From: a virus
Taxonomy: Duplodnaviria > Heunggongvirae > Uroviricota > Caudoviricetes
Virus record (IMG/VR): IMGVR_UViG_2579779009_000005
Direction: 5' to 3' (one strand)
DNA: 45,234 bases
Positions within the stretch are counted from its first letter, which is position 1. The number at the start of each line of letters is the position of its first letter. The translations under genes were made by a program, and so were the position numbers. Positions 1 through 45,234 of this stretch are shown here, in pieces. The notes under the pieces are model-generated. The model had not been told where the DNA came from. It saw nothing but the letters and a program-made list of their open reading frames with translations, and ran no database searches.

Positions 1-1998
1 TTATGCCTGGACCCAGGCTCCCCACACCCCACTCGTTTTCAACTGCGTCCACACTCTTCCCGGAGTTGGGGCTGCCTCATAAAATCGAATAATCCCTATC
101 GATGCGTCGCTTGCCTTTTCTTTGATATCAAAGATACCAGCGGTTATGCCGCTAGGCTTACCTGTTGACGCGGGGAAGGCATAATATGAAACTCCTCTCC
201 TTGCACCGTGGATATCCCCAGTAGTCCAGTCGTAGATATCACCTGCATCCTTTTTATTTTGCTCAGCAGTCATCCGTGACTGGCTCCAGAACTCTATCCC
301 AGAGCAGTAGGCCGCTCCAGATGACACGTTAACGGTAATTGTGTGCCACCCGCGAGAGTTTACGCGGAGGTAGTTATTGATCTCAGTCTTAGTGGTTGGC
401 TTAAGATAGCCGATTGGCTGGTTTACCGTATTGAAACCAAAGTTGATAACTATTAACGGTGTTTCATTAGCGGCTGCGAGGTCGCGGTTCATATCAAGTG
501 GCTTAGGGGGTCTAATATTGTCACCATCAAGATATACGTTCACTACAGAACCTGATGGTACATAGAGCACCGGCCACGCTATCAATTCATCTGTCTCGGT
601 GAAGAATGACCAGGTAACCCTTTCTCCTGCGGTTAGGTTCAGGCATCTGTTGCCAACAATGTTATCCCCATAAGCAAATGCGGCCTCTGCTGAGTTCGCA
701 TAGTATTTGTAGATATCACTTGCTAACCGTGACGAGTTAATTGCAACCGGGTCATATAGCTTTCTGATGGTTAGCTGAGAGCCGTCAGATACAACTGTCT
801 TACGCATGACCAATTCACCGATGAAGGCCGCGGCAATCTTGAATCCCCATGCCGAAGAAGCATTTAGAACCAAGTGAACAGGATCACCAAACTGAGTACC
901 TACGTTGATAGACTGAGTGGCAGATGCATAAATGTTGTCTCGATAACCCGCCATTAGCTCGACGCTATCAATAACAGGCACCGAATATTTGTCTGCTAGA
1001 TATTTCAGCGCGTTACCCATCTGCTGGGCATCGACACGCTTTACTGTCGGGAATGGATCGCTTGGGCTCGATGTGGTGTAAGTCTCGTAAGCCTTATCGA
1101 AGCGCAGAGGCAGCGGGGTCAACAACACCACTGGGTGACCCCATGTCAGCTCTCTGACTATCAGTTTTTCAATCCAGCCCAAGTACTGCGCAATGTTCCC
1201 GGTAAATGGATACCCGTACTGCGACGAAGCGTCATTTGTGCCGAAGTTAATCAGAGAAACATCACCCGAGTGGTTAGTGGTATATGTATCGAAGGCGTCT
1301 TTCGCACTGAATCCGGACGTAGCTCGGCTGATGGTGGTTACTTTCCCTGTCCCATATGCGCTATTCATCGCGACCCTGAACTGGGCCTGCACGTTTTCGT
1401 TCTCTCGTACAGAGTTGGAGTCGCCATACCAAGTGAGGGTGAAAAGAGTCCCATCTCTTAATTTTTTCAGCTTTTCTGCCAAGAGATTGCGCTGAATGTA
1501 GCTGAACCAGTCGGTATGCACTAATGCAGCACCTACGGTATTGTCTGGATATGTCTCGCTAGGGGAGAATCCTGACAGCCCCGCTCCAGTAGTTTTTGCC
1601 AGGTCTTTACGCAGCACGTCAGTAACATCAACAGGCTGCCACTTTCCTTCGCCAGTACCACCTGACGATTCTGGAGTTGACCCTGCTGGCACAGTTTTCG
1701 GCAATGTGCTGAGATCGTCCCACCGATACCATACACCCGTCGTTTCATCCTGTAGAAGGTCACCAGCTGCCGTAACGATAGCTCCGTCCTGGAATGTTCC
1801 TGCCAGATTCCAACCAAGATTGTAGATCTGCTGAAGAACAAGCTCCTTCAGCCCCTCAATGGTGTAATGAGATACCCCGAGACGATCAATGTACTGAAGA
1901 GCCATTGAGGTAACGAATTGGTCAATCTTCCCTGCGTTGAATTTAAGGTCGCTAGGGGACTCGCTCGGTACGGGCTGATTGGTAGGTGTAGTAGCCAT
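1..1998 (-). CDS. Tail fiber/tailspike with SGNH (GDSL) esterase domain
   Basis: SGNH blocks GDSNS, FGTNDA and DPVH are present in the translation. Start revised to MATTPTN (ATG at 1998) because the tabulated start lies inside a terminator hairpin. Last gene of the tail module. Confidence 0.6.
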   Translation of the reverse strand: MATTPTNQPVPSESPSDLKFNAGKIDQFVTSMALQYIDRLGVSHYTIEGLKELVLQQIYNLGWNLAGTFQDGAIVTAAGDLLQDETTGVWYRWDDLSTLPKTVPAGSTPESSGGTGEGKWQPVDVTDVLRKDLAKTTGAGLSGFSPSETYPDNTVGAALVHTDWFSYIQRNLLAEKLKKLRDGTLFTLTWYGDSNSVRENENVQAQFRVAMNSAYGTGKVTTISRATSGFSAKDAFDTYTTNHSGDVSLINFGTNDASSQYGYPFTGNIAQYLGWIEKLIVRELTWGHPVVLLTPLPLRFDKAYETYTTSSPSDPFPTVKRVDAQQMGNALKYLADKYSVPVIDSVELMAGYRDNIYASATQSINVGTQFGDPVHLVLNASSAWGFKIAAAFIGELVMRKTVVSDGSQLTIRKLYDPVAINSSRLASDIYKYYANSAEAAFAYGDNIVGNRCLNLTAGERVTWSFFTETDELIAWPVLYVPSGSVVNVYLDGDNIRPPKPLDMNRDLAAANETPLIVINFGFNTVNQPIGYLKPTTKTEINNYLRVNSRGWHTITVNVSSGAAYCSGIEFWSQSRMTAEQNKKDAGDIYDWTTGDIHGARRGVSYYAFPASTGKPSGITAGIFDIKEKASDASIGIIRFYEAAPTPGRVWTQLKTSGVWGAWVQA

Positions 1999-2004
1999 AT
2001 TTAT

Positions 2005-2035
2005 TCCATAAAAAACCCGGCTCATTGGCCGGGTT
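2005..2035 (-). terminator. Intrinsic terminator between J-like gene and tail fiber
   Basis: Hairpin aacccggccaatgagccgggtt followed by a U-run on the minus-strand transcript, directly after the stop at 2055. Confidence 0.55.
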
Positions 2036-2054
2036 ATGTTGGTCAGGATGGGTC

Positions 2055-4532
2055 TTATGGGTAGATGGCGTCGCTATATTCCGCGACGGTCAGAGATACC
2101 GTGTTATCTGTGTTCGGCTTGATGCTGTTGACCGTCCATAGCTGGCTGTTCAGCTCCTCCACCGTTGCTATGAGGTAGCGCGACGGGAGCTGTACATTGT
2201 CTCCGTTCCAGATATTGAGTTGAATGTCGGGTATTGCCGCGGTGAATCCGTACTTAGTGTCGGCGCGTGTCGTCGCCGGATAGCGCAGAGTCGGGTTGCC
2301 CAGGCTGTCGGTCACCAGGACATACATCGAGCCGGTAAACGCGATCGGCTCGCTTGTATCAAAGTTATTCCCGGCGCGGCCGGTGATGTATCCCTGCTGC
2401 TGGTTACTGTCGTAGATATCCGCAATCTGCACGACGCTACCGACCTGCATGATCCCGTCCTCAAATACTTTGGCGTTCATCTTCACCCGGGAGTAGATAA
2501 GGCGCTTCGTTTCGCGCAGTGCGCGTTCCCGCGCCTGATACTCGTTACGAAATCCGACTATCTCGATTATGTTCGGGTTCTCCGCTTCCTGCTCGACGAT
2601 AGCGCCGTTCAGCACGCGGTAGTTGATGTACGTCTTGTTGTTCGTGGTTGGATGAACGTAGGACACCTGCACGCCGTCGTAGCCGCCAGGAAGAGTGGCC
2701 TCGTACGTCATTTTGTACTCGTCCGTCTTCATGTTGGCCCGGTTGAATACGGCAGCCGGGTAATCAACCTTCTGATCGCGAGTAAAAGTCAGCACGCCGT
2801 CATCCCAGTACGCAATGACTGACGCTGCATTGCAGATCGCCTGCACGCGGTCGCCGAGAGAATCGTTCTCGTCGTCAAACGTGTAGTCGAAGTAACCCAG
2901 GCGCTCATCCGGCAGACTTTCGGCAATCGAGTACAGTCCGTACAGGTCAATGCTACTTACCGGCTGCTCGCCCATAATCAGCCAGGTATGCGCCACTGCA
3001 TCAGCGAACGAGCGCGAGGCCCTAAGGGTGTAATCCACCGCCTGCGTCGTCAGGTTGTAACTGATGGTTTGGCGCGTCACCAGGGCGTTGTATTTGCGAT
3101 CACGACTGCCCAGCGCGTTCTCTGTCGCTCTTACCTTCACGCGCACCAGCGTATCGGTTGGATGCACGACGTTGGTTCTGACGTTGACCGAGTGGATCTC
3201 CTCAACCTTCAGGATAGAGGCATCACTCGAGTTATCTGTGCGCTGGAAGTTAATAGCGTACTTGCCGAAACCGCCGGTCGGCGTCAGCTTGTCAGTGCGA
3301 TAAAACACTTCGCTGGATGATTTGTGCGGCGTCCCCTGGTGATACGTGAACGTCTGCTGAGTACCCGGCACCTGGTTGTAGTCATCGTCAATTTTCCAGA
3401 TTGTGACCTTCCAGTCAGCGGACTTTTTGCCGCCCAGCTGCACCTGAGTGTGCAGCCATAACTGGGCAGATTCGACCGGCGAGAAGAACGGGCCTACCAC
3501 TAGCGCTTCGTTATCGTTAAGGATGAACTTCGTCGTGTTAATAGTCGCCGTTGCCGGCACGTCAGGAGGGCCAATTAGATCCCCCATCGTGAATGTGTAC
3601 CACCGGACCGGGTTAACCACCGCGCCGTCGTTTGTTTCGACAGCCGATATCAGCGTGCCGGAGAAATCGACATCCTGCGTTACGTTGCCGGTTGGCGTGC
3701 TGTAGGTGACGTTAATCGTAAAAGTAACGGCGTGCGGCAGGACCAGGCCCATGAAGTAATCAAACTCAGCCTGCTTGATAATTTTTACCGCAATCTGCCC
3801 GCCGGAGTATGTGCCGCTAACAACCGTGGTGGCCGTAGCAGTCTCGATCGGGAAATTGTCCGATTCGTTTTGCCCGGGCACCTCCTGGCCATCCACGTCG
3901 TCGAAACCGTACCCTTCGTTGATGGTGGGTATCACTTCCCCCGGCTGGTAAAACTGGAACTCTGCACCGGCCATACTTCCAAGGCTGGACTCTGAATAAC
4001 GCACAGACTCGTAATCATATTTGCCGATCCCGATGCACATCCACTCAGTAACGTACTTCAGGCCGCCATCCGTGTCGCTCTGGCGCACGTATTCGAACAG
4101 TGATTCCTGAATCAGGTCCGGGAACGAACGGATTTGCCCGTAGATGTCCGGCTTTGCTTTGTAGACGCGCGCCGTATTCGTCTGACCGGTCAGGCTATTG
4201 TTTGGCGAGTCAATCGTGTTGCCGCCTGTGTTGGCGATCGCCGGCTTGGGAGCAAGGAACGAGAAGACCGCGCCGACAACTTTGAAAATAGGGCTGAGAA
4301 TGTCGCCAATAATGCCCTTTGGCTGGTCGAAAATCTGGATGGTGTCCAGTTCGCATAGCTCAAACGCCAGCTCATCATCTTCGCCCAGCTTTACGCCGTT
4401 GCGGACGATCAGCAGATCGCGGTGAAAGTTACCATCATTGGCCGCCAGCCAATCATAAAAAAGGGTGCCGTTTGGCACCCTGCAACGCAGCTTAGGCGTT
4501 CCTGGAAAATTTGATATCTCAACCAGCGCCAT
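2055..4532 (-). CDS. Tail tip / host specificity protein (J-like)
   Basis: 825-aa ORF downstream of the minor tail and NlpC/P60 genes, in the position of lambda J. Named from size and synteny only. Confidence 0.6.
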   Translation of the reverse strand: MALVEISNFPGTPKLRCRVPNGTLFYDWLAANDGNFHRDLLIVRNGVKLGEDDELAFELCELDTIQIFDQPKGIIGDILSPIFKVVGAVFSFLAPKPAIANTGGNTIDSPNNSLTGQTNTARVYKAKPDIYGQIRSFPDLIQESLFEYVRQSDTDGGLKYVTEWMCIGIGKYDYESVRYSESSLGSMAGAEFQFYQPGEVIPTINEGYGFDDVDGQEVPGQNESDNFPIETATATTVVSGTYSGGQIAVKIIKQAEFDYFMGLVLPHAVTFTINVTYSTPTGNVTQDVDFSGTLISAVETNDGAVVNPVRWYTFTMGDLIGPPDVPATATINTTKFILNDNEALVVGPFFSPVESAQLWLHTQVQLGGKKSADWKVTIWKIDDDYNQVPGTQQTFTYHQGTPHKSSSEVFYRTDKLTPTGGFGKYAINFQRTDNSSDASILKVEEIHSVNVRTNVVHPTDTLVRVKVRATENALGSRDRKYNALVTRQTISYNLTTQAVDYTLRASRSFADAVAHTWLIMGEQPVSSIDLYGLYSIAESLPDERLGYFDYTFDDENDSLGDRVQAICNAASVIAYWDDGVLTFTRDQKVDYPAAVFNRANMKTDEYKMTYEATLPGGYDGVQVSYVHPTTNNKTYINYRVLNGAIVEQEAENPNIIEIVGFRNEYQARERALRETKRLIYSRVKMNAKVFEDGIMQVGSVVQIADIYDSNQQQGYITGRAGNNFDTSEPIAFTGSMYVLVTDSLGNPTLRYPATTRADTKYGFTAAIPDIQLNIWNGDNVQLPSRYLIATVEELNSQLWTVNSIKPNTDNTVSLTVAEYSDAIYP

Positions 4533-4935
4533 ATTCGAAAAACTCCACTTTGGTGAATGCTCGCCGAATGACCAGCAACGAATCTTCTTTCACGCTGCCG
4601 TTTTCCCCGCGCGCATGAATGGCTTTTCGGTTCAGCACCAAGCCAACGTGTGCCGGTTGCGCGCCGCGGTACCCGACGAATATCCCTCCCTCGACTGGCT
4701 TGTCGACCGGGCGCCAGAAAACGACATCACCCTGGTAGCAGGTGAAGAAGTCCTCACCGGCTTCGTAGTCCGGCGTCTGGTGCAGTTCAATGCCGAGAAC
4801 GTGCCGGTAATACAGCACCACCAGGCCCCAACAATCGACCTCCTCGAAAGAGCAGGCCCGGTTAGACCACGGCAAGCCGATCACCTTCCAAACAAAATCA
4901 GAGGTACTGCAGGCCGGTATATTCCGTTGGGTCAT
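4519..4935 (-). CDS. Tail assembly protein, NlpC/P60-like (K-like)
   Basis: 138 aa with Cys/His content typical of NlpC/P60 and the position of lambda K. Overlaps the upstream gene, so the start is uncertain. Confidence 0.5.
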   Translation of the reverse strand: MTQRNIPACSTSDFVWKVIGLPWSNRACSFEEVDCWGLVVLYYRHVLGIELHQTPDYEAGEDFFTCYQGDVVFWRPVDKPVEGGIFVGYRGAQPAHVGLVLNRKAIHARGENGSVKEDSLLVIRRAFTKVEFFEYGAG

Positions 4936-5368
4936 AGAGCCTTCCGATGTTGTTGTTCAGCGGGTTGGTGACGGACAGGGTTACTGACGCGGAGTCAGCG
5001 TCGATGTCCACTGTCTTGACGTATAACTGCCAGGACTTAATCGGCACAGACACGTCCCCGCTATCGAAGATCTGCCTTGTGGCCGTGATGGCCGTCAGCC
5101 GGGCCGCCCCCTTCCACTGCTTCATCAGAGCTTTGATGTCCGACGACAGCCGCCCTAACTTCACCGTCGCGTCTATCACCGGAGTACCGCTCTGCTGACT
5201 CTCTTCGATTTCAAAGCGCGCTGGCGTGTACGTCTGCCCGCCGAGCGTCTTCGGGAAGAACTGCTTATCGACCAGGCGGACGTAGCCAAAGGATGGATGG
5301 TAGAACGTAATGGTGTCGTACAGTCCGCGCGTCGGCCGTTGCTGCTTATATTGACGGAATGATGGCAT
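4898..5368 (-). CDS. Minor tail protein
   Basis: Start revised to MPSFRQ (ATG overlapping the upstream stop in an ATGA junction). Lies between tape measure and the K-like gene. Confidence 0.5.
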   Translation of the reverse strand: MPSFRQYKQQRPTRGLYDTITFYHPSFGYVRLVDKQFFPKTLGGQTYTPARFEIEESQQSGTPVIDATVKLGRLSSDIKALMKQWKGAARLTAITATRQIFDSGDVSVPIKSWQLYVKTVDIDADSASVTLSVTNPLNNNIGRLYDPTEYTGLQYL

Positions 5369-5865
5369 CAGGGAACCCTCGGAAGACTTTCCGGATCGCG
5401 CCCATCCGGATAACCCGTAACCACGATATCCAGCCACGAATCCCACGGCGGCGGCAGCTCAACAATGATGTCGTCGAACTCATCGTCGGCGTTATACAGA
5501 TGGTTGGCAATTACGGTTCCCGTCCAGGTTACCACCCCGCCGTCGATACTGGTTTGCACTGGCATCTGCGTGAAGTGAAGCTCCTGCAATTGCAGGCCAC
5601 TGCCGCCAAGATTGATATTCATCCGGAACCAGTTCAGGCCCCGGTTGAGATAGTTCGGGCTGCGTAGCCACTGCTGGAAAGCGCGTTCCTGCGCCAGAGT
5701 GAAGAGCCACGTCAGTGACCAGGTCACTTTCAGGTCGTCGGTTTGATTCTCGAAGATTGCCGGGCCGACCACTGGCTGATCGGTCTGGAACCCGGTATCG
5801 AGAGTCATGTTTTTGCTGGCCTTTTGCGCCAACGGCAACCAGTCGGGATAGTCGATAATTGGCAT
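5368..5865 (-). CDS. Minor tail protein
   Basis: 165-aa ORF immediately downstream of the tape measure gene, translationally coupled to it. Confidence 0.5.
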   Translation of the reverse strand: MPIIDYPDWLPLAQKASKNMTLDTGFQTDQPVVGPAIFENQTDDLKVTWSLTWLFTLAQERAFQQWLRSPNYLNRGLNWFRMNINLGGSGLQLQELHFTQMPVQTSIDGGVVTWTGTVIANHLYNADDEFDDIIVELPPPWDSWLDIVVTGYPDGRDPESLPRVP

Positions 5866-8795
5866 CAGCCCTGCCCCCTTGGCGTACGTTTAACGTTCAT
5901 GTTGCTGGTAATGGCGTTGCTTATTGGCCCGCCGTTATTCAAGTCTGCAACGACGACATCAACAGTCAGCCCACCATTTCCGTCTGTTCCAGCCTGAGCA
6001 TCTACAGAGGATGACGTGTAGTTCTGAATGTTGATAACAACCCCACAACCGCCCGCCCCTTGCATATCCTTGTTGCTGATCACCTTGCCATTGTCGCCGG
6101 GTATCATGTACTGCTTACCGGTGCTGGCCTGATAAATCTCAGGCATCCCGCCCTCACCTACCTGATACATTCCGCCCGCCGATACCGGGCCGCCGTTCTT
6201 ACGCTTACCGGCCAGCGCCATGACTCCCGCCATAGCCCCGACACCAATTGCCACTGCCGCGCCCCATGATGCGATCGACGACATGAGCGCCGCCGGTGTC
6301 CATGCTGCCGTGGTCGTTGCCGCCGCCGCTGTACTGGCTGCGGTCTGCGTGGTAATACCGGCAACCTGTGCTGCTGTAGTGGCAGTGATTGCGGCCTGCT
6401 GAGTTGTGGCCCCCATAATCGCGGACTTAGCCCAGTCGACGCCCATCTGCACAAAGGAGTTAATCAGCTGGTTAACTACTGAGTTAGCGAGTGAACGAAC
6501 AGCCTCCTCACCACTTTGAGTGCCAGTGATGATCCCCGCAAAGGCACTCGATGCGTTGTTGCCAAGGGCATCAAGCGACGCCGCAAGCATCTGGTTGGCT
6601 GCGCTTTGCTGTGAGAACAAAGTCCACTGGGCAGCAAGACGCTGCTGCTCGTATTCGGTATCGGCGGCGTTACGCAGTGCAAGCGCGTTCTCGTGAGTAA
6701 TCAGACCTTCCTGCTCATAAGCCTGAATCAGAGCAAGTTTTCGGGCATTCTCGTTTGCCAGTTGCTGAACAGGATCAACTCCGCCAGCGGCATCTTGCTG
6801 CGGTGTAACCACCTGCTGCGCGCGAATTTTGGCAAGGTTGGCCTGGTGAGTAGCTTCGAGCCTTTCAGAGGTCTCGTTGTACTGCTCCTGGCTGATTTTC
6901 TTGGCTGACAGGGCGGTATTCAGCGCTTCAACATCCTGCCTGTAGCTGGTGTTTTCACGCGCTTCCGGCAATAGCTTCTCTGCTGCGGCCTGCGCTTTAA
7001 TGGCGTTGGCCGTATCCCATTTTGCCGCCGCGTACTGCCCCGCCAGCGCGAGCTGTTCTTTTGTGGCTCCTTTTCCGAGAGACTGCTGCGCATTAAGGAT
7101 CGCCTGCTCGCGACTCAGCCTATTTGTTGAGTCAGCGGCAAGCTCCGATTGCTGCTTGAGATTAGCCAGCTTCTGAGCGATAGACTCCGCCTGAGACGCT
7201 CCTTTCTTCTGTTCGGATTTGAGGACCTTCTGTGCTTCTGTATTTTTGTAAGTGGCAGCAGCGTCATCCTCCATCTGCTTGGCATGCGGATCATCCTTCG
7301 CAAATCCAGCATCTTCGGCAGCGTATTGAGCCTGCAACCGCGCGCGGGCCTCCCCCTGGAGCTTAGACAGTGCCAGATTGCGTTCTGACTGCTTGATCAG
7401 GTTCTTCTGCCCGGCGGTAAGGTTATCTGTTTCCTGCTTCAGAGCAGCAACATTACCTTTAGCAATGACGGCTTCACGCGATAACTCAACAAGTTTCCCT
7501 ACGAATGCCGTGAGTGCGGTCTGCCCTTTTTCGGTTGAGCTCTGAGTGTTCTGCAGTTCAGTAGCAAGTCGCTGCAGGGCTTCCGGAGATGGATTTTTTG
7601 CAATATCGGAAAGCTGCTTGCTGAACTCGAAAGCTTTTTGCTCGGATATCCCGAACTTGTCGGCTACAGCACCAACAGTATTGCCAATGCTGTTTGCAGT
7701 CGCCTGGAATGCCTGCCCGGCACCGTATGCCTGCTTCATCGCCTCGGAATAGTTATCCGTGGTGATTTCCAGAGTAGTCAGACGATCGTTAAAGCCATCG
7801 ACTGACGCATAGCCTCCGGAAAATGCTGAAAGCGCCTTGTCCCCGAAGGAAAGTAGCGAGCTCGAAGCATCGCTGATCGCTTTAGGTATCTTATTGATAG
7901 CCTCGTTGTATTCCAGCAGCGCCTGGTTACGCATCAGTGTTGCTACTTCGGTATTCGTTTTCGCTAGCAATGCGTACTTATCAGACAGTGCGGCCACGCC
8001 ATTTTGGGAAATGGTAATGACCTTATCCATCGCCTCGGCTGCGTCTTTCAGCGCATCCATCGCGTTCTTGCCGCCATTAAGAGAAGTGATGAGCACACCG
8101 GCCAGAACAGAGCTCAGAGCGATAACAGAACCAATTACCGCACCACCCGGCCCGAATGCACCGGCAAGTTGAGATCCTTGCTGTGCAAACGCTACCAGCG
8201 CGGACTGGCCACCCTGAACCTGAATGATAAAGTCCTGAACCTGGTACCCGGCCTGTTGCATGCTGTTTTTCCAGGCCCCGGTTCCTTTCGCTCCGGTTTC
8301 CACACCTGTTTTCATGTCATACAGTCGACCGGTCAGCTCGCCGATCTTCTGCTTCTCTTCATCGGTCGCTTTTGAGCCGGCACGCAACTGTGCCGCTAGG
8401 ACTGCTGCGCTACGCGCGCCATTCTCCTGCGCCTCGTCCAGCACTGCGAGTTGGTTACCAAGCGCCTCGATGATGGATTCGGCGCGATTGAACTCACTGT
8501 TAGCGCCACCGGTACCGCTGCGGGCCTCTTCCATTACGCGGGCGATCCCGCTCACATTGGTGTTAAGTTTGCGGAGTTGGTTATCCATCGAGTTGGCATA
8601 ACCAGCCAGTTCAGTAAACGCGGATCCGGTTTGAGATGCGCTCTGATCGAGGTTATCCATTCCCTTGCCGGACTGCTGGGCCGCAGCATCCAGTTTATCC
8701 AGAGCATCAATGGCCTGTTTCCCGCCCTGCAACAGCGGCTCAACGTCGGCGCTGATTTCATAAACGATGCTACCGGCGTTCTTCTCACCTGCCAT
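5865..8795 (-). CDS. Tail tape measure protein
   Basis: 976 aa, Ala/Gln/Gly-rich helical protein with a C-terminal hydrophobic/Gly-rich segment. Start revised to MAGEKN (ATG at 8795, RBS ggaga) because the upstream in-frame ATG lies inside a terminator hairpin. Confidence 0.8.
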   Translation of the reverse strand: MAGEKNAGSIVYEISADVEPLLQGGKQAIDALDKLDAAAQQSGKGMDNLDQSASQTGSAFTELAGYANSMDNQLRKLNTNVSGIARVMEEARSGTGGANSEFNRAESIIEALGNQLAVLDEAQENGARSAAVLAAQLRAGSKATDEEKQKIGELTGRLYDMKTGVETGAKGTGAWKNSMQQAGYQVQDFIIQVQGGQSALVAFAQQGSQLAGAFGPGGAVIGSVIALSSVLAGVLITSLNGGKNAMDALKDAAEAMDKVITISQNGVAALSDKYALLAKTNTEVATLMRNQALLEYNEAINKIPKAISDASSSLLSFGDKALSAFSGGYASVDGFNDRLTTLEITTDNYSEAMKQAYGAGQAFQATANSIGNTVGAVADKFGISEQKAFEFSKQLSDIAKNPSPEALQRLATELQNTQSSTEKGQTALTAFVGKLVELSREAVIAKGNVAALKQETDNLTAGQKNLIKQSERNLALSKLQGEARARLQAQYAAEDAGFAKDDPHAKQMEDDAAATYKNTEAQKVLKSEQKKGASQAESIAQKLANLKQQSELAADSTNRLSREQAILNAQQSLGKGATKEQLALAGQYAAAKWDTANAIKAQAAAEKLLPEARENTSYRQDVEALNTALSAKKISQEQYNETSERLEATHQANLAKIRAQQVVTPQQDAAGGVDPVQQLANENARKLALIQAYEQEGLITHENALALRNAADTEYEQQRLAAQWTLFSQQSAANQMLAASLDALGNNASSAFAGIITGTQSGEEAVRSLANSVVNQLINSFVQMGVDWAKSAIMGATTQQAAITATTAAQVAGITTQTAASTAAAATTTAAWTPAALMSSIASWGAAVAIGVGAMAGVMALAGKRKNGGPVSAGGMYQVGEGGMPEIYQASTGKQYMIPGDNGKVISNKDMQGAGGCGVVINIQNYTSSSVDAQAGTDGNGGLTVDVVVADLNNGGPISNAITSNMNVKRTPRGQG

Positions 8796-8810
8796 GACAT
8801 TCTCCGGGCA

Positions 8811-8833
8811 TAAAAAAACCCGCCGCAGCGGGT
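8811..8833 (-). terminator. Intrinsic terminator after the two-gene moron
   Basis: Stem acccgc-ugcg-gcgggu followed by seven U on the minus transcript, between the stop at 8850 and the tape measure start. Confidence 0.6.
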
Positions 8834-8849
8834 TCGTCATTTAAATGAT

Positions 8850-9206
8850 TTAGGCTTCTCTCTTACCGAATGCATATCCCAAAGCCAGTGTTAGTATGGG
8901 CGTGAATATGGACCATACATCTTTTAAAGCGCTTACGATGTCAAACTTATCTGGTGAGTCAAGATCAAATGAAAAATGAAAAAAAACAAGCAGTAAACAA
9001 ACGCTGAAAATCCCACCTAAGTAGAAGCAATATTTCAAAGTTGTCCAGATAAATGAATCCCTTGCATGCTCACCAGTTCCAATCTCATTCGCAATTTTCC
9101 CCGCAACACTAACACCAGTTAGTCCACCTTGAGGTACTGAAGGTGTTGTAATTTCATTGTTTTGGGTTTGTAGTTTTGGCTCAGATGCAATGAAAGATTC
9201 GGTCAT
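8850..9206 (-). CDS. Small membrane protein (moron gene 2)
   Basis: 118 aa with two predicted TM helices (LKYCFYLGGIFSVCLLLVFFHF and SIFTPILTLALGYAFG). AT-rich. Start overlaps the stop of the upstream ORF. Confidence 0.5.
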   Translation of the reverse strand: MTESFIASEPKLQTQNNEITTPSVPQGGLTGVSVAGKIANEIGTGEHARDSFIWTTLKYCFYLGGIFSVCLLLVFFHFSFDLDSPDKFDIVSALKDVWSIFTPILTLALGYAFGKREA

Positions 9207-9586
9207 TACTCCCCCTCATAAAAAGAGAAGTTGACAATAACTGAAATCTGGTCCGTTCCGATTTCTCTAATGTTGGAATGCCATGCCATGAATAATTTTT
9301 TCCCATTAGATTTCTTGCCAATTTCGGCCGGAATAACAAGACCTACAGCTTCATTCATAATAGGGACAATTACCCTGTGGACGAAAACAACCTCTCCATT
9401 TTTAACGAATGCATCAACCCCCTGCTTATTCGACTCACTTTCAGGCAGAATTTTTGTCGTAATTAATATAGTTAATCCATCGTAAACCAATTTTAAAGGT
9501 TCAGAAGGAACTAATGGATTAATAATGCTATGAAAGCTACCTGACTGTAATAGAGTTTTTCCATCTGCGCTGGCTTTTACTAACAT
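9206..9586 (-). CDS. Hypothetical soluble protein (moron gene 1)
   Basis: 126-aa ORF in an AT-rich insertion between the tail chaperone and tape measure genes. RBS gaagg upstream. Confidence 0.5.
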   Translation of the reverse strand: MLVKASADGKTLLQSGSFHSIINPLVPSEPLKLVYDGLTILITTKILPESESNKQGVDAFVKNGEVVFVHRVIVPIMNEAVGLVIPAEIGKKSNGKKLFMAWHSNIREIGTDQISVIVNFSFYEGE

Positions 9587-9633
9587 TTTAACCTTCTAAT
9601 CAGCTATATGATATTTATGATGATATTACCATC

Positions 9634-10326
9634 CTAAATAGCAGGCTTGCTACTCCTCTGATTGGTATTGGCCCTTCTGGCCATTTGTTTAGCTAAGTAA
9701 GCCTCCGCAACACTGTCGTACTCTTCGCGCGTGAAGCCTTTCTGGTCGGGATATTTTGCCGCCAGCAGCATCTGAAATTCGGTCATTGTTAACTGAGAGG
9801 CTTCGGCACGGTTCATGCCGAAGTGGCTACGTGCAGCACTAATGTAGTCGAAGGCTTTAAACTCCGTCGTGCGCTCGCCTGTTTCGTGGCGCTGCAACTG
9901 GCGGACTTTGGCTTTACCTACGACGCCGTGCTGCATGAGGTGCTGCGCCAGCACGATGATATCGTTCTTCGGTATCTGACCCGGGCGGTATACGACACAA
10001 TGTCGCCACCCTTTCCATTCCCCAATCATTGGCGTCAGGTCATCATCACAGCACGCTTGGAGCACAAGCATGCACGTTGATAACAGCTTCTCGGCTGCAC
10101 GGTTGAATGATGGAGATAGCCATTCAGGAAAGCGCCCCAGCATTCCAGCGCACACCTCAATCAGCTGAGCGACGTCATTCCCGTGGATGGTGGCATACAC
10201 CTGCACAATCTCTTCAGGAGCGCCGATCCGCGTCATAGCCTCGAATGATGGCCTGAGCAGGTAGTCTTTCCCACCTGCGCGGCTGTCGCTGATAGAGAGT
10301 TCGCCAATATCGGTTAAAGCGGTCAT
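9634..10326 (-). CDS. Tail assembly chaperone (putative)
   Basis: 230-aa ORF immediately downstream of the major tail protein gene. Assigned from position only. Confidence 0.45.
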   Translation of the reverse strand: MTALTDIGELSISDSRAGGKDYLLRPSFEAMTRIGAPEEIVQVYATIHGNDVAQLIEVCAGMLGRFPEWLSPSFNRAAEKLLSTCMLVLQACCDDDLTPMIGEWKGWRHCVVYRPGQIPKNDIIVLAQHLMQHGVVGKAKVRQLQRHETGERTTEFKAFDYISAARSHFGMNRAEASQLTMTEFQMLLAAKYPDQKGFTREEYDSVAEAYLAKQMARRANTNQRSSKPAI

Positions 10327-10383
10327 ATGCCTTCCAGTAAACGGTCATTATCAAGGGCAGCACGCCGCCCTTTGGAATGTCCG

Positions 10384-11127
10384 TTAGGTAACGGTAACCG
10401 TATGCACGGCCACAAAGTTGCCGTCTTCGGTGTTGATGATGATCTGCGCGCTGCCGGTGGCGACGCGGTTCACCGTAACGGTGGTACCGGATGCCGTGGC
10501 AGTGGCTTTGGTTGGATCGGTTGATGCAACGGTGAAGCCCGTGTTTGTTGCGCCGGTTGGTGCGATATTCACCGTGAAGGTGCTGGTACCGCCAGCCGCA
10601 CCAGTGCTGGTTGCCGGAGTTACCGTCACGCCAGTCACCTCCACCTCAGTGACTTCGTTCACTTCGATGGTGCTAGCGTCACCGACTTTGAACTCAGTGG
10701 AGAACGTGACGATGTCGTTAGTGCCACCGTCAGAGCTCAGGTCCGTAACGTTCATATATCCGATGAACTCAACCGGTCCGTAGTCCATGCGAACCCAGAT
10801 ACCGGGCTGCTTCTTGGCCTTCAGTTGCGCAGCAAAGTACGTAATGAACTTGCCGATACCGTACTGGTCCAGCTTGTCCTTCTTACGCACTTCACCTTCA
10901 AAACTGATAGTGAAATCGCTGTTGGTGATGATGGTTTCGACATAGCCGCCGCCGTCATCTGCATCAGATGTAACCGAGCTAGGGTTGAAGTCGAAGCCCT
11001 TTGATGTACCCGCAGCCAGAGATTTCCACTCTGATTCTTCAGGTTTTACATCAGGGCAACCGTCAGCGACCTCCAGCACGATCGCACCGCCGAAAAGGCG
11101 CTCGTTCGAGTTAGGGCAGTCAGCCAT
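10384..11127 (-). CDS. Major tail protein with C-terminal Ig-like domain
   Basis: 247 aa with a Thr/Val/Gly-rich beta-rich C-terminus (TVTPATSTGAAGG...) typical of Big_2-type Ig domains. Strong RBS aaagaggag. Confidence 0.65.
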   Translation of the reverse strand: MADCPNSNERLFGGAIVLEVADGCPDVKPEESEWKSLAAGTSKGFDFNPSSVTSDADDGGGYVETIITNSDFTISFEGEVRKKDKLDQYGIGKFITYFAAQLKAKKQPGIWVRMDYGPVEFIGYMNVTDLSSDGGTNDIVTFSTEFKVGDASTIEVNEVTEVEVTGVTVTPATSTGAAGGTSTFTVNIAPTGATNTGFTVASTDPTKATATASGTTVTVNRVATGSAQIIINTEDGNFVAVHTVTVT

Positions 11128-11149
11128 TTGAAACTCCTCTTTGACGTAT

Positions 11150-11173
11150 AAAAGAAAACCCGCCGGAGCGGGT
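11150..11173 (-). terminator. Hairpin/terminator upstream of major tail gene
   Basis: Stem acccgcuccggcgggu followed by a U-rich tract on the minus transcript. Same 16-nt stem as at 16093 and 35263. Confidence 0.45.
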
Positions 11174-11190
11174 TATTTGGTTGGGAATGG

Positions 11191-11574
11191 CTAGTCGCCA
11201 AACGTGCAGGCAAATTGCAATCGGAAGACTATTCGCCCTTCTTCTGTGAGCACCGGCGCGGGAATTGCGCCCATGTTCTGGATGTAGCCGACGCACTCGT
11301 CAGCCATGGGGTTGGCCTGCACGTAATCGACGATACGCTGCACAGCATTAAGAGCGTCTTTGCGCTTATCTTTTGCGCCGACAACGTCGACAAGGACGTG
11401 GTACTCAGAGCCAAGATCAGTGCGGATATTCGAACCACCGTTTGGCCTGAATACCATGATCGCCTTCGACAGGTCGCCGGGGTCGTCATACATCAGCTGC
11501 TGCACCGTGAAGCCGGTAGTTAGCCCGGCATCGCCGAACATGTTGCGCACCCGCTCGTGCATCATGGGTGTCAT
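11191..11574 (-). CDS. Tail terminator / tail completion protein (putative)
   Basis: 127-aa ORF between the gp10-like gene and the major tail gene. Assigned from synteny. Confidence 0.4.
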   Translation of the reverse strand: MTPMMHERVRNMFGDAGLTTGFTVQQLMYDDPGDLSKAIMVFRPNGGSNIRTDLGSEYHVLVDVVGAKDKRKDALNAVQRIVDYVQANPMADECVGYIQNMGAIPAPVLTEEGRIVFRLQFACTFGD

Positions 11575-12035
11575 AGCGAAAGCTCCTTGCGCATCACCGC
11601 GTCTACGTTATCGCGCTCATCATTCGCGCCTTTGGTCAGGAATTGCGGTTCACCATGCGGATCCCAGTAATTGCCCTTCCCGGTGCCGCCGCCGAACTCT
11701 TTCGGTTTCTGCGGACCGAACTCAGATCGGTTGCTGGTTATACCAAAGTGCGCGCGCGGCTGACCTTTCAGCTTTCCTGACGCCTCATGCACGTAGGCGG
11801 CATAGTTGGCTGAGTAGCCGATGCGCCCAGTAATGAGTACACCGCCAGCGTCGATCTCCCGAAATTGGCTGTTAATCAGCATAGAGGTATCGATCGGGGT
11901 GTAATAGGCCGCCCGCGCACCGATTAGCATCATTGCCGACTGCAACGCGCGAATAACTTTGCGCCCCTTTACGTCGTTGATGACATCGTTCAGGTGTTTC
12001 TTAGCCTGGCTGATGCCCTTCACTTTGATGCCCAT
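11571..12035 (-). CDS. HK97 gp10-like neck/tail completion protein
   Basis: 154 aa, in the gp10 position in the neck module. Overlapping start/stop with the neighbouring gene. Confidence 0.45.
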   Translation of the reverse strand: MGIKVKGISQAKKHLNDVINDVKGRKVIRALQSAMMLIGARAAYYTPIDTSMLINSQFREIDAGGVLITGRIGYSANYAAYVHEASGKLKGQPRAHFGITSNRSEFGPQKPKEFGGGTGKGNYWDPHGEPQFLTKGANDERDNVDAVMRKELSL

Positions 12036-12037
12036 GG

Positions 12038-12394
12038 CTACATTCCCGTAATTATCGCCCAGTCATCTTCCAGACCGTCGAGAGTGTCGTTCCAGCGCGT
12101 CACGTGACGAACCTCATCGGCACCAGCCACGACCGGGTCCGGCTCAGCGCTAACACCAATCAGGATGTAATCGCCCTCATCAGCCAACGCATACGCAGTA
12201 AAGAAGGTGTTTTTTACAACGACCTCTTTACCGATTGACCCGAGCTTTGCAGACAGGCCTCCGATGTAGTCGCACATGATGGTTTCAGGGAGTTCGTATG
12301 GGTCGACAGGATCGCCCCACTCGTCATTGCCACCTGCACCCTTGCGCCATATCGTGCACGGCTTGTTGTAGGACCATGAAGCAGTAGACGACAT
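12038..12394 (-). CDS. Head-tail joining (head closure) protein, putative
   Basis: Start revised to MSSTASWSY (ATG at 12394, ATGA overlap with the upstream small ORF). The tabulated N-terminal extension is in the same frame but upstream of the coupled start. Confidence 0.4.
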   Translation of the reverse strand: MSSTASWSYNKPCTIWRKGAGGNDEWGDPVDPYELPETIMCDYIGGLSAKLGSIGKEVVVKNTFFTAYALADEGDYILIGVSAEPDPVVAGADEVRHVTRWNDTLDGLEDDWAIITGM

Positions 12395-12567
12395 CAGCCC
12401 TCCTTCCAGCGTAGCACCTTCGCGCCAGTCACCCGGATTTTCTCGCAGTTGATGAACCACTCGCCGTCCGATTTAACGTAGCCGGTAGTCTCCCGCCCGG
12501 TGTCGGTCATCACCCAGACGCGTGAGAACGAGCGTGGCAACCGGACGCTTACAGATGTCCAGGTCAT
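12394..12567 (-). CDS. Small hypothetical protein (57 aa), not in ORF track
   Basis: ORF MTWTSVSVRLPRSFSRVWVMTDTGRETTGYVKSDGEWFINCEKIRVTGAKVLRWKEG. RBS ggagg, ATGA overlaps at both ends. Confidence 0.4.
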   Translation of the reverse strand: MTWTSVSVRLPRSFSRVWVMTDTGRETTGYVKSDGEWFINCEKIRVTGAKVLRWKEG

Positions 12568-12947
12568 CAGCAGCCTCCGACCACCATAAACAGCCCGACA
12601 CTGTTACCGGCGCTGATTGGCAGCTCACCGGTGCAGCCGCTGGTATCGAGTTTCGCCAGCGAGTCGCGTAGCCAGGTGATGCTGTCATCGACATATTCAA
12701 ACGAACGGGAAGCGCCAGACGGTGCGCCCTGCGATTTGATGCGGCGCGCGCCGGAAGACGTAGCCATCAGCGCGGCTGCATACATCAGGATCAGCTTCGC
12801 GGTGCACTCGTCATAACCCGCGCCATCGAGGCACGGGATAATCTTGTTCACTGCGCAGAGGATCGGATCCAGCAGCGCGCCCGGGATGGAATAACCCAAT
12901 TCACCGAGGTACGCCTGCACGTCTGCCGCTGTGATTGGGTCAGCCAT
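12567..12947 (-). CDS. Head-tail connector/adaptor protein (putative)
   Basis: 126-aa ORF downstream of the capsid gene. Assigned from synteny. Confidence 0.35.
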   Translation of the reverse strand: MADPITAADVQAYLGELGYSIPGALLDPILCAVNKIIPCLDGAGYDECTAKLILMYAAALMATSSGARRIKSQGAPSGASRSFEYVDDSITWLRDSLAKLDTSGCTGELPISAGNSVGLFMVVGGC

Positions 12948-12949
12948 GG

Positions 12950-13129
12950 TTATTTATCCTTCTTGGATTTCGTGGAAGGATCTGCCTTCTGCTCCACGTT
13001 CTCAGCAATGCCGGCATTAACCCAGTGCTCAGCCAAAGAATCAGGAACCTCGACAATGCTACCGGGTTCCTGTTTCTTGAGGCTGGCACCGGCGAAGATG
13101 TTAGAAGCTACAATCTTTACCTGTGCCAT
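12950..13129 (-). CDS. Small hypothetical protein (59 aa), not in ORF track
   Basis: ORF MAQVKIVASNIFAGASLKKQEPGSIVEVPDSLAEHWVNAGIAENVEQKADPSTKSKKDK with strong RBS aaggagggg, directly after the major capsid gene. Confidence 0.45.
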   Translation of the reverse strand: MAQVKIVASNIFAGASLKKQEPGSIVEVPDSLAEHWVNAGIAENVEQKADPSTKSKKDK

Positions 13130-13138
13130 TTCCCCTCC

Positions 13139-14224
13139 TTAGCTGTCACCAGTGGTTGCAAATACAACAGAGAAGTGACCGTTGATATCCTGCTTAACCA
13201 TCAGGCCGGCAGCCCCCCAGGTGCGCCAGACATAATCGCTGTTGTAGAACTGGCGAGGATCCGCAACGGTGCCGAACGCCTGACCTACAATTGGAGCAAT
13301 CACGCCAGCACCCAGTGGCACGATAAGCAGCTCATTACCAGACAGTGCCGCGTCTTCTTTGATCGATACCACGCCTGACAGCTTCAGAATTTCTTCCAGT
13401 ACGGTTCGAGTCTGGTTTACGTCGAAATATTGTTCCAAGTTAGACATGATTTCAGCGGAAACATACCAGGTCTGCTGACCGTACTGATAGTTCTGAAGTT
13501 TAAGAACATCACGCAGTTGGATAGCACCTTTACGCAGCGCGATCGGATCGGTGCTGGTAGCAAAGTTCACCGGCGTATTCACCTGTGCTACACGCTCATC
13601 AGCGCGAAGGCCTTTCCAGGTGTAGTCGTCAAACTTAATGTAGTTGTCTTCACTGTCACGGAATCCGCGCCAGAGATAATCAACATACTGACGGCGTACG
13701 TCATCTACGGAACCGGCCTGAGCATCTGCCAGAGATGAGAGCGCGGAGCCTTTGTTGAATACCGGGTCACGCCAGTTGAATTTAAAGCCGCTGTCATGGA
13801 TCGGCACCATAGTGCCATCGAAGGTGTAAGACTTCGCATCCAGCGCAGCGCCAATCTGACCGGACATTGAGGTGTGCGCCCAACCACGACCGCCAGTGCG
13901 AGCGTACTCGTACACAGACTCTTCCAGACGAACGGAGCGAGACAGCGGCATCAGGTCATTCAGTAGAGTGAATTCCGTCGTCGGCTGAAATTCTGCCAGA
14001 ACGGTCTGATCGTAGGCTTTGTAGAGGCGACGGATATCATCGACAGCGTTTACAGCATTCAGCTCTGGTGCGTTTGCAGCATCGCCACGAAAACGGGTAC
14101 GAGCAATGAAATCAGCCACTGCCTGGGCACTGGAGTTACGGGCGAACTGGAGCTCACGGAATTGAGACTGGTTGGCCTCAAGATTGCGCGTCTCAGTTGC
14201 CTGCTTAACGGAAAATGCAAACAT
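13139..14224 (-). CDS. Major capsid protein
   Basis: 361-aa ORF between the decoration and neck genes. Size and position match a major capsid protein. Confidence 0.65.
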   Translation of the reverse strand: MFAFSVKQATETRNLEANQSQFRELQFARNSSAQAVADFIARTRFRGDAANAPELNAVNAVDDIRRLYKAYDQTVLAEFQPTTEFTLLNDLMPLSRSVRLEESVYEYARTGGRGWAHTSMSGQIGAALDAKSYTFDGTMVPIHDSGFKFNWRDPVFNKGSALSSLADAQAGSVDDVRRQYVDYLWRGFRDSEDNYIKFDDYTWKGLRADERVAQVNTPVNFATSTDPIALRKGAIQLRDVLKLQNYQYGQQTWYVSAEIMSNLEQYFDVNQTRTVLEEILKLSGVVSIKEDAALSGNELLIVPLGAGVIAPIVGQAFGTVADPRQFYNSDYVWRTWGAAGLMVKQDINGHFSVVFATTGDS

Positions 14225-14235
14225 TCAGTATCTCC

Positions 14236-14667
14236 TTACTTAATGACAACGCGCAGGAGATCGCCTGCCGCCGTAGTGTATGCGCGATCTTCTTCAACGA
14301 ACGCACGGACAGATTCGCCTTCCGCAGCCGCTTTGACACGTCCATTGGCAATCGATAACGGTTGACCTTTTTTGTAGGTGCCAGCCGCAGCTGGTACGTT
14401 AAAGCAAACGCCAGAAGTAGGATGCATTGCCACAACCCAGTCACCCGCCGCGATAGTGTCATCCACCGTTTTGCAGCGCAGATAATCGAAGTTGGCCACG
14501 TACAAAATTGCAGCTTCGTTACCATCTACAGAGGCGGTAAATTTGCCGTTTTCAAAAAAGCCTACCGTACCGGGCTGAGTATCTGCCGCCGCCACACCTT
14601 CTCGATGAAGTTGTGGGTTATGGAAGATACCGCCCGCGTGAATTACGTGTTTTCCATCTTTAGCCAT
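14236..14667 (-). CDS. Head decoration protein (putative)
   Basis: 143-aa Gly/Ala-rich ORF between the protease/scaffold and capsid genes. Confidence 0.45.
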   Translation of the reverse strand: MAKDGKHVIHAGGIFHNPQLHREGVAAADTQPGTVGFFENGKFTASVDGNEAAILYVANFDYLRCKTVDDTIAAGDWVVAMHPTSGVCFNVPAAAGTYKKGQPLSIANGRVKAAAEGESVRAFVEEDRAYTTAAGDLLRVVIK

Positions 14668-14670
14668 TTT

Positions 14671-16056
14671 TTACTCCGGCATTTCGCTGAAAGATTCGTT
14701 GTTATTGACCTGGCGGAATGCACCATTCAGGCCAGTAGAGGTCTGGCACTGTGCGTACAGGCCATCAAGTGCCGCACCATCGAGGGCATTCACAGCAAGG
14801 TCATCCAGACCAAATTTCGCTTTGACCGCCGAGCGCTTTTCACCCTTCTCTTTGTCGGCGTTAACCGCCAAACCGCTTTCAATGGTGTTAAGCTTTTCTG
14901 CGAACGGGGCAAACCAGGCCGGTGCCTGTTCGCTGTTATTGGCCCGCTCTTTTTTCTTGGGTTTGCCGGTTTCCGGGTCGATTTCTTCATCGCCTTTTGT
15001 CTTGGCGGTGGCTTCATCTGCCTTCATCTGGTTGTATGCGTCCATCAGCTCGGCGTCGGACTTGCCTTCAGTCGGCTTACCAGCGGCTTGCAGCGCATTG
15101 ATAATCAGTTCTTTCATCGGATCGTTCTCTCCGTTGGTTTTAATCTCGTACTCAGTGGGTTTGCGCACGACTTCTACAGGTTCGCCGACGAACACGGCCT
15201 TGCCGTCATCATCGATGAGGTACTTCTGCTTCAGGTATTTGGTGTCATCGCGGTAGATGAAGCTGTCCGGCCACACCGTTTCAGGCCAAAGCCACTTATC
15301 TTCTGTGTCACCCTCGCGCAGCTTGTCGCTGATAGCGCGGGAGATGTCGTCGAAAGAGAAGTTGGAGGCATTGGTGAAGAAGAATTTGGTTTTGTTGAGC
15401 AAGCCGTCGCGGGTGCAGTCGATGCCATCAGCAAGGCGGGCAACTTCTATCTGCTGCTCATCACCCTCAGCGTTAACGAAGATGCCCACGCCCTCCTCAG
15501 GAGTGCCAGCGCCCGGCTCATCAAGCAGCACTGCAACATGGTCAAACATCATGTTGGTGGCGATTTCGTTATACTTCTTGCCCTTCGACTCGCCGTTGGC
15601 GGCGATACCGGAATACAGCAGGCCAGTGGAGATGTGGATCGGGTCGGAGTTAGTACCGGCCAGCATCTCATCCAGACGGTTAATCAGGCGCTTGCCCTTG
15701 TCACTGGACTCTGCGTACTGGCGGTTAACGTACATGTCGCCTGTCACCTTGCCGTCATTGTGGCTCACGTTTTGCAGCCAGGCCCCGACGTGGTACTCAT
15801 TCACCGCCCGGACATCTCGCGCCGACACATGCTTGCCGTCCACTTTCGGGTGGCCCAGCGGCATCGGGTTACGCTCGAGCGTGTTGTAGGCCTTTTCGAT
15901 TTCTGCTGCCGGGTACAACTTCCGGTTCATCACGATATCGTCCACGACAGGCGTGATGCCGCGAACCACGATATGTGGCTTGCCGTCGATGGTTTCAGTG
16001 GTGATGTTTGATGCGGAGTTGACGACGGTCAGCACGTTAACGCGGTTGCGTTTCAT
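14671..16056 (-). CDS. Prohead protease / scaffold fusion protein
   Basis: 461 aa with a globular N-terminal part and a charged K/E-rich C-terminal scaffold-like region. Sits upstream of the decoration and capsid genes. Confidence 0.6.
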   Translation of the reverse strand: MKRNRVNVLTVVNSASNITTETIDGKPHIVVRGITPVVDDIVMNRKLYPAAEIEKAYNTLERNPMPLGHPKVDGKHVSARDVRAVNEYHVGAWLQNVSHNDGKVTGDMYVNRQYAESSDKGKRLINRLDEMLAGTNSDPIHISTGLLYSGIAANGESKGKKYNEIATNMMFDHVAVLLDEPGAGTPEEGVGIFVNAEGDEQQIEVARLADGIDCTRDGLLNKTKFFFTNASNFSFDDISRAISDKLREGDTEDKWLWPETVWPDSFIYRDDTKYLKQKYLIDDDGKAVFVGEPVEVVRKPTEYEIKTNGENDPMKELIINALQAAGKPTEGKSDAELMDAYNQMKADEATAKTKGDEEIDPETGKPKKKERANNSEQAPAWFAPFAEKLNTIESGLAVNADKEKGEKRSAVKAKFGLDDLAVNALDGAALDGLYAQCQTSTGLNGAFRQVNNNESFSEMPE

Positions 16057-16085
16057 GCTGGGTCCTCATTGGTGGATTGCGGACA

Positions 16086-16108
16086 ATAAAAAACCCGCCG
16101 GAGCGGGT
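16086..16108 (-). terminator. Intrinsic terminator after HExxH moron
   Basis: Stem acccgcuccggcgggu followed by uuuuuauu on the minus transcript, between the stop at 16119 and the protease start at 16056. Confidence 0.6.
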
Positions 16109-16118
16109 GAGTTATTAA

Positions 16119-16973
16119 TTAACTTCTTACATACTGACATAGCACGTCAAATACATAATCGATATAATTCTTACCTTCTGACTCGTCAAATTTAGGAGCG
16201 GTACCTTTTTTATTGTAATAGAAAAGTGAAAGTAGTGGAAAAGCAATTGCTACACTTTTTTCATCATCACACTGTGTACTTTTAAACATGCTTTCAATTC
16301 TAGCAGTCGCATGTGGGTGCGAACGTTCCCCGCCATTATCAGTACTTTCTTGGTCTAGAATTATTACTAATGCTAACAGTGACCCACTAAATCTTTTGAT
16401 GAAATGGTTCGGAAGTGTATTTTCATCAAAAATGAAATTTGTTGCAAAACTGTCTGCATCAACTTCCTCTTGACGACACTGAGAATACTCACCATCCGTA
16501 TGCTCTAATTTGATATGCCCTATCTCATGTAGCATGATCCATGCCATGGCACATAGAAACAACTCATCACCAACATCAGTGCTTTCACCATCAAAGTAAC
16601 TCAGATGCAATAAAAAGTCTTTATCATTTAACGATGAGGATATATTAGCCTTGCATAATTCAAGTAACTTCCTTTCACGATCAATCTCATCTTCAGTAAT
16701 TCCAACCCCTTTGGAATTAGCTATCTTATATTTATTATAAAGTGACCATGACAGACAAGAAACCACCCAAACGTAATAAAGCGATGACAACGGTAAATAA
16801 ATTTCTTTTTTTGATGTACTTACAGAAAAGGAAAAGGAACGTGAATCTTCAAAGCACACATCGAATTTTGGATGTACATCACCCCTTGATGAATTTATGT
16901 TATAAACACATTTTTTTAAACTTGTCTCTAATCGCGACAAGGGAAAGTCTATAGGCATGCTTCTGAGTGTCAT
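16119..16973 (-). CDS. HExxH zinc metallopeptidase, Lit-like (peptidase U49?) moron
   Basis: HEIGH motif with a downstream EH, near residue 150 of ~284 aa. Strongly AT-rich. Own terminator. Inserted between the head morphogenesis and protease genes. Tabulated start is TTG; the ATG at 16973 is preferred. Confidence 0.45.
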   Translation of the reverse strand: MTLRSMPIDFPLSRLETSLKKCVYNINSSRGDVHPKFDVCFEDSRSFSFSVSTSKKEIYLPLSSLYYVWVVSCLSWSLYNKYKIANSKGVGITEDEIDRERKLLELCKANISSSLNDKDFLLHLSYFDGESTDVGDELFLCAMAWIMLHEIGHIKLEHTDGEYSQCRQEEVDADSFATNFIFDENTLPNHFIKRFSGSLLALVIILDQESTDNGGERSHPHATARIESMFKSTQCDDEKSVAIAFPLLSLFYYNKKGTAPKFDESEGKNYIDYVFDVLCQYVRS

Positions 16974-17024
16974 TATTTTTTCTCTTAAAAACAATTATAA
17001 TTAGACATTTACCAGAAACATATA

Positions 17025-18032
17025 TCATACAGCCACTGATTGTGACCAATCTTTTCTTTCTTTCGCCAACTTATCCGCCAGTCCTTCGTTGAAGATTCTG
17101 CCGTCGTCGTTGAGCAGTACCGGTATCTGGCTGCAATAGCAGTGGTATTTGTTACCATCTACTGCATACCAGTCGCGCACCTCTTGCACGGTTCTGACCT
17201 TTCCATGCCAGAATGCGTGCGTTGTCCTGGTGGTAGGCTTTAGCGCAGAAAGATGGAGAAGACCTGTATTTAGCCCCAGCCTCTCGGATGCCCAGTCCGT
17301 TTCATTCCATTGAGCTTCACGCAGCGCGCCGACCTGCTCTGTCTGAGCGATGTTCTTTGCCTTCGACATAGACACATCGAGGCGCTTGCTGATGACACTG
17401 GCCGTCTCGCGAGGATTTACCCCTCGCGCTACCGCATCGGTGATGATGTTGGTCAGGTCGCCACGGGCTGTGTCGCTGATGACCTTCCAGTCACTGAACG
17501 TTGTCAGCCTGGCCGCCGCCACCTGATTAAGGTGACCGGGACTACTTAAAAGCTGCTGTAGCGTCGTCTGGCTGGCGTACACCTGAGACTGCTGCGATAG
17601 GTTGTTAAAAGCCTCCAGCGTGCCTCGCTGCGCTTCTGCGACGACGTAATCCATCGCCCACAGGTTTTGCTCGCCACCCTCCAGCAGGTAATCGTTAAGA
17701 ATCGACTGCACTGCTTCGAGGAGGCCAGCCAGTTCCTGCGCCGACATGTCGTAAATAAACTTGCCAGCGTTGACCTGGTAGAGCCGCATGTCCTCGCCTT
17801 GGTCGTGGCAGAGGAAGTGCCAGTTATGGCTGTTTACCTCTCGCTCTCGTCCGGTCAGGCGCTGGTCGAACAGTGCTTTCAGTGCGCGCTTGATGCCGAG
17901 ATACCGATCTTCGATATCCCGGAACATCGCGGCAACCTGCTTTGCCGATCGGGTCGGGTCAACCTTGCTGCGCGGAACTATCGGCAGGCCCACCTTTGCC
18001 GTCTGTTCTGGTGTCATCGGCCAGTGGATCAT
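17025..18032 (-). CDS. Head morphogenesis protein (SPP1 gp7 / Mu F-like)
   Basis: 335-aa ORF immediately downstream of the portal gene, in the typical position of this family. Overlaps the portal 3' end by ~70 nt, so the start is uncertain. Confidence 0.55.
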   Translation of the reverse strand: MIHWPMTPEQTAKVGLPIVPRSKVDPTRSAKQVAAMFRDIEDRYLGIKRALKALFDQRLTGREREVNSHNWHFLCHDQGEDMRLYQVNAGKFIYDMSAQELAGLLEAVQSILNDYLLEGGEQNLWAMDYVVAEAQRGTLEAFNNLSQQSQVYASQTTLQQLLSSPGHLNQVAAARLTTFSDWKVISDTARGDLTNIITDAVARGVNPRETASVISKRLDVSMSKAKNIAQTEQVGALREAQWNETDWASERLGLNTGLLHLSALKPTTRTTHAFWHGKVRTVQEVRDWYAVDGNKYHCYCSQIPVLLNDDGRIFNEGLADKLAKERKDWSQSVAV

Positions 18033-19428
18033 CGGTTGTCACCTTATCGTCCGGGTTAGGCGGTTCTTTTGGCTCTGGCAGCGGGTCGAGCCCAACAATC
18101 TCGCGCAACTCATTGGCAGTGAATGGCGGTTCGCCACCGTAGAAGCCAGATGTTTTTTGCACGATGTCGGCCAGTTTCGAAGCATTCTCGATCTTCTCTT
18201 TCTCGCCGGGGGCCAGCAGGTCGCTCCACGAGATTGTGACCTCTCCTTTGGTCGGTGGGTCGATAATCCCGAGTGTCCAGAAGCGTTCCAGTAGCACGGT
18301 GATGCGGTCTGTCAGGAAGCCATTGCGGCGCGTGTTGCGTCGAATAGCCCAGTCCGTTTTATCCTCGTCGCTCGCCAATCGCCCGGTCTGCTGACCAAAC
18401 AGTATGGTGAACGGGATCTGTACGGAGGCGGCCAGTTCGTTCGCGGTGACTTCCCACGTTGGCCCCGGGTCACCGGGCGTAACGCTCAGAACGTGCATCT
18501 GCCCGGCCTGCATTACGGCCGCCGCATCGGTACCGCGGTTAAGCTTATTGACCTTATCGCCCATCGCTTCGCCAAGATCGGTATAACCGGCCTTTTTGGC
18601 CTGGTCTGCCAGCGTGGCCATATCGGTTTCTTTGCTGAACTCCACCGCAATCTGACGACTGGCGTTCTTCAGGAAACCCTCAGCACCACCGCCGGAGACT
18701 TTCTCAAGGTCGAGGCCTTTGTTGTATCCAGCCTCCAGCAGCGGAATTCCTGACAGGACGTTGTCGTCTTCTGACCCTTCGCAGAACAGGATGACGCGGC
18801 TAGGGTGTACCGGTTCGCCACGCATCGGACCAACAAAAGGCTCATCACCAACCGGCTGTTCGTTGAAGTTGAACATCTTCGGCTGACCGAATGTTTCAGA
18901 CTGACGGTCGTTATCCCAGTCAGCTACTGTTAGCTGCGGCTCCCATACAGGGATCAGCTTCACCAAAGCGGACTCTCCGAGAGATTTCACCAGCCTGATA
19001 TCTACTGGATCACTCCACGGCTTATTGTCTTTTACCTGTAGCAGCAGTGCGGAGTAACGCCCGACCATATTGCGGCGGTCGGCATCCTTCACCTTAGGCC
19101 ACAGCTTCTTCATGAACTTGGTGACTTTCTTTTCCCAGGCGTTTGTTTTCTCCGCCTCCTGCGCTTCATCACCGTCAACTATTACCGGATAGTCCTGCCA
19201 GCAACCATCCAGCAGACGATGCACCACAGCGAAGCCAGCGGCATTGCGGCGGTACATGTTGTAGAAGTCGTTGAAGGTGATCGTGCGTGGGTAGCCAAAC
19301 TCCTGATAGAGCGTCGGGCGCTTCGTGTTGCCGCCACCGATGCCGATGGCATTCAGGTAATTTGCTCGCCTCATTTCAGTGGCGAGGTTGTTCACAGCCA
19401 GTTGAAGGCCGTTATCTTGTTCGCTCAC
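17959..19428 (-). CDS. Portal protein
   Basis: 489 aa with an acidic C-terminus, directly downstream of the large terminase gene. Confidence 0.7.
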   Translation of the reverse strand: MSEQDNGLQLAVNNLATEMRRANYLNAIGIGGGNTKRPTLYQEFGYPRTITFNDFYNMYRRNAAGFAVVHRLLDGCWQDYPVIVDGDEAQEAEKTNAWEKKVTKFMKKLWPKVKDADRRNMVGRYSALLLQVKDNKPWSDPVDIRLVKSLGESALVKLIPVWEPQLTVADWDNDRQSETFGQPKMFNFNEQPVGDEPFVGPMRGEPVHPSRVILFCEGSEDDNVLSGIPLLEAGYNKGLDLEKVSGGGAEGFLKNASRQIAVEFSKETDMATLADQAKKAGYTDLGEAMGDKVNKLNRGTDAAAVMQAGQMHVLSVTPGDPGPTWEVTANELAASVQIPFTILFGQQTGRLASDEDKTDWAIRRNTRRNGFLTDRITVLLERFWTLGIIDPPTKGEVTISWSDLLAPGEKEKIENASKLADIVQKTSGFYGGEPPFTANELREIVGLDPLPEPKEPPNPDDKVTTDDPLADDTRTDGKGGPADSSAQQG

Positions 19429-19440
19429 TGGCGATGCTCC

Positions 19441-20751
19441 TTAGAAGAATACTGCGCCGACTTGCGCTTTGTGCTTAATGTACCCATCGAGACCGTATCG
19501 GACGCCATCCCAGCAGTGGTTATTTTTGTCTTCAATAACCGGCAGAACTTCGCCAGTGATACGGTCTGTTTTGTACGAGTAAAGCCGCGCCTCTTTCGCT
19601 GTTTCTTTGCAGCGAGGATGGATGATGATCTTCTTAAACCCACGCAGGCAGGTGATGCCGTCCTCTACGCTACCCTGCCACTTCTGAGCGGCAGAGATAT
19701 TGAATCCCTGCCCTTTAATATGGCTGATAGTCTCAGGTCGGGAGTTATCGGCTTTGATAGGCCATTTACGCGCTTCAGGGATGCCGGGGAATTTAGCCTC
19801 GTCTGTAACTTTCCAGTCGACAAATTGCTTCGGCGTGGCGTCGGTTTTCCCGGCGTAGAACTTCCACATGTCGTCGAGCTCTACGCCATTACCGTAGGCC
19901 TCGTATTCGATGTAGAGGTTGTTATCCAAGATAAACATGCGAATTAGCGTGCTGGGGTCCTTCGCGAATCCGAAGTCGGCGCCGAACAACAAGCGCTCTG
20001 ATTTCTGCCAGAGATCGTCTTCGAAGCTCTGCACGACGTATTTGTTTGCCAGCACCTGCTTGTCGGAGTTTTCGAGGTAAGCACCTTCCCAGATCCACGC
20101 ATAGTCTGCGTAATCGAGGTGTGCCAGGTCTTCCTGTCTCTCCTCCTCGAGCACCGCAGGGAACCATGGATTGTCCACATAGTTCATCTCGACAATCATC
20201 GAGCTTTTTGGCGGGTTCTTTCTGAAGAGCTTATCGGTGGCACTGCCGTCCTTCTCCGGGTTCCAAGTGACCCAAATCTCTGAGCCTTCCTCTCGAACTG
20301 TCGGGCGAAGTTTTTTCCATGCAGTAGAGGATACCGACTCGGCCTCATCAACCCAGGCCACAAGAATTCGTGCTTTGGATTTGATGCTGTCCAGATTATG
20401 GCGAAGACCACAGAATACGTAGCTGACTCTGCGGTTCTTTGTTCGGATGTATTTCTCGCCAATGTCGAAGTAATCATCAAGCCACGGTACAGAGCGAATA
20501 GCCTGCTTCACCTCCTCCATGGAGGACTCTTCCAGCGAGTTCATATATTCGCGGGCGCAAAGGATTACTCCGCTGATATTGGCCTCTGCCGCCTGGTACG
20601 CTTTAACGGCGGTCATAAGTGCAAATGTGCGCGTCTTTGCGGAACCGCGCCCACCGTGAGCACCACGATAACGGATGCCTTCTGTCGCGAATACAGGGAC
20701 TAACTTAGACGGTATCTGGAGGTCAACTTGGCTTTCCATTGGCTGGGTCAA
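19441..20751 (-). CDS. Terminase large subunit
   Basis: 436 aa with a Walker A-like GAHGGRGSAKT and a C-terminal nuclease-like region. Follows the small subunit gene. Confidence 0.8.
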   Translation of the reverse strand: MTQPMESQVDLQIPSKLVPVFATEGIRYRGAHGGRGSAKTRTFALMTAVKAYQAAEANISGVILCAREYMNSLEESSMEEVKQAIRSVPWLDDYFDIGEKYIRTKNRRVSYVFCGLRHNLDSIKSKARILVAWVDEAESVSSTAWKKLRPTVREEGSEIWVTWNPEKDGSATDKLFRKNPPKSSMIVEMNYVDNPWFPAVLEEERQEDLAHLDYADYAWIWEGAYLENSDKQVLANKYVVQSFEDDLWQKSERLLFGADFGFAKDPSTLIRMFILDNNLYIEYEAYGNGVELDDMWKFYAGKTDATPKQFVDWKVTDEAKFPGIPEARKWPIKADNSRPETISHIKGQGFNISAAQKWQGSVEDGITCLRGFKKIIIHPRCKETAKEARLYSYKTDRITGEVLPVIEDKNNHCWDGVRYGLDGYIKHKAQVGAVFF

Positions 20752-21190
20752 CTCCTACCAGGCGAATTGTCGTCGGTCTCGGTGACATACTGCCGTCCGG
20801 GCTGGTGTGTTCGACCTTCTGTTTATTGCTGTACGCGTCGCCGACCTCTTTAGCGGCCTGCTCCATCAGTGATGCTGCCAGCGCCATGTTTCGCATGCTC
20901 TCGGCTTTGGTCATCATCCGGTCAAGTGCACGGAGACGATAGGCTTTGTTGGCGATCGGGATGTCGCTTAATTCAGTCTGGAAGCGCTTACGGGTTTCGT
21001 GGAATAGCTCAACCCATTTCTGCGCTAGCCCCCTGCCGTTTGCTTTCGTCGGGTCATGTGATTCGACCTGCTGACGCGTGATGCTCAGGCCAAATTCTTT
21101 TTTGACCAGCTCAACCACCTGGGATGGAGTATCGAAGCAGGCAAGAGACTGAACGATGAAGGCTTTGACCTCACCTTTCAGTGTCGCCAT
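20723..21190 (-). CDS. Terminase small subunit (putative)
   Basis: 155-aa ORF immediately upstream of the large terminase gene with a short overlap. Confidence 0.5.
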   Translation of the reverse strand: MATLKGEVKAFIVQSLACFDTPSQVVELVKKEFGLSITRQQVESHDPTKANGRGLAQKWVELFHETRKRFQTELSDIPIANKAYRLRALDRMMTKAESMRNMALAASLMEQAAKEVGDAYSNKQKVEHTSPDGSMSPRPTTIRLVGVDPANGKPS

Positions 21191-21222
21191 AGATTACCTG
21201 CCTGTCATAATCAGTCATATTG

Positions 21223-21867
21223 TTAGGCCAGCTTTAACATGCATGTTCCGCATGACCTGGCTATATCGATGTGAGCAACTTCTGCTGGCGTATTTGCCGC
21301 ATCAACGAGCTCCTGTACTTCCTTGCTTGCACCGTATCGACGCACGACACCAGTGAATTCTTCGACGTCGTGGCCGCGTAGTGTGAGCACTGGCTGACCG
21401 GTCTCTTTGTTAAACTTAGGCGCGCCGTAATCATCAGTGGCCTGGGCTATGTGGTAAAGCTCATGCTCTACCAGCGCGCAGAACTCGAGGTCACTGCATT
21501 GTGAGCAGTAATCGGCTGCAAGTGTGATGATGAACTTCGGGATGCGCCCGAACCATTCATGCATCTGCTGTTCCATTCTGGCTTTCTGCCAACCACCGGC
21601 GCGGAGCATTACCTGTTCGGCCTGGCCGAGAACGTAGCGCCCTTTCTTCGCAAATGAGCCAGACGCCCACATAAAGCAGAGGTCAGCATCCATCAGGTGA
21701 ATGTGGTCAGGGTTATGGGTACTTCCGGTATCGCTGAGGATTTGTCGGCTTATCCATTCATGCACTTCGTTAGCGGGGATCAGCCTGGTGTATGGCTGCC
21801 AGTTGTCGGAGTTGATGAAGTTAACTGGCGGATATGGCCTGCGCTCGTCATCGTTAGCCATTTGCAA
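21223..21867 (-). CDS. Putative phage metallopeptidase (HExxH)
   Basis: HELYH motif in a 214-aa ORF upstream of the terminase genes. Confidence 0.45.
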   Translation of the reverse strand: MQMANDDERRPYPPVNFINSDNWQPYTRLIPANEVHEWISRQILSDTGSTHNPDHIHLMDADLCFMWASGSFAKKGRYVLGQAEQVMLRAGGWQKARMEQQMHEWFGRIPKFIITLAADYCSQCSDLEFCALVEHELYHIAQATDDYGAPKFNKETGQPVLTLRGHDVEEFTGVVRRYGASKEVQELVDAANTPAEVAHIDIARSCGTCMLKLA

Positions 21868-21979
21868 CTCCGTTTATTCGGACTCTGTTTATTGTGATTT
21901 ACTCCTCATGATTTGCTCAAAATCACTAAATAATTCCTACTTTTAGTCGATTATTGAAGAGTTTTCATAAGGAGGAACA

Positions 21980-22318
21980 ATGGGTATTGAAGAGAATTTA
22001 CTCGAGACACTGTTAAAGAATGATGTTTTCCATGAAGAGGATGGAAAAGTATCAGGCATTGCCAAGCGTGCTATCGATAAAGGATATGCAAATTTATCAC
22101 CGGCACAAAAGCGAGTATTACAACCGTTTATGAGTCATGGTTGTGAGGGTTATACCGATCCTGGTGGACATCACAACGGTTGCGGAAAAGTTCTGGAAGG
22201 TGCAGAACTTGATGAAGCTTATGAACACACATGGGAGCATGGCGGCTTACTCTGCGAGGACTGTCGCGAACAAAGTGGTTATGACGATTACCGTCGTGAG
22301 AAATTTATGAAAGACTAA
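21980..22318 (+). CDS. Cys/His-rich hypothetical protein (opposite-strand moron)
   Basis: Strong RBS aaggagg. Motifs HGCEGY...HHNGCG...CEDC suggest a zinc-binding fold. AT-rich upstream region. Own terminator. Confidence 0.5.
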   Translation: MGIEENLLETLLKNDVFHEEDGKVSGIAKRAIDKGYANLSPAQKRVLQPFMSHGCEGYTDPGGHHNGCGKVLEGAELDEAYEHTWEHGGLLCEDCREQSGYDDYRREKFMKD

Positions 22319-22324
22319 GATTTC

Positions 22325-22348
22325 GGCCTATCTCACGATAGGCCTTTT
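22325..22348 (+). terminator. Intrinsic terminator of the plus-strand moron
   Basis: Stem ggcctatc-tcac-gataggcc followed by tttt on the plus strand. Confidence 0.5.
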
Positions 22349-22373
22349 AACATCTTGCCGTTCTTTACCCATT

Positions 22374-22583
22374 TTATTCCTCTAATGACTGCTCGGTCTG
22401 CTCTGCCTGCACTGGCGTGAACTGCACTCGCTTCACATCAGCAGGAGCGAAATACAGCCACTCTCCCGCCTCAGTCGCCAGCGGCACAAAGCCATTAACC
22501 AGCTCAGGCTGACGTCGTGACATCTTGCCAGTGAAGGTTTCGCCTGTTTGGGTGGTTAGCTTGATTTGGTAGATGTCGGACAT
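22374..22583 (-). CDS. Small hypothetical protein (69 aa)
   Basis: ORF with RBS aagagg, located between the 135-aa moron and the plus-strand moron. Confidence 0.4.
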   Translation of the reverse strand: MSDIYQIKLTTQTGETFTGKMSRRQPELVNGFVPLATEAGEWLYFAPADVKRVQFTPVQAEQTEQSLEE

Positions 22584-22676
22584 TGAGAGCCTCTTTATCC
22601 GCTTGTGGGGATATTTGGTTGATTATCCGCTGTAGGGGATACTGCCATTACGATGAGTCTGCCCATGGTGATGCCA

Positions 22677-22699
22677 ATAAAAAACCGCCCGGAGGCGGT
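22677..22699 (-). terminator. Intrinsic terminator after 135-aa moron
   Basis: Stem accgccuccgggcggu followed by uuuuuauu on the minus transcript; it overlaps the stop codon. Confidence 0.55.
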
Positions 22700-23106
22700 C
22701 AATCTGAAAGACCAAATTTCTTTTTGGTGTAGGATTTTAGAAGCTCTACACCTACATCCTTCAAGACCGATAATGGTTGATCGCTTATAGTCTTGAGTTT
22801 CTCAAAAACATCCTTTTGTTGAAGAGTTTCGGCGAACTCTTGGCCGGATGATGTAAGCCTTATGTTTGCTGGCCAGTCTTTAATTCCATTAATACCAATT
22901 ACAAGTCCTAGTTTCTTAGGATCCCCAATTTCAAGAAAGTGGTTACTTATGTAACCCCTCTCAACCAATTGGTAGTAATGAAACAACCCCTTTGGGCTGC
23001 TTATTTCGTATCCAGCCTCTTTAAGATCAGTAGCAGCTATCAATGGGTCATCAGCCTTAATAAAGACCCCCAACATTCCCTTCAAATAGTCCAGATCAGT
23101 TTGCAT
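22699..23106 (-). CDS. Hypothetical protein, AT-rich moron
   Basis: 135 aa. RBS ggagg. Candidate promoter in the 48-bp gap after Rz. Terminator directly downstream. Confidence 0.5.
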   Translation of the reverse strand: MQTDLDYLKGMLGVFIKADDPLIAATDLKEAGYEISSPKGLFHYYQLVERGYISNHFLEIGDPKKLGLVIGINGIKDWPANIRLTSSGQEFAETLQQKDVFEKLKTISDQPLSVLKDVGVELLKSYTKKKFGLSD

Positions 23107-23154
23107 ATACTACCTCCACCCTCATTAATGGAGATAATATTACCCTTCACTTCA

Positions 23155-23616
23155 CTAATTTGAACACTGTCCTTTTATGTAGTCCTGCAGATAGCCGACC
23201 TGCTTCGTCACTGTGGTGATTCGCTCTCTGAGGGTGAAATAATCCCGTTCAGCGGAGTCAGTAAGTCGGGGGCCGGAAGCATCGCCCATGCCGCCGGTGC
23301 CGGTCTCTCCGTTCGCTGTGCATCTGGCGTTGAGCTGCAACCGACGCTTGCCAGTAGCAACATCGCGCTCAAGCTGATCGATAGTGGCTTTGGCATCAGC
23401 CAGTTCTCCGGTGTATTTTGCATCCAGCGCAGCGACATCACGCTGGCGGGTTTGCATGTCTTTGATGGTGGCGTTCGCCAGGCTGAGTTGCTCGGTGGCC
23501 TTATCGCGCTGGTCTTTATAGGTGATGGCGTTGTCGCGATAGTGGTTAATCGCCCAACCCATTGCGCTGATTGTCACGATGATTACCGCACAGGTAATTC
23601 CTGTGATTCTACTCAT
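23155..23616 (-). CDS. Rz: Spanin, inner membrane subunit (Rz)
   Basis: Clear similarity to remembered lambda Rz ([40 protein letters not shown]). Start revised to MSRITGI (ATGA overlap with the endolysin stop). Confidence 0.85.
23208..23396 (-). CDS. Rz1: Spanin, outer membrane lipoprotein subunit (Rz1)
   Basis: Embedded in Rz in the +1 frame. The C-terminus [26 protein letters not shown] matches the lambda Rz1 pattern. Start codon choice is uncertain. Confidence 0.7.
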
Positions 23617-24143
23617 TTCACACCATCCAGGCAGAGCGCCTCTTCTTTCCCAGCACGAGTAACCAGACCAGGAAGAATCCTGCCGCCACCCCATACCCAG
23701 CGCGGGAACTGGTGGCATGCCGCCGTAATATCTCCACTTCTGAGAAGAGAGAACATGGTGGAAATGCGCATGTTCCCGCAGCCAGCACGAAACGTTACCG
23801 ATACAGCCGCTGAGAAAGTATCGTCAGATAGCTTTCTGCCATTCCCGTAACGGTTAACACAGGATTCAGCATCAAGGATGTTTCGCTCCCACTCGGCTGC
23901 GATCTGCTGGTCAGACTTAACGGTGCCGAGCTTTACGCCATGCGTATTACCCATACCGTCAGTCAGCACACCTGCCGGGCACACATACGGATCACGCCGG
24001 CAAGACTCAGCGTTACCGATTAGCTCCAGCCCGCGCTCGTTAGTCCTGACATGGCCCGCATTCATCACAATGGCGATGATCGTTCCTACGGAGCAGACAA
24101 TGCCCGCCGCTCCGCTTTTCTTACTCAGTTTCAACTGTGCCAC
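23613..24143 (-). CDS. SAR endolysin (T4-lysozyme-like, GH24)
   Basis: N-terminal weakly hydrophobic Gly/Ala-rich signal-anchor-release segment ([16 protein letters not shown]). The C-terminus resembles remembered phage 21 lysozyme (RWVWGGG...GLVTRA). Confidence 0.7.
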
Positions 24144-24441
24144 CGGAAATTCTCCGCATTGCCTCCGTAACCACCTCGGCGGCAGCCGGACGATCGGAGT
24201 GAGGTTTTTTACCTACATCAGATAAGTAGTTTTCCAGCAGCTGGGTTCGTTTCCTTTCCTCAGCCATACGCTCACGCTCTTCTTTCCGTTTTGCGTAATA
24301 GGTTTTTATCGTGAAGAACGCTGATACCAGAGCGCCGATAATAAACACGTAATCCTGCAGGCTAAGCAAAGAGAACAGGCCCAAGGCCGCCGACCACCAG
24401 TACGGCAGATCGTGTCCATTTGTTGGGTTCATACGTTGCAT
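24121..24441 (-). CDS. Holin (possible pinholin) with dual-start motif
   Basis: 106 aa with two TM helices. The N-terminus MQRM offers two starts separated by a basic residue. Immediately upstream of the endolysin gene. Confidence 0.6.
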   Translation of the reverse strand: MQRMNPTNGHDLPYWWSAALGLFSLLSLQDYVFIIGALVSAFFTIKTYYAKRKEERERMAEERKRTQLLENYLSDVGKKPHSDRPAAAEVVTEAMRRISGGTVETE

Positions 24442-24537
24442 TCCACACCTCCGGGTCCGGGGTGCTGTGTGGTAGTTGGGAAAAGGCCGTCAGACACGAT
24501 AGCTACGTGGCATCTGGAATTGATTGTCTGCGGCCTG

Positions 24538-24563
24538 AATAAAAAACCCGGCGACAGGCCGGG
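24538..24563 (-). terminator. Intrinsic terminator (second of tandem pair, tR'-like)
   Basis: Stem cccggc-cuguc-gccggg followed by uuuuuu on the minus transcript. Confidence 0.6.
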
Positions 24564-24635
24564 AAGATGAGGGTAAGGCAATGTCGGCTCTCTGGCCGAA
24601 GGGTCCCAGGTAGTGGGTTCTGTGTGCGGCGTACC

Positions 24636-24670
24636 GCAAATAAAAAAGCCCAAGGCGTTAACCTCGGGCT
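24636..24670 (-). terminator. Intrinsic terminator (first of tandem pair)
   Basis: Stem agcccgagg-uuaacg-ccuugggcu followed by uuuuuuauuug on the minus transcript. Confidence 0.6.
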
Positions 24671-24724
24671 TGAATTCTTTGTGTCGACAATCAAAGCTAT
24701 GGCGACGATATCAGATTTACATGA

Positions 24725-24753
24725 AATATATGCGTTTCAGTTCGGTTTTGCAA
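24725..24753 (-). promoter_or_regulatory. Candidate late promoter (pR'-like)
   Basis: TTGCAA, 17-nt spacer, TATATT on the minus strand, overlapping the 3' end of the Q-like gene and about 50-80 nt upstream of the tandem terminators. Confidence 0.45.
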
Positions 24754-25426
24754 GACTTGCATCTAAATTTGTCGCCTTTTGTTGTGAACGTGATCGCGTT
24801 ACTGAGATAAGCGTACCGCTATCGAGTCGCTTAAAGCTATTACGCATTGCCAGCCAGTGAGGCAAATACGTTTCCGTCCATGTGGATTTCGCTACGCCCG
24901 CCAGTTCCGCCAGCACCTGGTACTCGTATGTCTCACGGCCTGCCAGTTCTGCTTTGACATCCTGCGCCGCCAGCCAGATAAGTTTCTTCAGGCGTTCCAT
25001 CGTCTTGCCAGCCACTTTCTTCACACCAAGCTGTTCCCGGAACTCTGCCCACGCCCACTGGGTGATTGCCACCTGGTATTCGAAGCGGACGTTCTCGCTA
25101 TAGTTCCACAGCAGCCACGCTTTCTGGTGTTCTTCCAGCGACAGGACGGCGCGGCGCCATGACGCGGTACCAAACTCCACAGGGCTGACCAGCGCGATAG
25201 ACGAGCCCTTAGCGCGTGACTGGCTGCCGCTCATCGGCGGACCATCCGGGTTGACCATGCGCTGCTTATCCTTGTCGAATACCTTTTTCCGGCCCCGGCT
25301 GCGCGCCGTCGCGGTGAATTGCGCATTCTCGGCGAAAGCTACCAGCTGCCCTTTCGTCGCCCCGCTCAGATCTGCGGTCGCCACAATGAGCTGCTGACGT
25401 ACGTATTCCAGTTGCTGACTGTTCAT
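24737..25426 (-). CDS. Late gene antiterminator, Q-like (putative)
   Basis: 229-aa ORF at the end of the nin region, directly upstream of the promoter / tandem-terminator / lysis-cassette arrangement. Family assigned from position, not recognised from sequence. Confidence 0.45.
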   Translation of the reverse strand: MNSQQLEYVRQQLIVATADLSGATKGQLVAFAENAQFTATARSRGRKKVFDKDKQRMVNPDGPPMSGSQSRAKGSSIALVSPVEFGTASWRRAVLSLEEHQKAWLLWNYSENVRFEYQVAITQWAWAEFREQLGVKKVAGKTMERLKKLIWLAAQDVKAELAGRETYEYQVLAELAGVAKSTWTETYLPHWLAMRNSFKRLDSGTLISVTRSRSQQKATNLDASLAKPN

Positions 25427-25535
25427 GCGGCTTCCTTATGTGGCTGGTTGGTTTTGTTCTGGCTGTGGTTTGCTACTGGCGGCAGGTTGGCGCGCTTAAC
25501 GCTTTCGGCCTGGTACCGCATAATCTGGTCACGCG

Positions 25536-25919
25536 TCATTCTTCAACCCTCTCGTTCTGCCAGAGAGGAAGTGGCGACTTATCCCCGGCGCGGCGAATAC
25601 GGGCTTTGGCGTTCTTCTCAATCTGAATGAGCTTCTCGATATTCTGACGGCGCTGCTTTTCTTCCCGGCGGAGATATTTCACGTTCTCCATATAGCGAGA
25701 CTCCTGGTCGCAGAGCGTCATAAGGAAGTCAAAAGGTTCGATCAGCGTGTCGCACTTCCGGCAGCGTAAGGTCCGGTCTTTTTCATTCACCCAAACAGTG
25801 GAGTGCAGGCACATAACCTTCTGCCCTTCGCGCTGAATAACCAGCCCGTCCTGTAGGTCGTTATTCTTCGTCGGGAACGCGACAACCGTGCCCAGTTCAA
25901 TTTCGGTTTCTGTGCTCAT
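25536..25919 (-). CDS. Hypothetical protein with Cys-rich motif (nin region)
   Basis: 127 aa containing C..H...CRKC. Lies between NinG and the Q-like gene. Confidence 0.45.
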   Translation of the reverse strand: MSTETEIELGTVVAFPTKNNDLQDGLVIQREGQKVMCLHSTVWVNEKDRTLRCRKCDTLIEPFDFLMTLCDQESRYMENVKYLRREEKQRRQNIEKLIQIEKNAKARIRRAGDKSPLPLWQNERVEE

Positions 25920-26527
25920 GCTGCCTCCTGCTGTTTGAGTGCGCGAAGATCTGCCCGGGCCTTAGCGCGGATGCCATCCAGCTCTTCACGGGTGTATCGG
26001 TGGGTTTCGTTGTTGGATTCCAGCGCCAGCACGCGCTCCTCGCCAATCAGCTCAATCAGGGCGGCGCGGTATGCCTCGATGTTTCCGGATTTGTGAACGT
26101 TGCAGGCGGAGCACTGCAGCCAGATATTGTCCTGGTTCAAGCGAAGTTGCGGCGCGGCGGCCGTAGTGCGGTAATGCCCGGCATGCCAGGCAAAGGCGGT
26201 CTTGGTTCCGCAAGAGATGCAACCGTGACCGGCTGCCAGCAGCATTTCGCGACGCCAGTCGTTGAAGGCGCGCTGAGTCATCTGTACCCAGTGACGTATC
26301 GGCTTAAGTTCATTACGGCGCGCAGCACGCCGTTGGCGACCAGCTTTCTCTTCGGTGCGCTGACGCTGCGCTTCCTTCTGCTGAGCGGCTTCACGGGATT
26401 TTGCGGTCTGTTCTTTGCCGATAGCGCTGGCGCACTCGAATGAGCAAACTACCTGCCCGTCGCGTACCGGGTGGAACCACTGGCGACAGGCTTTATGGGC
26501 GCACTTGCGGCGCGGTAACTTAGCCAT
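25916..26527 (-). CDS. ninG: NinG / Rap recombination protein
   Basis: Strong similarity to remembered lambda NinG (MAK..RR.C....C..WFHP, GHYRTTAAAPQLR, QC..CN.HKSGN). Confidence 0.85.
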   Translation of the reverse strand: MAKLPRRKCAHKACRQWFHPVRDGQVVCSFECASAIGKEQTAKSREAAQQKEAQRQRTEEKAGRQRRAARRNELKPIRHWVQMTQRAFNDWRREMLLAAGHGCISCGTKTAFAWHAGHYRTTAAAPQLRLNQDNIWLQCSACNVHKSGNIEAYRAALIELIGEERVLALESNNETHRYTREELDGIRAKARADLRALKQQEAA

Positions 26528-26690
26528 GCGCTCTCCTCGCCGCGAGACGCAGCCATTTCTGATCCACCAGGCGGGCGGTGTAGTCCTTCATAGTCGGGAT
26601 TTCGGACGGCTTAACCGCGGGCTTGCGCTGGCGGCGCGCCGGAACGCGGAAGATTTCGTTACTGATAACGCGGGAAAGTGGAGTAGACAT
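26520..26690 (-). CDS. Small Nin-region protein (NinD/E/F position), not in ORF track
   Basis: 56-aa ORF with RBS ggagg, coupled to the NinB stop and the NinG start. Basic C-terminus (DQKWLRLAARRAHG). Confidence 0.5.
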   Translation of the reverse strand: MSTPLSRVISNEIFRVPARRQRKPAVKPSEIPTMKDYTARLVDQKWLRLAARRAHG

Positions 26691-27145
26691 CAGGCCTCCT
26701 GCTTATCGCGCAGCTGCTGGTACTCGCAGCCGTTCGGGATAGTCAGGGCAAGGCCGAACTGAGCGCACCACATTTCAACCTTTACCAGGAAAATATGCAT
26801 TTCCCCGGTATCGAGATCGGCGGTATGTCGCGGTTCCCATGTAGTGGTTTTTTCGCCGGTGATGAAGTCAGTGTAGGTCACCTCTTCGCAGCCGAGATAT
26901 GTCTTTTTGAGGTTGCGCTTAACCCACTCAGGAGTCGCGTCGGTGCGTCCGGAGTTAATCAGGTAATCGCTGATTTCCGTGTACCACATGTGGCTGAGCG
27001 CGTTCTGCGACAGGCTGCGCCTCTCGCGCCACGGCTTAGCCTGCAGGCGGAAGTACTGCCCGGCATCCAGCAATGGCTGAATCTGCTGGCCGATGGCCGC
27101 GAAGTTGCCTCGATGGAGTTTGATTCCGTCAACTGGCAGAGTCAT
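26690..27145 (-). CDS. ninB: NinB recombination protein
   Basis: Motif RSLSQN...W, similar to remembered lambda NinB (RNRSLDQNRKLW). 151 aa. Confidence 0.7.
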   Translation of the reverse strand: MTLPVDGIKLHRGNFAAIGQQIQPLLDAGQYFRLQAKPWRERRSLSQNALSHMWYTEISDYLINSGRTDATPEWVKRNLKKTYLGCEEVTYTDFITGEKTTTWEPRHTADLDTGEMHIFLVKVEMWCAQFGLALTIPNGCEYQQLRDKQEA

Positions 27146-27318
27146 ACGGCCTCCTTATTGGAAACCGCAGAATGTAGAAAATCGCAGGTGCATTTCTGCA
27201 TCTGTGACAAGGTGAGGAGTTCAGATTGTGGTCGCATTTAAGTCCCCTTAAATGCGCAGAAGTCACCGGAGTTGTTCAGGCTCCGATGACATGATTATGG
27301 CTGGATGATTCTTGAAAA

Positions 27319-27969
27319 TCAAACGGCGGTATCCATGCTTTGAAGAATGGCGTGTAATGAATTTGCGGTGGAATTCTGCAGTTTTGTATCGGTTGCGGGG
27401 ATGTGTTCAAAACTATCGATATAAAATCTTACACCGTCCTGTCTCACCCAATAGACTAGCCAGTCTCCAGAAATTACATCATTACCCTTAAACGGTTTCC
27501 AAGATAGCTCAGTAGCAATACGAGAAATTTGCTCTTTTGCATTTTCTTCTCCCATCTGTTCAATAAGATCCTGGAATCTTATGATAAGTTCTTCAAACGA
27601 AGCATCTTTAGCACTAACTCCATTTTGCTCCAAAAACATCTGAATAGCATTGCGATTGCCCCGGCCTTGTAAAGCCGGCTCGGATGGATTTTTCTCAGGC
27701 GCTTCTCCTTTTTGCCTGTACGCATTGAAAGCTCGAGTGAAATTATCCTCTGAAACATGTATATGATGAAATCCGGCCAACGCACCCTTTAATTCACGCT
27801 CTTGATGACGCATTGCTAAAGTTGATGGGGCAACCTTCATTCCCTCAAGAAGCCGAATGGACTCCAACACATTTCGGGCGAAAAATCCCCTTCCATTTAA
27901 TGCGTCTTCGATTATTTTCTGAGATAGATGACTCGAGACTCTATCCTTAAAATGTTCATCAATAATCAC
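27319..27969 (-). CDS. Hypothetical protein, AT-rich (nin-region cargo)
   Basis: 216 aa. Clearly more AT-rich than its flanks. Last gene of a three-gene coupled set. No family recognised. Confidence 0.5.
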
Positions 27970-28214
27970 TTCCCTTCCTCCTGTTTCAGGTAAACCGGAT
28001 CGCTAACTTTCGGTAAAGTTATCGACTTCTCGCGATAAAACTTCAGGCGCTCAAGGAAGTAATCACGCAAATGCTCTGGCTGCTCGCGCATCACCACCTC
28101 AGCGATAAGCGGCATATTCAGGCGCTCTTTGTACGCCACTCCGGAGGCAGCCAGGTCAACGTTAACCTTATCGCGATCTTCCTGCGGCTTTGCTGCAATG
28201 TTCCAGTCAGACAT
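27966..28214 (-). CDS. Hypothetical protein (82 aa)
   Basis: Start/stop overlaps with both neighbours. Confidence 0.45.
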
Positions 28215-28558
28215 TAGTCAGCAGTTCTCCCGCGCCAGCGTTTGTTACTTTCTGAGATTCGATCCGTATCGACGGATTCGACCTCCCCTTCGGAAAATCT
28301 AATGGCATTGGCTTTATTTAGTGCTGCCCTGGCCTCGTCTTCGGCCTTACTGAAATGCACCTTCTTCCGCCCCCTGAAACTGCCTGCGCGGATTTTTGAT
28401 GAGTTCTGCGCCTTGTACTTGCTGATCCGTAACTGCGCCGCCAAATGGGCTTTTGCCTCTGTACGGTTCGCAGGTTTCTTCTTGACCAACTCAAGGTCTA
28501 ATTTGTATTGCTGCTCAGCATTTAGCTTCTTGGGCTTCATAGCGTCACTCTCAAACAA
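28214..28558 (-). CDS. Hypothetical basic protein (114 aa)
   Basis: Lys/Arg-rich. First gene of the three-gene set. An alternative start at M7 is possible. Confidence 0.45.
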
Positions 28559-28941
28559 AGTCCGTTTATCATAGAATAAAAGGCCCCTAGGGGCCTTGAT
28601 TTATATCTATGGTAACTCTCGTCAACTTGTTCGTCACTTCACCTGCTGCGGAGCTGCTGCGAGCATCGTACGATAAGCAGATGCATGGTAAATGCCATGT
28701 GACACCCAGGCGGCATTAAGCATATCTGGCGTTGGCTCCTTCTGAACCATCACCCAACCATCCGGAATCACCGGAGAGTTGCTATCTTGCGTGGCACCCT
28801 GAAGCATGGCGGCGCGAGCGGTATGAGCAAAGTATTCTTATAGTCGCGGCGATGACGTGCCATGACCACCCAATTTATCTGGACAAATCACTGGAGCTAT
28901 AGGATACATAATTGCATTTTAGCTAAAGGCGTTAACTGATT

Positions 28942-29379
28942 ATGTGGCTTACTGTTTTTACTACAATTATCACTGGTGTGACCGTCTACATCATAGGTCA
29001 AATAATAACCAAATGCGCATTGGAAACGTACATCTCGTTCAAGGAGCATCTGGGAAGAATTTCGTCACTCTTACTTCGCGAGCAAAGTAAAATAATGAAT
29101 TTTAAGCCAAATAGCGAATTAATACATGAGCTAAAGGCGTCATCAGGTCTTTTAATTGCAAAATCGAAAGCAATCCCATTCTATAATTTTTTCTCAAAAA
29201 TAGGCCTTACTCCAGTTTACAGCGATGTGATTGAAGCGTCACACCAACTAAATTTAATAGCTTCCATCTTAGAAGGCGGCAACAATTCATATTCCAGTAA
29301 TCCATCTCCTTCAGGCCAATCCATCTACTCTTCTTTGAAAATCATTGGAGAAAAGCTTGATATAATTGTTTCGTACTAA
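28942..29379 (+). CDS. Membrane-anchored hypothetical protein (opposite-strand moron)
   Basis: 145 aa with an N-terminal TM helix (LTVFTTIITGVTVYIIGQII). Very AT-rich. Opposite orientation to the surrounding operon. Confidence 0.5.
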   Translation: MWLTVFTTIITGVTVYIIGQIITKCALETYISFKEHLGRISSLLLREQSKIMNFKPNSELIHELKASSGLLIAKSKAIPFYNFFSKIGLTPVYSDVIEASHQLNLIASILEGGNNSYSSNPSPSGQSIYSSLKIIGEKLDIIVSY

Positions 29380-29531
29380 TTTATTGCACCCGTACTGTTT
29401 TCTGTGCCCGTCAGCACGGGCTTCTCATGATCATAAAGTGCAGCGATTCCGCACGCGTTACAAGATATCCAATTGAGGTTATCGTCGTCATAATCAAATT
29501 CAGCCTTTCCATCGCAGTATGGGCAAGGCAT
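29376..29531 (-). CDS. Small zinc-ribbon protein (Lar-like?), not in ORF track
   Basis: 51-aa ORF MPCPYCDGKAEF...CNACG with two CxxC pairs. ATG overlaps the stop of the upstream ORF. Confidence 0.4.
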   Translation of the reverse strand: MPCPYCDGKAEFDYDDDNLNWISCNACGIAALYDHEKPVLTGTENSTGAIN

Positions 29532-29791
29532 CAGGTCGTTTTCACATCCACTGCTGGCGATAAAAGAGCGTTACTCAGCAGTACATAACCCGGTATCCAG
29601 TTACCAAGCTCAGCGACATGTGTAACGGTGACTTTGGTGAATTCACCGGTAAAGGCTTCTTCGTTCGGGTCCCACTCGCACAGATCGAGATTGTCGCCTG
29701 CCTGGTAATCTCGGTCATTCCATCTGAGCTCTGCACGCTTCTGTCCTGCGCGAACGGCTGAATAGTACTCAGGCCAAATCTTCAGATGGTG
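29531..29791 (-). pseudogene. ASCH/PUA-like (DUF3850-like) ORF lacking a canonical start codon
   Basis: 86-codon open frame HHLKIWPEYYSAVRAGQKRAELRWNDRDYQAGDNLDLCEWD... The codon preceding it is TAA and there is no in-frame ATG/GTG/TTG at the N-terminus. Confidence 0.35.
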
Positions 29792-29815
29792 TTACTGTTT
29801 TCTTGTAAATAATAC

Positions 29816-30115
29816 TCATACCCCTACCCTCCCCCAAACCATCAATACTCGCTTCATGGCCGGACTGTTCCGGCACTCCAGAAATATTCCGTTGGTGCAG
29901 CTGCGCGCGGTACCAGCCTGCTCTTCCGGCGTCGCCTGGCGATAAGTCACTGTTCGCCAGACCTTACTCACCCGGACAATCTTGCGGGCCCGCTCCAGGT
30001 CGATAGCGTTCTTCGTGATGCAGTTGATGGTCATGCCGCACTCTGTGGCCACATCCTTAGCAGTGAAGGTCCGGTGCCTTTCGAGATAACGCAGAATTGC
30101 CTGTTTGCCTTTCAT
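29816..30115 (-). CDS. ren: Ren-like protein
   Basis: Start revised to MKGKQAI (ATGA overlap with the helicase stop). Motifs KVWRTV.YR.AT.EE and ECR.S.AMKRVL match remembered lambda Ren. Confidence 0.6.
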   Translation of the reverse strand: MKGKQAILRYLERHRTFTAKDVATECGMTINCITKNAIDLERARKIVRVSKVWRTVTYRQATPEEQAGTARSCTNGIFLECRNSPAMKRVLMVWGRVGV

Positions 30116-31548
30116 CAGAAGCCCCCTTTCTTTTTCGGCTGCTGCTCGCGCCCGCGGCATTCTGCGGCAGCGGTCTGCTGGTCTGTGTCGTGAATTGCCC
30201 CGTTGAGCTGATTGCAATAAACCGTGCCGGTACTGCCATGGCGGTTGAGTCGCAGGATTAACTCGGTTTCGCCTGGCGGCACACTGTCATCGAAAGCACC
30301 TTCCCGATGGATACCAACCCAGTAGTCGCAGTCCTGTTCAATCTGTCCTGTGTCGCGGGAATCGCTCGGTAATGGGCGTTTATTCACTCGCTTCTCCAGT
30401 TCTCGGTTGAGCTGGGTCAGCAGGACGACGACGCAGCCAAGCTCTTTGGCGAGGTTCTTCAACCCTTTGGTGATCATCCCGTAGGCTAGGTCATTGCGGT
30501 CTGCTTTTTCGGCAGTCATCAGCGTCAGGTAGTCAACCAAAATCATGCCTACGCAGCCTTTCTCGCGCTTAATTCGACGGCATTCGGTAACGATATGCGC
30601 CAGGGACAGGCCAGGAGTGTCGTCGATGTACAGCATGTCGATTTCACTTAGCCGACTGGCTGTGGCGATCGCCTTCTTAAAGTCGCCGTCGTAGTCGCCC
30701 TGGTACTGGTCATCGGCGTCATCCGTGGCGGGCATGTAAAAAATGCTCGGGTTAATGCCGGACTTCTGACCAACCAGTTTTTCAAGGATCTGGTCTCCCG
30801 GCATTTCCAGGCTGAACATCAGCGCTGGCTTTTTCTCACGAACCGCGCAGTTGATCGCCATCTGCCCGTACAGGGTTGTCTTGCCCATCTTTGGCCTTGC
30901 GCCAATCACGAACAGAGAGCCTTTAACCAGACCTTTCGGCGCCAGCAGCCGGTCGAGTGACGGGATACCGGTACTCATACCGCGCTGTTCGCCTGAAGGG
31001 TCAAATCGTTTCTCCAGATCTGCTACCCAGTCATCCATAACCTCGCCGAACGAACGTAACCCACGGCGACTGCCGGTTTTTGAATGGTCTGCGAGCTGGG
31101 TGAAAATACCCTGAATGGCCTCGTACTTCTGCGTGGCGCTCATGCCGTTTCGGGAATACAGCAGCTCAGTAGCTTCGGTCAGACGGTTGATACCGTAGCG
31201 CTCCATTGCGGCTTCCCGGACTGATGCTGCGTATGCCACGATGTTTGCAGCGCTCGGTGTGTTTTTTGCGATCTGCGCGATGTAGGCGAAACCGCCGATC
31301 TGCTCCGTAAGGCCTTTGCTTTCCAGAGCGTCGAAGAGTGTTAACCCATCGACTGGCTTGTTCGCGCGGAACATGTCACGTAATTCAGCGAAGACGATCT
31401 GATGAACCCGGATATAAAACGACTCAGGCTTGAGCATCGCAAGAACCTTTTGGACTCGCTCGCTGTTGTCATCGTCCAGCAGCAGGCCACCGATAACGCT
31501 CTGCTCTGCTTCGAGGTTGTGAGGTACGGTCAGGATTTCAGAGGTCAT
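30115..31548 (-). CDS. Replicative DNA helicase, DnaB-like
   Basis: Walker A GARPKMGKT, a DnaB-like N-terminal domain (LEAEQSVIGGLLLD) and a RecA-like core. Start revised to MTSEIL. Confidence 0.8.
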   Translation of the reverse strand: MTSEILTVPHNLEAEQSVIGGLLLDDDNSERVQKVLAMLKPESFYIRVHQIVFAELRDMFRANKPVDGLTLFDALESKGLTEQIGGFAYIAQIAKNTPSAANIVAYAASVREAAMERYGINRLTEATELLYSRNGMSATQKYEAIQGIFTQLADHSKTGSRRGLRSFGEVMDDWVADLEKRFDPSGEQRGMSTGIPSLDRLLAPKGLVKGSLFVIGARPKMGKTTLYGQMAINCAVREKKPALMFSLEMPGDQILEKLVGQKSGINPSIFYMPATDDADDQYQGDYDGDFKKAIATASRLSEIDMLYIDDTPGLSLAHIVTECRRIKREKGCVGMILVDYLTLMTAEKADRNDLAYGMITKGLKNLAKELGCVVVLLTQLNRELEKRVNKRPLPSDSRDTGQIEQDCDYWVGIHREGAFDDSVPPGETELILRLNRHGSTGTVYCNQLNGAIHDTDQQTAAAECRGREQQPKKKGGF

Positions 31549-32440
31549 CACAGGCCCCCTCGCGCGTCTTGGCGTACACATCGACGTTCAGGAAGTATTC
31601 GAGAGCCTTGCGGCGCCACGTGCGTCCTGTGCGCTGGTCCGGGCGGTTTTCCAGCATCCAGCGGCAGTTGGAGGCGATGTAGTTCAGATACGCTTCCCAG
31701 TCCGCCAGGCTGAACCCAGACCCGCCGAGTTGGCGATTGGCGGCTGCTGCTTTTTTCCAGAAAGTTCGGATCATGGTACGGCGCTTGTCAGTCAGGATTT
31801 TGATGCCCTGAGCTTCAGGCAGTACACGGTGATAAATCTCGACGACCTGCTCACAGCTGATTGACGGTTTTTTCTGTTCTGGTTTTTCTTCTGCTGATGC
31901 ACTCTCTCTTACGTTAGTAAGAGAGTTATTTAATATATTGTTATCTGTGGACACTGGCTGGACATCGGCTGGACACTCCACCTCCCCAGGCATTGGTACT
32001 ACTGCGTTTGCGCTGGACACTGGCTGGACATTGGCTGGACAAAAATTTGACTGATATTCGTCATACTTGACCACTTTTAGAACAGTAAAACGGTTGTTCG
32101 ATTTGGTGGTGATCATGCCCAGGTTCTGGAATTTACGGAGTAGTGATTTAACGCGATCAGCGGTCAACCCCGTTTCCATTGCCAGCGTGTTTCGTCCGGT
32201 AATGAACTCTCCGCGTTCGCAGATCACATCGCCGACATCAGTCGATACCAGTGTCTGTTCGTGATTAGCGCGCAGGAGCAGGTGAACCCATAAATGAGCC
32301 GCTTCAGCGTCCTTGTAGAACGGCACATCCATAATTTTACGGTGCAGCAAGGCAAACCCCTTACCGCCATTCGTACGCGGTTTCTGGAGCCTTCTAGCCT
32401 CTCTGGCTTCGGCTAAATTGGATACGTTACCCACGGCCAC
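31538..32440 (-). CDS. Replication initiator (lambda O-like) containing ori
   Basis: 300 aa, upstream of the helicase. Iterons and an AT-rich tract lie inside the gene; the repeated peptide CPANVQPVS / CPADVQPVS is encoded by them. Confidence 0.65.
   Translation of the reverse strand: MAVGNVSNLAEAREARRLQKPRTNGGKGFALLHRKIMDVPFYKDAEAAHLWVHLLLRANHEQTLVSTDVGDVICERGEFITGRNTLAMETGLTADRVKSLLRKFQNLGMITTKSNNRFTVLKVVKYDEYQSNFCPANVQPVSSANAVVPMPGEVECPADVQPVSTDNNILNNSLTNVRESASAEEKPEQKKPSISCEQVVEIYHRVLPEAQGIKILTDKRRTMIRTFWKKAAAANRQLGGSGFSLADWEAYLNYIASNCRWMLENRPDQRTGRTWRRKALEYFLNVDVYAKTREGACDDL
31944..32045. repeat. Origin iterons (two clusters of three ~11-bp repeats GGACAYYGGCT) with flanking AT-rich tract
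   Basis: Direct repeats ggacactggct ggacatcggct ggacactcc ... ggacactggct ggacattggct ggacaaaaa inside the O-like gene. Confidence 0.65.
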
Positions 32441-32660
32441 TCTCCTTACGTTTCAGTTCTTCCAGAATGGCGCGCATCTTCTCTGCCACAATCGGATTAA
32501 CCGAGCGGATGAAGCGGTCGCGGGTTATGTTTTTATGTACAGCGGTATGGTAATAGCGTGGATTTTTTGCCATTATTCCTCCTGCAACTACTCTCGTTTT
32601 TGCACCAGAAAGTCGGTTCTGTTCGCGCAGACCGGCTTTCGCCATTTCTGTAGTTCTCAC
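32427..32660 (-). CDS. Small basic hypothetical protein
   Basis: 77-aa ORF with GTG start overlapping the upstream stop (an ATG 15 nt downstream is an alternative). Overlaps the tabulated O start by 14 nt. Confidence 0.35.
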   Translation of the reverse strand: MRTTEMAKAGLREQNRLSGAKTRVVAGGIMAKNPRYYHTAVHKNITRDRFIRSVNPIVAEKMRAILEELKRKESGRG

Positions 32661-33199
32661 ATAACCCCCAGCATCGAAGTGACCATGGCCATCAGCGGCG
32701 CGGTCAGGTCTGGGTCGACACGGAACATCTCTACAATCCCCTCACTGAGTTCCTTGAGCTTCTGGTGACGCGGGGCATTCATCGCAACGGCAACTTTCGC
32801 CTCGCTCGTTTCCTTCTCAAGTCGCGCTAAGCGGGACATGAAACTGTCCTCCGGAAGAAGTCGATGACGATACTCCAGCGGAAGAACGGCCATGATTGCC
32901 GGTGTCAGCTGGCGCACGTTCTCGCGGTACTGTTCGGAGTCGAAACGGTTATCCAGGAAGCGAAACAGTTTCTGGCGCGCCCGGCTGATGTCTTCCGGAA
33001 AGCTGATGGAGGTCCCGCCCTGCTCCCGGTATTCGTTGATGATCAGCGCTGACACCACGTCCTGATTGTCCAGCGCCGACGACCATGCACGGACAGCATC
33101 GCGGATCTTTTCGTGGTCTGGCGCCGCTTTAGCTTGAGCGCGGTTTATCATCGCTCCCGGGTGTATTCCGGTATTGTGTTGATACGCAAGTGAATGCAT
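32657..33199 (-). CDS. Early regulatory protein in CII position (family uncertain)
   Basis: 180-aa ORF immediately downstream of cro. RBS aaggga. Confidence 0.4.
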   Translation of the reverse strand: MHSLAYQHNTGIHPGAMINRAQAKAAPDHEKIRDAVRAWSSALDNQDVVSALIINEYREQGGTSISFPEDISRARQKLFRFLDNRFDSEQYRENVRQLTPAIMAVLPLEYRHRLLPEDSFMSRLARLEKETSEAKVAVAMNAPRHQKLKELSEGIVEMFRVDPDLTAPLMAMVTSMLGVM

Positions 33200-33228
33200 T
33201 GCTTTCCCTTTCGTGGTTAGGGCCGCCG

Positions 33229-33450
33229 TTAAGCGGCTGTAGATTTTTCGGGGTCATCCCCAAACAAAAGCCATTCTGGTTTGCACTTTAGAGCGCGAGC
33301 CAACTCAACCAAATAACGTGGGCGCTTCGTAACTCCGGCCTCAATAGCCTGAAGAGATTGCTGCTTCATGCCCGCCAGTTTTGCTAACTGGTCCTGAGAG
33401 AGGTTCATCTCTTCACGTTTTTGCTTGAGGCGTTGAGAAATTGTTTCCAT
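33229..33450 (-). CDS. cro: Cro-like repressor (HTH, XRE family)
   Basis: 73 aa with an HTH (LSQDQLAKLAGMKQQSLQAIEAG). Divergent from cI across the tripartite operator. RBS ggagg. Confidence 0.8.
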   Translation of the reverse strand: METISQRLKQKREEMNLSQDQLAKLAGMKQQSLQAIEAGVTKRPRYLVELARALKCKPEWLLFGDDPEKSTAA

Positions 33451-33459
33451 ATCACCTCC

Positions 33460-33518
33460 ACAGTTTTATCTGTATTCTGTGACAGTTATTTCTGTTTGTC
33501 AATTACAGTTTAAACTGT
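33460..33518. promoter_or_regulatory. OR: three operators ACAG-N6-CTGT with pR candidate
   Basis: ACAGTTTTATCTGT (33460-33473), ACAGTTATTTCTGT (33482-33495), ACAGTTTAAACTGT (33505-33518). pR candidate on the minus strand: TTGACA (33497-33502), 17-nt spacer, CAGAAT. Confidence 0.75.
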
Positions 33519-33567
33519 GACTATCTGGTAAGGGATCGGGTAACTTTTTCTGCCAGGATGCAGGCTA

Positions 33568-34236
33568 ATGAAAACAAGAAGAACTGAAGAGAATGAGGAC
33601 GCTGTGAGTCTTGCAGATCGCGTAAAACAGAAAAGAGCTGAACTAGGGCTAACTCAGGTAGAAGCTGCTGAGATGGCTGGTATACGTCAGCAGTCCTGGC
33701 AAAGCATTGAAGACGGGAAAACCCTTAAACCTCGTAATATAATTGGTATAGCCAAGGCGCTTAAATGTGATCCGGACTGGCTGATGAACGGCGGCGCATT
33801 CATGCCGATGGCTGAGGTTAATAGCAGGAGAGTACCGTTGATAAGCTACGTTCAGGCAGGAGCCTTAGCTGAAAAGAATCCTATAGAGGCCTTTGACGGT
33901 AGTCTTGAATACATATTGACCGATCTCGACGTCTCCCAATACAGCTTTGCTCTTCGTATAGAAGGCGATTCAATGGAGCCTGACTTCAAAGCTGGAGATG
34001 TAATTATCGTTGATCCAGAGATAGAGCCTACCCCGGGCGAATTTGTAGTTGCCAAGAATGGAGGAACACAGGCAACATTCAAAAAATACCGCCCAACCTG
34101 GATTGATCCCAAAGGCTGCCAGCACTTTGAGCTGGTCCCTCTGAATGACGACTACCCCGTGATTAATAGCGATCAACAGCCATTAACTATTATCGGCGTG
34201 ATGATTGAACACCGTATTTACCGCAGAAAGCGCTAA
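33568..34236 (+). CDS. cI: CI repressor (HTH + S24 LexA-like peptidase)
   Basis: N-terminal HTH, an Ala-Gly cleavage-site candidate (VQAGALA), catalytic Ser in GDSMEP and a downstream Lys. Confidence 0.85.
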   Translation: MKTRRTEENEDAVSLADRVKQKRAELGLTQVEAAEMAGIRQQSWQSIEDGKTLKPRNIIGIAKALKCDPDWLMNGGAFMPMAEVNSRRVPLISYVQAGALAEKNPIEAFDGSLEYILTDLDVSQYSFALRIEGDSMEPDFKAGDVIIVDPEIEPTPGEFVVAKNGGTQATFKKYRPTWIDPKGCQHFELVPLNDDYPVINSDQQPLTIIGVMIEHRIYRRKR

Positions 34237-34257
34237 CTCCACCCTCCTCTTCAAATC

Positions 34258-34281
34258 AACCGGCTTATGCCGGTTTTTTTT
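34258..34281 (+). terminator. Intrinsic terminator after cI
   Basis: Stem aaccggc-ttat-gccggtt followed by tttttttt. Confidence 0.6.
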
Positions 34282-34311
34282 CGCCCGCACAAAAATAAAT
34301 CCAATGGAAAT

Positions 34312-34384
34312 ACAGATAGATATGTATTTACCCATCAAAATACAGTTTTGTCTGTTGACGATATTACAGTTTTATCTGTATCTT
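34312..34384 (+). promoter_or_regulatory. OL operators with pL candidate
   Basis: ACAGTTTTGTCTGT (34342-34355) and ACAGTTTTATCTGT (34366-34379), plus the half-site variant ACAGATAGATATGT. -35 TTGACG at 34355-34360 and a -10-like TATCTT about 18 nt downstream. Confidence 0.6.
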
Positions 34385-34389
34385 TAATC

Positions 34390-35059
34390 CATCGAAACGA
34401 AACATCGACAGCTGAGCGAAGTTAGCCAGCGGCGGACAGCAAGTCGCCTGCTCATTAACAACATGCAGATTTACAGCGTCAATGACCTGTTTAGACCCTT
34501 ACACGAGAAACGTGCTGTATCACCGGGTGCGATCCGGTCGGTGAGAGAGTATCCCCGCGCGAGAGCGAGAACGGCGTGAGAACGGGCAACACTGGCAGAG
34601 AGTTGGCGCTGATTCACCAATGAAGCACTAACGCGGACAGACTGCACTTTCAAGCCGCAGTAATGATGCGGCCCCGAGTCTCCGAGAGAGAGCCAGACGC
34701 AGGCCCGAACTGCGACATACCGCTGGTCAGGGTTAATCGAGGAAAAGGGTATGCCGGTAAAGCAGCGCGAACGCCAGACGCGCGCCGGTTATGAGCGGCG
34801 ATGAGCGACAAGGTCTCAAGGGCATGAGCGCGGCCACTGCGAGAGTGTGGCGAAGTGCTTTGGGGTGTGGTGGCGGTGTCCTCAAGCGAGGTGCAACGCT
34901 AGCAGCGCGATAAGACCTGAGAACCAGCTGAGCCAGTTGTGTAAAGGCCAATACGACAATAGGGCGTTCAGGAAATAAGTGAGAGTGGCGACTCAGTGCC
35001 AGTCAACCACACCGACCAAAGCATTTCTCCCGCATCAGCGGGTAACGACAGAGGGTAAG
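34390..35059 (+). other. ORF-poor GC-rich pL leader; candidate cis-acting RNA region
   Basis: About 650 nt downstream of pL with no plus-strand ORF above ~43 codons. Short direct repeats (atgagcg x3, gagaacgg x2) and several stem-loops including cacg-AGAAA-cgtg. Confidence 0.3.
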
Positions 35060-35263
35060 GCGATGGATTTTAAGAAAGGAGATGTTGTTACGTGGTCAAG
35101 CCAGGCCGCGGGCAGCTGGAAGACGAAAACTGGTGTGATTACGGAAGTGTGGGAATACAAAAAACAAACGCGTTACACCGTAAAAGTTGATCCGAAGGAG
35201 GGGTCAACGGCGAAACCGAAGTTTTACTACCCACGCACATCAGCACTACAGAAAGTGTCATGA
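35060..35263 (+). CDS. Small hypothetical protein, first gene after pL
   Basis: Start revised to MDFKKGD (RBS gagggtaagg). 67 aa. Followed immediately by a terminator. Confidence 0.45.
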   Translation, partial: AMDFKKGDVVTWSSQAAGSWKTKTGVITEVWEYKKQTRYTVKVDPKEGSTAKPKFYYPRTSALQKVS

Positions 35264-35284
35264 CCCGCTCCGGCGGGTTTTTTA
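35263..35284 (+). terminator. Intrinsic terminator after first pL gene (tL1-like)
   Basis: Stem acccgctccggcgggt followed by ttttttt on the plus strand. Confidence 0.6.
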
Positions 35285-35404
35285 TCGGCCATACATAGGC
35301 AGATTTTCGAGTCTGCCCATTTATGACAACCGGCGGCCATCCACCGCCCATTAGCGCAGAAGTCTTTTAACGTTCAGCAGCCCGGCTTAAGGGCGGAGAT
35401 GATT

Positions 35405-35578
35405 ATGTCAAAACATTGTGAAAATTGCGGATGCGCAATCCGATCCGGATATTGCACAAACTGCCAGGAAGAAGCGTTTATCGCGTTCGTTCAGGCCCCT
35501 GAGATGGAATTTAGTGAAGAGTTCTTGCGTGAAGCATTCCGTCAGGACTTCGAGGCAAATCGCCGGGAGGGATCATGA
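35405..35578 (+). CDS. Small zinc-ribbon protein (57 aa), not in ORF track
   Basis: MSKHCENCGC...CTNC. RBS ggag. Stop overlaps the next start. Preferred over the tabulated overlapping ORF 35418..35630. Confidence 0.4.
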   Translation: MSKHCENCGCAIRSGYCTNCQEEAFIAFVQAPEMEFSEEFLREAFRQDFEANRREGS

Positions 35579-35739
35579 CAGTCACCCACAACGGCAAGCA
35601 GTACACAGTAAAGCGCTGTGCCCTGAATAATAACGAATGGCGGTTAACGTCGCTCACCAATACGCGCGAACAGGTCACACTGAACCGCTGGCAGATGCAC
35701 GTTTCTGGTTTACTGGCTCAGGTGGAGGGTAAAAAATGA
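35575..35739 (+). CDS. Small hypothetical protein (54 aa), not in ORF track
   Basis: ATGA-coupled at both ends (MTVTHNGKQYTVKRC...). Confidence 0.35.
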   Translation: MTVTHNGKQYTVKRCALNNNEWRLTSLTNTREQVTLNRWQMHVSGLLAQVEGKK

Positions 35740-35945
35740 TGTCGCACTACGGAACTACACCGCTCATTCGCCAGTGCGTCACGCCCGGCATGATGGCAAT
35801 GCATGAAGGCCGAACCTATCGCGTCTCAGCAGTCATTCAGGAGCGCAAATGGGTGTACCTGCACACCGATGCAGAAATCATACGCCTCAGTGACTGCGTG
35901 ATTGACGTCCTTCTGGACGGTCACGGCAACCCTATCCAGCACTAA
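35736..35945 (+). CDS. Small hypothetical protein (69 aa)
   Basis: Translationally coupled to the upstream small ORF. Confidence 0.4.
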   Translation: MMSHYGTTPLIRQCVTPGMMAMHEGRTYRVSAVIQERKWVYLHTDAEIIRLSDCVIDVLLDGHGNPIQH

Positions 35946-36015
35946 CTACCCTATTCAACCGATCGGCCTGGCTTTCTGCGGGCGGGATCTGCACATCCAA
36001 ATTTCAGGAGAAACC

Positions 36016-36984
36016 ATGAGAGAAATAACGGACTTAACTGTCATCGAAATCAAGCCGGAACAGGCGCCAGTGCTTTACGTATCGGGCGGCCTTGACACTT
36101 ATCTCGAGCAAATCCGCCAGGCAGTAAACGAAGTGCCGGACCTGTCCACGAAGAAAGGCCGTGACCGTGTCGCCTCTCTGGCGGCGCAGGTGTCCCGCAG
36201 CAAGACGGCAATTGAAAAGCCGGGCCGTGAGTACCTGAAGCGCCTGAAAGAAGCTGTGCGTCCAGCTGAGACCGAAATTAAGCGTTTCGTTGATGCCTGT
36301 GACGAGTTGCGTGATTCGACCCGCCGCCCACTCACCGAATGGGAAGCCGAGCAGGATCGCATTAAGGCTGAGGAAGCCATGAACGCGCTGCACGCCGAAG
36401 CGCTGGAGATGAACGAAGAATTCGACCGCCAGCGTGCCGCGAAAATCGAAGCAGACCACGAAATGGCTCTGCTGATGAATGACGCTTTCGACCGTGACCG
36501 CGAAGAGAAGCGCCGCCAGGAAGAACAGGCCCAGCGTGAGCACGAAGAGCGCATTAAGCGCGAAGCGGCAGAACAAGCCCGCCGCGATGCAGAAGCGAAG
36601 CACAAAGCGGAGATTGAAGCCGCAGCGCGTCGCGAAGTTGAAGAGAAAGCTCGCGCAGATGCCGCAGAGCGTAAGCGCAAAGAAGACGCTGACCGTGCAG
36701 AACGCGAGAAGCAGGATGCCATCGCAGAAGAAAAACGCAAAGCGCAGGAAGAAGCAGATCGCATCAAGCGTGAAGCTGAAGCGAAAGAAAAAGCCCGTCT
36801 GGCCGAAGAGCAGCGCAAAGCGGAAGAAGAAGCGCGCCGCGCAGCTGACAAAGAGCACCGCCGCACCGTCAACCGTCGTGTCTACGCAGACCTGATTGCT
36901 CAGGGCATCCCAGAAGAATTCGCACAGAAAGCAGTGCTGGCGATCGCTGGCGGCAAAGTGCAGGACGCGCACATCAAATATTGA
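36016..36984 (+). CDS. Hypothetical protein with long K/E/R-rich charged helical repeat region
   Basis: Start revised to MREITDL (RBS aggag). The C-terminal ~200 aa is an extreme E/K/R/A repeat (EEKRRQEEQAQREHEERIKREAAEQARRDAEAKHKAE...). Confidence 0.5.
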   Translation: MREITDLTVIEIKPEQAPVLYVSGGLDTYLEQIRQAVNEVPDLSTKKGRDRVASLAAQVSRSKTAIEKPGREYLKRLKEAVRPAETEIKRFVDACDELRDSTRRPLTEWEAEQDRIKAEEAMNALHAEALEMNEEFDRQRAAKIEADHEMALLMNDAFDRDREEKRRQEEQAQREHEERIKREAAEQARRDAEAKHKAEIEAAARREVEEKARADAAERKRKEDADRAEREKQDAIAEEKRKAQEEADRIKREAEAKEKARLAEEQRKAEEEARRAADKEHRRTVNRRVYADLIAQGIPEEFAQKAVLAIAGGKVQDAHIKY

Positions 36985-36991
36985 GGCAACC

Positions 36992-37276
36992 ATGAACGCA
37001 TTCCTTACTTACGACCGCATCGAAGATCGGCGCTGGGCTAAACAGCAGCTCACCGACGAGAAAGAAAAGTGGATCGATGACCGGGCTCGGGAAATCATCG
37101 ACATGATGCCAAAAGAGCCGTCCGGCCTCTTCCACTTCACGGTCCCGATTGACTCCAGCCCATACGAAGGACTTCGCAGCGATAAAGCTGGTGAGGCCTA
37201 CAACGATTTCATTTCGGCAGTTGCTTACGCCCAGGCGGAATACGACTGGGAACACCGTACCGGCTGCCCGTTTTAA
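36992..37276 (+). CDS. gam: Gam-like host nuclease inhibitor
   Basis: The N-terminus MNAFLTYDRIEDRRWAKQQLTDEKEK resembles remembered lambda Gam ([28 protein letters not shown]). Directly upstream of bet. Confidence 0.5.
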   Translation: MNAFLTYDRIEDRRWAKQQLTDEKEKWIDDRAREIIDMMPKEPSGLFHFTVPIDSSPYEGLRSDKAGEAYNDFISAVAYAQAEYDWEHRTGCPF

Positions 37277-37294
37277 TTTTTGAGGGGATTAACG

Positions 37295-38140
37295 ATGGCA
37301 AACGAATTAACAATCACGGCGAGTGCGCTGGCGGAAAAAGGTATCGACGTCGCTACCTGGAGCGCGCTGAAGAACAGTATCTACCCAGGCGCCAAAGACG
37401 AATCGGTAATGATGGCGCTCGATTACTGCCGTGCCCGCCAGCTGGATCCGTTGCTGAAGCCTGTTCACCTCGTGCCGATGAGCGTCAAAGACTCAAGAAC
37501 GGGTAAAAGCGAATGGCGCGATGTGGTAATGCCGGGCATCGGGCTTTACCGCATTCAGGCGGACCGCTCAGGTGATTATGCCGGTGCCCGCGAACCAGAG
37601 TTCGGTCCAGACACGACGCAGACGCTTTCTGGTGTCGAGGTCACCTTCCCTCAGTGGTGCAAATACACCGTCTACAAGCGCATGCCCAGCGGGGAGATCG
37701 TCGAGTTCAGCGCCAAAGAATATTGGATTGAAAATTACGCCACCGGCGGCCGCGACACCACGGCGCCGAACGCGATGTGGAAAAAGCGCCCATACGGACA
37801 GCTGGCGAAATGCGCAGAAGCCCAGGCGTTGCGTAAGGCCTGGCCCGAGATCGGACAGCAGCCTACCGCCGAAGAAATGGAAGGCAAATCACTGGACGTT
37901 GATATCCGTGACGTCACGCCGCGCAACACCACAGAAGCGCTTCCACCAGCAGCAGGCGAAGAAACGCTTCAGGCGATCACCGATCTCTTAACGACCCTGG
38001 ATAAAGACTGGGAGAAAGACTTCCTCCCACTGTGCAGCGACATCTTCAAACGGCAAATTCTTGAGGCGTCAGAGCTCACTGAAGAAGAGGCACAGAAAGG
38101 GTTTGGCTTCCTTCAGAAAAGAGCTAAGGCGGCAGCATGA
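37295..38140 (+). CDS. bet: Red beta-like single-strand annealing protein (Bet)
   Basis: The C-terminus [30 protein letters not shown] matches remembered lambda Bet (LLIALDKTWDDDLLPLCSQIFRR). Start revised to MANELT. Confidence 0.75.
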
Positions 38141-38817
38141 CACCAGAAATTATCCTGACCAGGACCGGCATTGACGTAACCACTATCCAACAGGGCGATG
38201 AGGCGTGGCACCGGCTGCGTCTCGGCGTCATTACTGCCTCTGAAGTGCATAACGTTATTTCCAAGCCGCGTTCCGGCACCAAATGGACGGGCATGAAGAT
38301 GTCCTACTTCCACACCCTGCTCGCCGAGGTATGCACTGGCGTAGCGCCAGAGGTTAACGCCAAGGCGCTGTCCTGGGGGAAGCAGTATGAGGAAGACGCC
38401 CGCACTCTCTTCGAGTTCACCACCGACGTGAAAGTCACGGAGTCTCCGATCCTGTTCCGTGACGAGAGCATGCGCACCGCGTGCTCCCCTGACGGCCTTT
38501 GCAGTAACAATTTCGGCCTAGAGCTGAAATGCCCGTTCACCTCCCGCGACTTTATGAAATTCCGCCTCGGCGGTTTCGAAGCCATTAAGTCCGAGTACAT
38601 GGCCCAGGTGCAGTACAGCATGTGGGTTACCGGAAAAGACGCCTGGTTTTTTGCCAACTATGACCCCCGCATGAAACGCGAAGGCATTCATCATGTCGTC
38701 GTTGAGCGGGATCCGCAGTACATGTCCGATTTCAACGAAATGGTGCCGGAGTTCATCGAGAAGATGGACGAAGCGCTGGCGGAAATCGGCTTCACGTTCG
38801 GGGAGCAGTGGAAATGA
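38137..38817 (+). CDS. exo: Lambda-type exonuclease (Red alpha)
   Basis: Near-collinear with remembered lambda Exo along its whole length ([65 protein letters not shown]). Confidence 0.9.
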
Positions 38818-39242
38818 AACGCACACCATTCTACCGCAGGCCCGGGCGAACCGGGCAATTCTCCGGCCTCCGTGAGCGCGTTATCTGGATGATTCAGACG
38901 CGCGGCCGCCCGGTCACCGGCAGCGAAATCGCTGAGAAGTTTGGAGTATCGCTCATTGAGTTTAACCGTGTCGCCAACGGCATTACCCGCGGCGCCGGAC
39001 AAATAGCGCAGATCGTTGAGTCTGAAAAATGGCTCAACGAGGACGGTATCTGCGACCGGACTTTCGACCTGGTCACGAAGCCAAAGGTTGTAACGCCGCA
39101 AGGTAAATCGCGGTTGTTCACCCGGCGCGCCATAGAGCAGTCGCAAGAAGGCAGGCGGCAGGAGTGCATAGCGCGTGCCGCACGTCGTCGCCGACTGATT
39201 GCTCAGGGCCTCTACATCGACGAAATGGAGTCAGTGCTATGA
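38814..39242 (+). CDS. Hypothetical protein with putative winged-helix segment
   Basis: 142 aa, ATGA-coupled to exo. Basic termini. Confidence 0.45.
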
Positions 39243-39406
39243 AAGCGTGGTCACTCGAAGAGCTTGCGCTGCTATGGCGGCACTCAAACGCTGAAGTCGC
39301 GGAGATTACTGGCCGCAGCATTAAAGAAGTCGGAGATAAGCGGCTGCAAACCAATACAGCGCGTAATGGCTGGGATGTTAACGATCCGGAGCGGGAGGAT
39401 GCATGA
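39239..39406 (+). CDS. Small hypothetical protein (55 aa), HTH-like
   Basis: [31 protein letters not shown]... Coupled at both ends. The tabulated ORF 39164..39406 is the same frame with an earlier start. Confidence 0.4.
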   Translation: MKAWSLEELALLWRHSNAEVAEITGRSIKEVGDKRLQTNTARNGWDVNDPEREDA

Positions 39407-40464
39407 ACAAAGTAGGCGATTATTTCTTCGAGTTTCCGGCGTCGCGCGGCATGCAGGGTGGCACGGCGACTTACATGATTACGGCACCTGCCCGCGCGTT
39501 GACGCGCATACTTGCCTCCGACAATCACGGCAGCACGCTCGAGCGTTCTCAACGCGAAATTAACCAGGCGCGAGTGAAGAAGTTTTACCAGTACCTCGTC
39601 AATGCATACCAAAATAAAGAGCCCTTCATCATCCCGCCGCTGGTCGGTAACTGCGACGCGGATATTGAGTTTGAAGAGTTCGGCAATACGAATGTTGGCG
39701 TCGCACGCTTCCCGATGGATGCGGTTATTAAGCTGTTCGACGGGCAGCACCGCGCCGCCGGGCTGGAGGAGTTCTGCCGGACATACGGAGAGCCGATCAG
39801 CATCCCATTAATGCTGACCCATAACCTCCCGCTGAAGGCGCGCCAGCAGTTCTTCTCGGATATCAACAACAACGTGTCAAAACCCTCCGCCGCGATCAAC
39901 ATGGCCTATGACGGGCGTAATGATGTGGCCCAAGGGATGGTCACGTTCCTGTCTCAGCACGACACCTTCGCTGAGGTGACTGACTTTGAGCACAACGTCG
40001 TTCCTGCGAAAAGTAAGCTGTGGGTGAGCTTCAAGGCGCTGAGCGACGCGACGGCCAAGTTTGCCAGCGCAGGCAATAAGCCTCTGGAAATGGGCGATAT
40101 CGAATCCATCTGGGAGGCCTGGTTAGCCCTGACGCAGATCGAGGCGATTCGCCACGGCACCAGCCAAGCAGACTACAAGCGCGACTACATTCAGTTCCAC
40201 GCAGTGATGATTAACGCCTTCGGCTATGCCGTTCAGCGGCTGATGGCTGACCACTCAATCGTCGATATCGTCCAGATGATTGAGGATCTGGCAAGCAATG
40301 CGGGCTCCTCTGAGATGGAAGACTTCTTCCTGATTGCTCGGTGGGGTGGCGTCTGTGTTAACGCCGAAAAAGACCGCCCAACGATAATTGCCTCCGTTCC
40401 GGCGCAGAAATCAGCTGCTGAGCGGCTCGTCAAAGTTATCCTGGCACAAAGCCTCGGGGAATAG
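39403..40464 (+). CDS. DGQHR-domain protein (DndB-like, ParB-fold)
   Basis: Exact DGQHR motif (KLFDGQHRAAGLEEF) in a 353-aa protein. ATGA-coupled to the upstream gene. Confidence 0.6.
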   Translation: MNKVGDYFFEFPASRGMQGGTATYMITAPARALTRILASDNHGSTLERSQREINQARVKKFYQYLVNAYQNKEPFIIPPLVGNCDADIEFEEFGNTNVGVARFPMDAVIKLFDGQHRAAGLEEFCRTYGEPISIPLMLTHNLPLKARQQFFSDINNNVSKPSAAINMAYDGRNDVAQGMVTFLSQHDTFAEVTDFEHNVVPAKSKLWVSFKALSDATAKFASAGNKPLEMGDIESIWEAWLALTQIEAIRHGTSQADYKRDYIQFHAVMINAFGYAVQRLMADHSIVDIVQMIEDLASNAGSSEMEDFFLIARWGGVCVNAEKDRPTIIASVPAQKSAAERLVKVILAQSLGE

Positions 40465-40466
40465 TT

Positions 40467-40931
40467 ATGACAATGCAGATGCACTCAATGCCCTGGCCTG
40501 AATCTCAGGCCATTTTTTTGTCCAAAACTTATCTGTACATGGATATGGATGAACTGTGCACAACGTTACAGCGCACCAAAGCGTCTATCCAGATGAAGGC
40601 CAGCAGCATGGGTCTTTACCGCTGCGGGAAGTTAACCCTCGACGATCTCCAGCTGATTGAAGCCCTGCTTGATGCCGGTCTTGAGTATGCTGTTATCGCC
40701 AGAAAGTTCGAACTCTCCAAGCCTCAGCTAATGAGGGTTCTGGAAACGGTAGCCTTTCATTGCGATATCTGCGGCACATTCTCCGCGTCTATGCGTTCCT
40801 CTTACTGGAAATTCGACGGAGAGCCGCAAAGGACTTATAGCTGCTGTCCGGCGTGTTGCCGAGCGATGGTTGAAAGCTTTAACGCAGGACACGACGGGCC
40901 GTTGCTGGCACGCAGACGGGAGGCGGCATGA
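40467..40931 (+). CDS. Hypothetical protein with HTH-like segment and C-terminal zinc ribbon
   Basis: 154 aa with C-terminal CDIC...CCPACC. Starts 3 nt after the DGQHR stop and is ATGA-coupled to the methyltransferase. Confidence 0.45.
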   Translation: MTMQMHSMPWPESQAIFLSKTYLYMDMDELCTTLQRTKASIQMKASSMGLYRCGKLTLDDLQLIEALLDAGLEYAVIARKFELSKPQLMRVLETVAFHCDICGTFSASMRSSYWKFDGEPQRTYSCCPACCRAMVESFNAGHDGPLLARRREAA

Positions 40932-41587
40932 CCGAGAAATACGCTCTTATCTACGCTGATCCGCCCTGGTCTTACGGCAACACCATCAGCAACGGCACCG
41001 CTGCCGACCACTACTCCACCATGAAGCTCATCGACATAAAGCGCCTGCCGGTTTGGGAGCTGGCTGCCGAAAACGCGGTGCTGGCGATGTGGTACACCGG
41101 CACGCATAACCAGGAAGCGATAGAGCTGGCCGAAGCCTGGGGATTTACAGTTCGTACGATGAAGGGCTTTACCTGGGTGAAGCTGAATCAGAACGCGGAA
41201 TTGCGCATCAACAAGGCGCTGGTCGAGGGTGAAATCACCGACTTTTACGACTTCCTCGATTTGCTTAACGCCGAGACGCGCATGAATGGCGGCAACCACA
41301 CCCGGGCCAATACCGAAGATCTGCTGATTGCTACCCGAGGCGCCGGGCTGGAACGAAAGCACGCCGGGATTAAGCAGGTTGTCTACAGCCCGCTCGGCGC
41401 GCACAGCGAAAAGCCGTGGGAAGTGCGCCACCGGCTGGAACTGCTATACGGCGATGTGCCGCGCATTGAATTATTCAGCCGCAGCGGGGCGCCAGGCTGG
41501 CATCACTGGGGAAATCAGTGCGCTACCGCCGCGGTAGAACTGCTGCCAGGCTGCGCCATTGATGTTGTGAAAACGGAGGCCGCATGA
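40928..41587 (+). CDS. MT-A70 family DNA N6-adenine methyltransferase (orphan)
   Basis: DPPW catalytic motif near the N-terminus (YALIYADPPWSYGN). 219 aa. No adjacent restriction endonuclease candidate. Confidence 0.7.
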   Translation: MTEKYALIYADPPWSYGNTISNGTAADHYSTMKLIDIKRLPVWELAAENAVLAMWYTGTHNQEAIELAEAWGFTVRTMKGFTWVKLNQNAELRINKALVEGEITDFYDFLDLLNAETRMNGGNHTRANTEDLLIATRGAGLERKHAGIKQVVYSPLGAHSEKPWEVRHRLELLYGDVPRIELFSRSGAPGWHHWGNQCATAAVELLPGCAIDVVKTEAA

Positions 41588-41802
41588 CGCCAGAAACAGA
41601 CAACGCCATCCGCGCCGCCTGCCGTCGCTGCACCGAGGAAATCCAGCAGGCCATGCGCAAGAAGCCAAAGCCAAACTGGAACGAAACTGTGCCTCCCATC
41701 ATCAACAAGCATCACAAGAAAATTGAAGCTCTGGTAGTTAGCCTCCTGGAGTTCGTCGTATACACAGGTCGGCTTAATCGCCGCTTCGGAGCAGAACAAT
41801 GA
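41584..41802 (+). CDS. Small hypothetical protein (72 aa)
   Basis: ATGA-coupled to the methyltransferase stop. Confidence 0.4.
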   Translation: MTPETDNAIRAACRRCTEEIQQAMRKKPKPNWNETVPPIINKHHKKIEALVVSLLEFVVYTGRLNRRFGAEQ

Positions 41803-42140
41803 GCAAGGTAACTTTTGTCGTAGATTTTGAGGACGGGAAAGAGCCCGCGGTGCATTCCCGCATGAACATTCTCGGCGGAGAGCTGGCGGCAGTTGCGTGG
41901 AAAGATGCAATTAAATCAGAGGTTGTTTCCGTAAATGATGGGCTGCCTGCTCCTAATCAGCAGTGTTTGTTATTTGACGCTAACGGTGAAGGTTGGGTCA
42001 TTGGTTGGCGCTCAGTTTGGCTTTCAGACTGTATGACTGAAACTGGTGACTGGGAATGGAGCTATCAGATTGAGAGCCTTGATGATGAGGAAATGAACAT
42101 TACGCATTGGGCACCCACACCTCCGGAGCCAGAGGCATGA
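41799..42140 (+). CDS. Hypothetical protein, DUF551-like C-terminus
   Basis: 113 aa ending ...ITHWAPTPPEPEA, resembling the HW.P.PEPP ending remembered for DUF551 phage proteins. Confidence 0.4.
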   Translation: MSKVTFVVDFEDGKEPAVHSRMNILGGELAAVAWKDAIKSEVVSVNDGLPAPNQQCLLFDANGEGWVIGWRSVWLSDCMTETGDWEWSYQIESLDDEEMNITHWAPTPPEPEA

Positions 42141-42154
42141 AAGCTCTAATCACC

Positions 42155-42178
42155 AGGTCGCTCGGGCGGCCTTTTTTA
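42155..42178 (+). terminator. Intrinsic terminator
   Basis: Stem aggtcgc-tcgg-gcggcct (one G-U pair) followed by ttttttatt. Confidence 0.5.
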
Positions 42179-42225
42179 TTGCTGGCGTTCACCTTCAACC
42201 GTATTAACCGACAGTTCCGGGAGCA

Positions 42226-42450
42226 TTGATCATGGCAGACATCATCGACACAGCAGCAGAGATTGAAGAGCTACAGCGTAACGCTGCACTTTCCGCTCAC
42301 CGCATCAACCGCAACGCCGTATCAGCTGAACGTTGTGAAGAATGCGACGAACCGATTCCTGAGCTGCGGCGTGCTGTAGTTCCCGGCTGCCAGACCTGTT
42401 CCAGTTGCCAGGAAGAGATCGAACTGAAGAATAAGCAGAGGGGGCTTTAG
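42226..42450 (+). CDS. TraR/DksA-family C4 zinc-finger protein
   Basis: CEECDEPI...CQTCSSCQEE four-cysteine motif in a 74-aa protein. Confidence 0.6.
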   Translation: MIMADIIDTAAEIEELQRNAALSAHRINRNAVSAERCEECDEPIPELRRAVVPGCQTCSSCQEEIELKNKQRGL

Positions 42451-42537
42451 CTCATCCTTATTCTCTTGTTTGACAGCGGTATTTACGGACTTCACGTTGC
42501 CAGTTTAATATTTGTTAGTCTGTATTCAGGAGAACAT

Positions 42538-42810
42538 ATGATGAAAGATATCATGCTTTTTGGTGCAGGGCACGATGGTACTAAGCGTCAAGTTGAGCCA
42601 GGGAAAGAATCCTACTTCTTCAACAGTCAACCAGTACTATCGCCTACGGGCACCAATAGAGTTAGCTATGGTGCAGAGCAGGTTTCATTCCGGGTTAGCA
42701 CTGTTTATCCAGAAAAAGGGGGGTTTTTGATTGGAGTGCATGGTGAAGAACCTTCAGATAACGCGATAGTAGAAGCGATATTTAAGTACAACCCTACCCC
42801 ACTAAACTGA
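42538..42810 (+). CDS. Hypothetical protein (90 aa), moron-like
   Basis: Start revised to MMKDIM with RBS aggag. Own terminator downstream. Moderately AT-rich. Confidence 0.45.
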   Translation: MMKDIMLFGAGHDGTKRQVEPGKESYFFNSQPVLSPTGTNRVSYGAEQVSFRVSTVYPEKGGFLIGVHGEEPSDNAIVEAIFKYNPTPLN

Positions 42811-42830
42811 AAGCAGTGCACTGCAACTAA

Positions 42831-42854
42831 CCTCGCCATGGCGGGGTTTTTTAT
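42831..42854 (+). terminator. Intrinsic terminator
   Basis: Stem cctcgc-catg-gcgggg followed by ttttttatt. Confidence 0.5.
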
Positions 42855-42898
42855 TGGATAAAACTCGCTGAACCCAGCGCGCGGCATGAGGAGAGATT

Positions 42899-43198
42899 AT
42901 GAAGGAATTACGTTTTTATGGAGCAAGTGATGACCTGTTCGAGTGCGAAGGAGCGATTCGAGAGGAGATTAGTTGCTTCAATCATCCGGGCATCTATCAC
43001 CTGAAATCAGCTGAAGGTGAAATGCAAGTAATCGCCACATACACCGACATCGGCTGTTGGTCTATCGGTATCTGCCAGGTTGATGAAGATGTGCCAATCC
43101 CACAATGGGAAACATCGTTCAGCACTCACGATAAGGGGTATAGCGTTGTCCTTACTATTAAGGTCCCAGATGACACTGTTCTGGTACAGGAAGACTAA
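42899..43198 (+). CDS. Hypothetical protein (99 aa)
   Basis: RBS gaggag. Cys/His-containing. Followed by a terminator. Confidence 0.45.
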   Translation: MKELRFYGASDDLFECEGAIREEISCFNHPGIYHLKSAEGEMQVIATYTDIGCWSIGICQVDEDVPIPQWETSFSTHDKGYSVVLTIKVPDDTVLVQED

Positions 43199-43270
43199 AG
43201 GCGCAACTGATAGCCAGTTATGAGCTGGCTATTGGGTGCGATGCACCGCCTCACATCCCTTGATGTTATT

Positions 43271-43294
43271 GCCGCCTACGGGCGGCTTCTTTTT
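43271..43294 (+). terminator. Intrinsic terminator
   Basis: Stem gccgcc-tacg-ggcggc followed by ttcttttt. Confidence 0.5.
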
Positions 43295-43394
43295 GGGAGT
43301 TACCCATGCACTCGAATCCCATCATGTGGAGCATCGCAGCACTAACCGCGCTGGCTGCTCTCATCTCATTTCTACGCGAACCGGCAGGTGTGCA

Positions 43395-43595
43395 ATGGCT
43401 AAGTATTCTGTGGGCGCAATAGTCCAGCTAAAGACCGGCGGCATACATGGATACGTTGAGAGCCTAATCGAACCAGATAGCGAACATCCGAAGTACTGGT
43501 GCAAATGGGACTCGGGAAGCTACCAGGTGCATCAAGAAAACAAACTACGGCCTGCCACTGTGGATGGGCCGCAACTGTATAAGACATTGGCTTAG
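43395..43595 (+). CDS. Small hypothetical protein (66 aa)
   Basis: Start revised to MAKYSVGAIVQLKTGG. The tabulated N-terminal extension is unlikely because it runs through the upstream terminator. Confidence 0.4.
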   Translation: MAKYSVGAIVQLKTGGIHGYVESLIEPDSEHPKYWCKWDSGSYQVHQENKLRPATVDGPQLYKTLA

Positions 43596-43606
43596 GAGGA
43601 TAAGCT

Positions 43607-43810
43607 ATGCGAGAACTACGCGATGACTCACTCATTGACATGAAGTTCATGATCGAGGATGCTGGCTACACGGCCAAATACTTCTATGACCAAATCAAGG
43701 CCGGCAAACTTCCCAAGCCAATCAAGTACGGGCGATCATCCAGGTGGATGTATGCCGACTACCAACACTGGAAATTCAGTCATCTCTCCCCTCAAAGAAA
43801 AGCATCGTGA
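43607..43810 (+). CDS. Excisionase / AlpA-family DNA-binding protein
   Basis: Strong RBS taggagg. Motif KLPKPIKYGRSSRW typical of the AlpA/Xis family. Immediately upstream of the integrase. Confidence 0.6.
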   Translation: MRELRDDSLIDMKFMIEDAGYTAKYFYDQIKAGKLPKPIKYGRSSRWMYADYQHWKFSHLSPQRKAS

Positions 43811-44076
43811 TTTCCCTTTGCGGGCACAACAGTGGGCACAAATTTCCTCACATCGACAAATTCTTTTATATCCCCTGTGGTTACATTGCCTGTATGATGT
43901 CTGCAGGGGACACCATTTATCAGTTCGCTCCCATCCGTACCAGTCCGCAAAATCCCCTGAATATCAAGACTTCCGTAGATTCACAGTTCGTAATGGTTCG
44001 CGTCAGCTCGTTTACAGCCGCACTCCATGACGGGTAAAAAGTGGATAAAATAATTTTACCCACCGGATTTTTACCC

Positions 44077-45234
44077 ATGCTGACCGTTAAGCAGATTGAA
44101 GCAGCAAAGCCGAAAGAAAAACCATACCGACTACTCGATGGTAATGGCCTGTACCTTTATGTCCCTGTGTCAGGGAAAAAGGTATGGCAGCTTCGCTACA
44201 AGATTGACGGTAAGGAGAAAATCCTGACTGTCGGAAAATATCCGCTTATGACTTTGCAGGAGGCGAGGGATAAGGCATGGACTGCGAGGAAAGACATCTC
44301 GGTTGGCATCGATCCGGTAAAGGCGAAAAAGGCTTCGTCTAACAACAATTCCTTTAGTGCAATATACAAGGAATGGTACGAGCACAAGAAGCAAGTCTGG
44401 TCAGTAGGCTATGCAACTGAACTTGCAAAAATGTTTGATGACGACATTTTACCCATCATCAGCGGTCTTGAGATTCAGGATATTGAGCCGATGCAACTGC
44501 TGGAAGTAATCCGCAGATTTGAAGATCGCGGTGCAATGGAGCGAGCAAATAAAGCCCGCAGAAGATGCGGCGAGGTTTTCCGTTACGCTATTGTCACTGG
44601 TAGGGCTAAATATAACCCGGCACCTGACCTTGCTGACGCCATGAAGAGATACCGCAAGAAGAACTTCCCGTTTCTTCCTGCAGACCAGATCCCTGCATTC
44701 AACAAAGCACTGGCAACATTTTCAGGAAGTATCGTATCGCTCATTGCGACCAAAGTTTTACGCTACACTGCCCTAAGAACGAAAGAGCTTCGTTCCATGC
44801 TATGGAAGAACGTCGATTTTGAAAACAGGATTATCACCATCGACGCCAGTGTGATGAAGAGCCGCAAGATTCATGTAGTACCGATGTCAGACCAGGTGGT
44901 TGAACTTCTCACTAAGCTAAGCTCAATCACCAAACCAGTATCAGAGTTTGTTTTTGCCGGGCGCAACGATAAGAAGAAGCCAATCTGCGAGAATGCGGTA
45001 CTGCTTGTGATCAAACAAATCGGCTATGAAGGTCTGGAAAGCGGTCACGGATTCAGGCATGAATTCAGCACGATTATGAACGAGCACGAATGGCCTGCTG
45101 ACGCTATTGAAGTGCAACTGGCACATGCCAACGGCGGATCTGTGCGCGGGATTTACAACCATGCTCAGTATCTAGATAAGCGCAGAGAAATGATGCAGTG
45201 GTGGGCGGACTGGCTTGATGGAAAAGTGGAGTAA
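44077..45234 (+). CDS. int: Tyrosine integrase, P4-type (N-terminal arm-binding domain)
   Basis: N-terminus LTVKQIEAAKPKEKPYRLLDGNGLYLYV, C-terminal catalytic region with HGFRHEF and a terminal Tyr-containing segment. ATG at 44077 preferred over the tabulated GTG at 44041. Complete gene ending at the last base of the window. Confidence 0.85.
   Translation: MLTVKQIEAAKPKEKPYRLLDGNGLYLYVPVSGKKVWQLRYKIDGKEKILTVGKYPLMTLQEARDKAWTARKDISVGIDPVKAKKASSNNNSFSAIYKEWYEHKKQVWSVGYATELAKMFDDDILPIISGLEIQDIEPMQLLEVIRRFEDRGAMERANKARRRCGEVFRYAIVTGRAKYNPAPDLADAMKRYRKKNFPFLPADQIPAFNKALATFSGSIVSLIATKVLRYTALRTKELRSMLWKNVDFENRIITIDASVMKSRKIHVVPMSDQVVELLTKLSSITKPVSEFVFAGRNDKKKPICENAVLLVIKQIGYEGLESGHGFRHEFSTIMNEHEWPADAIEVQLAHANGGSVRGIYNHAQYLDKRREMMQWWADWLDGKVE

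Follow-up and report, generated by a model that had tools for sequence, protein, structure and literature searches.

The stretch of DNA analysed here, which we call the window (45,234 nt), is a lambdoid E. coli prophage. Its gene series runs from holin/spanin through a DUF2280 small-terminase-like gene, TerL, portal, MuF, Lit, DUF2213, a small head gene and the DUF6260 major capsid gene to the tail. The Lit gene, its immediate surroundings and the regulatory genes discussed below are located as follows:

14236-14667: small head gene, between the DUF2213 and DUF6260 genes
14671-16056, minus strand: DUF2213 head protein (possible scaffold or prohead protease), the downstream flank (DUF2213, 4.9e-5; phrog_760, 1e-202)
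16083-16108, minus strand: intrinsic terminator that closes the cargo slot on its downstream side, a GC stem-loop with a T-run (from a scan and a fold)
16119-16973, minus strand: coding sequence of a Lit-family (peptidase U49) zinc metalloprotease (from the ORF, PF10463, PADLOC Lit, BLASTP, RefSeq and dN/dS)
16452-16466, minus strand: E170-x-x-A-D174, predicted segment of the third zinc ligand (M48-like ExxAD)
16515-16529, minus strand: HEIGH (H149-E150-x-x-H153), predicted zinc-binding and catalytic motif (from the sequence and family alignments)
16974-17024, minus strand: conserved AT-rich leader with an SD-like AAGAG and a -10-like TATAAT (16994-16999), from four Lit-bearing loci
17025-18032, minus strand: Mu-F-like minor head/head morphogenesis protein, the upstream flank (Phage_Mu_F, 6.3e-9; phrog_758, 6e-138)
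24737-25426, minus strand: Q antiterminator
33568-34236, plus strand: CI/LexA-like repressor

Directly upstream of the DUF2280 gene, the window also carries a second putative metallopeptidase gene (21223-21867, minus strand), which matches PhageMetallopep (PF18894, E 1.9e-43) and phrog_513, labelled 'transposase'; its position is kept in Enterobacter and Serratia relatives.

From a TTG start, the Lit ORF spans 16119-16994 on the minus strand (291 aa), and from an ATG at 16973 it encodes a 284-aa protein, the same CDS that RefSeq gives for an identical E. coli prophage under the product name 'phage exclusion protein Lit family protein'. An earlier reading, made from the letters of the window without database searches (the sequence-only reading), had described a protein of ~284 aa with HEIGH followed by EH, and the ORF at 16119-16973 encodes just that; given the CDS coordinates set by the two starts, the interval 16086-16994 assigned to it comprises the CDS and the terminator. 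The strong AT-richness noted in that reading was also evident. The GC content of the CDS is 0.356, compared with 0.52-0.56 in six neighbouring head/packaging genes and 0.525 in the whole window (z = -3.7 against all 855-nt windows of the 45,234-nt stretch), and the global GC minimum of the window lies inside the lit-like gene.

The sequence-only reading had suggested a possible Lit-like abortive-infection protease, and profile searches supported this guess at the level of the family. The protein matched Pfam Peptidase_U49 (PF10463) with an E-value of 4.8e-16 and 59.5 bits, where the gathering score is 23.9 bits, over profile positions 3-196 of 202. It matched the PADLOC Lit model with an E-value of 7.5e-42 over positions 34-267 of 290, with the first ~35 and last ~24 residues of the protein unmatched. 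For direct comparison, the e14 lit sequence was taken from E. coli K-12. BLASTP aligned e14 Lit with the 284-aa protein at 26% identity and 47% positives over 242 aa (E 3e-20), close to the full length (query 52-283, e14 Lit 55-293), with the first ~50 N-terminal residues outside the alignment and HEIGH opposite the HEISH of e14 Lit (H160-E161-x-x-H164). Protein size (284 vs. 297 aa) and motif position (HExxH at 149-153 vs. 160-164) proved compatible with Lit, as anticipated. The NCBIfam Lit equivalog model NF007238 scored 108 bits (E 5e-31), below its 274-bit cutoff. Because the U49 and PADLOC scores pass while NF007238 reaches 108 of the required 274 bits, the protein is a divergent member of the Lit (peptidase U49) family and not a Lit equivalog, and its family membership is already recognised by standard pipelines (PGAP, PADLOC, Pfam).

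An exhaustive HMMER search of 1.84 billion cluster representatives revealed a small family, with 214 proteins at E ≤ 1e-3, 34 at E ≤ 1e-10 and two at E ≤ 1e-30. These two best matches were the cluster to which the query belongs and a neighbour at 40% identity. The clade stands apart, in that the next representative at 50% clustering shares 40% identity, and the remaining family ~20-30%. It has no reference among isolated phages: in 50,697 deposited phage genomes, tblastn with the protein as query returned no homolog, and a literature search found no experiment on any member of this Lit clade.

We examined conserved residues in two family alignments, one of 41 sequences that includes e14 Lit and one of 51 sequences. 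Eight columns were invariant (W69, H149, E150, H153, E170, D174, P220 and R225), and the query has all eight. The near-invariant columns, which include E137, H158, A173, A177, K193, R194 and H219, are likewise all occupied by the expected residue in the query, which keeps seven to eleven such columns across the two alignments. A lack of Lit-specific residues outside HExxH had been named as something that would speak against Lit; every conserved one is there. Downstream of HEIGH come E157-H158 and the invariant E170-x-x-A-D174, which begins seventeen residues after H153.

We utilized AlphaFold2 to predict the structure, with the family alignment without e14 Lit as input. The model has a pLDDT of 92.8 and a pTM of 0.92 and is mostly helical, with a small N-terminal sheet. 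The confident helical model, together with the invariant ExxAD seventeen residues past H153, supports a predicted zincin active site of the type with HExxH and a downstream Glu (M48-like), and we infer that H149, H153 and E170 are the metal ligands and E150 the catalytic base. M48-type zincins (BepA/YfgC, HtpX and Ste24/ZMPSTE24) and the M56 protein BlaR1 share 14-21% identity with the 284-aa protein, which, unlike them, has no transmembrane or TPR modules. Membership of Peptidase_M48 (PF01435) itself was rejected, at 19.6 bits against a cutoff of 20.3. A whole-chain Foldseek search against the PDB gave no significant match (best E 1.5), Foldseek against BFVD gave no significant structural match, and a PDB sequence search returned no meaningful relative of the protein. 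A solved Lit-family structure thus appears to be absent from the searched PDB copy, both by sequence and by Foldseek.

The sequence-only reading located the gene between those for head morphogenesis and a prohead protease. The first neighbour stands, through phrog_758; the second is a DUF2213 gene whose 'prohead protease' label derives from weak PHROG matches to head maturation protease families (E 0.013-0.015). The terminator assigned to the gene is likewise present and strong, with a stem at 16108-16093 of six pairs (five G-C) followed by a T-run and a fold of -13.8 kcal/mol (z = -3.57 vs. shuffles), but it is not the gene's own. A near-identical terminator, followed by a AATCCACCAATGAGGACCCAGC leader, occurs in relatives whose slot carries other cargo, and since it is kept in Lit-bearing and Lit-less relatives alike, it is a feature of the slot. 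On the upstream side, TATAAT is present in the leader of two of the four orthologs, with a good -35 lacking on manual inspection. A sigma-70 promoter scan gave no convincing site upstream of the gene, and elsewhere only 9/12 matches at background frequency. It is possible that the Lit-family gene is transcribed solely as part of the late operon.

The position between the MuF-like and DUF2213 genes (window 16057-17024) behaves as a cargo slot. We compared loci L001, L002, L026-L028 and L030-L064 at the junction just upstream of the DUF2213 gene; the survey covers 35 species-representative loci from other species, whose DUF2213 genes are 56-98% identical to that of the window. None of these 35 relatives carries Lit. 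The slot is empty in seven, with a junction of 16-26 nt, and one more has a 42-nt junction with a terminator remnant. The other 27 hold inserts of 209-936 nt with a GC content of 0.34-0.49, compared with 0.51-0.58 in the flanks, and the largest ORFs of the slot cargo fall into 18 unrelated clusters (48-263 aa). Of the 27 occupied slots, ~18 were seen on inspection to close with a GC stem and a T-run, and in most of these a version of the AATCCACCAATGAGGACCCAGC leader follows before the DUF2213 start. Klebsiella phages with the same head genes hold a 104-aa or 74-aa ORF in the slot and no Lit, whereas E. coli prophages with these head genes hold a 170-aa hypothetical protein, an unannotated 146-aa ORF or a Rap1a/Tai immunity gene, the last found in one E. 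coli relative on the opposite strand. Ten slot-cargo representatives gave no above-threshold match in Pfam or PADLOC (nine cluster representatives plus a further singleton for Pfam, or the 170-aa E. coli cargo for PADLOC). Lit and the Rap1a/Tai immunity protein are the only recognisable occupants of the slot. Since relatives that share the head genes lack Lit, the description of the gene as a moron in the sequence-only reading holds.

The slot resembles lambdoid morons (HK97/HK022) and P2/P4 hotspot cargo in that an AT-rich accessory gene sits among conserved late genes and is bounded by a terminator, with unrelated cargos at the same position and an empty site in some relatives. Moron and hotspot sites are known from the lysis/cos junction, the tail-fibre end and the att-proximal end, whereas the slot of the window lies within the head-assembly block, between the MuF-like and DUF2213 genes. 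The slot has the usual moron layout, which allows the cargo to be transcribed in the lysogen without read-through to the head genes and lets Q-antiterminated late transcription run past the terminator. This head-module cargo slot, with its many orphan occupants, is a more unusual aspect of the locus than the Lit gene.

Other parts of the window also depart from their surroundings. A second AT-rich island (8850-9586, minus strand, GC ~0.38-0.39) contains ORFs of 118 and 126 aa between the DUF6246 and tape-measure genes, an interval that is the usual place of tail assembly chaperones; both ORFs are hypothetical in RefSeq. Two further ORFs, at 28942-29379 and 21980-22318 (both plus strand), run against the surrounding minus-strand operons, the former within an AT-rich stretch (28500-29500, GC 0.38-0.47). 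Their sole matches are to PHROGs of unknown function (phrog_7512 and phrog_12178), and both are further moron-like candidates. No PADLOC match was obtained for these four ORFs or for the window's AT-rich ORFs other than Lit.

Orthologs of the Lit gene with 87%, 77% and 67% identity were found in prophages of Enterobacter ludwigii, Serratia nevei and S. liquefaciens, all in the same MuF-DUF2213 position. They are equally AT-rich (GC 0.356-0.368, flanks 0.51-0.55), and they have diverged from the window copy to an extent that falls within the range seen for the flanking head genes. Pairwise dN/dS among the four orthologs (67-87% identity) was 0.20-0.28, indicating that the gene is maintained by purifying selection. 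The nearest outgroup, P0007, is a protein of 309 aa with 40% identity and a Pfam U49 match of 3.1e-19. Its gene (8001-8930 of loci L010/L011) belongs to another lambdoid prophage, whose head module is unlike that of the window; the lysis cassette lies on one side of it and the DUF1441/GpA terminase genes on the other. This branch of Lit therefore recurs as late-region cargo of prophages at more than one site. Proteins P0008 and P0009 lie on contigs too short for a useful gene context.

Within E. coli, the gene is rare: Lit of the window type is found in two of 5,426 complete genomes, compared with 283 of 5,426 for e14 lit. The Lit gene and its flanks (1.1 kb) are 100% identical to prophages of E. 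coli M10 and LR778153, and one IMG/VR contig is 99.97% identical to the window over 12.9 kb. We also found a deletion derivative, L024 (GCA_032659605.1), in which the Lit gene is 100% identical and the downstream head genes are kept, and which lacks the spanin end, TerS, TerL, portal and the N-terminal half of MuF. At the deletion junction, at locus position ~2284, window position 23339 abuts 17691. L024 may be a prophage in decay that has retained Lit, in the manner of e14; otherwise it is an artefact of the assembly.

The closest characterised protein for comparison is e14 Lit (cell death peptidase, b1139, MEROPS/Pfam family U49, from the cryptic prophage e14 of E. coli K-12). The two proteins fall in the same Pfam family and PADLOC model and share the invariant W, HExxH, H, ExxAD and HP..R positions, and both are encoded by prophage-borne, AT-rich accessory genes in E. 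coli. They differ in that the 284-aa protein stays below the NCBIfam equivalog threshold (108 vs. 274 bits), has ~50 unaligned N-terminal residues and is far rarer (2 vs. 283 genomes). Their settings differ as well: the window gene lies inside the late/head operon (MuF-like/DUF2213) of an apparently intact lambdoid prophage, whereas e14 lit adjoins the integrase at the end of a defective element.

Few abortive-infection systems have been known for longer than Lit, a textbook example of a defence that a capsid protein sets off, and, to our knowledge, essentially all that is known about it comes from a single protein, e14 Lit. The gene in the window is an uncharacterised but genuine member of this known defence family. 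As a second E. coli Lit-family protein, at 26% identity, it would allow a comparison of trigger and substrate specificity.

Three published sources describe e14 Lit as a zinc protease with an HExxH motif that lies latent until the Gol peptide of T4 gp23 binds to domains II/III of EF-Tu; the activated enzyme then cuts EF-Tu between Gly59 and Ile60, which blocks translation (PMC3014915, PMC9712102, PMC13228613). By analogy, we lean towards the view that the window protein is a latent zinc protease that aborts infection by rival phages, probably through cleavage of EF-Tu. The protein, a single-domain M48-like zinc metalloprotease of ~280 aa carried as accessory cargo by the lambdoid E. coli prophage, would, as assumed from e14 Lit, stay latent in the lysogen. 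A late protein of a superinfecting phage would act as the trigger (for e14 Lit, the T4 major capsid peptide on EF-Tu), and the activated protease would cleave an essential translation factor (for e14 Lit, EF-Tu at Gly59-Ile60), so that all translation would stop and the infection would be aborted. Since the recombination-prone cargo slot ends in a terminator directly after the cargo, within a Q-antiterminated operon, the cargo would be transcribed in the lysogen while the late genes are silent and the head genes are not read. The prophage context behind this mechanism is present, namely a CI-like repressor, a Q antiterminator and a lysis cassette. T4 gp23 and the capsid protein encoded by the prophage itself show no similarity in sequence (best E 0.33), a dissimilarity that would be compatible with self-tolerance but says nothing about the trigger. 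Family membership, the conserved catalytic residues, a zincin fold, purifying selection, the prophage context and the variable slot come directly from the analysis, whereas the substrate that is cut, what triggers the protease, its transcription in the lysogen and its role in defence are extrapolated from e14 Lit.

The alternative with the most in its favour, although we consider it fairly unlikely, is that the protein is a Lit-family abortive-infection or exclusion effector whose trigger, substrate or both are unlike those of e14 Lit; for instance, a Gol-like capsid peptide of T-even phages might go unsensed, or EF-Tu might be left uncut at Gly59-Ile60. With 26% identity and 108 vs. 274 bits, far under the equivalog cutoff, substrate and trigger could indeed differ. 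The isolation of the clade (40% identity to the next representative, ~20-30% to the rest of the family) and the parts that escape alignment (the N-terminal ~50 residues in BLASTP; the first ~35 and last ~24 in PADLOC) point in the same direction, and different specificities would fit the presence of both types in E. coli (283 and 2 of 5,426 genomes). Against this, the catalytic core and all family-invariant positions are common to the two proteins, and the sequence gives no pointer to another substrate.

A role in the prophage's own lytic cycle, with Q-dependent late transcription only and with, for instance, late shut-off of host translation or sabotage of a co-infecting phage as the outcome, seems improbable. 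The Lit gene is co-oriented within the late operon downstream of Q, no terminator separates MuF from Lit, a convincing promoter of its own was not found, and its orthologs diverge within the range of the flanking head genes, all of which would suit such a role. However, the head module works without Lit, as seen from the seven empty junctions and the many unrelated cargos, and a terminator placed directly behind the cargo is easiest to explain by transcription of the cargo while the late genes are off. In addition, the packaging-defective deletion derivative L024 keeps Lit intact, and the archetype, e14 Lit, acts from a cryptic prophage (PMC3014915).

An ImmA/IrrE-type (M78) metalloprotease had been the main alternative of the sequence-only reading. 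Such an identity, in which the protein would act as an anti-repressor by cutting its cognate repressor, is very improbable: the HExxH motif, a weak Pfam M78 match (PF06114, E 0.079, aa 145-185), weak PHROG matches labelled 'metallo-protease' or 'transcriptional regulator' (E 5e-4 to 1e-3, ~40 residues) and a weak PADLOC RmrA match around the motif are outweighed by the M78 score of 13.2 bits, under its gathering score of 22, and the U49 score of 59.5 bits over the whole domain, well above 23.9; there is no adjacent HTH repressor, since both neighbours are head genes, and the CI-like repressor, 17 kb away, is of the self-cleaving LexA/S24 type. The profile scores effectively refute this identity. 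Equally hard to credit is a head-morphogenesis component (a prohead maturation protease or scaffold-processing enzyme), which the position in the head module beside the DUF2213 protein might suggest, because Pfam and PHROG gave no match to a capsid maturation protease or scaffold family (such a match was what the sequence-only reading had said would tell against Lit), Lit is dispensable in relatives with 56-98% identical DUF2213 genes, the gene has a foreign base composition, and neither the 50,697 phage genomes (tblastn) nor BFVD held a homolog or significant match. The profile thresholds and the gene context effectively refute this role as well.

Returning to the reading of the protein as a latent, infection-aborting protease in a cargo slot, we can extend it in a direction that we regard as speculative and rather doubtful: the MuF-DUF2213 junction of this enterobacterial siphophage head module may serve specifically as a hotspot at which anti-phage or competition genes are carried, and the Lit clade may sense a different phage protein. 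If the junction were such a hotspot, the ~18 orphan cargo families would include undescribed defence genes; if the trigger were different, the clade would offer another natural specificity from which to work out how a complex of trigger and EF-Tu is recognised by Lit-type proteases. The locus shows that defence-type cargo can sit amid a head-assembly operon, and it makes the orphan occupants of the slot reasonable candidates for defence screens.

A separate group of genes lies past the left end of the window in E. coli M10, the strain whose prophage carries the identical Lit gene. There, L025 337-3852 encodes two acyltransferases, a hypothetical protein and an S24 peptidase between the tail-fibre gene and the tyrosine recombinase gene, and may be an O-antigen/surface-modification cargo module.

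Follow-up and report, generated by a model that had tools for sequence, protein, structure and literature searches.

A low-GC winged-helix cargo gene in the spanin-packaging slot of a lambdoid prophage, with a hairpin over its ribosome-binding site and a candidate promoter of its own

The window analyzed here, which means the whole stretch of 45,234 nucleotides, is identical to positions 945030-990263 of NZ_CP010200.1, a prophage of Escherichia coli M10 that adjoins dsdC. On its minus strand, the late genes run in the order Q and pR′, an IsrJ-like RNA, tR′, holin, endolysin, Rz with Rz1 embedded in it, and then a small gene that we call X (Table 1). The pR′-like promoter and the IsrJ-like RNA define a Q-dependent late operon in which the X cassette is embedded. 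The stop codon of Rz (TAG, 23157..23155) is followed by a gap of 48 bp before X, and the X reading frame is annotated in the M10 record as a hypothetical protein (WP_032141948.1). An earlier note, made from the letters of this DNA, had described a 135-aa ORF behind Rz/Rz1, a strong GGAGG ribosome-binding site, and a terminator overlapping the stop codon. All three are there: Rz and Rz1 can be recognized by their domain match and lipobox, GGAGG stands just before the ATG, and the stem and T-run of the terminator extend across the TGA stop codon of X.

Table 1. Features of the X locus and of the late operon around it
Feature	Coordinates	Strand	Remarks
Lit-family exclusion gene	16119..16973	minus	AT-rich same-strand insert in the late operon
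Nested stem-loop	22647..22676	minus	CCATCAC-[ATGGG cagA CTCAT]-CGTAATGG; just past the terminator
Intrinsic terminator	22677..22700	minus	GACCGCCtccgGGCGGTT plus T-run; stem 22700..22683, T-run 22682..22677; 7 pairs, about -13 kcal/mol
Cargo gene X	22699..23106	minus	ATG start, 135-aa ORF; PHROG 585, divergent DUF2513/YjcQ relative
RNA hairpin, 17 bp	23103..23143	minus	5′ arm 23143..23127, loop 23126..23121, 3′ arm 23120..23103
Shine-Dalgarno sequence of X, GGAGG	23113..23117	minus	6 nt 5′ of the ATG; read from the sequence
Candidate -10, TAATAT	23137..23142	minus	4/6 match; within the 5′ arm of the hairpin
Alternative -10, TATTAT	23139..23134	minus	5/6 match
Best -35-like hexamer, TTCAAA	23159..23164	minus	4/6 match, 16-nt spacer; inside the last Rz codons
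Rz (i-spanin)	23155..23621	minus	upstream neighbor of X, left recombination boundary; Pfam Phage_lysis 2.8e-44
Rz1	~23208..23396	minus	embedded in Rz; lipobox in translation, lipoprotein
Short terminated IsrJ-like RNA	24721..24645	minus	Rfam isrJ, 60.8 bits
pR′-like late promoter	24753..24725	minus	TTGCAA-17-TATATT; then terminators at 24671 and 24563
Q antiterminator	24737..25426	minus	Pfam Phage_antiter_Q 2.8e-83

We found that X stands out from its surroundings in base composition. Its GC content is 0.397 (0.382 at third codon positions), compared with 0.544 for Rz, 0.552 for the endolysin, 0.538 for the gene after X, and 0.525 for the whole window, and it falls within the lowest 3.6% of all 408-nt windows. 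The GC content far below that of the lysis genes, to which the earlier note had pointed, is thus borne out (39.7% versus 54 to 55%). A moron is defined by its own promoter and terminator, a deviant GC content, and expression from the repressed prophage (PMC3594210). The classical lambdoid examples, defined by Juhala and Hendrix, are HK97 gene 15 and lambda lom and bor (PMC3594210). X has the deviant GC content relative to the genes on both sides, and it has a terminator of its own, which also stands after other cargo elsewhere. Like the lambdoid morons, it is an extra gene between conserved late genes that differs in GC content, ends in an intrinsic terminator, and is missing in related phages; it also runs in the direction of the late operon, as HK97 gene 15 and lom do.

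The distribution of X is sparse. It is present in 2 of 5,426 E. coli genomes, a scan of genome contigs gave 5 loci, and a Megablast search of the X locus against 50,697 phage records returned no match. Among prophages with the same metallopeptidase-DUF2280-TerL module, 15 of 17 lack X and carry other small genes after Rz instead. Thus, X is dispensable cargo, with the presence and absence at one map position that belongs to the moron definition. Where related prophages share the lysis and packaging modules, the slot likewise holds other small genes. The foreign GC content, the occurrence in only 2 of 5,426 genomes, the other genes found in the slot, and the strong terminator inside a Q-antiterminated operon together support well the conclusion that X is a horizontally acquired, dispensable accessory cassette in the spanin-packaging slot of a lambdoid prophage. 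In kind, it is an ordinary thing: a moron at a known mosaic hot spot.

X is found on the late-gene strand between the lysis cassette and the packaging genes at more than 60 loci, mostly directly after Rz, and a relative with only 28% identity keeps this position, between a DUF2514 spanin and TerL/P22 portal genes. Phage Chlobot is an exception, in which the X homologue adjoins xis/int. The co-orientation of all X loci with the late operon also fits dependence on late transcription. A 69-aa gene downstream (PHROG 6581) was considered as a co-transferred partner and rejected: it is often found 3′ of X and occurs without X as well.

The position next to packaging genes raises the question of whether X is a packaging accessory, that is, a small-terminase-like DNA-recognition protein. 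X is directly 5′ of TerS or TerL in several loci, and an N-terminal winged helix-turn-helix (wHTH) with a helical C terminus in about 135 aa would suit that role. However, X occurs alongside at least five unrelated terminase types, the packaging modules nearby being Terminase_2, ParB_N/GpA, DUF1441/GpA, P22-type, or DUF2280/PBSX. The very DUF2280-TerL module of the window occurs without X in phages at 80 to 92% nucleotide identity, three genes and a terminator separate X from TerS in the window, the GC content is foreign, and no terminase match to X was found in Pfam. A packaging role is therefore very improbable, being largely ruled out by the dispensability of X.

Comparison with the related prophages L065 and L038 delimits the segment that has been exchanged. 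Identity is 88 to 96% at the Rz 3′ end, drops to 18 to 28% in the gap and 55 to 68% over the first ~100 codons of X, and returns to 76 to 92% in the last ~35 codons, the terminator, and beyond. This mosaic profile indicates that winged-helix alleles are exchanged between the Rz stop codon and the conserved 3′ end of X. In this respect X is unlike the lambdoid morons, since its alleles recombine between the Rz 3′ end and its own 3′ end and not as a whole promoter-gene-terminator unit. The nested stem-loop 3′ of the terminator is a member of a recurrent intergenic hairpin family in this slot, for which we found no family in Rfam. Other E. coli strains have a 96.7% identical copy of the terminator plus stem-loop behind a 99-aa gene that is unrelated to X. 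Thus, the pair is an element of the slot as much as of X.

The X protein belongs to PHROG 585 (phrog_585, 3.8e-26), which is listed as of unknown function. Against Pfam DUF2513 (PF10711) it scores 13.5 bits (E = 0.096), under the gathering threshold of 29.6 bits, and 29 of its 34 close homologues have only sub-threshold DUF2513 matches. These full-length homologues, 34 at 47 to 99% identity in a search of 5.8 billion proteins, are all from Enterobacterales. A profile search (A1) of 1.84 billion representatives extended the family to 313 relatives, nearly all of 130 to 146 aa. DUF2513 is matched by 43 of 68 sampled relatives (best, 9.2e-15; 48.4 bits for P0085 and 36.2 bits for P0100), and thus X is a divergent branch of the DUF2513 superfamily. 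The earlier note had assigned the ORF to no known family; a family can now be named, and that statement is right only in part. DUF2513 and YjcQ (PF09639) are winged-helix proteins of phages and prophages, and the profile search ties X to members that pass the threshold. They share with X the fold, a similar length, and an R-L-T..G..F motif after the wing, whereas an additional C-terminal helix (VFEKLK..PLSVIKDVGVELLKSY.KKKFGL) is strongly conserved in X. We know of no member of this superfamily with a known function, and a literature search on DUF2513 found nothing relevant.

In the AlphaFold2 monomer model of X (pLDDT 91.8), residues 1 to 85 form a canonical winged helix with an enlarged wing, and residues 86 to 130 form three helices. 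In the family, the recognition helix has F42 and H43 and the wing exit has R83, L84, and G88 as near-invariant residues, a pattern that would be compatible with nucleic-acid binding. The protein is acidic (pI 5.7) and its recognition helix is poor in basic residues; thus, DNA binding by X is not assured. X does not show the combination of family membership and close fold match that would place it among the MarR/PadR regulators. Searches of NCBIfam and of PADLOC-DB (E <= 1) gave no match, and a PDB sequence search with two profiles gave no significant solved relative.

The fold also bears on whether X could be an accessory to lysis, for example an antiholin, a regulator of spanins, or a timing factor. 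Such a role would be suggested by its place as the first gene after Rz/Rz1 in most loci. However, X is predicted to be a soluble, well-folded wHTH protein with neither a transmembrane segment nor a lipobox, it has no homology with lysis families in Pfam or PHROGs, the same Rz and endolysin types are found without it, and the Chlobot homologue sits beside xis/int. Fold, distribution, and the lack of both a membrane segment and a lipobox lead us to rule this role out as scarcely credible. Homology to a lysis accessory protein was what the earlier note had named as evidence against its reading of X as cargo, and the search brought none to light.

A different clue comes from domain fusions. In P0109, the whole X module is N-terminal and fused to a CAP12/Pycsar-type TIR domain (7.7e-21), and in P0169 the X module is fused to a weak DUF4062 match. 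The contig that carries P0109 is short, and the gene context of the fusion was uninformative. The fusions hint that immune effectors may use the X module for sensing or assembly. On one rival reading, X is an anti-defense decoy, a stand-alone copy of the sensor or oligomerization module of TIR abortive-infection effectors that would poison or titrate a host immune protein. The P0109 fusion contains the complete module, wHTH and C-terminal helices together, and the combination of a variable wHTH with a conserved C-terminal helix would fit an arms race. Against this, such fusions are seldom seen (about 3 of the best 150 representatives), the end of a late operon is a poor place for an early-acting anti-defense gene, and X has no match to known anti-defense families. 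We therefore consider the decoy improbable.

Whether X has a promoter of its own is the central question for its expression. The earlier note had proposed a sigma-70 promoter in the 48-bp gap, consisting of GTTCAA, 17 nt, and TAATAT. The gap and the TAATAT hexamer are as described. However, GTTCAA (23165..23160) is Rz coding sequence and not part of the gap, and only 2 of its 6 positions agree with TTGACA; we rejected it. The best reading is TTCAAA-16-TAATAT, which agrees with the consensus at 8 of 12 positions (4/6 plus 4/6). In close relatives there is an insertion of 11 to 12 nt between the end of Rz and the -10 box; the spacing to the -35 is thereby broken, and thus the "-35" is simply conserved Rz coding sequence. 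A consensus promoter scanner run on the window did not call the X site. The position-weight score of the site is 9.6 bits, against a mean of 6.3 bits for dinucleotide shuffles (p = 0.053), and the -10 in the 60-nt X leader of the window gave p = 0.06 against composition shuffles. Judged on the window sequence alone, the X promoter is marginal and not above chance.

The comparative data are more favorable to a -10 element. We collected 88 X loci, sorted them by upstream sequence into about 26 families, and scored the best -10 at 22 to 38 nt upstream of the start codon. The mean was 5.55 bits for the X families and 1.93 bits for 167 neighboring genes with gaps of at least 45 nt (Mann-Whitney, 2.6e-9; these neighboring-gene controls are less AT-rich). 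When each 60-nt leader was compared with its own shuffles, the median p over families was 0.16 and Fisher's combined p was 1e-4, with the families being related and hence non-independent. TAnnnT hexamers are concentrated at 22 to 32 nt before the start codon, where we found 28 of 52 and would expect about 10 if they were evenly spread. A perfect extended -10, TGaTATAAT, stands 29 nt upstream of the start in one distant lineage, L091. Taken together, these comparisons lend moderate support to a genuine, though weak, -10 element that keeps a fixed distance to the start codon. It could also be that the conserved TTATCTCC box serves RNA pairing instead of promoter function.

In the computed fold of the X leader, a hairpin covers the ribosome-binding site, a feature that the earlier note had missed. 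The 5′ arm is GUAAUAUUAUCUCCAUU, the loop is AAUGAG, and the 3′ arm includes GGAGG and the UG of the AUG. None of 200 shuffles was as stable as the hairpin, which has a folding energy of -17.6 kcal/mol (z = -4.26). The probability that the Shine-Dalgarno sequence is paired is 1.00 in the X leader, compared with 0.43 when the upstream part is shuffled. The hairpin is also seen in five close relatives, with 84.7% of cells paired versus 36 to 63% when the partners were slid; the substitutions among relatives are changes from G-U to A-U, plus two double changes. Rfam has no family for this leader hairpin, and isrJ at pR′ was its sole match. An RNA started at the predicted position near 23130, about 7 nt past the -10, would omit the 5′ arm and has no special fold (-6.4 kcal/mol, z = 0).

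The arrangement recurs in other leaders, in which a -10-like hexamer lies directly 5′ of the anti-Shine-Dalgarno sequence (TAAAAT-ATCCTCC in L076-type leaders and TATTCT-AGACCTCC in L058-type leaders). Over all X families, the probability of a paired Shine-Dalgarno sequence is 0.64 in the long RNA and 0.54 in the short RNA (Wilcoxon, p = 0.011). The Shine-Dalgarno sequence is open in some X lineages. We rejected translational gating as a family-wide rule, as the effect, though present, is modest in size and does not extend to every lineage.

A precedent for such an arrangement exists in T4. For the T4 genes e, soc, 49, and I-TevI, the read-through RNA cannot be translated, and translatable RNA comes from a promoter located within the hairpin (PMC3014915). 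As in T4 gene e, the Shine-Dalgarno sequence and AUG of X are closed by a stable helix in the computed fold of the read-through RNA, and a -10-like element lies in the DNA of the 5′ strand. However, the inner promoter of T4 is a late promoter with mapped starts, whereas that of X is a candidate sigma-70 lysogen promoter. The temporal logic would also be reversed, with the late read-through RNA being the one that is silenced in the X model.

The same prophage offers a second point of comparison in the Lit-family gene. Lit is a protease that cleaves EF-Tu, a known defense mechanism. Like X, the Lit-family gene is an AT-rich insert in the late operon on the same strand. A short AT-rich gap with TATAAT lies upstream of it, and its terminator, ACCCGCtccgGCGGGT(T)n, is of the same GC-rich type as that of X. 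In contrast to X, its leader has no obvious hairpin over the ribosome-binding site, and its defense mechanism is known, whereas X has no characterized relative. Several strong terminators stand within the late operon of the window, that of X among them. Strong terminators inside a late operon make sense only for transcripts without Q modification.

From the late-operon terminators, the -10 boxes at a fixed distance, the silencing hairpin, and the layout of the Lit-family gene, we infer that X is expressed independently. The reading that we prefer, at slightly under even odds (about 0.45), is that the X cassette is a moron with its own weak promoter and hairpin gating, made in the lysogen as a winged-helix factor. 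In read-through late mRNA from Rz, the Shine-Dalgarno sequence and AUG of X would be locked in the 17-bp hairpin and poorly translated. A weak sigma-70 promoter, with its -10 (TAATAT or TATTAT) in the 5′ arm, would start an mRNA at about 23130 from which the arm is absent, and the ribosome-binding site would be free. A promoter at the -10 position would make sense because of the hairpin that sequesters the ribosome-binding site. Q-independent transcripts would end at the terminator over the stop codon as RNAs of about 450 nt, and the repressed prophage would produce X protein at a low level. The protein would most likely use its variable winged-helix face to bind nucleic acid or a partner protein. 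That it benefits the lysogen, as an exclusion or defense factor or as a regulator, is a guess.

The main alternative, which we consider less likely, is that X is a passenger of the late operon with no promoter of its own. X would then depend on pR′ and Q, the hairpin would dampen its translation in the lytic cycle, the protein would act in that cycle, for example on host or phage DNA, and the terminator would be part of the slot's backbone. The scanner did not call the weak promoter, at every locus X points the same way as the late genes, the gap to Rz is only 48 bp, the terminator is common to other cargo, and the recombination boundaries, at the Rz stop codon and inside the 3′ end of X, leave the terminator outside the swapped unit. 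These observations are all consistent with a passenger. However, a hairpin as stable as this one, closing both the Shine-Dalgarno sequence and the AUG, would be odd if the read-through mRNA were the sole mRNA. The -10-like hexamers at a fixed distance across lineages, including the perfect extended -10, do not fit well with this explanation either, nor does the AT-rich Lit gene of the same prophage with the same layout. The earlier note's description of X as lysogen-expressed cargo is thus upheld in part: the foreign GC content, the 2 of 5,426 genomes, and the varying slot make it cargo, while its independence from late transcription is a deduction, the promoter that had been named is weak, and its -35 is an artifact of Rz.

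A bolder version of the preferred reading joins the hairpin to the domain fusions. X would be a self-insulating moron with a lysogen promoter in the hairpin arm, so that only the short transcript is translatable, and with a module shared with TIR proteins that acts in phage-host immunity by exclusion or as a decoy. The link to immunity would follow from the variable sensing face of the X family being the N-terminal module of TIR abortive-infection effectors, and X would be the founder of a new family of prophage winged-helix factors. We regard this fuller version as unlikely. Compared with the lambdoid morons, X would in any case differ in that its promoter is a weak candidate and its product is a cytoplasmic winged-helix protein and not a membrane or exclusion protein of a known type.

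If the model of a lysogen promoter with hairpin gating is false, X is simply another hypothetical gene, a small one, at a mosaic hot spot that was already known. The hairpin with its putative embedded promoter and the TIR-fused relatives would make it somewhat more than a plain hypothetical gene. The logic of T4 gene e is not known to have been described for lambdoid cargo. If the model is true, it would provide a rule for telling lysogen cargo from late genes, namely a -10 encoded within the 5′ arm of an RNA hairpin that blocks the Shine-Dalgarno sequence, with a terminator downstream. The lysis-terminase slot would then be one that swaps cargo at fixed boundaries, which are the Rz 3′ end, the conserved 3′ end of the gene, and the shared terminator and stem-loop. 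The PHROG 585/DUF2513 superfamily, which is widespread in Enterobacterales prophages, would become a set of candidate lysogenic-conversion or immunity factors.

In the window, the winged-helix cargo gene, which follows the Rz lysis genes, shares its strand with a second moron (an extra acquired gene among conserved phage genes): a gene that encodes a phage exclusion protein of the Lit family. Such proteins have a known role in defense. This gene is inserted between head genes and forms the most AT-rich island in the window, with a minimum GC of 0.316. We found a TATAAT in the AT-rich gap upstream of it and a strong terminator 3' of it.

A Cys/His-rich gene of PHROG 12178, with an AT-rich region upstream and a terminator-like hairpin of its own, runs antisense to the late operon. 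A gene running this way must be transcribed from a promoter of its own, so it is probably a further moron. The 69-aa gene of PHROG 6581, to which no function is assigned, often lies after the winged-helix gene and was also found without it in other prophages (related loci L067 and L096).

According to the annotation, the early-left operon encodes a DGQHR-domain protein (DndB-like) and then an MT-A70 methyltransferase, a possible pair for DNA modification or anti-restriction. The annotation also gives a homologue of the DNA polymerase III theta subunit and a YdaT-domain/HTH pair adjoining the LexA-family repressor. Three more low-GC islands (GC <0.42 in 408-nt windows) may be additional acquired cargo.

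Features of the window and of related locus L094
Feature	Sequence	Coordinates	Strand	Length or composition
Low-GC island	window	8751..9869
Lit-family terminator	window	16108..16093	-
Lit-family gene	window	16119..16973	-
PHROG 12178 gene	window	21980..22318	+	112 aa; GC3 0.327
Terminator-like hairpin	window	22324..22343
PHROG 6581 gene	window	22374..22583	-
Nested stem-loop	window	22647..22676	-
isrJ match	window	24645..24721	-
pR'-like promoter	window	24753..24725
Low-GC island	window	27191..27829
Theta homologue	window	27966..28214	-
Low-GC island	window	28761..29589
DGQHR/MT-A70 genes	window	39403..41587	+
DUF2513-like gene	L094	937..1341
P0169	L094	4001..5137		378 aa

The profile search with the winged-helix protein also returned P0046, a giant protein of 2457 aa, in which 22 separate stretches match profile positions 16-50, the helix-turn-helix core; from these matches, it looks like either a repeat protein made of that motif or a compositional artefact. 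One genome island, L094, holds both a stand-alone DUF2513-like gene, adjoining an HTH_31/Peptidase_M78 (ImmA-like) pair, and, ~2.7 kb away, P0169, in which an X-like module (that is, like the winged-helix protein) is joined to a weak DUF4062 match.

At the late promoter, an Rfam isrJ match (60.8 bits versus a gathering score of 37) lies between the pR'-like promoter and the first terminator. The matching segment corresponds to the prophage's short constitutive pR'-tR' RNA. High expression has been reported for the Gifsy-1 noncoding RNA IsrJ (PMC7067206).

Finally, a nested stem-loop begins ~23 nt past the winged-helix gene's stop codon, directly 3' of the terminator T-run, and recurs in lysis-to-terminase intergenic gaps of related loci (L002, L004, L017, L023, L026, L036, L041, L060, L065, L066, and L067). 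The outer arms share a conserved sequence (CATyAC ... G(A)TAATG(G/C)), and the inner GC-rich hairpin keeps its pairing though its sequence is wholly different from locus to locus. There are 31 distinct versions, folding up to -23 kcal/mol, and a -10-like (TGT)GATAAT is frequent as the 3' arm. No family was found for it in Rfam. The element may serve as a promoter/operator, as an RNase III site, or as a recombination sequence at the module boundary.

Follow-up and report, generated by a model that had tools for sequence, protein, structure and literature searches.

Textbooks treat early antitermination in lambdoid phages as a paradigm for which two solutions are known, the N protein bound to nut and the put RNA. 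The put RNAs are cis-acting, protein-independent antiterminators whose activity is abolished by mutations in the zinc-binding domain of rpoC. To our knowledge, many lambdoid phages carry no recognisable N, and their left-operon expression is without an explanation; among them are phi80, long a favourite of the laboratory and often met as a contaminant, and the Stx2a phages from the lineage of the 2011 O104:H4 outbreak. We focus here on the early-left (pL) operon of an E. coli prophage in a 45,234-nt stretch of DNA (IMG/VR record IMGVR_UViG_2579779009_000005, Caudoviricetes), which is referred to below, at its full length, as the window. The best explanation for positions 34390–35062 is that they form the untranslated modular regulatory leader of this operon, a mosaic of conserved non-coding modules; it does not derive from a decayed N gene and is no put site of the HK022 type. 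Judged from its genomic context, one of these modules, module A, may be a cis-acting, Nus/boxA-assisted antitermination RNA; we put both this reading and the explanation as a whole at roughly 45%.

All leader features described here are on the plus strand. Upstream of pL lie a cI-like gene (33568–34236) and its terminator (34258–34275). The promoter found by our promoter scan (34355–34384) is σ70-like, with a −35 element TTGACG (34355–34360), an 18-nt spacer and a −10 element TATCTT (34379–34384) that aligns with the annotated pL −10 of phi80; transcription starts at about 34391. The initial transcribed region (34385–34448) is near-identical in phi80, HK225, KO-TP1, HK639, CobraSix and BHUENT6, and BLAST gives 100% identity over the first 50 nt in CobraSix, 96% in HK639 and 98.7% over 76 nt in BHUENT6. 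An earlier sequence-only reading of the window had described an ORF-poor, GC-rich stretch with short direct repeats after pL, and all of this is real. About 670 nt without a credible gene separate pL from a 66-aa gene (35063–35263), or about 590 nt by the start that RefSeq/PGAP chose for the first gene in the identical E. coli M10 sequence (GTG 34979, 94 aa). Plus-strand frames within 34390–34978 reach at most 43 codons (34463–34579, 38 aa; 34663–34794, 43 aa; 34791–34913, 40 aa; 34847–34978, 43 aa), and a 17-codon Arg-rich frame, MPVKQRERQTRAGYERR, occupies 34752–34805. The GC content is 55–62% over 34400–34999, against 38–49% in the upstream immunity region and promoter (33300–34499) and about 50–55% in the downstream genes. 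ATGAGCG occurs three times (34791, 34801 and 34824) and GAGAACGG twice (34568 and 34578).

The leader is built of blocks, each conserved in many unrelated phages, and in two of them compensatory base-pair changes are extensive; its features are thus beyond chance. Two observations had been named that would speak against an RNA-based mechanism, an N-family protein elsewhere in the operon and a poorly conserved, unstructured leader; neither was made, since we find no N-family protein in the window and relatives share both the leader's sequence and its structure. Among the three options then offered, an HK022-like put, a degraded N/nutL region and an uncharacterised structured RNA, the last was the right one, there being two families with covariation, modules A and B, outside Rfam. 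A covariance scan with Rfam 15, which had also been proposed, gave no match to either module, and it was our own alignments that revealed a structured, conserved leader. At gathering thresholds the sole match in the whole window is isrJ at 24645–24721; at E ≤ 10, matches within 34300–35400 are confined to operator/promoter DNA or to the surroundings of the terminator hairpin where the first gene ends. The prophage sRNA families Pas, AgvB and AsxR were considered and rejected, as they are short, terminator-ended Hfq sRNAs at other locations and gave no match. A literature search for the conserved sequence strings found no paper. The sequence-only reading had overlooked a near-consensus boxA and the presence of two separate RNA families in the leader.

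Module A comprises this boxA and, 12 nt downstream, a folded domain of 138 nt. The boxA, TGCTCATTAACAA (34449–34461), has one mismatch to the pattern YGCTCTTTAACAA, which we take to be the rrn boxA consensus, and is the sole match in the window with up to 2 mismatches allowed. It is kept as YGCTYTTTAACAA in 28 of 28 aligned relatives and as TGCTCTTTAACAA in PA2, and the phi80 records label the same site 'nutL boxA'. The versions in the window and in PA2 are nearer to this presumed rrn consensus than is the lambda sequence CGCTCTTA. The domain (34474–34611) has six helices and two multi-branch points. P1 (34476–34481/34604–34609) and P2 (34487–34491/34594–34598) are stacked closing helices, and P3 (34496–34498/34584–34586) closes a four-way junction bearing the hairpins P4, P5 and P6. 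Covariance model R1 gives a single match in the window (150.9 bits, E 4e-40). In alignment A2, 96.0% of the cells in 32 pairs are paired and 12 pairs show compensatory change; 0 of 500 shuffles reach these values, and slid controls give 27–43% pairing. RNAalifold recovers P1–P5 independently, while the single-sequence fold gives P1, P2, P3, P5 and, of P6, the inner stem, with an ordinary and uninformative folding energy (z = −0.7).

The three hairpins differ in their conservation. P4, CACG-AGAAA-CGUG (34502–34514), had been called boxB-like and corresponds to the phi80 'nutL core' (annotated at 2619–2630, reading CACGTAAACGTG). The stem-loop is indeed present, and in 9 of 28 sequences an A-U pair has covaried to G-C; the likeness to boxB does not hold, as P4 belongs to a larger fold, lies 40 nt from boxA and has a loop that varies in sequence and length (AGAAA, UAAA, AAAA, UUAA, CAAA), mostly without a leading G. 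P5, CACCGGGUGCGAUCCGGUCGGUG (34521–34543), is near-invariant across six genera, and P5 and the junctions together are so from Escherichia to Xenorhabdus and Edwardsiella; the only changes in P5 in alignments A2 and A3 are a compensated C-G to U-A (PA2, Xenorhabdus) and an internal-loop U/C. This near-invariance would fit a conserved host target better than a fast-evolving phage protein, but it is weak as evidence because every module A sequence was retrieved by a pattern inside P5, so that the invariance is partly imposed by the search. P6, CCG[CGC-GAGA-GCG]AGAA-CGG (34555–34574), holds the first GAGAACGG repeat; the second lies just 3′ of P6 in a junction that reads GAAnGGGnAA in all relatives and GAACGGGCAA in the window (34580–34589). 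P6 has compensatory variants, CCU/AGG in relative L025 and CAG/CUG with CCC/GGG in Edno5, and Klebsiella-type relatives have unrelated hairpins at its position. As a weak lead noticed post hoc, the put motifs GAACGGCG and GAACGGCAA of HK022 resemble GAGAACGGCG and GAGAACGGGCAA of module A (34568–34589).

Module A occurs in more than 120 viral contigs and in six enterobacterial genera. In six of six annotated carriers (phi80, HK225, PA2, KO-TP1, ST13-OXA48phi12.2 and Edno5) its place is the pL leader, behind the immunity genes, and an S24-type repressor is the nearest gene upstream in 39 of 105 unique contexts. We found no conserved partner gene beside it; the first genes are hyper-diverse, with more than 50 unrelated families in about 100 loci, and begin from less than 30 nt to more than 1 kb downstream. 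Within 2.5 kb, 60 of 83 unique loci (72%) have a strong intrinsic terminator on the sense strand, with 0.90 terminators per locus in sense versus 0.20 in antisense and a median distance of 437 nt. The one-gene-then-terminator layout noticed at this locus is thus real and recurs. Searches for a second copy found none in the window (covariance model, filters off), one copy per locus in 86 related loci, and neither a second boxA nor a pR-side module A in the window. In tblastn with five N-type proteins, among them those of lambda, P22, phi21 and mEp213, together with Nun and phi80 'N' as queries (the lambda, P22 and phi21 sequences being entered by hand), no homologue of the N family, Nun or phi80 'N' appeared in the window (all E > 0.1). 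Pfam N_peptide has no match in the four pL-proximal proteins scanned (35063–35942), and a PHROG scan of these four brought up no N either, so the earlier remark that no N-like protein is evident stands. Co-occurrence with N, counted within loci of 5–14 kb, is rare: an N-family gene is present in 2 of 140 module A loci (Edno5 and one relative), and phi80 'N' in 9 of 140, being next to module A in 6 of about 100. Stx2a phages with module A have been described as lacking N (PMC4122784).

If module A is an antitermination RNA, the nascent boxA would recruit host NusB-NusE(S10) as RNA polymerase leaves pL, and the folded domain would take the role of N-boxB in lambda or of put RNA in HK022. The domain would then stay on the elongation complex and confer termination resistance, so that pL transcripts could escape Rho in the long untranslated leader, pass the terminator at 35262–35285 and continue into kil, gam, bet, exo and beyond. 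We infer the Nus recruitment, the lasting association with polymerase, the independence from a phage protein and the antitermination activity itself. The observations that speak for this reading are the conserved fold with covariation, the boxA immediately 5′ in every homologue, the position in the pL leader, the presence of put between the same flanks in relatives, the lack of a cognate protein, the absence of an N-type protein from the window, and the terminators downstream. Against it stand the single copy per phage, the pR operon having none, whereas put and nut come as putL/putR and nutL/nutR; the pairing of module A with an N-family gene in Edno5 and one relative; the unremarkable single-sequence folding energy; and the phi80 records, in which the region is called nutL and the gene beside it N. 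Protection from Rho could also be explained by boxA alone, in which case the fold would have another job.

Module A and put may be compared on four points. First of all, both are folded nascent RNAs that stand in the pL leader, ahead of terminators, in lambdoid phages without N. HK639, which carries an annotated putL-like antiterminator RNA, and CobraSix share with the window the first 50 nt of the transcript and module D (below); between these flanks they have put, whereas the window has modules A, B and C. Second, the architectures differ: put acts through the β′ zinc-binding domain and consists of about 70 nt in two stem-loops (PMC9378689), whereas module A has 138 nt, a four-way junction and two long-range closing helices. 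Third, no obligatory boxA stands ahead of put, and put comes as putL after pL and putR after pR, while module A has its boxA and is single-copy. Finally, the put core motifs AACCAUGCGUCGG and UCAGGAnGAnCGGCAAU were not found in the leader with up to 3 mismatches, their counts being at or below chance, and a BLAST search with HK022 putL matched HK75, O276, phiEt88, CobraSix and HK639 and no module A phage. An HK022-type put, which the sequence-only reading had entertained, is therefore rejected on motifs, architecture and copy number.

At the other end of the leader, module D (35006–35065) is a portable translation-initiation cassette, with a hairpin CCCGC-AUCA-GCGGG (35029–35042), a GAGGG Shine-Dalgarno sequence (35051–35055) and the ATG at 35063. 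It is about 95–100% identical in phi80 (before 'N'), HK639, CobraSix and BHUENT6 and 86.5% identical in KO-TP1, and the genes behind it are unrelated. The first gene (35063–35263) encodes a 66-aa protein of phrog_11941 (PHROG match E 6e-23), with no Pfam match and 35 close homologues only. It is predicted to be a small all-β barrel (AlphaFold2 pLDDT 92.4) with weak likeness to the SH3-like barrels of large-subunit ribosomal proteins (Foldseek E 0.02–0.1). A NusG-like KOW decoy was considered and rejected, as the likeness is to generic barrels only and the KOW profile match (E 0.38) is too weak. The gene is followed by an intrinsic terminator, GACCCGCTCCGGCGGGTTTTTTAT (35262–35285), a 7-bp GC-rich hairpin with a T-run at the position of tL1A after phi80 'N'. 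The gene's end at 35263 and the strong terminator were correctly called in the sequence-only reading; its start at 35060 gives way to the ATG at 35063 behind GAGGG.

This arrangement brings the locus close to a lambda nut site, whose boxA, spacer and boxB act with N and NusA/B/E/G: there too an early-operon leader opens with a boxA, a hairpin comes after it, and a first gene precedes a terminator; in phi80 and PA2 a GU-rich, boxC-like motif follows module A as well. The differences are that the window has no N-family protein and no nutR copy, and that the candidate boxB, P4, is separated from boxA by its 40 nt rather than about 8 and has a 4–5-nt, A-rich variable loop rather than a GNRA-like pentaloop. 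The relation to phi80 (GenBank M11919, X13065, JX871397) is closer still. The stretch from the pL −10 through module A (window positions 34385–34612) shares 96.5% identity with phi80, and module D has its match there ahead of N, so module A is the same element as the phi80 'putative nutL', of which the records describe a 9-nt boxA and a 12-nt core only. A 1985 study reportedly characterised N, nutL and tL1 of phi80. In its differences, phi80 is without module B, has the order A, GU-rich motif, spacer, D, and carries 'N' where the window has its unrelated 66-aa gene. Module A might thus be a true nut site for a phage protein outside the N family, which would bind the fold together with Nus factors at boxA and would be the 98-aa 'N' in phi80 and here another small protein, for instance the 66-aa first-gene product. 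We consider this unlikely, although phi80 N, nutL boxA, nutL core and tL1 are annotated at exactly these positions, a first gene and then a terminator is the classical N arrangement, Edno5 has module A together with an N-family gene, and the predicted 66-aa barrel weakly resembles KOW-type and large-subunit ribosomal-protein barrels. A near-invariant RNA, P5 above all, is followed by first genes of more than 50 unrelated families, and the proposal is disfavoured because many unrelated proteins are unlikely to recognise one invariant RNA. Phi80 'N', moreover, has neither an N_peptide match nor an N-terminal Arg-rich motif and is found in only those 9 of 140 loci, and no second, nutR-like copy accompanies module A. 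Should phi80 'N' truly be active at module A, a trans factor would be involved in at least phi80.

A different comparison is with the boxA of rRNA operons and CRISPR arrays, which works with NusB, NusE, NusA, NusG and SuhB and for which boxA-dependent protection of untranslated RNA is established (PMC4807359, PMC7665894). As in these systems, the boxA of module A heads a long untranslated, highly structured transcript. They are described as mainly anti-Rho, whereas strong intrinsic terminators lie downstream here. The boxB-boxA-boxC order of rrn leaders is not found, the transcript has no hairpin 5′ of boxA, and the GU-rich, boxC-like motif is parted from boxA by the 138-nt domain, a domain without counterpart in rrn leaders, and here also by module B. 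The motif, CTTTGGGGTGTGGTG (34858–34872), comes straight after module A in phi80 and PA2 but after module B in other phages, and it opens module C (34853–35005), a variable spacer that is 82% identical to two Yersinia phages only.

Module B (34648–34852) is a second, independent structured RNA family, with helices H1 (34655–34671), H4 (34754–34788), H6 (34833–34851) and further helices. At least 120 viral contigs carry it. Alignment A6 has 96.4% of its cells paired and compensatory change in 19 pairs, values that 0 of 500 shuffles reach (slid controls, 23–39% pairing). Modules A and B alike show 65–99% identity across genera. The places of module B include sites behind Q, ahead of N genes, inside late operons, between lysis and terminase genes, and behind module A. 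It is a separate structured RNA inserted in the leader, and we assign it no antitermination role.

The boxA might accordingly do no more than shield a long untranslated RNA from Rho, with the folds of modules A and B as cargo RNAs, which might for example trap a host or defence protein as a decoy or sponge, serve in RNA processing or stability, or control first-gene translation. The roughly 670 nt of untranslated RNA are an obvious Rho target with boxA at the 5′ end, and module B does behave as portable cargo, 76 of its 106 unique contexts having no boxA nearby. We nevertheless regard the proposal as unlikely. A boxA-like motif lies just upstream in 140 of 140 loci scored as module A, although the motif is itself a scoring criterion; the independent observation is the one-copy position in the pL leader. 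In HK639 and CobraSix put occupies the place between the same two flanks, and intrinsic terminators lie downstream in 72% of loci. We know of no case in which boxA/Nus complexes alone suppress intrinsic terminators.

A riboswitch or attenuator reading of module A, in which it would gate early-left expression in response to a metabolite or signal, is very improbable. Its compact multi-helix junction, invariant junction nucleotides and location in a 5′ leader would suit such an element. The variable distance to the next gene, however, leaves no conserved expression platform, no conserved alternative terminator/anti-terminator pairing was found after P1, no Rfam riboswitch matches even at E ≤ 10, and an obligatory boxA is not a riboswitch feature. 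That the leader is a decayed N gene with a nutL remnant of no present function, as its place where lambda N lies and the Arg-rich frame at 34752–34805 might suggest, can be dismissed: covariation and the lack of protein homology already contradict it, with no tblastn similarity to any N family, substitutions that are compensatory in stems and not codon-patterned, conservation of modules A and B across genera, and the mini-ORF (MPVKQ) and the ATGAGCG repeats lying in or beside module B stems, the former starting inside H4 with an ATG that is absent in relatives and the latter just 3′ of H4.

We return to module A as an antitermination RNA. The fuller picture, in which module A is a self-sufficient 'protein-free nut site' and module B a new, widespread class of phage RNA of about 200 nt, is possible, but we would not yet favour it. 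If it is true, a NusB-S10-recruiting boxA fused to a four-way-junction RNA would replace N-boxB and lock polymerase in a state that resists termination. Besides N/nut and put, lambdoid phages would then have a third and structurally new way to achieve early antitermination, operating in phi80, in HK225 and in N-less phages of the Stx2a group (O104:H4 and O103:H25 type), and module B would ride in antiterminated operons with an activity of its own. The boxA-linked fold, placed exactly at the put/nutL position, offers a concrete candidate for the left operons of such phages, and P5 with the junctions offers a defined RNA. If module A needs a phage protein after all, it would still define the RNA target of an unknown antiterminator class. 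Beyond this one operon, the two modules are abundant structured RNA families of enterobacterial prophages that are missing from Rfam, and in several phage records they are overwritten by spurious 'hypothetical protein' calls.

The window is a lambdoid prophage, and its segment 34385–35290 matches E. coli strain M10 (NZ_CP010200.1 979414–980319) at 100% identity. The gene of a cI-like LexA-family repressor (33568–34236, plus strand) is closed by a terminator at 34258–34275, downstream of which lies a σ70-type early-left promoter, pL (TTGACG from 34355, an 18-nt spacer, TATCTT to 34384), while Cro-, cII-, O- and helicase-like genes run in the opposite direction from 33450. Between pL and the first gene, the longest plus-strand ORFs have 38–43 codons and GC content is 55–62%, against 38–49% for the immunity region directly upstream. 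The ORF-poor, GC-rich leader described in the sequence-only reading is thus confirmed, and the repeats and CACG-AGAAA-CGTG stem-loop reported there are present. The same reading had the first gene start at 35060, followed by a strong terminator; the terminator stands (35262–35285, a GC-rich 7-bp hairpin plus T-run), but we set the start at ATG 35063. Past this terminator, the same strand carries a small Zn-finger-like ORF and genes for a phrog_6396 protein, kil, a 322-aa protein, gamL, bet and exo.

BLAST against phage genomes shows the leader to be a mosaic: no match spans it whole, and its conserved, non-coding blocks match separately. Positions 34385–34612 match phi80 (96.5%, from the pL −10 onward), Klebsiella phage KO-TP1 (98%) and HK225 (97%); 34449–34612 match about 100 Stx2a-converting phages at 92–93%, including PA2, TL-2011c, P13374 and VT2phi_272; 34652–34850 match mEp237, RothC/D, mEp213, Stx2c phages, Hafnia phage yong1, a Providencia phage and phiKO2; 34852–35022 match two Yersinia phages only; and 35006–35065 match the region directly before the first pL gene in phi80, HK639, CobraSix, KO-TP1 and the BHUENT phages. 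The exact combination occurs in 2 of 5,426 complete E. coli genomes, and some part of it in 289. A GU-rich motif, CTTTGGGGTGTGGTG (34858–34872), lies 3′ of the second block, module B, in the window as in mEp213 and yong1, and directly 3′ of the first, module A, in phi80, PA2 and many viral contigs. The motif is perhaps boxC-like, perhaps a mere recombination joint between modules.

Module A consists of a boxA (34449–34461; TGCTCATTAACAA in the window, TGCTCTTTAACAA in PA2) and a 138-nt fold at 34474–34611. Once diverged copies from Klebsiella phage ST13-OXA48phi12.2 and Edwardsiella phage Edno5 are aligned, boxA stands out as conserved and compensatory changes appear in the helices downstream. 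RNAalifold on 28 non-redundant sequences gave helices P1–P5, and P6 was added by inspection. P1 is GCGUCA/UGGCGC, replaced by GCACAU/GUGUGC in Klebsiella types; P2 is CUGUU/GGCAG, replaced by GUAAC/GUUAC in Edno5; P3, CCC/GGG, closes a four-way junction; P4 is CACG/CGUG; P5 is CACCGG-G-UG-CGAUC-CG-G-UCGGUG; and P6 is CCG[CGC-GAGA-GCG]AGAA-CGG. In this structure 96.0% of cells are paired, with both-side changes in 12 of 32 pairs; none of 500 shuffles matched these values, and sliding the 3′ partners gave 27–43% pairing and 1–3 covarying pairs. In phi80, GenBank labels TGCTTTTTA as 'nutL boxA' and CACGTAAACGTG as 'nutL core'. The latter is P4, the boxB-like hairpin of the sequence-only reading, so a small part of module A had been noticed before, the fold not.

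Module B (34648–34852) is an additional unclassified structured RNA family, separate from module A. Across 28 diverse sequences it forms an eight-helix structure with 96.4% of cells paired and both-side changes in 19 pairs (104 cells); the covariation score is 0.32 versus 0.10 when shuffled, and slid controls paired at 23–39%. Comparative folding, proposed from the sequence alone, thus finds the leader conserved and structured. The invariant-core pattern of module A matched at least 120 IMG/VR contigs, and a looser pattern found it in species representatives of Enterobacter, Kosakonia, Kluyvera, Citrobacter, Xenorhabdus and Escherichia; the conserved pattern of module B matched at least 120 further viral contigs. 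As every sequence was fetched through a pattern inside P5 (A) or across the conserved core (B), members differing there would be missed and the invariance of these segments is partly search-imposed; covariation outside them is unaffected by the search. Copies of module B occupy very different genomic places. Some directly follow Q antiterminator genes, and among these are the two largest upstream-ORF clusters (10 and 6 loci, of RothC and mEp237 types). In 15 loci the copy lies 100–180 nt ahead of an N-family gene (as with mEp213 gp47 and yong1), and in 12 it stands between genes of the lysis region and terminase. Copies 3′ of module A keep a fixed spacing to it, with a core-to-core distance of 294–310 nt in 18 of 20 loci, among them the window. 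Since these contexts are so varied and 76 of 106 have no boxA nearby, module B behaves like a portable element of long phage operons, independent of module A.

The last block, module D (35006–35065), is a hairpin, Shine-Dalgarno and ATG cassette (CAAAGCATTTCTCCCGCATCAGCGGGTAACGACAGAGGGTAAGGCGATG) that precedes unrelated first pL genes, at about 95–100% in phi80, HK639, CobraSix and BHUENT6 and 86.5% in KO-TP1; among retrieved loci it lies at 2860–2920 in L001, 1995–2047 in L005 and 1965–2019 in L308. It may serve translation initiation as a portable module or mark a recombination junction. The RefSeq/PGAP start of the first gene, GTG 34979 (94 aa; L307 5595–5879), runs through this non-coding module, whereas ATG 35063 has a good Shine-Dalgarno sequence (GAGGG, 35051–35055) and matches the phi80 N start in position; translation probably does not include the 28 N-terminal residues of the annotation. 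The 66-aa protein (35063–35263; phrog_11941) has close homologues only and no Pfam match. It is predicted as a small all-beta barrel (pLDDT 92.4), with SH3-like barrels of large-subunit ribosomal proteins as best fold matches (Foldseek E 0.02–0.1) and a profile match to a 'KOW domain-containing protein' (E 0.38), which hint at a KOW-like fold without being strong enough to assert one; we therefore claim no function for it. Minus-strand 'hypothetical proteins' annotated over put, the HK022/HK639-type protein-independent antiterminator RNA (CobraSix gp51, L010 1315–1671), over module A (ST13-OXA48phi12.2 QBP27550, L011 1434–1868) and over module B (RothC XDI99236, L008 1909–2145) are probably spurious calls, because the RNA covariation runs on the plus strand.

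Elsewhere in the window, a perfect palindromic GC-rich hairpin, AAGGCCCCTAGGGGCCTT (28580–28597), scores as a terminator on both strands and is the sole terminator-like site in our scan of the transcribed minus strand of the pR operon (28600–33500); upstream of it on that strand there is neither boxA nor module A. The sole Rfam match of the window, isrJ (60.8 bits), falls in the minus-strand stretch 24645–24753, directly 3′ of a Q-like gene (25426–24737), with a σ70-like promoter ahead (24753–24725) and an intrinsic terminator as its end (24671–24646). Rather than an independent sRNA gene, it looks like a short pR′-tR′ late-leader transcript, equivalent to 6S RNA in lambda or to StxS.

In all annotated carrier phages, module A sits downstream of the immunity genes in the leader of the leftward early operon, and an S24-type repressor is the nearest same-strand gene in 39 of 105 unique upstream contexts. 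With covariance model R1, the window copy scores 150.9 bits, no second copy appears in the 45 kb with filters off, and each of 86 related loci has exactly one; nor is there a second boxA elsewhere in the window. Across about 100 loci, the gene next to module A on its 3′ side comes from more than 50 unrelated families and begins anywhere from less than 30 nt to more than 1 kb past P1; phi80 'N', which lacks both a Pfam N_peptide match and an Arg-rich motif at its N-terminus, is that gene in only 6 of these loci. Among 140 loci scored by core pattern plus an upstream boxA-like motif, phi80 'N' occurs in 9 and an N-family gene in 2 (Edno5 and one relative), where absence means none within a locus of 2–15 kb. 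By tblastn, the window holds no homologue of lambda, P22, phi21 or mEp213 N, Nun or phi80 'N', in line with the earlier remark that no N-like protein is evident. Stx2a phages of P13374/Phi-191 type, from which N is reported missing (PMC4122784), carry module A. A strong sense-strand intrinsic terminator follows within 2.5 kb in 60 of 83 unique loci (0.90 per locus sense versus 0.20 antisense; median distance 437 nt). Furthermore, HK639, with its annotated putL-like antiterminator RNA, and Enterobacter phage CobraSix, with put too, have the first 50 transcribed nt and module D in common with the window; between these flanks lies put in the one case and modules A, B and C in the other, and thus two alternative RNA cassettes fill the same leader interval. 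Enterobacter phage BHUENT6 (L308 1201–1490) has the same pL start, then a truncated boxA (TGCTCATTAAG), a different insert of about 170 nt, which may be a third alternative cassette at this site, and an HK639-gp45-like gene.

From this context we infer, with a probability of roughly 45%, that module A acts in cis, with Nus factors assisting, as an antitermination signal; its activity, its partners in the host and its independence from phage proteins are all read from that setting. A doubtful alternative is that it is a nut site, the lambda-type target of N, for an unrecognised phage antiterminator, as the phi80 annotation and Edno5 would favour; however, the neighbouring genes are hyper-variable and the RNA nearly invariant. 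We consider it equally doubtful that boxA is a mere anti-Rho shield and the RNAs are cargo with other functions. A riboswitch is very improbable, since any conserved expression platform is lacking. Least credible is a decayed N gene, as in the degraded N/nutL option of the sequence-only reading, which we reject because the Arg-rich mini-ORF starts within helix H4 of module B (34754–34788), the three copies of ATGAGCG come right after H4 on its 3′ side, in or beside conserved parts of the module, the ATG is missing in relatives and no N homologue is found.

In mode of action, module A would be most like put or nut, yet it belongs to neither: it differs from put in sequence, size and copy number, so the proposed HK022-type put is not borne out, and it has no boxB, N protein or nutR. 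It is arranged differently from the rrn leader and is the same element as the 'putative nutL' of phi80, now seen as a large conserved fold. Rfam gave no relevant match on the leader at gathering thresholds or at E ≤ 10, which together with the compensatory changes fits the earlier suggestion of an uncharacterised structured RNA, and our literature search found no paper showing its sequence or describing such an element. As an antitermination signal, module A would recruit NusB-S10 through boxA, its folded domain standing in for N-boxB or put, and pL transcripts would then survive Rho across the 670-nt untranslated leader and pass the 35262–35285 terminator. Module A would belong with RNA-based early antitermination.

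Follow-up and report, generated by a model that had tools for sequence, protein, structure and literature searches.

The region lies in an E. coli lambdoid prophage of HK639/phi80-like type, where it forms a mosaic part of the early-left operon (pL-type); the window comprises 45,234 nucleotides, given as one strand. Upstream lie GamL, Bet/RecT and a lambda-exonuclease-family gene, in keeping with the initial annotation, which placed the genes of interest downstream of the Red genes. The features listed next are all on the plus strand. The first, annotated as a 'regulator', is a PNB-2-like winged-HTH protein (38814–39242; phrog_1680, E 5e-77; a RefSeq CDS in strain M10), followed by hyp55, a 55-aa ORF of phrog_11492 and of unknown function (39239–39406). 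Next come the three ORFs that had been called from the sequence and that our analysis recovers unchanged: a 353-aa DGQHR-domain/DndB-family protein (39403–40464), the 154-aa ORF2 with HTH and zinc-ribbon segments (40467–40931), and a 219-aa MT-A70-family N6-adenine methyltransferase (40928–41587). A 72-aa ORF of phrog_303, function unknown, follows at 41584–41802.

The start and stop codons of the three ORFs overlap or nearly abut, as had been claimed. ATGA overlaps join hyp55 to DGQHR, ORF2 to MT-A70, and MT-A70 to the next gene, while the TAG of DGQHR is separated from the ATG of ORF2 by 2 nt. What does not stand is the special meaning given to these junctions: ATGA overlaps preceded by GGAGG also occur at flanking operon genes, and nearly every early-left gene is joined in this way. 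Coupling therefore belongs to the whole operon and not specifically to DGQHR, ORF2 and MT-A70, and translational coupling was ruled out as functional evidence. A sequence scan found no internal sigma-70 promoter for the three genes. A profile check of the neighbours found no nuclease-family protein adjoining them, as the initial annotation had also concluded for restriction endonucleases. As for a Type II restriction-modification system, the cognate endonuclease is absent beside the methyltransferase, and the PADLOC matches are to methyltransferase models only.

The DGQHR protein belongs to the TIGR03187 DGQHR family (211.9 bits, cutoff 58.85) and to Pfam DndB, PF14072 (169.2 bits, cutoff 29.1). 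Its exact DGQHR motif, at residues 113–117, is invariant in 42 homologues and in phage homologues down to 29% identity. Scores above both cutoffs, together with this invariance, show that the motif is genuine and not coincidental. The N-terminal region has a ParB/Srx fold and constitutes a putative NTP-binding domain; the C-terminal half consists entirely of helices and matches neither HNH/DUF1524 nor PD-(D/E)xK. Sequence comparison gives no relatives of solved structure, and Foldseek returned nothing significant with the models of either this protein or ORF2. The protein shares with DndB (TIGR03233/PF14072) its Pfam family, the DGQHR motif, and the combination of a ParB/Srx-fold N-domain with a helical C-terminal half. 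In contrast to DndB proper, it reaches only 125.9 bits against the TIGR03233 equivalog (cutoff 328 bits), its neighbours are phage early genes with no adjacent dndCDE or dndA/iscS, and it has a dedicated Myb/HTH-zinc-ribbon partner gene of a kind not described for dnd loci. The original description was 'DndB/DpdB-like'. DpdB carries DGQQR, not DGQHR, as well as an SspE-like C-domain (PMC10164549), and neither an adjacent DpdA gene nor preQ0 pathway genes are present here.

ORF2 consists of a Myb-like/GcrA-N-like HTH at residues ~7–52, a second HTH at ~54–97, and a C-terminal CxxC...CCPxCC zinc ribbon at 97–140. Its cysteines, in CDIC (99–102) and CCPACC (126–131), are invariant among ORF2 homologues; the HTH-type segments and ribbon noted initially are upheld. 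ORF2 itself has no Pfam match above threshold and is assigned to phrog_323 (E 6e-15); relatives of its N-terminal module score as Myb_DNA-binding, GcrA or Sigma70_r4, with those that carry multiple repeats matching Myb_DNA-binding at E 2e-41. The AF2 model (pLDDT 69.7) gives only weak HTH-regulator fold matches. While the N-terminal module recurs as a repeat in 584 proteins, a search of 5.8 billion proteins gives just 9 clusters for ORF2, and essentially a single cluster at 50% identity, out of 1.8 billion, has its full-length architecture.

The methyltransferase is a clear MT-A70 family member, as proposed (PF05063, 84.5 bits, gathering threshold 23.9), with its catalytic DPPW at residues 11–14 within the segment IYADPPWSY (8–16). 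It also matches PADLOC MTase_II (173.9 bits) and phrog_359 (E 1e-99), and its nearest solved structures are of the METTL3/METTL4/MTA1 type. The enzyme is 45% identical to gp5 of phage phiPA8, the M.EcoGV-like M.EcoPA8orf6770P (E 4e-61), relative to which it carries an insertion of ~25 residues, and the protein encoded at 38814–39242, beyond the coordinates given in the initial annotation, is 54% identical to phiPA8 gp6/PNB-2 (E 2e-53). Homologues of both holoenzyme subunits are therefore present. PNB-2 is the proven partner subunit of M.EcoPA8orf6770P, with which, as reported for phiPA8 only, it forms a 1:1 complex that prefers 16S rRNA (PMC10810198). By homology to phiPA8, the MT-A70 enzyme described here probably works with the PNB-2-like protein, and it may act on GATC-type DNA sites, on 16S rRNA, or on both. 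The two phages agree in operon region and gene order, with PNB-2 located 5′ of the methyltransferase (PMC10810198), and a terminator-like element precedes the methyltransferase-proximal gene in both. Unlike in phiPA8, where the PNB-2 and methyltransferase genes overlap, hyp55, DGQHR and ORF2 intervene here (~1.7 kb), although all remain within one operon. The annotation of this enzyme as a simple orphan DNA methylase is corrected: its closest characterised relative has a PNB-2 subunit and a preference for 16S rRNA (PMC10810198), and a PNB-2 homologue is present here. No similarity was found between ORF2 and PNB-2, or between DGQHR and PNB-1 (gp7), and equating either pair was rejected.

The three consecutive genes had been presented as a coupled functional triad. 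The triad does recur in further prophage contigs, from E. coli and of the Enterobacter type, so that the refuting condition set initially, a lack of co-occurrence outside this genome, does not apply. A background control nevertheless argues against coupling. The control sample comprises 72 usable sister prophage loci anchored on the upstream regulator gene, with methyltransferases counted within 5 genes. A methyltransferase follows the PNB-2-like regulator in 71 of the 72, namely in 64/65 loci without DGQHR and in 7/7 with it (Fisher p = 1). Methyltransferase families are distributed similarly in the two groups, with Dam in 33, MT-A70 in 27, D12 in 2 and N6_N4 in 2 of the loci without DGQHR, and Dam in 4, MT-A70 in 2 and N6_N4 in 1 of those with it. 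In this lineage, methyltransferase occupancy of the slot is independent of DGQHR. Any of MT-A70, phage Dam (PF05869) or N6_N4+C5 methyltransferases can follow the DGQHR+ORF2 pair, and this swapping of families 3′ of DGQHR seemed strong proof of a functional link until it failed the background control. Phage HK639 has the regulator, hyp55 and an MT-A70 enzyme 94.5% identical to the one described here, without DGQHR and ORF2; hyp55 is a backbone gene. The 72-aa ORF is likewise a backbone gene, since it lies 3′ of the methyltransferase in most sister loci whatever the family of the enzyme. Sister phages also place a DpdA-like transglycosylase (phrog_887) or extra methyltransferases in the same slot, which can therefore be described as a DNA-modification island. 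The DpdA-like gene shares the slot with DGQHR but never co-occurs with it in the loci examined, and the pairing of DGQHR with a phage DpdA, in the role of DpdB, was rejected on this ground and on that of the differing motif.

These results also bear on a dedicated modification module, in which DGQHR, as an NTPase, and ORF2, as a DNA reader, would serve the downstream methyltransferase as accessory subunits or as regulators. Such a module would be the unfused equivalent of prophage ParB-methyltransferase fusions and would resemble the service of DpdB's ATPase to DpdA; by loading on, opening or scanning DNA, the two proteins would let any base-flipping enzyme act on phage DNA more quickly or at selected positions. 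The fusions have in common with the present locus a ParB-fold NTP-binding domain that is encoded on phage DNA in association with methyltransferases, N6_N4 and MT-A70 among them (PMC12704722). They differ in that the proteins here are separate ORFs with ORF2 between them, the ParB fold is of the DndB/DGQHR type, and the association is facultative. The independence of methyltransferase presence and type from DGQHR in the sole lineage with a measurable background, the occurrence of the HK639 enzyme without the two genes, and a characterised MT-A70 homologue that uses PNB-2 and not a DGQHR protein all make the module unlikely. Further against it, the commonest DGQHR genes of E. coli and Klebsiella have no methyltransferase within ~4 kb.

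ORF2 is tied to DGQHR instead. Among 2.9 million viral contigs, a scan anchored on ORF2 finds DGQHR or a DGQHR remnant upstream in 20/20 ORF2 loci, and in the background set ORF2 follows DGQHR in 7/7. As ORF2 is seen only directly 3′ of DGQHR, it is the second gene of an optional cassette. A counterpoint is that a methyltransferase lies downstream of ORF2 in 20/20 loci too (Dam in nine, MT-A70 in seven, N6_N4+C5 in four), and the allegiance of ORF2 to DGQHR rather than to the methyltransferase is carried by only two out-of-lineage loci, L064 and L202. At L064, a zinc-ribbon-only ORF2 homologue follows DGQHR with no methyltransferase present. C9, an alternative partner of DGQHR, is an ORF2 homologue by hhalign (probability 93%, E 3e-7) and falls in the same phrog_323 (E 1e-34); it is found solely after DGQHR in the loci sampled and is not flagged in the background set. 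On a Vibrio plasmid, a phrog_323 Myb-like protein (E 3e-8) overlaps the stop codon of a DGQHR gene whose product is 34% identical, while ORF2 itself has no match on plasmids. Further alternative neighbours (C4, C12, C31 and C36) have no Pfam names. Many DGQHR genes of the Rac/DLP12 and SPN1S types lack an adjacent HTH partner, so that the partner is not needed universally.

Our preferred reading, to which we give a probability of roughly 55%, is that the locus contains two separable units, a conserved backbone and an independent, optional DGQHR+ORF2 cassette that probably functions as an NTP-gated DNA-binding switch within a DNA-modification island. The backbone comprises the PNB-2-like protein, a small ORF, the methyltransferase slot (here filled by MT-A70) and the 72-aa ORF. 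The two-gene cassette (39403–40931) is inserted directly 5′ of whichever methyltransferase fills the slot and would act independently of any particular one. The DGQHR protein would provide a ParB/Srx-fold NTP-binding switch akin to DndB. Canonical ParB proteins carry a sequence-reading DNA-binding domain in cis; ORF2 would supply the corresponding Myb/HTH and zinc-ribbon domain to the DGQHR protein in a putative complex. Straight after infection or induction, the two proteins would bind DNA in an NTP-gated manner, where they may regulate or protect DNA-modification and establishment functions. Precedents are consistent with such a switch. DndB represses a DNA-modification operon as a negative regulator whose DNA binding is modulated by ATP (PMC4507180, PMC10853773), with the dnd promoter as its site (PMC4507180). 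Both ATP and GTP are bound by a DndB-like protein (PMC12704722), and HerB, a ParB-like early leading-region protein, reprograms host transcription (PMC13370423). In HerB/YfjB and the leading-region anti-defence islands of conjugative plasmids, the ParB-like NTP-binding protein is among the first products made when the element enters (PMC13370423, PMC11541004), and its neighbours are orphan methyltransferases, SSB, PsiA/B and anti-restriction genes, the same ones as around distant DGQHR relatives. HerB differs in having its own HTH and dimerisation module and in binding CTP, whereas the DGQHR protein has no HTH and would rely, if at all, on a separately encoded one; the comparison concerns fold type, timing of expression and gene neighbours.

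A more specific role, which we regard as rather improbable, would make DGQHR+ORF2 a portable modification helper. GcrA senses m6A, and an NTP-driven ParB-fold clamp combined with a Myb/GcrA-like, possibly m6A-sensing reader could boost or direct a downstream base-flipping enzyme, with five methyltransferase families found among the downstream DNA-modifying enzymes. If true, the pair would stand to the unexplained prophage ParB-methyltransferase fusions as an unfused counterpart, and its function would parallel that of DpdB towards DpdA.

The wider distribution of DGQHR genes extends the separation from methyltransferases beyond the sister loci. Homologues occur in 320/5,426 complete E. coli genomes (~6%), most without a methyltransferase nearby; the complete triad is present in 2 of these, and the majority class in E. 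coli is DUF1317-DGQHR-TraR. In a Klebsiella-type clade, 25/27 DGQHR loci have no methyltransferase at +1/+2. About half of the ~19 distinct DGQHR context types have one at most three genes away, which exceeds the naive expectation, so that some functional synergy with methyltransferases may exist. Non-dnd genes of the DGQHR/DndB family are also found in many Salmonella, Klebsiella, Enterobacter and Vibrio prophages. Distant relatives reside in plasmid/ICE anti-restriction islands, next to PsiA, an antirestriction protein (PF03230), ArdC-N, SSB, RadC and DUF4942, and also adjoin orphan Dam/D12/C5 methyltransferases.

This distribution can be read as that of an anti-defence factor with no connection to the methyltransferase beside it. 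It would be a phage or plasmid DndB mimic, first expressed on entry and directed against host defences with ParB-fold or DNA-backbone/base-modification components, of the Dnd, Ssp, Dpd or DUF262/GmrSD type, whose operons it would repress, whose partners it would titrate, or against which it would mask DNA. A wide but patchy occurrence is expected of an accessory arms-race gene, and the gene lies among first-expressed regions, both in the early-left operon beside Gam/Bet/Exo and in the plasmid/ICE islands, which are enriched in anti-defence genes (PMC11541004); homology to DndB, which negatively regulates PT modification (PMC4507180), fits as well. Yet Dnd/Dpd systems are a minority in hosts while the gene occurs in ~6% of E. 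coli genomes, repression of a defence system's modification half would bring a phage no obvious gain, and the DGQHR protein is labelled only 'DndB' by PADLOC and matches no anti-defence family. We consider this a doubtful account. The initial suggestion of self-modification or anti-restriction is plausible for the gene island, though not for a three-subunit system.

The same genes could in principle act on behalf of the resident prophage, with DGQHR as an exclusion or defence effector, a ParB/Srx-fold NTPase or nuclease like Osa or the DUF262 N-domains that attacks or starves competing incoming DNA while the methyltransferase marks self. The protein has no nuclease domain, as its all-helical C-terminal half indicates, and its gene, which lies in the repressed early-left operon and has no promoter-like site close to it, should be silent in the lysogen. 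Moreover, the partner methyltransferases swap specificity between A and C methylases, which self-marking would not tolerate, and many DGQHR copies lack any methyltransferase. An effector of this kind is very improbable.

The two-unit reading recasts the triad as a two-protein problem, with a private Myb/HTH-zinc-ribbon partner, a DNA-modification island and no fixed methyltransferase. It also draws attention to DGQHR/DndB-family genes outside dnd loci, which are common in mobile elements, and bears on why ParB-fold NTP switches recur beside DNA-modifying enzymes in phages. We found no paper on phage DGQHR proteins, in line with the initial view that the arrangement is uncharacterised.

A terminator-like hairpin lies at 40494–40519, 27 nt into ORF2, with an 8-bp stem and a 3-nt loop followed by T7 (~ −13 kcal/mol). 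It is kept in 12/13 distinct homologue sequences, all at least 88% identical, so that RNA structure is inseparable from coding constraint and no usable covariation exists; its candidacy as a conserved RNA element was set aside for this reason. The hairpin may serve as an attenuator that phage antitermination reads through, or may simply reflect the codons for WPESQAIFL.

The three-part system first proposed for positions 39403-41587 (+ strand) is not what is present there. The best-supported picture is of two separable units in a DNA-modification island: a backbone (Unit A) that would comprise a PNB-2-like protein and a methyltransferase, and an optional insert (Unit B) that would comprise a DGQHR protein and a Myb/HTH-zinc-ribbon protein. 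The three open reading frames are themselves exactly as the initial annotation had them, namely a 353-aa DGQHR-domain protein (39403-40464, +), the 154-aa ORF2 (40467-40931, +), and a 219-aa methyltransferase (40928-41587, +) for which the MT-A70 family and the DPPW motif are confirmed. With 211.9 bits against TIGR03187 (cutoff 58.85) and 169 bits against Pfam DndB, the first is a genuine DGQHR-domain protein; on the true-DndB equivalog it gets just 125.9 bits against a cutoff of 328. The window is a lambdoid prophage of the HK639/phi80 type, with the three genes in the early-left operon downstream of the Red genes as claimed (GamL, Bet/RecT and a lambda-exonuclease-family gene lie upstream), and no nuclease is found among their neighbours, in keeping with the reported lack of an adjacent restriction endonuclease. 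The region is 100% identical in E. coli M10 and one water isolate.

For 80 IMG/VR loci collected for relatives of the DGQHR protein, the downstream genes were clustered. After DGQHR, either directly or past a small protein in between, come methyltransferases from five Pfam families with no relation to one another (MT-A70, phage Dam PF05869, N6_N4 PF01555, D12 PF02086 and C5 PF00145). A methyltransferase comes after DGQHR in 46 of the 53 loci with a DGQHR identity of at least 71%, and the same adjacency occurs in Salmonella podophage SPN1S and Vibrio phage Va_PF430-3_p42 (33% identity). As strong evidence of a functional link, this diversity is undone by a control set of 80 loci anchored on the upstream regulator gene with DGQHR status ignored. 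In the 72 control loci with enough downstream sequence, a methyltransferase lies within five genes in 64/65 without DGQHR versus 7/7 with it (Fisher p = 1), and the mix of methyltransferase families is the same in both groups. Phage HK639 has the order regulator, 55-aa ORF, MT-A70, its methyltransferase being 94.5% identical to that of the window, and carries neither DGQHR nor ORF2. As such, the slot is constitutively filled by a methyltransferase in this lineage, while DGQHR with ORF2 is one of several optional upstream inserts. The claim of a coupled triad therefore falls: the three genes do co-occur in two complete E. coli genomes, but methyltransferase occupancy in this lineage is independent of DGQHR and only ORF2 is linked to it. 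Since the other inserts include a DpdA-like queuine tRNA-ribosyltransferase (phrog_887) and additional methyltransferases, the slot is a DNA-modification island. The DpdA-like protein (250 aa; phrog_887 E 6e-95, no Pfam hit) is encoded between the regulator and methyltransferase genes, in the place of DGQHR and ORF2, in 9/72 loci (for example L096, L097, L114-L116, L139 and L150) and is never seen together with DGQHR in the loci examined; its presence suggests 7-deazaguanine DNA modification in some sister prophages.

DGQHR has no need of an adjoining METHYLTRANSFERASE. Of the 5,426 complete genomes of E. coli, 320 have a homologue and only three the ORF2-bearing version. Most homologues are of the class DUF1317-DGQHR-TraR/DksA-DUF4222-excisionase, which is found in Rac/DLP12-like elements and lacks a methyltransferase. 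In a Klebsiella-type clade (69-70% identity), 25/27 loci have no methyltransferase at +1/+2, and most have none within ~4 kb. In 18/27 of these loci (L065-L087, L005 and L235 of Klebsiella-type prophages), the start of DGQHR is overlapped by a ParB/Spo0J-type gene with ParB_N and HTH_ParB, so that two ParB-fold genes stand in tandem in methyltransferase-free surroundings. About half of the ~19 distinct context types have a methyltransferase within three genes of DGQHR, and prophages carry ParB-methyltransferase fusions (PMC12704722), which together leave room for some residual functional synergy. A scan of GTDB species genomes with the DGQHR alignment, in which neighbours were classified, places relatives of 29-43% identity beside PsiA, an antirestriction protein (PF03230), ArdC-N/DUF3560, SSB, RadC, DUF4942 and ParA/KorB, beside RdgC, a Rv2179c-like exonuclease and a P2-type replication protein, and beside orphan Dam/D12/C5 methyltransferases. 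Such neighbours are typical of the leading regions of plasmids and ICEs and of the early regions of phages, which are known as anti-defence islands with many uncharacterised genes and orphan methyltransferases (PMC11541004).

The real unit is the DGQHR-ORF2 pair. ORF2 matches phrog_323 and no Pfam family; it is confined to 9 clusters in 5.8 billion proteins, and a profile search run exhaustively over 1.8 billion representatives places its full-length architecture in essentially one cluster. A search of the viral collection with ORF2 as anchor gave 20 loci, all with DGQHR directly upstream, in L221 as a 3′ remnant only. This locus (IMGVR_UViG_2751185931_000005, 2777-3462) keeps the last ~73 DGQHR codons before ORF2, a natural truncation with ORF2 and the N6_N4 and C5 methyltransferases retained. 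In eight other loci, ORF2 is replaced, in each case after DGQHR, by a 179-aa phrog_323 member, C9, homologous to ORF2 over two HTH modules (hhalign probability 93%, E 3e-7). Outside the lineage, a Vibrio plasmid carries a DGQHR gene (34% identity) whose stop is overlapped by the gene for an 89-aa phrog_323 Myb-like protein, and in L064, which has no methyltransferase, a zinc-ribbon-only ORF2 homologue follows DGQHR. The HTH-like segment and ribbon originally noted in ORF2 correspond to two HTH modules and a CDIC...CCPACC ribbon that is invariant among its few homologues. Its 45-residue N-terminal module is a repeat in 584 proteins that score as Myb_DNA-binding, GcrA-N and Sigma70_r4. From these HTH/Myb-type modules and the zinc ribbon, ORF2 is predicted to be a composite protein that binds DNA; the AF2 model is of moderate quality (pLDDT 69.7), with no more than weak matches to HTH regulators.

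While the linkage of ORF2 to DGQHR, the fold and the independence from the methyltransferase are direct observations, we infer NTP binding, complex formation, DNA binding and a biological role for Unit B by analogy with DndB, ParB/HerB and DpdB. Unit B would be an NTP-gated DNA-binding switch acting early after infection or induction, with ORF2 as its DNA reader encoded as a separate gene. HerB, a ParB-like leading-region protein, reprograms host transcription (PMC13370423). That the DGQHR gene is instead a defence or exclusion factor is unlikely, given a protein without a nuclease domain, a gene that lies in a repressed early operon and has nothing promoter-like close by, and neighbouring methylases of interchangeable specificity. 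The components fall into established families, and a relative of the neighbouring methyltransferase has been characterised; as the initial annotation supposed of the arrangement, we came across no paper on DGQHR proteins of phages or plasmids, nor on the DGQHR-phrog_323 pairing. DGQHR and ORF2 make up a widespread, unstudied pair of early genes that lends itself readily to experiment.

The MT-A70 enzyme of Stx phage phiPA8, M.EcoPA8orf6770P, which is described as closely resembling M.EcoGV, pairs 1:1 in a holoenzyme with PNB-2, encoded by the gene upstream, and prefers 16S rRNA; overproduced M.EcoGV methylates GATC in DNA (PMC10810198). The window methyltransferase is 45% identical to phiPA8 gp5 (E 4e-61) and the regulator (38814-39242, +) is 54% identical to PNB-2 (E 2e-53). 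A known relative of the METHYLTRANSFERASE of the window thus works with another partner, PNB-2; the homologue of this subunit, which for methyltransferases of this type is the partner backed by experiment, lies outside the three genes initially delimited. The same comparison with the phiPA8 proteins shows no relationship between ORF2 and PNB-2 or between DGQHR and PNB-1. Unlike in phiPA8, the 55-aa ORF (39239-39406) and the DGQHR-ORF2 cassette are inserted between the PNB-2-like and methyltransferase genes. In sister prophages the PNB-2-like gene precedes Dam-type (PF05869) as often as MT-A70 methyltransferases, so its product may have a broader role than PNB-2 has in phiPA8. Relative to gp5, the window MT-A70 has a ~25-residue insertion (residues ~92-118) that splits its Pfam match into two stretches.

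The overlapping or near-abutting codons said to join the three genes are real, but the same overlaps run from bet to the DUF551 gene. Junction sequences and RefSeq annotation give ATGA start/stop overlaps with a preceding GGAGG across bet, exo, the regulator, the 55-aa ORF, DGQHR, ORF2, MT-A70, a 72-aa ORF and the DUF551 gene, the sole exception being the 2-nt spacer between DGQHR and ORF2; translational coupling as a triad-specific sign is ruled out by this operon-wide pattern. Genes that replace one another without being related (ORF2, MT-A70, Dam, N6_N4 and others) have a conserved junction in common, GGAGGCNGCATGA, at 39396-39406, 40918-40931 and 41574-41587 and at the corresponding gene ends of L009-L168, which explains why many proteins of the region end in ...EAA*. 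The junction is probably a ribosome-binding site and recombination linker in one, driving module shuffling. Inside ORF2, 27 nt into the gene and over the conserved WPESQAIFL codons, lies a strong terminator-like hairpin, TGGCCTGAATCTCAGGCCA, followed by T7 (40494-40519, +; ~ -13 kcal/mol), which is kept in 12 of 13 distinct homologue sequences, all at least 88% identical. In phiPA8, a terminator occupies a comparable position upstream of the methyltransferase-proximal gene (PMC10810198).

The last long ORF of the window (44041-45234, +) is P4-type integrase-like and reaches the final base, and at the equivalent offset strain M10 has the host gene dsdC annotated; the window may therefore derive from the other 100%-identical genome, or its right-hand junction may differ from that of M10. 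Just upstream of GamL, a 360-aa ORF (35902-36984, +) with no significant Pfam match has an extremely charged, E/K/R/A-rich and probably coiled-coil C-terminal two-thirds.
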